A stretch of DNA of 27,924 bases from a virus (lineage: Duplodnaviria > Caudoviricetes): positions 1-27,924 of the IMG/VR virus record IMGVR_UViG_3300020045_010598. The stretch is one strand, 5' to 3'. The translations under genes were made by a program, and so were the position numbers. This document shows, one piece after another, positions 1-27,924 of the stretch (its first letter is position 1; each line of letters begins with the position of its first letter). The notes below the pieces were generated by a model. The model made no database searches. It had not been told where the DNA came from and worked only from the letters and a program-made list of their open reading frames with translations.

Positions 1-89
1 CGTGAAAAGTATGCAACTCGCGGGATTTTAGGAGCAGATACAGCATCGGTCTTTAGGATTGGTTTGTCAGGGTTCTTGAAGTTTTTCAT
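1..89 (-). pseudogene. 5' fragment of a diverged copy of the 1069-1620 gene (MKNFKNPDKPILKTDAVSAPKIPRVAYFS...), truncated by the window
   Basis: ATG at 89 on minus strand, open to the edge; 9 substitutions versus 1069-1157, 7 non-synonymous including two to Pro, suggesting decay or sequence error rather than a conserved paralog. Confidence 0.5.
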
Positions 90-151
90 GCTCGAATTAG
101 AGCGAGTACGACATAAATATGCAACCGGAATATTATCGGCGTTTGCGTCAC
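1..151. repeat. Inverted repeat, left arm (partner 1007-1157); runs off the window edge
   Basis: Reverse complement of 1-151 aligns ungapped with 1007-1157 (position sum 1158), 11 mismatches by manual count, exact over 1016-1075. Confidence 0.95.
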
Positions 152-171
152 GCATGCCTCCGCGTCATAGT
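143..171 (+). promoter_or_regulatory. Sigma70-type promoter for the tRNA-like RNAs
   Basis: TTGCGT(143-148)-N17-CATAGT(166-171); shares CCTCCGCGTCATA with the promoter at 1640-1668. Confidence 0.6.
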
Positions 172-181
172 TCTCATACGA

Positions 182-237
182 GCGGGGTGGCGGAACGATG
201 GTGACGCGAGCCTACGGCATTAACCGTGGCACCCCGC
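182..237 (+). ncRNA. Structured RNA resembling a tRNA 5' half (acceptor-like stem plus Leu/Ser-type D arm, no T arm)
   Basis: GCGGGGTG(182-189) pairs with CACCCCGC(230-237); TGGCGGAA...GGT.GACGC resembles class II tRNA D arms; internal hairpin 210-229. Confidence 0.4.
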
Positions 238-243
238 GAGACT

Positions 244-350
244 ACAGATGTAGCTCAGGAGGTAGAGCAAGCCCCAGCCGATACCTTTGACGTAAGGGTC
301 GGGAACTGACGAGGTCTTGGCCGGAGGTTCGAACCCTTCCATCTGTTCCA
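244..350 (+). tRNA. tRNA-like gene, 107 nt, with a 31-nt insertion in the anticodon arm; identity undetermined
   Basis: Acceptor ACAGATG/CATCTGT, T8A9, D arm GCTC-AGGAGGTA-GAGC, variable TGGCC, T arm GGAGG-TTCGAAC-CCTTC, discriminator T, encoded CCA (348-350). Removing 275-305 gives exactly 76 nt with loop CT-GAC-GA. Confidence 0.8.
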
Positions 351-352
351 AC

Positions 353-427
353 TTTCTCGTCGGCGAAATTTGTACTGCGTAAATCCAGGTCAAACTATCC
401 CTCAGACACCGCATCTGGTGCAGGGGA
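353..427 (+). repeat. Duplicated promoter+leader, copy 1 (copy 2 at 756-835)
   Basis: TTTCTCGTCGGC..AAT-TTGTAC(370-375)-N17-AACTAT(393-398)..CACCGCATCTGGTGCA..GGGAGA; the same architecture recurs at 756-835. Confidence 0.85.
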
Positions 428-434
428 GAATCCA

Positions 435-725
435 TTGAAAACAGTTTCAACACATGAATTCGAAAAGCTGGAGAGAAAAGTCAAGGAACTGGACAGTCAG
501 ATGTTCCTCGTGTGGATCGCGATTATTCTACTTGTCGCTAAATTATCAGGGACTTTAGGAATTTCCTGGGGGTGGGTCGCGATCCCAATAGCAATGATGT
601 TTTGGGAGCTGGTTTCTGTTTACATCTTCGCTTCAATCATCATCGCCCTTTTCGGACTAGCTACATCGAAGATCCACGACGTTCCTCCGCCAACAAAAAT
701 CATCATGCACCAATGGCATCGATAA
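435..725 (+). CDS. Small membrane protein, KLxGxxxxSWxWVxxP motif (phage 'transmembrane Fragile-X-F-like' type)
   Basis: TTG start after GGGGAG SD; 2-3 hydrophobic helices; motif KLSGTLGISWGWVAIPI; followed by a terminator. Confidence 0.8.
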   Translation: MKTVSTHEFEKLERKVKELDSQMFLVWIAIILLVAKLSGTLGISWGWVAIPIAMMFWELVSVYIFASIIIALFGLATSKIHDVPPPTKIIMHQWHR

Positions 726-730
726 CAACC

Positions 731-760
731 AAGCCCTCTTCGGAGGGCTTTTCTTTTTCT
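731..760 (+). terminator. Rho-independent terminator
   Basis: AAGCCCTC-TTCG-GAGGGCTT hairpin with cUUCGg tetraloop followed by TTCTTTTT. Confidence 0.9.
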
Positions 761-835
761 CGTCGGCCAAATTTGCGCCGTGCGATTCCGCGTCAAACTA
801 TCTCCTAGGCACCGCATCTGGTGCAACAAGGGAGA
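756..835 (+). repeat. Duplicated promoter+leader, copy 2
   Basis: TTTCTCGTCGGC..AAT-TTGCGC(773-778)-N17-AACTAT(796-801), leader hairpin GCACC-GCATCT-GGTGC (809-824), SD GGGAGA. Confidence 0.85.
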
Positions 836-842
836 CTAAAAA

Positions 843-1004
843 ATGGAATTGCTTTTCGTACTTCTCGCCGTGCTGTTCGTCGGCCTCAAGCTGACCGGGC
901 ACATCACGTGGTCGTGGGGTTGGGTCCTCGCGCCGATCTGGGCACCGTTGTGTGCGGCGTTCGTCGGCGGGTTTCTGTTCGGGCTTGCGGGAGTGGGGGC
1001 ATGA
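843..1004 (+). CDS. 53-aa membrane protein (MELLFVLLAVLFVGLKLTGHITWSWGWVLAPIWAPLCAAFVGGFLFGLAGVGA), paralog of 435-725; missing from the ORF track
   Basis: Translated by hand; ATG 843 after AAGGGAGA, TGA 1002-1004; LKLTGxIxWSWxWVLAPIW motif. Confidence 0.85.
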   Translation: MELLFVLLAVLFVGLKLTGHITWSWGWVLAPIWAPLCAAFVGGFLFGLAGVGA

Positions 1005-1006
1005 GT

Positions 1007-1157
1007 GTGACGCTGACGCCGATAATATTCCGGTTGCATATTTATGTCGTACTCGCTCTAATTCGAGCATGAAAACCTTCAAGAACCCTGACAAACCAAG
1101 CTTAAAGACCGATGCTGTATCTGCTCGTAAAGTCCTGCGAGATGCATATTTTGCACG
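1007..1157. repeat. Inverted repeat, right arm (partner 1-151)
   Basis: See 1-151; covers the promoter and first 29 codons of the 1069-1620 gene. Confidence 0.95.
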
Positions 1158-1620
1158 CAATGAACTCACTGCAGCTATCAAAGACGGCAGCACTCAGCGG
1201 ACAAGGCTCGCGTGGATTACATGTATAACGCTGCTTCGAGCCGTCGGACACGTGCTTGATAAAGTCGATGCCGACAGATCTACGTATGTAAAACAAGCGT
1301 CAGACTTGCAGTTCTCGAAGACAAAAGCAGACCGTTTTGCGAACCTGATTTTTTGGGAATTCATCGAAGCTGAGCGCAATCAAATTATCAAAGAATATAA
1401 GTCCTCGATTTTCGATTATGTGCCAGACGACTTGAACGGCGGCAAAGATGTCCTTGTCGTAACAAATATTCTGATCGGCATTCAGGTATTCACACCTGGC
1501 GAAGCCGTGTCTGCCGCGATCCACTGGTGGGAGGAATATCTTGATGCCGTCGAGTTTGAAGCCCGTCAAATAAAGGAAAAAGGTAAATTCCAACGGCGGA
1601 ATGCACGCGGACATCCTTAA
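1069..1620 (+). CDS. 183-aa helical protein, possibly HEPN-like (ERNxxxK motif)
   Basis: Likely start ATG 1069 rather than 952, which would overlap the 53-aa gene; LLRAVGHVLDKVD and IFWEFIEAERNQIIKEY segments; AT-richer codons. HEPN assignment is inference. Confidence 0.75.
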   Translation: MKTFKNPDKPSLKTDAVSARKVLRDAYFARNELTAAIKDGSTQRTRLAWITCITLLRAVGHVLDKVDADRSTYVKQASDLQFSKTKADRFANLIFWEFIEAERNQIIKEYKSSIFDYVPDDLNGGKDVLVVTNILIGIQVFTPGEAVSAAIHWWEEYLDAVEFEARQIKEKGKFQRRNARGHP

Positions 1621-1639
1621 CCCTGCGATCGCTGTCGAC

Positions 1640-1668
1640 TTGCGCTTTCAACCCCTCCGCGTCATATC
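1640..1668 (+). promoter_or_regulatory. Sigma70-type promoter
   Basis: TTGCGC-N17-CATATC; shares CCTCCGCGTCATA with 143-171. Confidence 0.55.
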
Positions 1669-1697
1669 TCTGTCAACAACTTTGATGGAGTCCTGGC

Positions 1698-2006
1698 ATG
1701 TCAAATTTCGGTTCCCCTGCACACGGCGCGGCTATGGGCAACGCGGCGGGCATGATGATCATCGCTGCTGGTGTCGTCGGCCTCAGCTCCGCTATCGGTG
1801 ACGGTATCCGCGCTGCACGTGAAGAGTCCGCTCTCGACCGTTACGCCGATGCTCTCGAACGCGCTATCGCGCACGGTCGCGACATGGAACTCGCCGCCAT
1901 CACCGCGAACAAAATCGTCGGCAGTATGAAGCGTGAAATCCAATCGCTTCGCGCAGCGTGCGCCCAGCGTCAGGAAGTCATTGATGTACTTTGTGGGAGA
2001 GCCTGA
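1698..2006 (+). CDS. Hypothetical protein (N-terminal Gly/Ala hydrophobic segment + coiled coil)
   Basis: 102 aa, GGAG SD, TGATG coupling to the next gene. Confidence 0.8.
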   Translation: MSNFGSPAHGAAMGNAAGMMIIAAGVVGLSSAIGDGIRAAREESALDRYADALERAIAHGRDMELAAITANKIVGSMKREIQSLRAACAQRQEVIDVLCGRA

Positions 2007-2290
2007 TGACCGTTTTTAACGACATCACAGACCGCGAATTTGTCATGCTGCGCGAACGCTACGGCGACCTCGTTCTCGAAGATCCACTGTTCGCAAAGTC
2101 GATGGTTCTCGACCTTCGCCGTGAAGAACTCAACCGGATGAGGATGGAGCGTTCGCAAAAATACGCCTTGGAATCGGAAGAGCGCATCCTCGGCGACCGT
2201 GCCGAAAAGCTGATGGCGCTGTTCGACTCTCTGCCTCGGTCTGCACCGATGACGCCCGAGGAAGCCATCAAGAAAATCATGGAATTCTGA
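2006..2290 (+). CDS. Hypothetical protein (94 aa, MTVFNDITDREF...)
   Basis: ATG overlaps the upstream TGA; GGGAG SD; ends at a bidirectional terminator. Confidence 0.8.
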   Translation: MTVFNDITDREFVMLRERYGDLVLEDPLFAKSMVLDLRREELNRMRMERSQKYALESEERILGDRAEKLMALFDSLPRSAPMTPEEAIKKIMEF

Positions 2291-2292
2291 AA

Positions 2293-2324
2293 CAAATAGG
2301 CCGCCTGGTGGGGCGGCCTATTTG
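2293..2324. terminator. Likely bidirectional terminator between convergent genes
   Basis: Perfect 13-bp stem CAAATAGGCCGCC/GGCGGCCTATTTG, 6-nt loop. Confidence 0.8.
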
Positions 2325-2326
2325 CA

Positions 2327-2884
2327 TTATGGAGCGAAGAATTTCGGCAGCACGAACGGCTTGCTATCCCTGTTCGCGATCCGCTTTCTGACAGCGTGAC
2401 GGACGCGCTCCTCGGGTGTGCTAAGCGTCGGAGCGTCGTCATCGGCAACGGCAGCGCGAACCAGCGGAACGCCGTGGACGGCATGATCAGCACCAGCGAG
2501 AAATTTTCTCACCGCGCCAAGTCCCGCATTCCTGAGCGCGTCGAGTTCGAGTTCATTCATCGTCAGCAGCGTCGCCCTGATGGGCTTGCTTAGGCCGCTC
2601 AGGTCGACCGTGGGGCGGCTATGCGGCGTTGCGCGTAGATATCCCATAATCGTGTTGATGCCGTCTCTGTTGAGCTGGTGAACCTCGGGCGTCATTTGCG
2701 CTTTGAGATCGTCGAGCATGTCCAGCCCAGAAATCTGCGGATCGAATTCCGGGGCTGGACGACCGCCTCCGCCTCCGCCGAACATCATTCGAAACGGGGT
2801 CATCGCGAGATTGATCGTCCAGTCGAATCCGCTCTTAAACGATGCGAGTGCGGCGGCGATGGCGCGGGCTATTGCTCTAAACAT
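2327..2884 (-). CDS. Hypothetical protein (185 aa, MFRAIARA...)
   Basis: ATG 2884 preceded by AGGGAG SD and a TTGTTC-N17-CATGCT promoter-like sequence. Confidence 0.8.
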   Translation of the reverse strand: MFRAIARAIAAALASFKSGFDWTINLAMTPFRMMFGGGGGGRPAPEFDPQISGLDMLDDLKAQMTPEVHQLNRDGINTIMGYLRATPHSRPTVDLSGLSKPIRATLLTMNELELDALRNAGLGAVRKFLAGADHAVHGVPLVRAAVADDDAPTLSTPEERVRHAVRKRIANRDSKPFVLPKFFAP

Positions 2885-2944
2885 AAATGCTCTCCCTGTT
2901 GTTAAGAAAGAGCATGAAACCGCGCCGTGCATGGAACAAAAAGT

Positions 2945-3949
2945 TTAGGCGGCAATGGCCTCGGGCGCGAAAGCAACAGTCTTGTATTTGATCGCCGCCG
3001 TGCTGCCGATCCGCTTGCGAACGTCCACTTCGTTCAGCCCGCTGGCGGCGATGATGTCGGCATCTTCTTTAAAAACGTCGCCGATGATCCAACGGATAAA
3101 ATCACCCGTCGACTGCAGTGTGATCGGAAGACCTTGTTCGCGCAGATAATCCAGTCCCTGATCAAGTCTGGACGGAGTGAGCGCGTTCGCGACGAAGTCA
3201 TTGAGTGTTCCAACACGCTCGACATCGACGGCTGCTAGAACCTTCACATGATGCGTGGAGTGCTCACGTCCTTTGACCTTGAACCGGACTCGCTGACCGT
3301 AAACGTCTGCAGACCAGACGACACCTTCGCCAATACCAGAAACGCCGAAATGCTTCCCGACAGGACATTCGGCTTCGACCGCGTTCGTGATCTCGACGAG
3401 ATCGTTCTGCGAGAACTGCGGGTTTTCGATGTCGATGGTCATTTTCCAGGTCGGAAATTGCGTCACCAGAAACGTTTGTTCTGGAAGATGTCCCCTCAGT
3501 GAATCGATATCGATGAATAGGCCATCGATATGCCAGGCCTCGAACACCACGAACATCAGCGGCAAACCCGTCAACGCTACATTGCTTTGAATAGAACCTC
3601 CGCACCATTCCCCGAAGATGATGATGTGTCCGCCGAGATTTTTGCCGATCGATTTCCATTGGTCTTCGTGTTGCGAAGCCCAGGCGGCAAACCCAGCGTT
3701 GTCATAGTCGGTCGTCAGCACACGATTGCGGGACTGATATTCAACTGTGTCGTCACGGATGACAACGGCAGCGTTTGTACCGTGTAGTTTTACCGATCCC
3801 GAAAATTCGACGGTTGGAAATGTCCATGCTTTGATCTGACCTTCGATCAGTTCACCGTGTTCGTCACGCTTTCCGAGTCTGCTGCGCGTCAGTTTTTGGA
3901 TGTCAGCGATGGCATTGCGGTACTGCTCGATAGAAGGATATTTGATCAT
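2945..3949 (-). CDS. ATP-dependent RNA ligase, Rnl2-like
   Basis: Nucleotidyltransferase motifs I KLHGTN, Ia QSRNR, III FGEW, IIIa FVVFE, IV GEGVV, V FKVK, plus a helical C-terminal domain; GGGAG SD. Confidence 0.88.
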   Translation of the reverse strand: MIKYPSIEQYRNAIADIQKLTRSRLGKRDEHGELIEGQIKAWTFPTVEFSGSVKLHGTNAAVVIRDDTVEYQSRNRVLTTDYDNAGFAAWASQHEDQWKSIGKNLGGHIIIFGEWCGGSIQSNVALTGLPLMFVVFEAWHIDGLFIDIDSLRGHLPEQTFLVTQFPTWKMTIDIENPQFSQNDLVEITNAVEAECPVGKHFGVSGIGEGVVWSADVYGQRVRFKVKGREHSTHHVKVLAAVDVERVGTLNDFVANALTPSRLDQGLDYLREQGLPITLQSTGDFIRWIIGDVFKEDADIIAASGLNEVDVRKRIGSTAAIKYKTVAFAPEAIAA

Positions 3950-4054
3950 CTGAATTTCTCCCTTTTCGTTAGATCAGGGAGAAGTGTGCGCCGCCGGCGC
4001 GCCACAGGCATTAGCTAAGATGTTGACAAATATATGTTATTCGTTGCGCTGGGC

Positions 4055-4088
4055 AAAAAAATGGGACGGAGCGATCAAACTCCGTCCC
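4055..4088 (-). terminator. Rho-independent terminator ending the lysis operon and predicted sRNA
   Basis: Minus strand GGGACGGAG-TTTGATCG-CTCCGTCCC-ATTTTTTT. Confidence 0.9.
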
Positions 4089-4153
4089 CTAGGTCTCTAC
4101 CATGTTCGCTCATCGCGGGCACCCATCTGGGGAGACTCTGGTGCGCGAGAACT
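4055..4153 (-). ncRNA. Predicted ~100-nt anti-SD small RNA
   Basis: Own promoter TTGCTC(4188-4183)-N17-CACTAT(4165-4160), hairpin GCACC/GGTGC displaying AGAGUCUCCCCAGAUG, intrinsic terminator, no convincing ORF. Confidence 0.55.
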
Positions 4154-4201
4154 GATAATATAGTGCGACCGAGATATGCTATGAGCAAGCCGCCAATTCG
4201 G

Positions 4202-4462
4202 TTATTTTCGCGGCTCAACGATTTTTTTGACAGCTCCGAGTTTCGTGCGGCAGTCCTCGCCAGCTTCGGCAACGCGCACCAAAAATTTCCCGACGTCGCG
4301 CTGTGATTTCCAAGCCGACGTCGCGACTGGTTCCGCCGGACAGGTCAACAATGATGTCGGGATTGTCGGCCCTCCCGTTGTCGTGCAAGACGACAATAAC
4401 GCTACCGTCAGCATGATCATGCCGATAAAAATGACTTCCCACGGAAAACGCGACGTCTTCAT
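4202..4462 (-). CDS. o-spanin (Rz1-like lipoprotein)
   Basis: Signal peptide with lipobox LSSC, Pro-rich region, LLTCPAEP...DCRTKL pattern; ATGA overlap with the i-spanin. Confidence 0.85.
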   Translation of the reverse strand: MKTSRFPWEVIFIGMIMLTVALLSSCTTTGGPTIPTSLLTCPAEPVATSAWKSQRDVGKFLVRVAEAGEDCRTKLGAVKKIVEPRK

Positions 4463-4770
4463 TTCGCACCGCCGAATCTCGACTTGCGTAGGGCTTCCAA
4501 CACTGGCGCAACGTCGCCGTCATCCGTCGCTGGTGCGCTGTCAAGAATGACATCGGCGGCACGGGAACGGTCGGCGTTGGCGACCAGGGCTTTTTGCGCG
4601 TCTTCGAGAACGACAATAGCTTTGAGTGCTGCGGCCTTTTCGGCTTTGAGAACGAGGTTAGCAGCGTTGGCGGTCGCGAGTTCCGTTGCGACGTGATCGT
4701 AGCGCCAATATGCGAGAGCCAGCATAGCAACGATGCCGATGGCAGCGTAAAGTTTGATGTTACTTAGCAT
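4459..4770 (-). CDS. i-spanin (Rz-like)
   Basis: N-terminal TM helix, Ala-rich coiled coil, C-terminal DDGDVAPVL; position in lysis cassette. Confidence 0.8.
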   Translation of the reverse strand: MLSNIKLYAAIGIVAMLALAYWRYDHVATELATANAANLVLKAEKAAALKAIVVLEDAQKALVANADRSRAADVILDSAPATDDGDVAPVLEALRKSRFGGAK

Positions 4771-5008
4771 CGTCGGCTCCCAATTTAAGAGTGGAAAGCA
4801 AGTGATTTCGGTCGCTTACGCCGACGCCCATATACAATCCCGCATACGCAAAATTGCCGCTGATGTTTGCGGATAACAGGAGTGAAGCTTGCTCGGGCAT
4901 AAGCCACATTGCATATGCTGTGAGACCAGATGACATCGTTGTCATGATCAGCATGAGCCATTTCGAGAACGTGCGGGATTTCTGATTTGCGGGTTTTGCG
5001 GTCGTCAT
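4760..5008 (-). CDS. Putative holin
   Basis: 82 aa, basic N-terminus, two hydrophobic segments, between endolysin and spanins. Confidence 0.65.
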   Translation of the reverse strand: MTTAKPANQKSRTFSKWLMLIMTTMSSGLTAYAMWLMPEQASLLLSANISGNFAYAGLYMGVGVSDRNHLLSTLKLGADDAK

Positions 5009-5277
5009 GCTGAGCCTCCTACGACGGTCAGCCGTGGGCGCAGACGCAGCCCTTCGGCGTATTGGGCTAGCCTTGTCATGCCGTACCAGCTTCCGCAGCC
5101 TTGTTTAAAATCGTCGATGACAGCTTTGCGGACGCTAGGACATGAGGCTTTCAGTGTAGCCTCTGCATCTGGATTTCTAGCCAGCTCGGCTGAAATTGCG
5201 TCTGCGAGGATCTGCTTGATTTCGCTCAAGCAGTCAGACGAATACGGGGTTGCTTTGATCGGACGCCAGGCTCCCAT
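5005..5277 (-). CDS. Hypothetical protein within the lysis cassette
   Basis: 90 aa, TAATG coupling to the endolysin with AAGGAG SD, ATGA overlap with the holin. Confidence 0.7.
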   Translation of the reverse strand: MGAWRPIKATPYSSDCLSEIKQILADAISAELARNPDAEATLKASCPSVRKAVIDDFKQGCGSWYGMTRLAQYAEGLRLRPRLTVVGGSA

Positions 5278-5930
5278 TATTTAGCTCCTTCTAGAGCGGC
5301 GTTGAAAGCCTTGGCGTATCTGGCGATGTCTGCGGCGCGGTCGAGCGAGTTGATTATGCGACGTGCCCCGACCCAGTCCGTTTGTTTTGCGTTAAAGAAA
5401 TCGGCCAGGTGATAGCTAGTGAAGAGCCCGTCGCGCATGCCGAGAACCATGATTTTGGCTGCAGTTTCCGGTTCGAGCGCAAGGTCGGGATTGCCAACGA
5501 GATCGAGATTCAAAAGCTTTGCGAAACGAGTGTAGTTTTCGCGACCTGTGATTTGACAAAAACCTCTGCCTCGGAATTTCCATCCGTCGCCGCTGGCTTC
5601 ATTTCCATTTGCCATCCGGCTGGCGTAAGCACGGTTGGCAATGCGCTCTGGCTTTCCAGCATATTGAGCTGCTTGAACGACGGAAAAATATCTCGGAAAA
5701 GTTTTGCGGAGACCTGTCGGAGAATAATTAAGATTCTCGGAAATTGGTGTGAACTTACCGCCAGTTTCAATAACTGGCGTGGCGAGGACATAAGCGACCG
5801 CTCGGAGGTCGGTGACAGCTGCATCGGCGCATGCATCGAGCAGAGCGGAAACACCGTCAACCTGGGCTTGAGAAAGTGAGCCTCCGAAAACGGAGGTGCG
5901 GACGGCGGCGAAGAATTTTTGGCGATCCAA
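5277..5930 (-). CDS. Endolysin, glycoside hydrolase family 19
   Basis: ETG..F...ENLNYS, IANRAYASRMANG, DGWKFRGRGFCQITGRENY, LVGNPDL, ARRIIN motifs; TTG start. Confidence 0.92.
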   Translation of the reverse strand: MDRQKFFAAVRTSVFGGSLSQAQVDGVSALLDACADAAVTDLRAVAYVLATPVIETGGKFTPISENLNYSPTGLRKTFPRYFSVVQAAQYAGKPERIANRAYASRMANGNEASGDGWKFRGRGFCQITGRENYTRFAKLLNLDLVGNPDLALEPETAAKIMVLGMRDGLFTSYHLADFFNAKQTDWVGARRIINSLDRAADIARYAKAFNAALEGAK

Positions 5931-5985
5931 GGTTTTGCACTCTTGCGAATGCGTTAGTATCTGTCGACCGGCGGCAATGTGCTAG

Positions 5986-6621
5986 TTATCTTGCAGACGT
6001 GAATGAGAGTGGAATTCCGATAAATTTGAATCGCTTACGGACATCTGCACACATGTCCGCGTCGATCTCAACAAGCGTGAAATCAATGCCAAGTTCGATA
6101 GCCGCGAAGCCTGTCGTACAAGACCCGGCAAAAGGATCTACGACACTCTTGATATCAAATGACCCAAGAATATCAGTCCACGCAGTCAAGTTTTTTGCCA
6201 TCCCGTGTTCGTCACTGCGATCGCGTGGAGCGCGCAGGACAGTAGGCCAATAGCCTTTTCCGTCGAACGTGTCAGACCGCTCGCGACGCTTCCGATCAAA
6301 TGCCGATTTCGCATTATTGCGCGTCATGTAAACACCTGTCTGGTGCGTGTAGTGCGGCGTGTAGACGCTCTTGGATTTCTTCGGGACTACAGCGTCAAGG
6401 ACGAAGTCGAACGCCAGTTTCCAATCCGGTGCAGCGACAGAGAACTCGAAGAGCTGCCGCATTGTTGTTACGAGAACGAGATGATTGCTTTCGATGCCGC
6501 TGAGGATGTCAGCAAGATCCTTGCCTGGCATGTCGTACGGCGGATCAGTCATGATAATGTCTGCAGAAAGCGATGTGAATCGTGCATCTGTATTAATTAA
6601 GCGGCGTTCTTTTTGAGCCAT
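5986..6621 (-). CDS. DNA amino-methyltransferase (N6-A/N4-C, beta-type motif order)
   Basis: Catalytic TDPPY N-terminal; H..K and VVDPFAGSCTT SAM-binding motif C-terminal, VEID. Confidence 0.88.
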   Translation of the reverse strand: MAQKERRLINTDARFTSLSADIIMTDPPYDMPGKDLADILSGIESNHLVLVTTMRQLFEFSVAAPDWKLAFDFVLDAVVPKKSKSVYTPHYTHQTGVYMTRNNAKSAFDRKRRERSDTFDGKGYWPTVLRAPRDRSDEHGMAKNLTAWTDILGSFDIKSVVDPFAGSCTTGFAAIELGIDFTLVEIDADMCADVRKRFKFIGIPLSFTSAR

Positions 6622-8201
6622 AACGACATCACTTTCCCGACCTTCGCCGTGTTGTTCTTTTTCATGTCAGCGAGTGTAAAATTGTCGAACCAGAATTTAT
6701 CTTTCCAGCCATCTTTTTCTACGAGACGATTGATATCCGGTACGCCGAAATCCGATGCTCTCGCAGTATCGCAGAACCAGATAAAGATCTGTTCCAATGC
6801 CTTTCCGATCGCACCGCCGTAAGCTGCAAAATTCGGGGTACGGATGACATTGTTGACCTGAAATTCTTTGTCGATCCTGATACGCTCTCTCTCGATCAGA
6901 TCAAAATCCAGATATTTTACAGCATGCAATGTCTCGCCCGATCCACGTTTGATTTTGTTTTCAGCGCCGCACTCTGGGCATTTTGTGAGCCAGGCTTTGT
7001 AAGTCGCGTCACATTCAGAGCATGAAATCAGATTACTTTTGACTTCCTTCGGCGGATTTTCAAGACTCCAGGCGATGTGTTTGTCCGGCATATCGTGCAT
7101 GAGAACATTACCACAATGATCAATAATTATTGCGTGATCTTTGCCTGGCTCTGGCCGCAGTGTCCGCCCTATCCATTGCCGATAGTTGACGAGCGAAGCC
7201 GTCTTGCGGAGCATGATCATCGCTTCGATAGCAGGAACGTCAACTCCCTCGCCGAGCATATCGACGTGACAGATAACTTGAATATGCTTGTTGCGAAAAA
7301 GATCGAAGATCCTGGCTGTGTCGACTTGCGACATAGCTGAAGAAATGCACGCTGCCGCATATCCTGCGGACTTGAAAGTTTTCGCTGTCGCTTCCGCGAT
7401 CTTGATGCCGACGCAAAAAACGATGGCTTGCTTGCCGTCAGCGAGACGTCTGTAGTGTTCGAGAGCAGAGCCAGCGAAGACATATTCGTTGCCGTCAAAA
7501 ATCGCGAGTTGCGAAGCTGATGTGTATTCACCGTCTTTGCCGACGATCAGACGACTATCGTCTGAAATGCCAGGTATCGAATAGACTTTGAAGTCTGACA
7601 AAAATCCCCAACTAATCAGCTTGCGTACCGAATCTTCGCGCAGCTCGTCGGCTTGTATAAGAACGTCGAAAACACCTCCCTGCGACTTCGCAAGACTACG
7701 CCCGTCTGCACGGCACGGCGTCGCGGTGAAGCCGATGATCCGAGCGTTCGGGAATATCGTGCATAGACGGCCCCATTTGTTATCGTCGATCATGTGATGT
7801 GCTTCATCGACAATGATCTTCCACGGCAACGTCGTATCAATCTTTAAAAGCCCGCGGCGATGAAGAGACAAGAGCCTGTCGATTGACGAGACAATACGCT
7901 TTGCGCCGGGCTTGATGAACTCTCGTCCGACCGCTCTGCGGTGTTCAAGAATACACAGACGACGTGTGTAGTCAGAGCATATCGTATCGTGCACGACAGC
8001 GTGTTTTGCAAGCGTAGCACTGGCTTGTCTGATCAGAATATTTCTGTGAGCGACTACGATAACGAGCGGGGACTTTTTGACAACCGACGCAATGATAGGA
8101 GTTTTTCCAGCCCCGGTATCCGCTTGCACAAGACAGTTTCGGCTCTCAGACATGATCTGAGAGCCGAGGTCTTTTTGATATGAGCGCGGTATGAATGACA
8201 T
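6597..8201 (-). CDS. Superfamily 2 (DEAH) DNA helicase with C-terminal zinc ribbon
   Basis: TGAGKT, DEAHH, TATP, EGVDVP, QWIGRTLR, IIDHCGN, CxxC..CPxC. Confidence 0.92.
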   Translation of the reverse strand: MSFIPRSYQKDLGSQIMSESRNCLVQADTGAGKTPIIASVVKKSPLVIVVAHRNILIRQASATLAKHAVVHDTICSDYTRRLCILEHRRAVGREFIKPGAKRIVSSIDRLLSLHRRGLLKIDTTLPWKIIVDEAHHMIDDNKWGRLCTIFPNARIIGFTATPCRADGRSLAKSQGGVFDVLIQADELREDSVRKLISWGFLSDFKVYSIPGISDDSRLIVGKDGEYTSASQLAIFDGNEYVFAGSALEHYRRLADGKQAIVFCVGIKIAEATAKTFKSAGYAAACISSAMSQVDTARIFDLFRNKHIQVICHVDMLGEGVDVPAIEAMIMLRKTASLVNYRQWIGRTLRPEPGKDHAIIIDHCGNVLMHDMPDKHIAWSLENPPKEVKSNLISCSECDATYKAWLTKCPECGAENKIKRGSGETLHAVKYLDFDLIERERIRIDKEFQVNNVIRTPNFAAYGGAIGKALEQIFIWFCDTARASDFGVPDINRLVEKDGWKDKFWFDNFTLADMKKNNTAKVGKVMSLWLKKNAA

Positions 8202-8819
8202 TTACGCCGCAATCCTCATCGCTTTTAGAGTTTCGCTGAGAACGCCAAATGCGTCGCCGCATCGCTTGTAGTGATCTTCGAATGCGATCAGATCACGAGA
8301 GTTGTCTTCAAGCATCTGAACGCCCTCGATAATGACAGCGCGAACTGGGTCGAGATGAGAGTCATCAAGACCTTTCTCAACACCAATGTTGAGAAAGTGG
8401 TTCGCAGCCTTACACCCGCCTTGGCATGTATAACGTGCACGATTGACATCACAATTTGAGAAGAAGTTCATGAAGAACTTAACATCGATGACCGAATTTT
8501 TGTTGTTAATCCAGAATGTCGCATCTTGCATAGCCTCGCTATTGAGAACGCGCTCAGCGAGAACCGGAGTCAGAATCGACAGCGCCCGCTTCCGCAAGTC
8601 TTCTGCCCAAGACTTCTGTTTTGCCGTGCCTTTCAAGGCCTTGCCTCCAAGAGCCTTGGCTGCCTTGCGGCTTTCCTGTGCACGTTTCACTTCCTTCGAC
8701 GGAGCTGCTCTCGTCGCGGTCGTTCCGCCGAACGCGATGCCAGTTTCCATATCGATCCACGTGCCATCGCTCAGCTTGCGCGGCATGTCGGCATTATCTT
8801 TCCATTCTGTGAATGTCAT
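8202..8819 (-). CDS. Phage hypothetical protein with LKGTxKQxxWAxxxR motif
   Basis: 205 aa; GGGGAG SD; upstream TTGTTT-N17-AAATAT promoter; TAAATG junction to the helicase. Confidence 0.8.
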   Translation of the reverse strand: MTFTEWKDNADMPRKLSDGTWIDMETGIAFGGTTATRAAPSKEVKRAQESRKAAKALGGKALKGTAKQKSWAEDLRKRALSILTPVLAERVLNSEAMQDATFWINNKNSVIDVKFFMNFFSNCDVNRARYTCQGGCKAANHFLNIGVEKGLDDSHLDPVRAVIIEGVQMLEDNSRDLIAFEDHYKRCGDAFGVLSETLKAMRIAA

Positions 8820-8940
8820 TTTCTTAGTCTCCCCGTTTTTGCGGCCGTTGATCGTCGGCTACTACATATATATTTCGACATGTTGCTGTAATAAACAAGG
8901 CCGCCGACGGAAAATATTTGGATACACTTCTGAAATTCAA

Positions 8941-8988
8941 AATGTGTGAATTTTTATTGCGTTCTAAGACAATAAAAATGCACACATT
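8941..8988. repeat. AT-rich 19-bp inverted repeat
   Basis: AATGTGTGAATTTTTATTG / CAATAAAAATGCACACATT, one mismatch, 10-nt spacer. Confidence 0.85.
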
Positions 8989-8997
8989 ACTTTTGGA

Positions 8998-10635
8998 TTA
9001 CCCGATTGCCCGGTGCCGACCATCCGCCGACATAAGGATCATCGAACGAATCCCGGTCGGGTAGAGCACGACGCTTGCATGTGCCCAGGTTGTCGGCCCG
9101 ATGTTATATCCCTGCGCCAGCTTTGCCAGCACCCCTGCGACAAACGAGCCGTCTGCAATGCGCGGTGAATGGGTATGGCCGCTGGTCACGCGACGGCCGA
9201 AGCGGCGGTACTGCAGAGGGCTGCCACGGCTTCCGCCGATGCCAAGGTCACCGTGTAGACCGTGCTCGACGTCTTGGACAACGTATGATCCTCCGGCGGG
9301 GACAAAGACGATATCAGACGCAAGCCCGAGGTCGCGGAAGCTGTGTTCTGTTGGATTAAAAGCGTCGTCGAGCTTGCGGATTTGTTCATGCCAAACCGCA
9401 TTGTAACGGTGCCAGAGATATGCGTTCTCGGGATCGTAGCGGCCCTCGTCCCCTTTGAGCCACTTCGCGATGGCGCTGTCATGGTTGGACTCGATGACGA
9501 CCGTCGTGCACCAGTCGCGCCGAATGCCGTTCGCGAATGCGACGGCTTCCGATACCTCACGCTCCACCGACACCGTTCCACGGGCCGCCATGCGCGCCAT
9601 AGCGTGAGGGTCTTGGATGTTGTGATGGTTGCGCCAGCGGAAATCCAGCGTGTCTTCTAAAAACGAAAACATCGGCTGGAGCGTGTCGAGCAAGTTCGGG
9701 CAGTCTACGAACTGGAGCCGTGCCCGGTCGTAACCAAACGACGCAAGAGCAATGCGCTGTTCAAGTTGGTCGTGATGAATATCGCCCCAGGTGACAGCCG
9801 CAACGCGATAACCATGCTTGACGATGCCACCTTCGACGAGAATGTTGAGATCCTGAAATGACCCGTCTTCATCAGCAATGAGCTGCCCAAAGAAGACCTC
9901 GCCGTCGGCGTCAATTTCAACCAGTAGCGCGCCAAGCGTGTGATGTTGAATTGCCTTGCGTCCTGCGGCGCGGGGAGCGTACGACGGCATAGTGCAGCAG
10001 CCTGTCGAGATCGCATAGCGCGGCGGCTGTTCTAGCATGCGCGGGATGCTCTCGAGCGCGATCCTGGCATGCGGGACGATGACGTGTTGGCCTCCATTGC
10101 TGGTCTGCCACCCATTGAGAGGATTGGCAGCAGTAGGCAGCACGTTGGCGTCAGCGATGAAGAGAACGTCCGGCGAAAATCTCACGCGGTCGTAGATCAT
10201 CAGGTCTCGGATTTCTGGAGCATACGCACCGCTTCGGACAGCGTGGTCTTCGAATAGACCCTTCTGATAAGTGAACCCAGCGACGACGACATGAGCGCCT
10301 AGATGTTCGGCGTAGGCTTTCAAGTTTGCTAGGAACGGCGCATGGACTTCTGTGTCGTCTTGCGCGGAAGTGAGAATGAAACGATGGACAATGCCGGACT
10401 CAAGATCGGCCTTGATTTCCTCGATCGACGAGATGCGGGCAGGCTTAGGTTTGTCTTTCGGAGTCTTTGTTTCTGTCTGCGATGGCATCGGCGCATTTGA
10501 CTTCAAGAAATCAATCACATTCCGAGCCCTTTTCTCCGACCACCGCATTTCTGCAGCTAGCGGCAGTCTTCCAAGACCCTGAAAACCACGCTTAGAAACT
10601 TCGGCAGCATCAGCCACCACATTGTATTTACTCAT
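8998..10635 (-). CDS. T5 A1-like metallophosphoesterase/nuclease
   Basis: FILTSAQ N-terminal motif, then calcineurin-like motifs GDIH, D..D, SNHD, HG, GHTH and YNxGxTxW tail; likely start ATG 10635 (GGGGAG SD; TTGCAA-N17-AACAGT promoter at 10709-10681). Confidence 0.8.
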   Translation of the reverse strand: MSKYNVVADAAEVSKRGFQGLGRLPLAAEMRWSEKRARNVIDFLKSNAPMPSQTETKTPKDKPKPARISSIEEIKADLESGIVHRFILTSAQDDTEVHAPFLANLKAYAEHLGAHVVVAGFTYQKGLFEDHAVRSGAYAPEIRDLMIYDRVRFSPDVLFIADANVLPTAANPLNGWQTSNGGQHVIVPHARIALESIPRMLEQPPRYAISTGCCTMPSYAPRAAGRKAIQHHTLGALLVEIDADGEVFFGQLIADEDGSFQDLNILVEGGIVKHGYRVAAVTWGDIHHDQLEQRIALASFGYDRARLQFVDCPNLLDTLQPMFSFLEDTLDFRWRNHHNIQDPHAMARMAARGTVSVEREVSEAVAFANGIRRDWCTTVVIESNHDSAIAKWLKGDEGRYDPENAYLWHRYNAVWHEQIRKLDDAFNPTEHSFRDLGLASDIVFVPAGGSYVVQDVEHGLHGDLGIGGSRGSPLQYRRFGRRVTSGHTHSPRIADGSFVAGVLAKLAQGYNIGPTTWAHASVVLYPTGIRSMILMSADGRHRAIG

Positions 10636-10731
10636 TTTTTTGTCTCCCCGGGCATGATTTTTGTTTTGTTGCCCAAGATGACTGTTTTGTTGCCGACGGA
10701 GCGTTGCAAGTTCGCCGGCGATATTTTTCAT

Positions 10732-10995
10732 TTAGATGCCTGTTTTTTCTTTGATCATCGGCCAAAGGAAGTTCAGACCGATCCAAAAGACTGTGAAGAC
10801 GGCGGCGATTCCCGAGAGATATGATTTGTTCGAGACACTGTTTGTCTTGATTGCAGCGAGATCAGTTTTAATCGTGTCGATCTCCAGGCGCATCGATGAT
10901 TGCCCTTGAACAAAGGCGTCCATTTTGGCTTCGAGACGAGCCTGTCCCCTGATCAGATCGAGAAATTCAGATGTGTTAATGGGGTCAGCAGCCAT
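10732..10995 (-). CDS. Coiled-coil protein with C-terminal TM helix (XhlA/holin-associated type)
   Basis: 87 aa; heptad region RLEAKMD...IKTDL; hydrophobic C-terminal helix with basic tail. Confidence 0.75.
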   Translation of the reverse strand: MAADPINTSEFLDLIRGQARLEAKMDAFVQGQSSMRLEIDTIKTDLAAIKTNSVSNKSYLSGIAAVFTVFWIGLNFLWPMIKEKTGI

Positions 10996-11066
10996 TGGAT
11001 TCTCTAACTATTTGTATTCGTTATTCGCTCATGTACGAATGCAAGATGCGATGCGCCGCCGGCGCA

Positions 11067-11273
11067 TCACATGGGTGGCACAAAGACGTAATTCGTGGAG
11101 TCGACGCAGTATGAAACATCCACCGCCGTCTGACTTCCGATAATAATTCCGGCGGTCTCAACGGTATCGCGCCGACCCTTACCGTCGTAATGCGCTACGC
11201 GGGGCTGACGAGCCGCCCAACGCTTCAGTCGGCGGTCGATGAGTTGTGTGGTTGCAAGCACTTGTCCGGCCAT
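11067..11273 (-). CDS. Small hypothetical protein, last gene of the tail module
   Basis: 68 aa, AAGGAG SD. Confidence 0.7.
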   Translation of the reverse strand: MAGQVLATTQLIDRRLKRWAARQPRVAHYDGKGRRDTVETAGIIIGSQTAVDVSYCVDSTNYVFVPPM

Positions 11274-11284
11274 AGGGGCTCCTT

Positions 11285-13147
11285 TTAAACTGTTGGGGTA
11301 ATGTCTATGCCCTTCGGCACGTAGATCGGTTCGCAGGTTATCGTGACCCGGCGCGTTAGCTGGTCTTCCTCCGGCAACGGCATGAATCCAATATGCAGTT
11401 GTGTCGGCAAGCTACCCAGGGCGGCCATAGGATCAAGCCCGGCGAACGCGGCGGTGTTGGCTGCGGAAAGCTGTTCGTCGGAATCGTGGTAGACGGCTTC
11501 AACGAATGGAGCCAAGCCAGCGAGAGAATAGGCGTCTACTGGAGTGTCAACGCGACCGTAGCTTGGCGTGTAGACAACGCCTCCTGTCGACTCCTGGCCT
11601 ACGCCAGCGGTCGCTGGCGTGCTGCCGTTACCGATGCCGCAAGCAATCGTGATTTTGGTCGTGCGGACCGCGCCGTCAAAACGGATTTCAAGCCCGGTGA
11701 TAGGGCCGACACACTCGCCGCCGACAAGCTTGCCGTGCTCGATGCGGGCAGTGTCAGCGCATGAATAACCGCGTTTAGTGCCTGGCACTTCGACGGAAAC
11801 TTCCGCCGCTAGAGCGCGCTCGAGGACAACGCGATCAAGACGACGGACACCGTAGCGCACGATGCGCTTGCCACGATTGATGTCAGCGATCCTCGGCGTA
11901 CGCAGGTCAGTGAGAGCAGCCGATCTTGTCGTCAACTCCCACAAAATTGTCTCTGGATTTTCAGGGTCATTGTATTTAAACGGGCTTTGCGCATCGTGTG
12001 CCGTCAAGCAGACGAAGCATTTGCCGTTTATCTGGACACGGTCGCCGACATTGTAGTGTTGTATATCAAGCGTCTCTGGATCTTCGTAGCGCCATTCTGC
12101 GGTCGTGTGATCCAGATTCAATTGCCCGACCGTCAGAGTTTCGACGGCTTCAGTCTTGAGGTCACCGAGGATATTTTGGACGGCAGCGGGCATGATGATG
12201 TCGATGATTTCTTCACGCGCTTGTTTGAAGTCAAACGCGGCTCGGTAGTCGTAGTCGATGAGATGTGGGCGGACAGTGAGAGTACCGCCAGCCGCCGCGC
12301 CATATTCTGCAGAGGTTGCGGAAACGCTATGCGCGAGACTAGATCTCACGCTCGAAAAATCGAATTTGTCGAAAACCCATCCCGTAGCGTTCCCGATCGC
12401 ATCACCGGATTTTGGCATCAAAGACTGGATATCTTGATAGCTGTAAGACGCGAACGTGCCCGTTCGGTTGAAAGTCTGCTTGCCCTTCGCAGCTTGTGTG
12501 AACGGTATAATGATGCGCAGCTTCGACACGTTTTTGGGCGGATTCGTGACCGAGAACGTCAACTTTTCCTTGAGCGCCATGTTCACGATGTGCTCATCCT
12601 CGCCGTCAGTCATATGAATAAGCCTGACCTGCAGGGTCTTGCGATCCCACATGAACAGCTGCCGACGAGCCAACAACACGGTAGTCGGGTCGTCCGTTGC
12701 GTCGGGGTCAAAAAACAGCGGGTCGTACATTTCCGCTGCCTCGCGTTCCGATTCCGTGGCGTCGGGGTCGTAGTCAACTTCGCCGACGCGAAGAAGATTG
12801 GCTGCGGCTTTCAGCACTGTCTCGTCGTCTGGGGGGAGACAAAGGAATTCCAGCGTGCAGGTACTCTTGCCCATGTCCGTAGGCAGCCCAGTCAGACGCC
12901 CGCGGCAAAGTTCTACGGCGGCTTCATCGTCTGCAGATTTCTCAGACATCACGTAGTAGCGGCTCGGCGAGGACGCGATGCCAGCGATACCCGGGTTGGA
13001 GCGTTCTACACTGAATGACGGCGTGATGACGAAACCTTCTCGGCGCTCGTTGATCGCTCCGCGAAAGATTTCCCATTCGTTGATGCCGTGGACGGTCGGA
13101 TTGAACGCAGTGTTCCACGCGGCCAGCGGGGCAAGATAGAGGCTCAT
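11285..13147 (-). CDS. Tail tip/hub protein with inserted CBM5/12-like domain
   Basis: 620 aa, two genes after the tape measure; W...YNVGDRVQINGKCFVCLTAH...P...W pattern. Confidence 0.7.
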   Translation of the reverse strand: MSLYLAPLAAWNTAFNPTVHGINEWEIFRGAINERREGFVITPSFSVERSNPGIAGIASSPSRYYVMSEKSADDEAAVELCRGRLTGLPTDMGKSTCTLEFLCLPPDDETVLKAAANLLRVGEVDYDPDATESEREAAEMYDPLFFDPDATDDPTTVLLARRQLFMWDRKTLQVRLIHMTDGEDEHIVNMALKEKLTFSVTNPPKNVSKLRIIIPFTQAAKGKQTFNRTGTFASYSYQDIQSLMPKSGDAIGNATGWVFDKFDFSSVRSSLAHSVSATSAEYGAAAGGTLTVRPHLIDYDYRAAFDFKQAREEIIDIIMPAAVQNILGDLKTEAVETLTVGQLNLDHTTAEWRYEDPETLDIQHYNVGDRVQINGKCFVCLTAHDAQSPFKYNDPENPETILWELTTRSAALTDLRTPRIADINRGKRIVRYGVRRLDRVVLERALAAEVSVEVPGTKRGYSCADTARIEHGKLVGGECVGPITGLEIRFDGAVRTTKITIACGIGNGSTPATAGVGQESTGGVVYTPSYGRVDTPVDAYSLAGLAPFVEAVYHDSDEQLSAANTAAFAGLDPMAALGSLPTQLHIGFMPLPEEDQLTRRVTITCEPIYVPKGIDITPTV

Positions 13148-13695
13148 AGTTCACCTCCCACTTCCTGCGCTTGAATGCTCCATGCCGCTTCCGCCCGCGT
13201 CTCGCGCTGGCTCTTGGAATATGGCGCGTAGACCATCAATTCGAAAACCGGGCGGTAGTAGATACGCACTGGTGTCTCTGCTGGCGCATCAAGCGTGACG
13301 ACACGACCAGACACTGTGAACGGGATATCGACAAAACCCAAGTCAAGGCAGCGCACCGAACCCGGATGAGGATCGCGAATAAGTGTGCGGGTTGTGCCGC
13401 CTTGCGCGATCCGTGACGAGTGCTCACACCCGACAGGTGGGACCAGCGAAAAGACTTTGCCAGGCCACATTTCATCCAGCGCGGGCGGGCGCATATCGCC
13501 CTCGCCTGAGCTGATGCGGACTTCGAAAAGTTTGAAAGCATCGTCTGCGAGATTGACGAGTCTGCCGTTCCAGGTGCGCTCCATGGCGGCAGATTCGGCA
13601 ATCGGATTGATGTCGATTGTGAGATCGAATCCGGTCTGCCAGCCGACGGCTAGGTTCGAGCAGATGAGGGTCGTGGGTGAGCGGTATGTTGCCAT
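13144..13695 (-). CDS. Distal tail (Dit-like) protein
   Basis: 183 aa directly after the tape measure; MERTWNGRLV-type motif, beta-rich. Confidence 0.65.
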   Translation of the reverse strand: MATYRSPTTLICSNLAVGWQTGFDLTIDINPIAESAAMERTWNGRLVNLADDAFKLFEVRISSGEGDMRPPALDEMWPGKVFSLVPPVGCEHSSRIAQGGTTRTLIRDPHPGSVRCLDLGFVDIPFTVSGRVVTLDAPAETPVRIYYRPVFELMVYAPYSKSQRETRAEAAWSIQAQEVGGEL

Positions 13696-13697
13696 TG

Positions 13698-16049
13698 TTA
13701 TTCTCCTCCGGCTCTCGAAAGTCTGGCAAGTTCGGCAGCTAAGCCTTGGTTGCCGTTCCCGAAGAGAGTTTCTTTTGCACCACCAACAGTGAGTTCGACC
13801 GCATATGTCCTTCCCGCGAACGGGTCGTTCGTTGGAGCACCAGGCTTGTTCATGTGTTCGGCTGCATCAACGATGTAGCTGCCGTTCGTTCCGAAACGAC
13901 CTGTTTCGGCCGCGTTGTCGCGGATTGCCTGCAGCTCGGACGATGTCTTGCGCCCAGTGTCGTAGCCATGAGTTCGTCCGTAGACGATGCCGAAATCAGG
14001 ATCGCGGGCCATTTTGTCTTGTAGATACTGAGCATCTTTTGCTCTCGCATCTGCAGCGATATCGTTCATTCCCTGCTCGGCTTTTGCCCAAGCGACCGCG
14101 TTGTGAGCTTCGGCGAACATCTTGCCGACCTGCCAACCTGCAATGACTGCCATTACACCAACGTTGAGACGACCAACCAGAGCCGCCGCGCTCATGCCGA
14201 GTTTAGTCGCAAGTGCTGCAAAGCCTGTCGCTAGTGCGCCCATGGCTCCAGTCGTTGCCGCAGCACCTGCAGCCGTAGACGTGAAGAATGCCGCGAAGCC
14301 AGTGCCAATGAGCTTGAGGCTCCCGAGCATCAGGCCGAGGATGCCAGACAAGCGGAGCATGCCGACAAACAGCGCTGCGGTCATGACATTGGTGCCGAAG
14401 AAATCCAGCACTGGCTTGATGAAAGAATGAATAGAATCGAGGATCGACTTAAACATTCCGAACGCAGTTTTCAGGTCTTTCCAGAACGAGAGTGCACTGT
14501 CGCGGAGATCGTTAAGCCACGTGAATTTCGTTGCGTCGCCGCCCGTGAAAACGGCAAAGGCGTCTTCGGCGAAACGCTTGACATAGAGAAATGCGTCGCG
14601 GGCTTTGTTGAGCCAGCCCCATTGAGAATCCTGCCCAGACAATACCTTCTGGACTTCGCCGAGGGTCTCGAGCGCGAGGGCTTTGACACCGGAATAGATG
14701 GTCTGGATCTGGGTATATAGAGACTTCGACCACTCGAAGACCCATACGCCCATTTTAAACAAGCCGGACTCGAAGTCGGAATTGCCCTCAAAAAGTTTCA
14801 TTGCGTCTTCGGCAACAGCACGAACGACATCGAAAGCCGAGGTAAGATATTGAGCAATTAGGTCGCGGTTCCGTGCCAGGAACTCGGCGATCTTTTCATT
14901 GAGTGCCGTGTACATGGGGAGCACACCACGGAACACCTGAAGCTTCACGCCAGCTTTGGCTTGCTCAAGGTCGTCCTCAGACGATGACGCACTATTCGAC
15001 AGCGCCATATCTGCATCGGTCGGGGTAGCGCCGTAGCGGTCCATCTTCGCGCGGTACTCATTGATGCCAGCGCGGCCGTTCTCCAAAATCGGCAACATTT
15101 TTTTGCCGTTGTCGCCAAAAATTGCAGTCGCGAGACGCAGCTTTTCAGTGCGATCTGTGACCTTCGCCATCGCGTCCGAGATCGCCAACAGGCTTTCGAC
15201 GTCGCCTTTCAGGACTTTGGTTGTATCGAGTCCTTTCTCCGCAAGCTCCTGTAGCGCACGGTTAGCCGGACCCATTGAATCTTCCATGTCCTGCCCTGCT
15301 TGCTGCAGACTCTTGTATTCTTCGACGAGCTGGAGACGATAGGAAGAAAGAGCACGTTCACGCTGCGCCGCTGGTAGTCTCTGCAGAGACGGCATGCGCT
15401 CCACTCGTCCTCCAGGACCTGTCTCGCGAAGTGTCGATTCGATGACTGACATACGCTCTTTAATCGCCGCAGGAGACGACGAGCTGTCGGAGTTTATTTG
15501 ATCTAGATATCCCAGTGCTCCCGAGACATCGCCCTGCCGGATTGACGCCTGGGCTTTCGCCAGGTTCCAGCTTTTCGTCTTCTGAAACGATGCGTCGGCA
15601 GCCTCGATCTGCTTCCGAATTTCCCCAAAGTTTTTCGCGATTCCGGTCAGTGCATTGAAGATATCGTCGGGGTCGCTGCCGTTGGCTTTGAGCGCAAAAC
15701 GAATTGCTGACAGGTCTTGGACCGACGCACCAGTAGCGTTCGCAAGCTTGTTCAACGTCTGCAGTTGGGCCTGAACGTCTTTTGTAACCGACAGCGCAGT
15801 AGATGCCAGCGCTGCGATTTTGACCTTCGCGATGACGGCCCCAGCGGCGATGCCTGCGAATGCGAGCTTCGCACCCTTCATCAGAGGCACAAATGTTACC
15901 CGAGCGAGAGCAACACCTACTGTTCGGATATTTGTGACTGCAGAATGTGAGAACGACGCGACTGCGCCGCCAAGGCTCTTAAACCCGGATTTAACCGCTG
16001 CAATACCGTTGACGGTAAATTTCGTTGCGATTTGTCTAACAGTAGCCAT
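13698..16049 (-). CDS. Tape measure protein
   Basis: ~783 aa, Ala/Gly-rich helical, AIFGxxGxxMLPIL motif, hydrophobic C-terminal segments; ATG 16049 in TAATG overlap. Confidence 0.88.
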   Translation of the reverse strand: MATVRQIATKFTVNGIAAVKSGFKSLGGAVASFSHSAVTNIRTVGVALARVTFVPLMKGAKLAFAGIAAGAVIAKVKIAALASTALSVTKDVQAQLQTLNKLANATGASVQDLSAIRFALKANGSDPDDIFNALTGIAKNFGEIRKQIEAADASFQKTKSWNLAKAQASIRQGDVSGALGYLDQINSDSSSSPAAIKERMSVIESTLRETGPGGRVERMPSLQRLPAAQRERALSSYRLQLVEEYKSLQQAGQDMEDSMGPANRALQELAEKGLDTTKVLKGDVESLLAISDAMAKVTDRTEKLRLATAIFGDNGKKMLPILENGRAGINEYRAKMDRYGATPTDADMALSNSASSSEDDLEQAKAGVKLQVFRGVLPMYTALNEKIAEFLARNRDLIAQYLTSAFDVVRAVAEDAMKLFEGNSDFESGLFKMGVWVFEWSKSLYTQIQTIYSGVKALALETLGEVQKVLSGQDSQWGWLNKARDAFLYVKRFAEDAFAVFTGGDATKFTWLNDLRDSALSFWKDLKTAFGMFKSILDSIHSFIKPVLDFFGTNVMTAALFVGMLRLSGILGLMLGSLKLIGTGFAAFFTSTAAGAAATTGAMGALATGFAALATKLGMSAAALVGRLNVGVMAVIAGWQVGKMFAEAHNAVAWAKAEQGMNDIAADARAKDAQYLQDKMARDPDFGIVYGRTHGYDTGRKTSSELQAIRDNAAETGRFGTNGSYIVDAAEHMNKPGAPTNDPFAGRTYAVELTVGGAKETLFGNGNQGLAAELARLSRAGGE

Positions 16050-16663
16050 TACCAAATCGCTCCAATAAATTCGGTGGATTTCTTATCGCCTTGTGCCGCC
16101 GATGCGGCATAGGTCGCGCCGATGCGGTCAGTACGATTGAGTTCGGCTATAGTACGGATTGCGAAAGCCAGACGAGCTGGAGATAGATCCAAGCCGTCTT
16201 GCCCTGTGCGGACGCTGTATTCTGCAGCATCGCGGACTATCGTCATGAGCCGCGACTGAGCAGGGTCACCACTGGAATTCCCGTCACCCGATTTTCTAGC
16301 TTCGGTGAAATAGTCGTCGGTCTTGCGGACGCCGAAAGTCAGTCCGTCGATCTTAAAAAGCCCGTATGTAAGTGCGACGTCGGGGAGATATCGGAACCGC
16401 CACTTTCCTTTGCCCATGCTCAGAGCGAGGACTTCGACGATCGCAGGGCGACCGAAAGCAGAAATGATTTCCGCTTCTGTCGTCGTTGAAAAGTCTTCAT
16501 CAACGAGCCGTGTGAGAGACGGATGCCGCTGTGCCAGACGCAGGAATTCGCGCAGCGTGAGGGCGCGAATTGAGACATAGCCGCGCATCCACGCAATCGA
16601 GTGCCTCGCTGTGTCTGTTACCGCGAGGATGTCGTTGATCGTGATTGGATTCTTGCCCGGCAT
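16049..16663 (-). CDS. Tail assembly chaperone (putative)
   Basis: Position between tail tube and tape measure; IRALTLREF motif; GGAGG SD. Confidence 0.65.
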   Translation of the reverse strand: MPGKNPITINDILAVTDTARHSIAWMRGYVSIRALTLREFLRLAQRHPSLTRLVDEDFSTTTEAEIISAFGRPAIVEVLALSMGKGKWRFRYLPDVALTYGLFKIDGLTFGVRKTDDYFTEARKSGDGNSSGDPAQSRLMTIVRDAAEYSVRTGQDGLDLSPARLAFAIRTIAELNRTDRIGATYAASAAQGDKKSTEFIGAIW

Positions 16664-16703
16664 CGTTGGCCCTCCCTAAAGACCTGGGCGGCCGGAAGCC
16701 GCC

Positions 16704-17483
16704 TTAGCCCTTGAGTTCGGTGACCTTGAAGAACTTGAACTTCACAGGCTTCGAGCCGTCGGCGAAGACACGCGCCTCAAACGACACGTCGGAGTAATCA
16801 TCTGCGCCTTGGAGCGAAAGTTCGCCCGTTGGCTTCAAACGGACATTCCAAAATTCGATCATGAAATTCGTGCCGATATTCGAGATGCCATAGTAGCGCA
16901 GTATGCCAAAAGCACCCTGGCCAGACATTCCGCCATAGATCGCGACATCGTCGGCTTCTGTGACAGCTTCTGCACTGAAGTTGACCGAAAGCTTGGCCGC
17001 TCCGACGGGAATGCTGCGAAGTTGCATGCGCCCTGTTTCAGAAGACAGTCGATAGTGTGTGTCCTCTTCGAACTCAATCGGCGTTGCGCTATCGTCGTCT
17101 GCAGAGATGATCGTTACGTTCGATTTTCCAAGATTATAGATGCGTCCGACTTTGAGATTCTCGAAAACCTTTGTTTCGCTCAAGACTGCTGGCTGAGTAT
17201 GAAAATCTTCATCAGTGTCCATAAAGACAATGCCAGCGGTCGTCCTGGTCAACGACGCAACCGTCATCGACATCGTGCCGTCCTTTTGAATCGTATCCTG
17301 ACGAGCCAGCGTCTTTTCAGCGTACTCAGTCGTATAGATCTCGATATCGGTAAGATTCGGCGTGAAGCCAGACGTCTTGACTGTACCCAAGTTGATTTCA
17401 TAGTCATCGCCCTTCGGCTGCCAAGTGGCTTGGTTCACCTGTCTGAAATATGCGTCAAAGATCGGATCAAAATGTTGTGCCAT
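16704..17483 (-). CDS. Major tail tube protein
   Basis: 259 aa acidic beta-rich; FWNVRLKPTGELSL.GADDY..VSFE C-terminal pattern; AAGGAG SD; GGCGGC/GCCGCC hairpin after the stop. Confidence 0.8.
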   Translation of the reverse strand: MAQHFDPIFDAYFRQVNQATWQPKGDDYEINLGTVKTSGFTPNLTDIEIYTTEYAEKTLARQDTIQKDGTMSMTVASLTRTTAGIVFMDTDEDFHTQPAVLSETKVFENLKVGRIYNLGKSNVTIISADDDSATPIEFEEDTHYRLSSETGRMQLRSIPVGAAKLSVNFSAEAVTEADDVAIYGGMSGQGAFGILRYYGISNIGTNFMIEFWNVRLKPTGELSLQGADDYSDVSFEARVFADGSKPVKFKFFKVTELKG

Positions 17484-17495
17484 TGTCGGGCTCCT

Positions 17496-17957
17496 TTAAA
17501 TTGCGGTGTCGGGCTGGCCCGGCTTCGTTGTGATGAAACAGATGTACGAGATCGGCTGCACACCCAGATTTGCTTCGATTGCGACCTCGACCGATTCCGA
17601 ACCGACGTATCCCCAGTCCTTCACGCCTAGGACGCCGAACGGTTCTGAACTCTGGAGTGCAGCTTCGATGTCCGCCTGAATTGCTTCGAGATGTGCCTCG
17701 ATCGTATCGATGTCGACGAGCTGGTCGGCGAGTGCGATTGTCACGCGCATCGTGCGCTTGATCGGACGCTGATCGACGGGGCCGCCGCCAATGGTCTCGG
17801 CGGTCTCAGTGACCGTCAGCGCTGCCGCCGGGTATTCGTGAGACTGGACCTCGCGCAGTGTTCGAACGGAAGAACACACAGTATTCAGCGCAGGAACAGC
17901 CGAGCGCAGATGCGCTTCAATGCCGTCCCGAAGCTGAGTCTTTACATGCGGTCCCAT
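17496..17957 (-). CDS. Tail terminator (gpU-like)
   Basis: 153 aa upstream of the tail tube; helix-YPAAAL-beta pattern; TAATG coupling. Confidence 0.7.
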   Translation of the reverse strand: MGPHVKTQLRDGIEAHLRSAVPALNTVCSSVRTLREVQSHEYPAAALTVTETAETIGGGPVDQRPIKRTMRVTIALADQLVDIDTIEAHLEAIQADIEAALQSSEPFGVLGVKDWGYVGSESVEVAIEANLGVQPISYICFITTKPGQPDTAI

Positions 17958-18316
17958 TAAGTCTTCCTGAGAACAATCATGGATTTACCGTAGCCGTCCG
18001 ACTTGCAAGATTCGACGCGGTAGGTTTCGCCGTCGATTGTCAGCGTGTCGGTGCCGTTGTTCTTAAAAATTTCGTTGTCGTTCCCGGCGCGGGTCGGATC
18101 GATTGCGAGAATGTCGGCGACGAAGATTGTTGCTGACGGGAGCCCTGTCGTCATACGAAATCCGTCTGCGTCGACTTCTTCGGAAACGGTGGTAAACCAA
18201 ACCGTCAGCTGGTGCCCTTCACTGGGTCCACCAGCGCGATGCCACACAGCTCCGCCCGGGTGCGCAAACACCCGTTGCAAAGCCTTGTTCATCCGTAGAA
18301 AAGCTGAGGCAACCAT
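17957..18316 (-). CDS. Head-tail joining protein (gpFII-like)
   Basis: Likely start ATG 18316 (TGATG overlap); DTLTIDGETYRV....DGYG...IVL pattern. Confidence 0.75.
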   Translation of the reverse strand: MVASAFLRMNKALQRVFAHPGGAVWHRAGGPSEGHQLTVWFTTVSEEVDADGFRMTTGLPSATIFVADILAIDPTRAGNDNEIFKNNGTDTLTIDGETYRVESCKSDGYGKSMIVLRKT

Positions 18317-18573
18317 CACGCACTCGCTTTCGAGAGCGTCGTCCGCACTCTTATATATATGCCGCAAAACGCGACCAGGCCGACAAGCATCAGAGCACCG
18401 ACCGCCGTGTAACCGGAGTCGGAAACGCACTGTGCCAGATCCAAGTGCGCCGCCAAATTCAGGTCACTGGCATCGTGTGCGACACAACAGTGCAGCCATT
18501 CGTTCCCGGTGCCGCCGAGCAAAGTCGGAATGCCATCGGGAAAAAAGCTGCACTGGTTGTCAGGCTGGATCAT
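18316..18573 (-). CDS. Small phospholipase-A2-like protein (CCxxHD) with C-terminal hydrophobic helix
   Basis: CSFFPDG...WLHCCVAHD...DLAQCV...LMLVGLVAF; translationally coupled on both sides. Confidence 0.6.
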   Translation of the reverse strand: MIQPDNQCSFFPDGIPTLLGGTGNEWLHCCVAHDASDLNLAAHLDLAQCVSDSGYTAVGALMLVGLVAFCGIYIRVRTTLSKASA

Positions 18574-18941
18574 AGTTCGGCCGCCATGCTCCAGAAGACA
18601 TCGAGGTCTTCCGAAGACATGCCAGTGCCGACGCCAAATTGCGCCGTTAGCGGGTGGCTGCGTTCAAAGCGTGTGCCGCCTTGGAGAACCATTCTCGCGG
18701 GGAATTGGTCGGCGGTCGGGAGAGCGGCGACGAAAGCTTCGATAGCGGGCGGTAGGATGCCAGTTGTCACCGCAGCTAGGGCTTCGGGCTGTGTTATGAG
18801 GCCGGAGAGGGCAAGCATCTGGAAAAACTGACGGTCGGAGATTTCGTCGATGACGAAGACCAGATCGGCGGAAACCGCGATCTCTTCTTCTACGTCTTCG
18901 AAAGTGCCATCAGCGAGATTAAAATTGCGAACGATAGCCAT
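18570..18941 (-). CDS. Fibre-assembly-chaperone-like protein
   Basis: ISDRQF..L...FERSHPL...GMS.EDLD.FW..AAEL pattern typical of small genes following phage fibre genes. Confidence 0.65.
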   Translation of the reverse strand: MAIVRNFNLADGTFEDVEEEIAVSADLVFVIDEISDRQFFQMLALSGLITQPEALAAVTTGILPPAIEAFVAALPTADQFPARMVLQGGTRFERSHPLTAQFGVGTGMSSEDLDVFWSMAAEL

Positions 18942-19625
18942 TTATTCTCTCCACATTATATACGCGGTTCCGCTATCGAACAGGCCTGTGTTCAGCGATA
19001 GTCGCAGACCAATAATTCCAGCACCAACATTTGGCGTTGAGACTATTGAGCGGTACTCTCGCGTGGCGGCTTCAAAAGCGTGGCTTTTAGCGAGGAATGT
19101 TGCAGATCCGTCAGGCGCAACTTGATGTCGCGTTAACTCGACAGACCCCGACACATACTGAGTTGCGGCGACAGCAAGAGCGATAGGTATATATGTGCCG
19201 TTTGCTGAGCCTTGGGCTGCACCGACGTACCAGCCGAAATGATCTGAACCGTCCTTAATAAGGCCGTCTTCACCTCTAACATGGAGAGCAAAATTCGCGG
19301 TTGTCGTCGGCGAAACACCCTGAAATTTAATGCGAATTTCGTTCGCAGTTGTCGGGATTCCTAAAAAACCTGGATATTGAGAGCCGCTCATCGCGAGACC
19401 ACCGGAAACAACCCAGCCGTTTTCACCGCGCACAGTTGCCGCAGCATCGTGATTGTAGATCAGCGTGCTAATATCTGCTGGCGAAAACTGGCGAATGTCG
19501 GTTTCTGTGCCGAAGATTAGTTCGGTTTCAAAAATTTTTGGCCGGATTGCATCCAGGTAATCGATCGCGTCCTGCGCTTGTATACCGCCGCCGCTTGGCT
19601 TTGTTGTTAGTGATGGTCTCCACAT
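18942..19625 (-). CDS. Short fibre/receptor-binding-like virion protein
   Basis: 227 aa; ETDIRQFSPADI shaft-like motif; beta-sandwich-like C-terminus GIP..ANEIRIKFQGVS...SGSVEL...FDSG. Confidence 0.6.
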   Translation of the reverse strand: MWRPSLTTKPSGGGIQAQDAIDYLDAIRPKIFETELIFGTETDIRQFSPADISTLIYNHDAAATVRGENGWVVSGGLAMSGSQYPGFLGIPTTANEIRIKFQGVSPTTTANFALHVRGEDGLIKDGSDHFGWYVGAAQGSANGTYIPIALAVAATQYVSGSVELTRHQVAPDGSATFLAKSHAFEAATREYRSIVSTPNVGAGIIGLRLSLNTGLFDSGTAYIMWRE

Positions 19626-20066
19626 TTACTTGATCTCCAGTATTCTGACCGTGACATCCATCATCTCGTAATCAATATTAACGGGCGCAAAGCGCAGCAC
19701 TTTGAGACCCTTAACGAGTCCGAACGGGTGATAGCCAGCTTCCAAAAGCCACGATTTCGCGGGATTGATTTCGGCGGCTGGATTAGCTGTGGCGACGGTC
19801 TGGACGTAGACGCCCATTCCCGAGACGACATGCAACATGACGACGTCTGTATCAGCGGAACAGGTGTGCTCAACCGTGACGTGCGCGGCGACAAGCGTGA
19901 CAAGACTTGTGTCCAAAGGGGGGACTTGGACAGCATCAAAATTGGGGGAGTTGGAGGTCGGGAGCGAGACTGTAGTTGAAGACATGAGTGGGGCTGGCTC
20001 CGTTGGAAAATGGGGGAGAGAGCCGACGCTTGCCAGGGAGAGAGCAAGCGTCGGCGTGGGTATCAA
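19626..20066 (-). CDS. Hypothetical beta-rich virion protein
   Basis: 146 aa, TTG start 4 nt after the capsid stop, TAAATG junction to the next gene; start uncertain. Confidence 0.6.
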   Translation of the reverse strand: MIPTPTLALSLASVGSLPHFPTEPAPLMSSTTVSLPTSNSPNFDAVQVPPLDTSLVTLVAAHVTVEHTCSADTDVVMLHVVSGMGVYVQTVATANPAAEINPAKSWLLEAGYHPFGLVKGLKVLRFAPVNIDYEMMDVTVRILEIK

Positions 20067-20070
20067 GCTC

Positions 20071-21084
20071 TTATGCGAGCTTGAACTTGATGACAGCGCG
20101 AGGACGCTGAACGTAAGAGAGGATGCTCGTCGAAGCCTTCATCTCAACGCCCTCGTCGTGGTCTAGCAGCTTCGTCGAGAAGTATTCAGGCTGACCCATT
20201 TCGCCGAGCGTCGAGATGCCAGTGCCAGGGGCGTAGCGCGTCTGGTACATGTCGTCTGCGACCGGGCAGAGGTAGGCCTCATCGGGCTCGATCAGCCATT
20301 GACCGCCGATTTTGCCGCGACCGTATTCAACGACGGTGACATCGTTTGCGATCGGGAAGCCCTTGCGGTTGTCGCCGCGCAGGAACGAGCCCTCGTTGAA
20401 ACGCTGCCAAGCGGCCTTTTGAGTCGGGTGATTGACGTACTTCTTGAAGAAGTCACGGCCGCAGATCAGCACGTATTCAGTTGCGTCAAACTCACCGAGT
20501 TCATCTTCACTAAGTGCCTTGGCGTCGATGGTTTCGGCAACAACGTCGGTCGTCGCGTCATCGAGATCGATATCGACTTCGTGCTGGACGACACCGAACT
20601 TGTCAAACCAGTTGACCTTGACGATTGAAACACCAGCAGCGTTGGTTTCGTAAACAAGGCCCTTGATTGCCGAGACCTTCGAATACTCCCAACGGAGCAG
20701 GTGCCGCTTGTGCTGGCTGTCGAGGATGCTGTTACGCTCGACTTCGAAAGCCTGTTCCAGCTCGGAGCCGAAAGCGCGGACGCCCCGGACGGACTCGGCA
20801 AGCAGGGTGTCGGTTTGCGGATAGTGCGGGATCACGACAGGCACAGCCGAACGGTCAGCGCGGTCGTTGCTGTCGCCCTTGGCACCGCGTGGAGCCTCAG
20901 GAATGAGCGAAAGCGTACCTTCGCGGAACTCGATCATGGCGACGGGCAGATATTCACCCTTTGCCATCCAGTTCAGCCAGAGGCTCACATTCTGCGTAAT
21001 GTAGGGTTTCTTATCGATATAATCGATGATTGAACGGAGGGAGAAGACATCGCTTCTCAGGGCGTCGGCGATATTGAAGCTCAT
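20071..21084 (-). CDS. Major capsid protein, lambda gpE family
   Basis: LSLIP..PRG, IPHYP..D.L.AESVRGVRAFG, RWEY....AIKG, RPRAVIK motifs; AGGAG SD. Confidence 0.92.
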   Translation of the reverse strand: MSFNIADALRSDVFSLRSIIDYIDKKPYITQNVSLWLNWMAKGEYLPVAMIEFREGTLSLIPEAPRGAKGDSNDRADRSAVPVVIPHYPQTDTLLAESVRGVRAFGSELEQAFEVERNSILDSQHKRHLLRWEYSKVSAIKGLVYETNAAGVSIVKVNWFDKFGVVQHEVDIDLDDATTDVVAETIDAKALSEDELGEFDATEYVLICGRDFFKKYVNHPTQKAAWQRFNEGSFLRGDNRKGFPIANDVTVVEYGRGKIGGQWLIEPDEAYLCPVADDMYQTRYAPGTGISTLGEMGQPEYFSTKLLDHDEGVEMKASTSILSYVQRPRAVIKFKLA

Positions 21085-21099
21085 AGTCTTTGTCTCCTG

Positions 21100-21507
21100 T
21101 TAACGGACTTTGATGCCCTGAACGGCGATGGCTGCATTGATCAGCGGCTTCGCGCCCGTGGCGATTGCGGAAAGGTTGGTTTCGGAGCCCTTGATCTCGG
21201 CATCGGCGTTGATGACGAGAACCTCTACGTCGCCCTCGGAGGCGTCGGTGGGCTCAACGAGCAGAGCGACCTTGACTGTGTCGTAGTCAGCTAGGCCAGC
21301 AAGACCGACGGCGGCGACATACTTGCCAGTCGCGGTGTCATAATTGCCGGAGGCGGACACAGATTCGGTGTACTCGGCGACGAGTACAGAACCGGACACG
21401 TATTCGGTTGCCGACTGCTTGAGCACGACAACGTCAGCCGAGCGGTCGCCGTTGGACTTGGACTGGATGAAGACCGCTGCGGGCCTCTTCTGATAAACGG
21501 TTGCCAT
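21100..21507 (-). CDS. Head decoration protein (gpD-like)
   Basis: FI.S.SNG.RS...V, G.VL, DAEIKG..., GIKVR; immediately upstream of the capsid gene. Confidence 0.85.
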   Translation of the reverse strand: MATVYQKRPAAVFIQSKSNGDRSADVVVLKQSATEYVSGSVLVAEYTESVSASGNYDTATGKYVAAVGLAGLADYDTVKVALLVEPTDASEGDVEVLVINADAEIKGSETNLSAIATGAKPLINAAIAVQGIKVR

Positions 21508-21519
21508 TTGGCGATCTCC

Positions 21520-22608
21520 TTAGGATCTCTTGTTAAGTTTTTCGTAGGCGCTACGAGCACGGGGAGCAGGCTGGTCGGCATGCTTGTTGGGTGCGAAGCC
21601 ATGGGTGTCAGTCGTTCCAGCGCTGGCTTCGATCAGCGACCGGAGGAACTTGCGGATCGCGGCCGGGCGGCTGCGAAGCTTTGCCATCTGGTCAAGGCTC
21701 TTGAGAGCGTTACCGCCGAGTTCGCGCGCGATGCTGCGGGCAGCTTCGATTTCCTTTTCATCAGCCGGGGTCAGAGGAGCGTCTTCACCTTCGGCGCGGG
21801 CTGCGTCAGCAGGAGCAGGAGTATCTTCGGTCTTGGCTGCAGGATCGACGGTAGCGTCTTCTGCGCGAAGCTTACGGAGTGCCTTGGCGCGGGCAACGAC
21901 TTCTTCCGTTGCACCTTCGTCGGTTGCTGCTACTACGGCCGCAACTGCGTCTTCTGCAGCGGTGACGAGTGTTTCAAGTTCATTCATTTTCTTGTTCTCC
22001 GGTGTTGATGTCGGCAGACTACGCGCCGCCTGGGGAGCCGCTGGCTTGCCGCCAAGGCTGCGAATGTAAGAGTTTGGGTCAGCGCCAATGCCGACAGCGG
22101 ATGCCTCAAGCAGCGTCCAACGGTTGACGAGAACGAGCGGACGCTGCCCCTCGCGTTCGACAAACTCGGCATCAGAACGGATGTCATATTCAAAACGGGC
22201 TGAGATCTGGCCGTAGAAGCCTTCGGCGATATCTTCCATTAAGTCGGCACGCTTGCGCGTCAGCGTGGCGCGACCGATGACTGCTTCACCTTCGATGTGA
22301 ATGTTCTCGATCTTGCCGAGGATCTTATCGATGCCGCTGTAGTCGTCATGGCAATCCAAGAATGGCATGCGAAAAGCGCGCTGCAGATCGACGCCAGCAG
22401 GGACGAGGACTTCATCGACTTCGACCATGACGAATTCTTGCGTTTCGAAATTGCTTTTGGTCGGATGCGGGACCCAGCTGACAACTGGGGTAGGCGTTGA
22501 GATAACGACATCGAAAGACCGCGAAGCAATATCAACCGACGTCGGGCCGCCCGCGAATGCGCGGCGGCGAACGTTTGGATTGATCTCTGGCTTGAGGTTG
22601 GCTGGCAT
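21520..22608 (-). CDS. Prohead maturation protease with C-terminal scaffold region
   Basis: PFLDCHD, IS.R, W.L.EASAV.IGADP HK97-type protease motifs; Ala/Glu-rich C-terminal third; likely start ATG 22608. Confidence 0.85.
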   Translation of the reverse strand: MPANLKPEINPNVRRRAFAGGPTSVDIASRSFDVVISTPTPVVSWVPHPTKSNFETQEFVMVEVDEVLVPAGVDLQRAFRMPFLDCHDDYSGIDKILGKIENIHIEGEAVIGRATLTRKRADLMEDIAEGFYGQISARFEYDIRSDAEFVEREGQRPLVLVNRWTLLEASAVGIGADPNSYIRSLGGKPAAPQAARSLPTSTPENKKMNELETLVTAAEDAVAAVVAATDEGATEEVVARAKALRKLRAEDATVDPAAKTEDTPAPADAARAEGEDAPLTPADEKEIEAARSIARELGGNALKSLDQMAKLRSRPAAIRKFLRSLIEASAGTTDTHGFAPNKHADQPAPRARSAYEKLNKRS

Positions 22609-22745
22609 CCGCGATCTCTTCTGTTGATGAGAGCGTCGCAGGAGTGCTTGCAAGATTCGACGCAGACGGCTGCGCCGGCGATTTCTGATTCAGATTTTTG
22701 TGAAGAGATCAAAATTTGTAATGATATTACGTATCATAGTGATGC

Positions 22746-22776
22746 AAAGAAAAACCCCGGGGTAAGCCAGGGTTTT
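22746..22776 (-). terminator. Rho-independent terminator of the moron
   Basis: Minus strand AAAACCCTGG-CTTACC-CCGGGGTTTT-TCTTT. Confidence 0.75.
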
Positions 22777-22784
22777 AATGGCGA

Positions 22785-23246
22785 CTAATCGAACATGACG
22801 CTAATAATCGAGCTTTCGATCAAGCCACCAATATCGCGGGCTTGTGGTCTCTGATTATCCGATGTTGCCACATCGCCACTGGTAATAATCGCATCGAGAA
22901 AAAGACCCAGCCGATCGCTTGTATACCTGCATGAGTTCAGAGACTTGGACACATGAGCCGAAGTCTTTTTGTCGCCGTCACGATCACGCCCGAGGTCGAT
23001 GCGCACTGTATCGACGGGCTTAGGTACACGGACGCTACGAAGTTCCAGATGCAGTTTTCCGTTCACAAAAGTAACGTCGATGCATGCTGCGCGCTTACTT
23101 CCATCCTTACACCGTTCGACCAAATCTGCGATTGCCGCTTGCGCCTCCTGGCTTGATGTAGGCTCCGGCTGCCGATTTTTTGGAAGCTGGAGTTTTCCGA
23201 GTCCGAGATCATTGAGATCCAGATATCTTGCTTTTGTCATCATCAC
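22785..23246 (-). CDS. Hypothetical moron protein 2
   Basis: 153 aa, GTGA overlap with the upstream gene, GGAGG SD, AT-richer than flanks. Confidence 0.7.
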   Translation of the reverse strand: MMMTKARYLDLNDLGLGKLQLPKNRQPEPTSSQEAQAAIADLVERCKDGSKRAACIDVTFVNGKLHLELRSVRVPKPVDTVRIDLGRDRDGDKKTSAHVSKSLNSCRYTSDRLGLFLDAIITSGDVATSDNQRPQARDIGGLIESSIISVMFD

Positions 23247-23782
23247 GCCTCCGCTGCATCTGCGAGATGGTCACGATGATCGCGCAGAACAGCGTCGAAG
23301 TGATACAATCCGACGTCGATCATCAAATCCATCCACATCTCATGAATATAAGCCGCAACCTTATCGCTGTATTTGTCTGTATCACGGGACAGAAAATCGC
23401 GGACAAATGAGATGAAATAGACAAACTGGTCGCGGGAATGACCAGAAAGTGCATCGACGAGATAACCGACACGGAAAGGCTTAGGGATTTGGAACGCTGA
23501 ATATCTGCAGCCTGTAGCACCAGGATAATTTGCAGTTTGGCCGACAGAAATCATGCCAACACCTGCCGTCAAATACAGGCAATGATCGTCCAAGATCTGA
23601 TCTCGTCCAAACATAGCGACGCCTGCACAGATATAGTCTGCATAGCACTCGTCTGTTGCAGAACCACTATTTTCCTCAGACGGATAATAAGGAAGATTCT
23701 CTACTGCAGACACGATGCCAGAATACTTAGAAAAAATATCGTTCGACGTCTCGGAGAATTGAGTCTTATAGATAGCCATCAC
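23243..23782 (-). CDS. Hypothetical moron protein 1
   Basis: 179 aa acidic, Tyr/His/Cys-rich; AAGGA SD; AT-richer than flanks. Confidence 0.7.
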   Translation of the reverse strand: MMAIYKTQFSETSNDIFSKYSGIVSAVENLPYYPSEENSGSATDECYADYICAGVAMFGRDQILDDHCLYLTAGVGMISVGQTANYPGATGCRYSAFQIPKPFRVGYLVDALSGHSRDQFVYFISFVRDFLSRDTDKYSDKVAAYIHEMWMDLMIDVGLYHFDAVLRDHRDHLADAAEA

Positions 23783-23939
23783 ACTGTCCTTTCAGGACTA
23801 AACCAACTTTTACAGGGGGTTTACCGCCAGCGCGGAGGGTGACTAAAGAGAGCTTAGTTTATCACCAGATGGCTCGTTGAAGACAGAGTATCAATCATGG
23901 GCTGCTCTCACACAACACAAGAACCACTGTCTTGATGCT

Positions 23940-23968
23940 TGTGTAACGTTCACGTAGATCTGAGTCAA
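23940..23968 (-). promoter_or_regulatory. Putative sigma70 promoter of the moron
   Basis: TTGACT-N17-TACACA with a very AT-rich upstream tract (~23975-24065). Confidence 0.45.
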
Positions 23969-24189
23969 CAGCCTGATTTTACATTGAAAATCTACAGTAA
24001 ACATTTAGTTTGTAATCATTTTTCTAGTATAGCGATTATTTATATTTATTAAAATTGAATCTAATTTGGCTCAGTCCGGTGGTGTCTACCGGCTCGGGGT
24101 TTTTGGTAAACTCGGCAAGGGTTGGCTTGCCAAGTTTCGTATTTGTTATTGCCCGGATTAGTGGTGTTGCGAAAATACCACGAAGAAAA

Positions 24190-26172
24190 CTAAGCTGGGA
24201 TTCCGACGGGCGCTGTAATGGGTTCCCCCGTCGTCGGATCGACGAGCGTCTGCCCATCGCTGACAACCGCACCTTCCTGTTTCGACAATGTGATCGGCTG
24301 ACGAGTTCCGCCCTGACGACCCCAAAGAGCCTTGGCGTCTTCAGAAAGCGGAGGCAGACCAGCAAGCTCACGCGCACGCTCTTCGTCGGCGAGCTGCGGC
24401 GTGATGAGACCTGTTCTCACTGCGATGCCGTATTGCTCGGCTTCGCTGAACAGGTTGGCTTGAGGGGATGTCGGCGTGGTGCCATCGTTATCGTTGTCGT
24501 TCGACGAAGTCATGACCGGGGTCATGTCGGCAACGGCAGCGCGGTATTCGGCAAACGCCTGTACGTCGTCACCATCTGCATCTGTCTCGGCCATCTTCAA
24601 TAGAGCATCGAGAACACGTTGCTGTTCACGCTTACGGACCATCATCTGCTCTGGCGTCGTAGGTTCCTTGTTCCAGTTGTCATAGACACCGTAACCAAGC
24701 CCTTGAATCGATGCCCGTTGGTTGTCAGCAGAATTCTGGCGGTCAATTTCTTCAATGTCGTAGCCATACTCGGCGGCTACCTGTTGGCGCGACGTGAAGC
24801 CGTTCTGGACTGCAAGCATGAAAGCGGTGACTTCCTGAATCGGGTGGATATGCCCGCGCGCTGGTGGCATCCACTCGGGGCGTAGATAGTCGGCTGGGTC
24901 GAGGTCTTCGCCCGGAGCCCAGAGTTCGAACGCCATCACCGTCGCAACCCACCGCTTGTGGACGGGGTCGAGGAACTGGCCCTTGAGCAAATGGAATTGG
25001 ATCGAGAGAATGAAGCGGTTGACTTCAATGTTCATCGCTCTGATGACGCGCTCATTGGCGATCTTGCTATAATCGAGCGTCAGCATTTCCACGCACAGGC
25101 CGATGCACACCGCGATTTCGCTCAAGTTGAAGCGGTTGAACATTTCATAGTTCGCGTCGTTCTGCGGCATCTCCGGAAATTTGACTTCGTACCCCTGGGC
25201 TACCTCGACGGCTGCACCCGGCGGAGGGTTCACGAACGTCGGATCGTCTTCACCATCGTCTCCTGCAAAGCCAGCCTCTGGCTCGGAATCGAGCGGGCGC
25301 TGATAAAATACGGTGAAGCGCGACTGGCGTTCCTTTTTCTCCAGTTCGTTGAGGTTGTAGTTCCGCAGGAATTCCAGATTCGGCAAAATTGGGGCGGCCC
25401 ACGGCACGCCGCGCTCCGACGTGATCCGGTCTGGCAGGTAGATGTGCAGCATCTCAGAAGCGGGGACGCGGACGGGGGTAAGGCTGGATACTTCGCCGTG
25501 CCAGTCGTTCGGATGAACTGGATAGATCCAGTATGCGGCAACGCGGTCGATAGCGTCGCGCTCAACGCCGTCAACGATGTAATTGCCGTTCGGTGCCCGC
25601 ATCGTGTAGCCGATAGGGAGATGGTCGATTTCCATCAGCTGAATCTGGAGTGGGACACCAGACAGCATATCCTTTTTATTACGGTTCCTGAAGCGCACCA
25701 GCACGCCGCCGTCGACGACGACAGCTTCCATTACCTGGTAAGTCAGTCCGTAAATGTCAAAACGACCGCGGGAGTCAGCTTCGGATTCCCATAGCTTCCA
25801 GAGTTTCTTCAGTCTCGGAATTTTGATGATCGGGGTAATGCCGTAGCCGACAACGTTGTTTGCAAGCTGGCGCATAGCATTCTTGTAGAACGCGAAGTTC
25901 GCCTTGGCGTAGCGTGAACGTGCGATGATGGTAGGAATCTGGCCGTTCGCGCCGTTCGGCCCCATGTTCACAGGCGCTTTCAGTTTTTCGGACTGCGTAG
26001 CGGCGACGTAGTATGTTGTGACGGACTTGAAGAACGCGTCCATCGACGACGTGATGGCAGCGCGAATGCGGCTGACTTTCGCGCTGCGGATGGGCTTATG
26101 TTGAGTTTCTGCCACTGGTGCATGAGCTGGAGCGCGGGCGGTCGGGAGTGAGATGGTCGGGCGCTTAGCCAT
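24190..26172 (-). CDS. Portal protein, lambda gpB family, with long C-terminal extension
   Basis: ARSR...N, NVVG.GI.P, GRFD.YGL, PLQIQLMEIDHL, GVE.D, RGVPW.AP, LT.DYS, IHP..EV.A. Confidence 0.93.
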   Translation of the reverse strand: MAKRPTISLPTARAPAHAPVAETQHKPIRSAKVSRIRAAITSSMDAFFKSVTTYYVAATQSEKLKAPVNMGPNGANGQIPTIIARSRYAKANFAFYKNAMRQLANNVVGYGITPIIKIPRLKKLWKLWESEADSRGRFDIYGLTYQVMEAVVVDGGVLVRFRNRNKKDMLSGVPLQIQLMEIDHLPIGYTMRAPNGNYIVDGVERDAIDRVAAYWIYPVHPNDWHGEVSSLTPVRVPASEMLHIYLPDRITSERGVPWAAPILPNLEFLRNYNLNELEKKERQSRFTVFYQRPLDSEPEAGFAGDDGEDDPTFVNPPPGAAVEVAQGYEVKFPEMPQNDANYEMFNRFNLSEIAVCIGLCVEMLTLDYSKIANERVIRAMNIEVNRFILSIQFHLLKGQFLDPVHKRWVATVMAFELWAPGEDLDPADYLRPEWMPPARGHIHPIQEVTAFMLAVQNGFTSRQQVAAEYGYDIEEIDRQNSADNQRASIQGLGYGVYDNWNKEPTTPEQMMVRKREQQRVLDALLKMAETDADGDDVQAFAEYRAAVADMTPVMTSSNDNDNDGTTPTSPQANLFSEAEQYGIAVRTGLITPQLADEERARELAGLPPLSEDAKALWGRQGGTRQPITLSKQEGAVVSDGQTLVDPTTGEPITAPVGIPA

Positions 26173-26429
26173 TAGAATTCCCTCCGGCCCGTCATGGGCA
26201 CAATGCGCGGTGCATTGCTGAATTCCTTGAGGCGATTGGTCTGCCCTGTCTTGCGGTAGTAAGCGCGGTATAGATCGCGCAGTCCGGCCTCAGCGTCTAT
26301 GCGGGTCTTGTACTGCAGGTTTCCCTGTGTAGAGTTTCCGATCGCTTGCTCGGGGTTACCGACGAACTGTTCGGTCGCCTTGATCATTTCGATCAACTCT
26401 TCCGGGGTTGAAAACTCATACCGTGCCAT
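26172..26429 (-). CDS. Head completion protein (gpW-like)
   Basis: 85 aa between terminase and portal, helix-hairpin-helix pattern; TAATG coupling. Confidence 0.7.
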   Translation of the reverse strand: MARYEFSTPEELIEMIKATEQFVGNPEQAIGNSTQGNLQYKTRIDAEAGLRDLYRAYYRKTGQTNRLKEFSNAPRIVPMTGRREF

Positions 26430-26438
26430 TCCAATTCC

Positions 26439-27923
26439 TCACCAAATAATGCCGCCAGTGCGCCGTTTCTTTTTGGTTTTCGCGGGCTGTCCGACAGTTA
26501 GTTGAGGTGCCGTTACCTCGACTGCTACAGGCGCTACGACCTTCTTCTTGTCGCCTTTGGCGCGGCTCTCTCGGAACTGCGCGTGGGCTAGAACGATGTC
26601 TGGGATTAGTCCTGGAGTCGTTGACTGAAGCGCGGGAATAGAAAGGTCTGGTCCCGAGTAGCCAACTTCACCCGTCTCCGGATCGACATATTCGTCACTC
26701 ACTCCGAGGCTACGGGCTGCAAGATTCAAATCACGCCATTTCGGTCGATTGATGCGAAGACCTTCGAAAGCTACCCGCGCATAGGCAAGACACACCCATT
26801 CTTCATGAGCGCGATGTCCCTTCTTCGGGTGCCACCAATATCCGCCGTTAGGTTGTAGGGTTCTTTCTTCACATAGTAGACGAGTGAAGTAGTTGTCTGC
26901 CATGGCAGCTGGGAACATAGGACCACTGCCACCGTCAGTCATGAGCAGTTTGTCGGCAACTCGGTCTTTGGCAGCTTGTGAGTCAACGGTATACCAAGTG
27001 AGCCTACGCTTGCCCTTGATCTTCGTTCCTACTGAAGTTGGCCAGATGGCAGGGAGACGCTTTCCTGCAACAGGAGAAGCACCTCTAATTGCCCAAACAA
27101 ACATGTTCTTGGGATATTTTGATGCAAAAATTCTCGTCTCGTCACCGTGCGACCCACCCATATCCATGGCGGTCGCTTGAACATACATCGCTGTTCCATC
27201 ACGCTTGAGGTACGGTCTGCGAATAAAAAAGTCATAGGCAGCGTCGGCCTCAGGCTCTCCAACGGTGCCTGGTATAATCCAGTGACCGATCAATCTCTCT
27301 TCCTGAAAACGATTGTAACCGACTACGGCAATTTCACGAGACGCCTGTTGTTCTATCAATGTCCCTTCTTTATTCGTCTGGTCGTCACCTCCAATTACCA
27401 AGACCACCACGTCGTCTGGAACTTCAGCCGGATACGGACGCCGAAGAGATTTTATGCCCTCGTCGCTGAATGACTGGCTCGTGAACTCGTCCCACGGCTC
27501 GGCCATCTGGAACATATAGAATTCTTTGAGCAGTTCAGTGTCGCCTTGCGCGTTGAGCCAAGTCTGTGCAATCTTCTTCCATGCCGCCCCTGGCGACATC
27601 GATAGCCACTGTGGAATGTGTATGCCTCTGTTCCCAGGCATCGTTGCAATGTCGGTCGCACGATAGATGCCAGCATCTATCATCTTCTCCTTTTGGGGTT
27701 CGTCGATACGACAGCCGTTCCATTTGCAACGGTAGTATGCCGCCTTGACGCGGCCGAGATCATCCAGGTCCCAGCGGAACCCATAGTCCTCGTCACCTGT
27801 GGTCCATTCAAGTATCTGCTCTTCGCTCTTACAGTGCGGACAATGGACGTGAAGCTTTCGCTTATCCGACGTGTTCCATTCCCTGACGATGATTGAGAGG
27901 TGACGGAGGCCTGGTGTACTACC
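26439..27923 (-). CDS. terL: Terminase large subunit, lambda gpA family (N-terminus outside window)
   Basis: Frame stays open from 27683 to the edge: GSTP, SDKR...CPHC, then EPW, GGDDQ, DMGG, AIRG, AAKD, L..E nuclease-domain motifs. Confidence 0.92.
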   Translation of the reverse strand, partial: GSTPGLRHLSIIVREWNTSDKRKLHVHCPHCKSEEQILEWTTGDEDYGFRWDLDDLGRVKAAYYRCKWNGCRIDEPQKEKMIDAGIYRATDIATMPGNRGIHIPQWLSMSPGAAWKKIAQTWLNAQGDTELLKEFYMFQMAEPWDEFTSQSFSDEGIKSLRRPYPAEVPDDVVVLVIGGDDQTNKEGTLIEQQASREIAVVGYNRFQEERLIGHWIIPGTVGEPEADAAYDFFIRRPYLKRDGTAMYVQATAMDMGGSHGDETRIFASKYPKNMFVWAIRGASPVAGKRLPAIWPTSVGTKIKGKRRLTWYTVDSQAAKDRVADKLLMTDGGSGPMFPAAMADNYFTRLLCEERTLQPNGGYWWHPKKGHRAHEEWVCLAYARVAFEGLRINRPKWRDLNLAARSLGVSDEYVDPETGEVGYSGPDLSIPALQSTTPGLIPDIVLAHAQFRESRAKGDKKKVVAPVAVEVTAPQLTVGQPAKTKKKRRTGGIIW

Positions 27924-27924
27924 G

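Follow-up and report, generated by a model that had tools for sequence, protein, structure and literature searches.

The sequence at positions 244–350 of the window (the entire virus record IMGVR_UViG_3300020045_010598, 27,924 nt, estimated to be 53% complete) contains a tRNA body whose anticodon loop is enlarged by 31 nt. With a probability of about 0.5, we favour the reading that it specifies an unspliced, non-decoding tRNA mimic, which may be a decoy aimed at host proteins gripping tRNAs by their elbow and acceptor end. It adds a variant to a known, unexplained kind of gene, the phage tRNA gene with an insert. The features referred to below are as follows.

143–171, plus strand: promoter-like site TTGCGT-N17-CATAGT, recognised by eye and lying under the scan threshold
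182–237, plus strand: tRNA-Cys-derived module with an 8-bp closing stem, a D-arm-like hairpin and one further hairpin, without T loop or CCA
244–274, plus strand: 5′ part of the tRNA body, with the acceptor 5′ strand, D arm and anticodon stem 5′ strand (positions 1–31)
275–312, plus strand: anticodon ‘loop’ of 38 nt (7 + 31), with the core hairpin at 278–302, GCC at 277–279 and GAC at 308–310
313–350, plus strand: 3′ part of the tRNA body, with the anticodon stem 3′ strand, variable loop, T arm, acceptor 3′ strand, U73 and CCA
353–422, plus strand: 70-nt repeat (second copy at 756–825) that ends in a palindrome and precedes two paralogous phrog_1374 small membrane-protein ORFs (435–725 and 843–1004)
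731–750, plus strand: intrinsic-terminator-like hairpin, the first one 3′ of the RNA
2945–3949, minus strand: Rnl2-type RNA ligase gene (PF09414, phrog_548), 2.6 kb from the RNA

The acceptor pairs at 7 of 7 positions (ACAGAUG/CAUCUGU), the D stem is GCUC/GAGC, and the T arm consists of 5 bp with the loop UUCGAAC, followed by U73 and an encoded CCA. The bases of the tertiary core are all there (U8, A14, G15-C48, G18, G19, U54-A58 and C56). A preliminary description of this DNA had located the gene correctly and had the acceptor, D arm, T arm and CCA intact, as they are. Its term ‘perfect body’ suits these elements but overlooks the C29-U41 mismatch, the A1-U72 and A3-U70 pairs and, depending on how the loop is read, A33 (Gly) or G37 (Val). 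At default settings 244–350 escapes ARAGORN and Rfam, scoring under the RF00005 threshold. With the intron option, a check that the preliminary description had proposed, ARAGORN calls a tRNA-Val(GAC) with a 31-nt intron. In 200 simulated windows serving as a chance control, this option made 1 call and the body pattern none; hence, the tRNA body of 244–350 is far beyond chance.

For comparison, 46 distinct host tRNAs were used (42 from G437, 4 from three other genomes). The nearest to the body is tRNA-Gly(GCC), by a small margin in total score (45, against 44 for Thr). In the acceptor with its discriminator base it is clearly the closest of the 46, separated by 6 transitions and 0 transversions and having U73 in common. 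Of the 21 stem pairs, 11 match those of the host tRNA-Gly(GCC); both bases differ in 7 and one base in 2, and 1 pair is broken. This reference is one tRNA of another species, and the changes may predate the insertion. Kept unchanged are U8, A9, A14, G15, G18, G19, A26, G45, G46, C48, U54-A58, U73 and CCA. The body thus most likely derives from a rhizobial tRNA-Gly(GCC).

The determinants of bacterial GlyRS include U73, C2-G71, C35, C36, G1-C72 and G3-C70 (PMC9976931, accessible part). The first four are present in 244–350, and the remaining two have become A1-U72 and A3-U70, both by double changes. The Gly ancestry and the U73 and C2-G71 determinants had been recognised before, but only the matching determinants were cited and not the two that are altered. 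Instead of a 7-nt anticodon loop with U33, the RNA has a loop of 38 nt and, on the Gly reading, A33. An ACA start was also seen in 1 of 8 ARAGORN-called tRNA-Gly genes from the fetched loci, so that A1-U72 alone does not exclude a working tRNA. The 7 double changes, two of which fall in G1-C72 and G3-C70, suggest that the tRNA shape was maintained after Gly identity had lapsed. Also retained is the combination of U73 with G71, which reportedly guides the TacT toxin to tRNA-Gly (PMC9976931, accessible part).

The edges of the 31-nt surplus are undefined, as 8 different deletions are possible. Removal of 275–305, as first described, or of 276–306 yields 76 nt with the loop CU-GAC-GA. This Val loop is weak evidence, however, since single-deletion loops with Y32, U33 and R37 arise in 12% of loop shuffles. 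The same limit applies to the A35, C36, 7-nt loop and U33 of tRNA-Val that deletion of 275–305 produces, and position 37 is G on this reading. The Val determinants A73, G3-C70 and U4-A69 (PMC9976931, accessible part) are absent, the corresponding positions being U73, A3-U70 and G4-C69. When the loop is read from its 5′ side, GCC occupies 34–36, again in agreement with the preliminary description; position 33 is A after every deletion that retains GCC.

The extended hairpin arm drawn in that description (CAG/CUG, CCGA/UCGG, CCUU/AAGG) is not the free-energy minimum, and the whole RNA has a z-score of −0.33. When the acceptor and the D and T arms are fixed, a rival fold pairing 277–287 with 311–321 (−31.3) is better by 3 kcal/mol than the described one, which pairs 278–281 with 299–302 (−28.1), and shuffled middles were as stable as the real one in 297 of 500 trials. 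The described pairs dominate only if pairing of the variable loop is forbidden, as in the tRNA core; the probabilities are then 0.82 for CCGA/UCGG, 0.75–0.79 for CCUU/AAGG and about 0.6 for CAG/CUG. The pairs of the lower anticodon stem reach just 0.06–0.17 even under this constraint. The isolated 25-nt core (278–302) has a z-score of −2.2. As to its origin, the insert bears a weak likeness to the anticodon arm of host tRNA-Gly in a targeted test (138 of 5000 shuffles). A copy of the host Val(GAC) arm and a tandem duplication within the arm were both rejected, with 433 of 2000 and 378 of 1000 shuffles, respectively, being as good.

A second remodelled tRNA, overlooked in the preliminary description, ends 6 nt 5′ of 244–350. 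The fold of this module (182–237) has a z-score of −3.4, which none of 200 shuffles equalled. Among the 46 host tRNAs its best match is Cys(GCA), at a score reached by none of 500 shuffles; in the alignment, 13 nt covering the T loop are missing from the module. The 3′ part of the promoter-like site at 143–171 is an 18-nt near copy of a sequence ahead of ORF 1698; the promoter scan picked another site, ACGACA-17-TATTAT at 108–136. Transcription from 143–171 would start near 178 and include both RNA modules. On the other side of the RNA, the 70-nt repeat is probably the promoter or leader of the two small membrane-protein ORFs; a third copy in G001 marks the syntenic slot there.

The window carries genes for terminase, portal, protease, major capsid, tail tube, tape measure, helicase, methylase, endolysin and RNA ligase. 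Its accessory genes have named relatives in Sinorhizobium, Rhizobium, Pararhizobium and Agrobacterium, and syntenic prophages terminate at host-type tRNA genes; we therefore infer a temperate phage of Rhizobiaceae. The tRNA-like gene sits at the variable accessory end, flanked by two 151-nt inverted repeats. These repeats (1–151 and 1007–1157, 93% complementary) enclose the RNA cassette together with the two small ORFs, and they contain the initial codons of ORF 1069–1620 with the sequence ahead of them. They possibly delimit an invertible segment or, alternatively, represent a paralogous gene running off the contig end. Elsewhere, a repABC-type S-element and ctRNA (L123, L124) adjoin homologues of the window's accessory genes, a hint at phage-plasmid relatives. 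ORF 8998–10731 on the minus strand is labelled ‘DNA transfer protein’ (phrog_1745) and has no Pfam match. Its conserved motifs in an alignment (DxH, NH and GHxH type) resemble those of a calcineurin-like metallophosphoesterase, and its product could be an RNA end-healing partner of the ligase.

No close homologue of 244–350 was found by blastn in phages or plasmids. Exact sequence patterns in IMG/VR returned 3 matches for one pattern, none of them related, and 0 for another; the neighbour proteins had 0 matches in IMG/VR, and the tail-protein search in the phage collection had 0. The strict body pattern had 0 matches in 5 related genomes or records and in 401 family genomes. With a loose pattern, the matches per genome set were 1/32, 0/11, 3/38, 0/11 and 9/196. 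Nine of these were dropped because they were ordinary or tandem tRNAs with a T-loop-like stretch behind them, and one as lying within a Y-RNA-like array. The 160 ligase-neighbourhood loci contained two longer bodies, neither related to 244–350; ligase contigs of 60–80% identity offered no flanks that could be used.

Among 17 related (pro)phage genomes or records, for which some of the scanned stretches may stop short of the accessory end, two more bodies with a long middle were found, in G443 and G001; four other matches were dropped (T stems of 3/5, no D arm). The G443 body has 45 additional nt, intact D and T arms and a 6-bp acceptor, lacks CCA and U73, and lies 150 nt from a host-type tRNA at the record end. 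The G001 body (+30 nt) occupies the same slot ahead of the 70-nt repeat and a phrog_1374 ORF, and is decayed: its T stem pairs at 2 of 5 positions, and it has neither CCA nor U73. Homology of the window insert to either was rejected, with 933 of 2000 (G443) and 923 of 2000 (G001) shuffles being as similar. Ordinary tRNAs in the 17 stretches look host-type by eye, and those beside related prophages were rejected as homologues because they are host-type genes at prophage ends. A further body, from the loose pattern, was present in 1 of 196 family genomes (G069, L441:1221–1328). It has a 31-nt insert and CCA, shares with G443 the T stem, most of the acceptor and C73, and is called Ser(GCU) by ARAGORN and tRNA by Rfam at 55.8 bits. 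By eye, it is flanked by a replication-type helix-turn-helix ORF and an unknown ORF. Since the G443 and G001 bodies lack U73 and CCA, and the body of G443 and G069 is a different one, 244–350 is on sequence grounds one case of a recurrent pattern and not a member of one conserved family.

This recurrence extends to IMG/VR, where 118 loci matched the strict pattern in 27 of 64 parts, which puts the estimated total at about 290. The set was unfiltered and includes any eukaryotic or archaeal viruses and class II tRNAs. The 118 loci represent 111 distinct middles, of which 85 come with a 7/7 acceptor. Among these 85, the T stem pairs 5/5 in 82, CCA is encoded in 13, and one deletion restores a tRNA in 31. 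Many of the bodies (L004–L121) show by eye a CAGCAA-like motif 3′ of the inserted hairpin, and several have GUA and then the insert at 37/38.

Some other tRNA-like sequences were observed in the related genomes. In the close relative G005, L372:2222–2296 (minus strand), upstream of the terminase genes, is another tRNA-like RNA with a closing stem of about 11 bp, a T-loop and one inner hairpin. In G001, about 150 nt 3′ of the body (L335:1265–1420) are hairpin-rich with a D-arm-like part, though folding is not beyond that of shuffles. Directly after the ligase stop in the G437 prophage (L293:1471–1590) are two T-loop-like hairpins, faintly YrlA-like by eye, with no Rfam match.

The enlarged loop raises the question of splicing, by which some endonuclease would excise the 31 nt and the phage Rnl2-type ligase would reseal a 76-nt tRNA-Val(GAC) or tRNA-Gly(GCC). 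We regard this as unlikely. A single deletion does give a 76-nt cloverleaf with U33, but so it does for the 12% of shuffles mentioned above. The Val product would moreover be a chimera of a Gly-type acceptor and U73, in place of A73, with a Val anticodon, and the Gly product would carry A33; both would retain C29-U41. RNase III cuts leave a 2-nt 3′ overhang, and the Val junction, worked by hand, is mismatched with this. In the strict bulge-helix-bulge form the upper helix has a probability of 0.00 and the fold is 5 kcal/mol worse; a cut there would leave 86 nt with a malformed arm, for which reason an Ile(GAU) product by this route was rejected. The PF01974 endonuclease was found in 0 of 4 genomes (G000, G443, G001 and G437; control, 4/4 archaea), although a nuclease could be missing from a contig that is 53% complete. 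Excision would fit with the encoded CCA, with intron-less alleles of Lak phage tRNA introns (PMC6784885, accessible part) and with the ligase gene 2.6 kb away. The distribution of the ligase, however, does not follow that of the tRNA bodies: in G443 (97% complete) a body occurs without PF09414, in the G437 prophage the ligase occurs without such a body, and PF09414 occurs in only 8 of 42 insert-bearing viral records, drawn from 50 of the 85 IMG/VR loci (5 of the 13 near-complete ones). The G001 chromosome has three weak PF09414 matches elsewhere. One deletion restores 31 of the 85 IMG/VR bodies, but neither that of G443 nor that of G001 becomes a canonical tRNA in this way. The protein-spliced mini-intron envisaged in the preliminary description does not stand up well to these results. 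Its other suggestion, a tRNA mimic that would resist or decoy anticodon nucleases, survives in outline as far as the mimicry is concerned, given a shape kept by compensatory changes, lost determinants and relatives with unrelated inserts.

It is possible, though not probable, that the locus is instead a decaying pseudogene pair, a phage tRNA-Cys/tRNA-Gly cluster inactivated by a T-loop deletion and by a 31-nt insertion (perhaps a duplicated piece of the anticodon arm) and awaiting erosion. C29-U41 and A33 resemble unrepaired damage, and the stability of the middle is at shuffle level; both count against the mimic, too, as does the insert having no close homologue in the searches. The upstream module looks like a tRNA-Cys with a 13-nt deletion, the insert has its weak resemblance to the host Gly arm, the slot is a variable accessory one with 15 of 17 relatives lacking the body, and the G001 copy is visibly decaying. 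Yet a single broken pair among 21 contrasts with 7 pairs in which both bases changed, including two GlyRS determinants, and the upstream module is closed by a perfect 8-bp stem. Related elements repeatedly carry independent bodies whose D and T arms are intact, the T stem pairs 5/5 in nearly all IMG/VR cases (82/85), and the duplication origin was not significant when untargeted (433/2000; 378/1000). A carrier, in which the tRNA body serves only processing and stabilisation, RNase P and 3′ trimming release the RNA, and the working part would be the inserted hairpin or the upstream module (e.g. as a protein-binding or antisense RNA), is very unlikely. The body is indeed kept while inserts differ among bodies, and the window and G443 inserts have in common TA(C/G)CTT-6 nt-AAGG, absent from 85 generic bodies; but this motif was picked post hoc and overall insert similarity is at shuffle level. 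For the mimic speak, in addition to the pair changes, the preserved elbow and acceptor geometry, the lost marks of decoding and charging (A33; G1-C72 and G3-C70 replaced; Val A73, G3-C70 and U4-A69 absent), the recurrence of such bodies in G443 and G001 with different inserts and in G069 with one of 31 nt, the Cys-derived neighbour (z = −3.4) and the TacT combination. The absence of U73 from G443 and G001 argues against a decoy based on this base.

According to the mimic model, the promoter-like site at 143–171 would transcribe 244–350 together with the Cys-derived module. RNase P would trim the 5′ end at 244, and 3′ trimming would proceed to the encoded CCA; trimming by RNase P and 3′ nucleases is established for any tRNA shape (PMC9976931, accessible part). 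The RNA would fold to an L-shaped core whose anticodon arm, about twice the usual length, would be unfit for the decoding site, and glycylation would be weak or absent. It may then titrate tRNA-directed toxins or nucleases. This step, the least certain, is doubtful on its own; it is suggested by phage ligases that repair tRNAs cut by defences (PMC7824862, accessible part) and by the retained U73/G71. A wider proposal, which we consider somewhat unlikely, is that temperate rhizobial phages repeatedly capture tRNAs of their hosts and turn them into decoys that resist cleavage, the elbow and acceptor (here U73/G71, the tRNA-Gly toxin signature) being the bait for tRNA-directed toxins and anticodon nucleases, a swappable insert blocking decoding and the Rnl2-type ligase repairing the real tRNAs. 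If true, an RNA-only class of anti-defence would exist across hundreds of phage contigs, annotated as introns or missed.

Phage tRNA genes with odd inserts are invisible to default annotation and yet common, as the estimate of about 290 IMG/VR stretches indicates. Here 244–350 is a tractable case, being small, with prophage kin in named Rhizobiaceae genomes and a clear parent in tRNA-Gly(GCC). If 244–350 proved to be a decoy, it would add an RNA-based means of anti-defence; if a 76-nt product were made, bacteria would have a protein-dependent way of splicing tRNAs. The literature search, outside of which most subscription journals lay, yielded no paper on 244–350 or on decoy tRNAs of phages in which the anticodon arm is lengthened.

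Compared with bacterial tRNA-Gly(GCC) of the Rhizobiaceae type (RF00005), 244–350 shares an identical D stem, an acceptor that differs by transitions only, U73, C2-G71, GCC at 34–36, CCA and the core tertiary bases; it differs by 31 extra nt, A33, A1-U72, A3-U70 and C29-U41. Group I and II self-splicing introns need a catalytic core of more than about 200 nt, and with 31 nt and no Rfam match the insert was rejected as one of these. The bulge-helix-bulge introns of archaeal and eukaryal tRNAs consist of two 3-nt bulges around a 4-bp helix. 244–350 has the 4-bp helix and, on its 3′ strand, one bulge of 3 nt (GAA), but the second bulge is disfavoured, the product would be 86 nt and an EndA-type endonuclease was not found in 4 genomes.

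YrlA Y RNA is permuted (T arm, closed acceptor stem-loop, D arm), has a Ro60-binding motif, GNCGAAN0-1G, adjoins the Ro60 gene and occurs in phages (Chen et al., 2014, PMC4201824, accessible part). With it 244–350 has in common the D arm, the T arm, the elbow contacts and the occurrence in a phage. Membership was nevertheless rejected on account of the normal arm order, the free CCA and the lack of an Rfam match. No Ro60/TROVE gene was found among the window ORFs scanned, the RNA lying 244 nt from the contig end. In G417, repeated permuted tRNA-like units were seen by eye between Ro60/TROVE-like and RtcB-like ORFs (L436:1380–2100), which is probably a YrlA cluster.

In phage tRNA repair systems, Rnl2-type ligases mend tRNAs cut by host defences (PMC7824862, accessible part). 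The window differs from these in that a polynucleotide kinase was not identified in it and ligase and RNA are not distributed together. Like them, the phage encodes an Rnl2-type RNA ligase of the ATP-grasp kind, which fits a setting of tRNA conflict.

The ‘enigmatic’ tRNA introns of Lak megaphages (Devoto et al., 2019, PMC6784885, accessible part) are predicted at 37–41, are mostly 52–141 nt long (one entry in Table S6 has 23 nt), are identical across cohorts and have intron-less alleles. In contrast, 244–350 belongs to a small temperate-type phage and is restorable only at 32/33, and neither a conserved insert nor an intron-less allele was found in the homologue searches. The earlier view of a 31-nt insert as atypical was overstated, considering the published Lak inserts and the frequency of inserts in IMG/VR. 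In both cases an over-long phage tRNA gene carries an insert in the anticodon loop that follows no known splicing route.

Follow-up and report, generated by a model that had tools for sequence, protein, structure and literature searches.

The window analysed here, a stretch of 27,924 nucleotides, is an entire virus record and represents a fragment of a lambda-like tailed phage, whose minus strand carries the genes for terminase, portal, capsid and tail proteins, a homologue of the phage T5 protein A1, a helicase, a methylase, the lysis proteins and an RNA ligase. The nearest named relatives of the ligase were found in Agrobacterium, Pararhizobium and Rhizobium genomes, and within the family to which the Pararhizobium genome belongs, a capsid-protein search of 401 genomes identified prophages in 6; the host is thus likely a rhizobium and the phage group likely temperate.

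Between the spanin gene (4202..4462, minus strand; Rz-like in PHROGs), which is the last lysis gene and anchors the conserved position described below, and the downstream RNA ligase gene (2945..3949, minus strand), a variable neighbour outside the conserved unit, lies a predicted RNA unit (4188-4055, minus strand) in which a promoter-like site is followed by a hairpin, its loop rich in C and U, and by a strong terminator. The initial annotation had placed a promoter, about 100 nt and a terminator here, and direct reading of the sequence confirmed this. The predicted sigma70-type promoter (4160..4188, minus strand) consists of the -35 element TTGCTC (4188-4183), a 17-nt spacer and the -10 element CACTAT (4165-4160), with the start predicted at about 4153, and was absent from the list returned by an E. 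coli-type consensus promoter scan. Hairpin 1 (4108..4152, minus strand) has an imperfect stem, a weak 4-bp apical stem and a CCCC loop, and the hairpin text quoted in the initial annotation was located at 4145-4118 of the same strand. It includes the putative seed AGUCUCCCC (4129..4137, minus strand), which is complementary to four start regions of the window and co-varies with its targets in relatives, as well as a second site, CAGAUG-GGUGCC (4118..4129, minus strand), which was analysed within this window and is complementary, with one bulge, to the 5' hairpin of two repeated leaders. The intrinsic terminator (4055..4088, minus strand), with a 10-bp stem at 4088-4063 and a U run, also ends the lysis operon. 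The 99-nt unit folded with a z-score of -3.5 into a single long imperfect hairpin followed by the 10-bp terminator, the seed being partly buried in the predicted fold, and the hairpin 1 (5') domain gave a z-score of -2.4 (-1.5 for a longer stretch). Rfam assigned no family to the units of the window and of the related records L457 and L455 (E up to 5-10), all matches being far below the gathering scores. A short peptide encoded by the unit was rejected: the 9- and 12-codon frames had no clear ribosome-binding site by eye, and the AUG was not kept across copies.

Several other features were observed nearby. The ligase is preceded by its own promoter-like site, and its leader (3945-4025, minus strand) folds strongly (z -3.6), with the ribosome-binding site concealed by an 8-bp hairpin; the L116 prophage carries an identical copy of a 16-nt stretch upstream. 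A conserved gene of 180-200 aa and no known family (2327-2884, minus strand) has homologues in 24 of 400 family genomes, a count that leaves out genome G293. It often sits after the RNA. In L452, L461, L457 and G355 the loop is matched by the start region of this gene, the match in the window being poor. At 244-350 (plus strand) lies a tRNA-like element with an acceptor stem, D arm, T arm and CCA end, in which the anticodon arm is replaced by a long extra hairpin; it was missed by both ARAGORN, which reported zero tRNAs in the window, and Rfam. It is immediately preceded by a smaller tRNA-like fold lacking a T arm (182-238, plus strand; z -4.2). The RNA ligase lies 2.6 kb from the 244-350 element, and relatives encode an AbiEii-like enzyme, a member of a family that targets tRNA. 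In the L116 prophage, a structured-looking non-coding stretch with tRNA-like loops (10990-11200) follows the ligase, close to the prophage end at which tRNA-Thr is located. Finally, a 151-nt inverted repeat (1-151 and 1007-1157; 93%) flanks an 855-nt cassette, each arm carrying an inward promoter-like site and an outward-pointing paralogous gene start; the contig ends within the left arm, and the arrangement might be either a segment capable of inversion or the product of an inverted duplication.

Candidate target genes in the window

The main conserved predicted target is the T5 A1-like gene (8998..10635, minus strand; 545 aa; phrog_1745), the product of which shows full-length homology to T5 A1 (35% identity across 488 aa; E 3e-91). 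It has the metallophosphoesterase-type motifs GDIHH, DTLD, SNHD, HGLH and GHTH, a set which we take to be the metal-binding pattern of the A1 family. According to a recent report, T5 A1 by itself suffices for host DNA degradation, namely of the E. coli chromosome (10.64898/2026.04.02.716235). The promoter-like site (TTGCAA-17-AACAGT) and leader of the gene occupy 10635..10709 (minus strand), and GGGGAGAC was found at 10649-10642, ahead of the real start at 10635, in agreement with the complementarity originally proposed for this Shine-Dalgarno sequence. The same held for the orphan gene of 205 aa termed the 8819 gene (8202..8898, minus strand; promoter-like site at 8898-8870), in which GGGGAGACT at 8834-8826 forms the best single helix with the RNA in the window (9 bp); its protein gave no family or fold, and no homologue among 618 loci.

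The remaining two candidates precede small membrane-protein genes of phrog_1374 on the plus strand. One (773..1004) comprises a promoter-like site (773-801), a leader (808-842) with a 5' hairpin and a 53-aa gene, and here both parts of the proposed pairing were recovered, the complement of CAGAUG-GGUGCC as GGCACCGCATCTG at 808-820 and the Shine-Dalgarno match as GGGAGACT at 830-837. Its paralogue (370..725), with a promoter-like site at 370-398, a leader at 405-434 carrying GGGGAGA (423-429) and a 96-aa gene, forms a 7-bp helix with the RNA and is the weakest candidate. Since the two leaders constitute an 80% direct repeat (353-422 and 756-825), the matches of the 843 and 435 leaders, as we refer to them, are not independent. 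A repressor operator as the sole role of the GCACC-N6-GGTGC repeated in both was rejected, for it leaves the co-variation at A1 unexplained; at these two leaders alone, the repeat might act as an operator.

Of 2000 shuffled RNAs, 2 reached the match of the 843 leader (800-843) under two stringent scorings and 35 under a lax one; the bipartite match was the top one in the window under the former and outside the top eight under the latter. An equal match somewhere in the window was, on the other hand, attained by 22/60 and 38/60 shuffled RNAs under the stringent scorings and by 60/60 under the lax scoring. A plain duplex scan of the window placed neither leader among its top 20. By co-folding (n = 36), the 843 leader ranked 1, A1 4, the 8819 gene 5 and the 435 leader 18; the claim that both leaders are matched held for the 843 leader and was weak for the 435 leader. 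The window helices of 7-9 bp were the least specific among the phages compared. The window-only matches are borderline, and the case rests on the relatives.

The RNA unit in related phages

With the A1-like protein as anchor, 36 viral loci were reached, and the stretch after the lysis genes was read in nine of the closest. A scan of 487 loci for a promoter followed by a terminator, blind to loop and targets, gave 68 promoter-pattern matches, of which nine preceded a terminator: one in the window, seven in other post-lysis copies and one in a unit of the G225 prophage. The L459 unit was added from direct reading, and those of L546, G280, G355, G149 and G417 from later steps. Eleven other rhizobial phage or prophage records thereby proved to carry the unit at the post-lysis position (L452, L461, L454, L455, L456, L457, L458, L459, L546, G280 and G355), genome G220 holds a copy identical to that of L459, and three more records (G149, G225 and G417) carry similar units off-site, away from the lysis genes. 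The layout TTG-N3-17-CA(C/T)(T/C)AT was present upstream of all eight syntenic copies. Representative copies of the loop types were 46-75% identical pairwise and retained promoter layout, hairpin and terminator alike. The terminator stems showed compensatory changes across copies, hairpin 1 had a double change at none of 11 pairs in the closest eight copies (the nine-sequence alignment being rough), and the 5' domains folded with z-scores of -1.2 to -5.1.

The unit is not universal. None was found directly after the lysis genes in L460, L462, L116, G149, G225 and G134, and in the syntenic relatives without it (L460, L116 and L330) the operon ends in another way. A scan of further A1 regions (20-100 kb stretches, some of them fragments or distant A1 forms) left 8 of 11 without a matching unit, a verdict reached by eye and by an insensitive ranking. 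A matching unit was foretold for seven A1-bearing regions and was present in one (G417), where it pairs over the A1 start codon instead of the stretch named beforehand. In G280, neither an A1-like nor an AbiEii-like gene was found, either within 100 kb or genome-wide, and the terminator of its unit has a broken pair, like that of a relic. Another promoter, long hairpin and terminator were observed in the G225 prophage (C102:18043-18155, plus strand), near the A1-like gene on the opposite strand.

Sequence searches reached little of the family. Blastn with the RNA against phages and plasmids, as well as a direct sequence search in seven genomes or records, gave no homologue; a 14-mer scan of viral contigs hit at least 119 loci, with no homologue among the matches listed and a best flank agreement of 18/37 positions, and a 16-mer leader motif gave 35 single matches, apparently by chance. 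The RNA ligase and a 620-aa tail protein as anchors did not lead to the family, the profile of the post-lysis unit did not recover the three off-site units, and a sequence-only RNA model run on two overlapping sets of 151 genomes retrieved no copies beyond those of G280 and G220, with other matches at 17-21 bits. Searches limited to titles and abstract beginnings of open-licence papers turned up no account of the family; subscription papers or supplementary tables of rhizobial sRNAs could list a member as uncharacterised. Judging from the sequences, the units appear to form a real, previously unmodelled family of phage RNAs.

Co-variation of the loop with the start regions of predicted targets

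Genes were called in eight related records (one minus its last 1.9 kb) and the window, and start regions were taken from -30 to +15; the gene caller was a simple one, so that false start regions are possible in every denominator below. The loop differs among the phages, and in each of them it is complementary to the start region of that phage's own A1-like gene, with helices of 8-12 bp: GUCUCCCC faces GGGGAGAC in the window, GAUGUUUCCC faces GGGAGACAUC in L452 and L461, UGUCCCUUCAGA faces UCUGAGGGGACA in the L454 type and UUUCCUCAGGC faces GCCUGAGGAGG in L459. Against its own loop, the A1-like gene ranked 3/40, 1/82, 1/54, 2/57, 2/84, 1/42, 1/54 and 2/54, and the one outlier, L457 (66/79), was due to a miscalled start, the corrected start pairing over 11 bp. 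With loops of other types, the median rank was 5-45.

When scored as the longest helix with at most one G-U, the A1-like pairing measured 8, 11, 11, 12, 10, 10, 9 and 9 bp in eight representatives (window first), lengths reached by 4/40, 2/80, 1/82, 1/57, 2/54, 2/73, 1/90 and 1/65 of the phages' own start regions, respectively. A1 was thus top or tied top in seven of the eight and tied second in the window. Host start regions of the same helix length numbered 10, 0, 0, 0, 0, 2, 10 and 3 out of 316, and for the four best loop types no host start region (0/316) and no more than one among 537-720 from foreign phages matched equally well. Permuting loops among phages, the self pairing was the best of 5040 permutations for the seven loop types and the best of 24 for the four post-lysis types; by duplex energy it was within the best 2 of 5040. 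These permutation counts merge only near-identical loops and ignore other relatedness. The loop-leader covariation in related phages, which the initial annotation had named as a check, was thus borne out at A1. The trans-acting anti-Shine-Dalgarno RNA with several targets which it had proposed gained support from the same co-variation, and its emphasis shifted, the A1-like gene that it had listed last being the most constant target.

The off-site units fit less well by duplex energy, with A1 at ranks 12/73, 28/90 and 27/65. The longest helix was adopted as the measure after these ranks were known, because these pairings are AU-rich, and the A1 matches in G149 and G225 were first spotted by eye. 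Equilibrium co-folding of the whole RNA with the A1 start, which cannot form loop-loop contacts, gave ranks of 2/40, 52/80, 50/82, 5/57, 46/54, 53/73, 14/90 and 6/65, in the lower half in four of the eight phages. All in all, there is strong comparative evidence that the RNA loop is matched for pairing with the A1-like start region.

Two further A1-like loci deserve mention. In G149 (C38:102500-103200), the A1-like gene is followed by two small inserted genes with near-copies of its start region; their pairing with the RNA of that phage equals or almost equals that of A1, as if they had been newly enrolled. The A1-like gene of L546 (3537-5387) is chimeric, its leader and first 46 residues being 78% identical to the L454 type and its body 25%; the RNA-matching start region was retained while the coding body was swapped, and a stop inside the match was reported.

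Of the 27 gene clusters shared by four or more phages, the A1-like, AbiEii-like, Rep3-like and PcfJ-like genes had the best median ranks. The window, a 27.9-kb fragment, holds neither an AbiEii-like gene nor a Rep3-type initiator. In all six post-lysis records holding an AbiEii-like gene, its start region pairs over 10-11 bp, which 2-5 own start regions reach; a second, more distant AbiEii-like gene in L455 pairs over 4 bp, and the off-site units showed no match to their AbiEii-like genes (5-6 bp). The AbiEii-like proteins scored above the cut-off for PF08843 in four of four scanned and matched AbiEii in PADLOC, and the GG...T-D-D stretch is retained; a sequence search of solved structures matched none. 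The AbiEi family was absent from seven neighbouring proteins searched with Pfam, a scan that mostly left the downstream side outside and that a divergent antitoxin could escape. AbiEii proteins are described as nucleotidyltransferase toxins of abortive infection, for which an action on tRNA has been proposed (PMC7725324). The Rep3-type initiator formed helices of 11, 10 and 9 bp in three of four phages, and the PcfJ-like gene had a good match in two of six, 8 bp in one and none in three. There is good evidence from these sequences that the AbiEii-like and Rep genes are targets in relatives.

For the membrane-protein leaders, the relevant comparison is G355, in which the first of two phrog_1374 genes carries GGGAGAUA against the loop UAUCUCCC, the window equivalents being GGGAGACU and AGUCUCCC: loop and leader differ from those of the window at two facing positions, and an 8-bp pairing remains, a length attained by 4 of the 37 start regions. 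The 12-mer foretold for G355 was absent, and its second phrog_1374 gene had no match. The G149 leader pairs with the RNA over only 6 bp, and phrog_1374 was not found in any of ten related virus records (38-82% complete), eight of which carry the post-lysis unit. These data offer modest support for the 843 leader as a target.

Relation to known RNA regulators and proposed role

The specificity of the P1/P7 C4 and P4 CI RNAs is defined by sequence between related phages, and these RNAs are characterized by precursor processing by RNase P, a cloverleaf multi-arm fold and coupling to termination. As trans-acting phage RNAs holding down toxic or lytic functions, they are the closest in kind to the RNA considered here, which differs in having its own promoter-like site and terminator, a predicted fold of one hairpin plus terminator, and genome-scattered predicted targets including the A1-like, AbiEii-like and Rep genes. 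It has been reported that C4 is required for full icd-ant repression and is encoded inside the operon it controls (PMC8198154), and that CI RNA regulates P4 immunity (PMC3632133). In contrast, the predicted targets of the window lie 3-6.5 kb from the RNA on both strands and those of relatives lie in separate modules, and the Rfam C4-type covariance model did not match the units of the window, L457 or L455 (E up to 5-10). By analogy, the phage RNA would act like C4 and CI without belonging to those families.

A host parallel is provided by AbcR1/2 (alpha-r15) and NfeR1, in which an anti-Shine-Dalgarno motif in the 5' hairpin loop pairs at the ribosome-binding sites of many mRNAs (PMC8844928). 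The phage RNA likewise places such a seed in its 5' hairpin loop, although partly paired in the predicted fold. AbcR and NfeR1 are, however, host RNAs with the fixed motifs CUCCUCCC and UUCCCCUC and with transport and metabolic targets, whereas the phage loop is lineage-variable and tracks phage genes; its loops differ from both motifs, and no Rfam match to AbcR/alpha-r15 was found at gathering level. In type I toxin-antitoxin systems, the RNA usually pairs with one adjacent or overlapping toxin gene through long complementarity. The phage RNA is similarly predicted to block translation of harmful proteins, one target class being a small membrane protein, but it would do so with 8-12-bp seeds on several distant genes, not all of them toxins; SymR of SymE/SymR is encoded antisense to its single toxin gene. 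With the AbiE (type IV) systems it shares the target, which matches PF08843 and PADLOC AbiEii; AbiEi gave no match among the neighbours scanned, and control would apparently be exerted by RNA. Among the temperate-phage RNAs involved in exclusion or in the lysis-lysogeny choice, to which the sar-type RNAs of P22 also belong, STnc6030 of BTP1, sas of P22 and OOP of lambda are cis-antisense to one gene, and VpdS of VP882 promotes replication via Hfq; the accessible part of the 2025 review of phage sRNAs that covers them describes no RNA whose seed co-varies with several phage start regions (PMC12197685).

We consider it probable, from these comparisons, that the RNA acts in trans to repress translation across a dispersed phage regulon, with the A1-like gene as its most constant target. 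That no regulation occurs, the unit merely supplying the lysis operon with its 3' UTR and terminator and the phage-favoured Shine-Dalgarno word fitting any CU-rich loop, is very improbable. Such a reading accords with the borderline window-only statistics, the mixed co-fold ranks and the 10 of 316 host start regions that equal the A1 match to the window seed; it is opposed by the joint change of loop and A1 start region over seven types, by the near absence of equal host and foreign-phage matches for the four best types, by a promoter layout retained within the supposed UTR and by the different lysis-operon ends of the relatives without a unit. Somewhat less improbable, but still not expected, is a purely lytic timer, in which the RNA would be a stable 3' end of the lysis transcript turning early genes off late, with no role in the lysogen: in the window and in 11 further records the unit does sit at the end of the lysis operon, with a shared terminator, yet the RNA's own promoter-like site is conserved and three similar units lie far from lysis genes. 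A cis-acting attenuator or leader for the downstream gene is hardly credible. The L454-type unit directly precedes the conserved 180-200-aa gene, whose start region is matched in some lineages, but the downstream gene varies (the ligase in the window, opposite-strand genes in L452, L457 and L461), the ligase has its own promoter-like site, and a close relative of the ligase in L116 has no unit upstream.

The most serious competitor, though we regard it as unlikely, accepts the pairing and assigns it to defence or addiction, the RNA being a shared type-I-like antitoxin: once the prophage is lost or host transcription is shut down by another phage, the RNA would decay and the A1-like and AbiEii-like proteins would kill the cell. 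The two steadiest targets are indeed related to a chromosome-degrading protein and to abortive-infection toxins (PMC7725324), and no AbiEi family was found among the scanned neighbours. The replication initiator and PcfJ-like gene matched in some lineages fit control of the phage's own cycle instead, and A1-like genes also occur without a detectable unit.

In the regulon model that we favour, a predicted phage RNA of 70-110 nt would pair through its loop with the start regions of several unlinked genes in vivo and block their translation in trans. Its targets would be the T5 A1-like gene, in relatives the AbiEii-like nucleotidyltransferase and the Rep3-type initiator, and lineage-specific additions, in the window the membrane-protein leaders and the 8819 gene. 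In the window, a GC-rich box followed by TTG-N3-17-NANNNT is shared by the RNA and all four candidate targets; of the eight matches to this pattern, two lie at unrelated sites and one is a duplicate; a promoter-like site was found in 10 of 12 target leaders checked, with leaders of 17-44 nt. Given the same promoter-like class and the short leaders of the targets, RNA and targets would both be made on DNA entry. Their joint transcription would allow a brief pulse of protein, after which the accumulating stable RNA would shut the target proteins off. In a lysogen, the RNA would keep these putatively harmful genes silent and pre-empt those of an incoming phage of the same loop type, much as C4 and CI do with respect to the operons under their control, specificity being set by the loop. 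There are also hints of a second lock in cis on read-through transcripts: with 14 extra upstream bases, the ribosome-binding site was predicted to be less accessible in 10 of 10 leaders, a comparison made without a shuffle control.

A bolder extension, which we regard as rather doubtful, is a genome-wide RNA immunity code, in which dangerous early genes would be enrolled by matching their ribosome-binding sites to a seed of 8-12 nt and seed types would define immunity groups and furnish a multi-toxin abortive-infection trigger. With the same reserve, the enrolled genes would be those for the T5 A1-type protein, an antitoxin-less AbiEii, the replication initiator and newly acquired functions.

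The known cases of phage immunity based on RNA come mainly from P1 and P4, whose RNAs act on the operons that encode them; if the proposed regulon is true, dispersed, co-evolving targets represent a new layout. It would also account for a temperate phage carrying a relative of T5 A1, and would place an AbiEii-type toxin under an RNA controller instead of the usual protein antitoxin. The seven natural loop/target types would provide a ready specificity matrix for reporters and possibly orthogonal translation switches in rhizobia.
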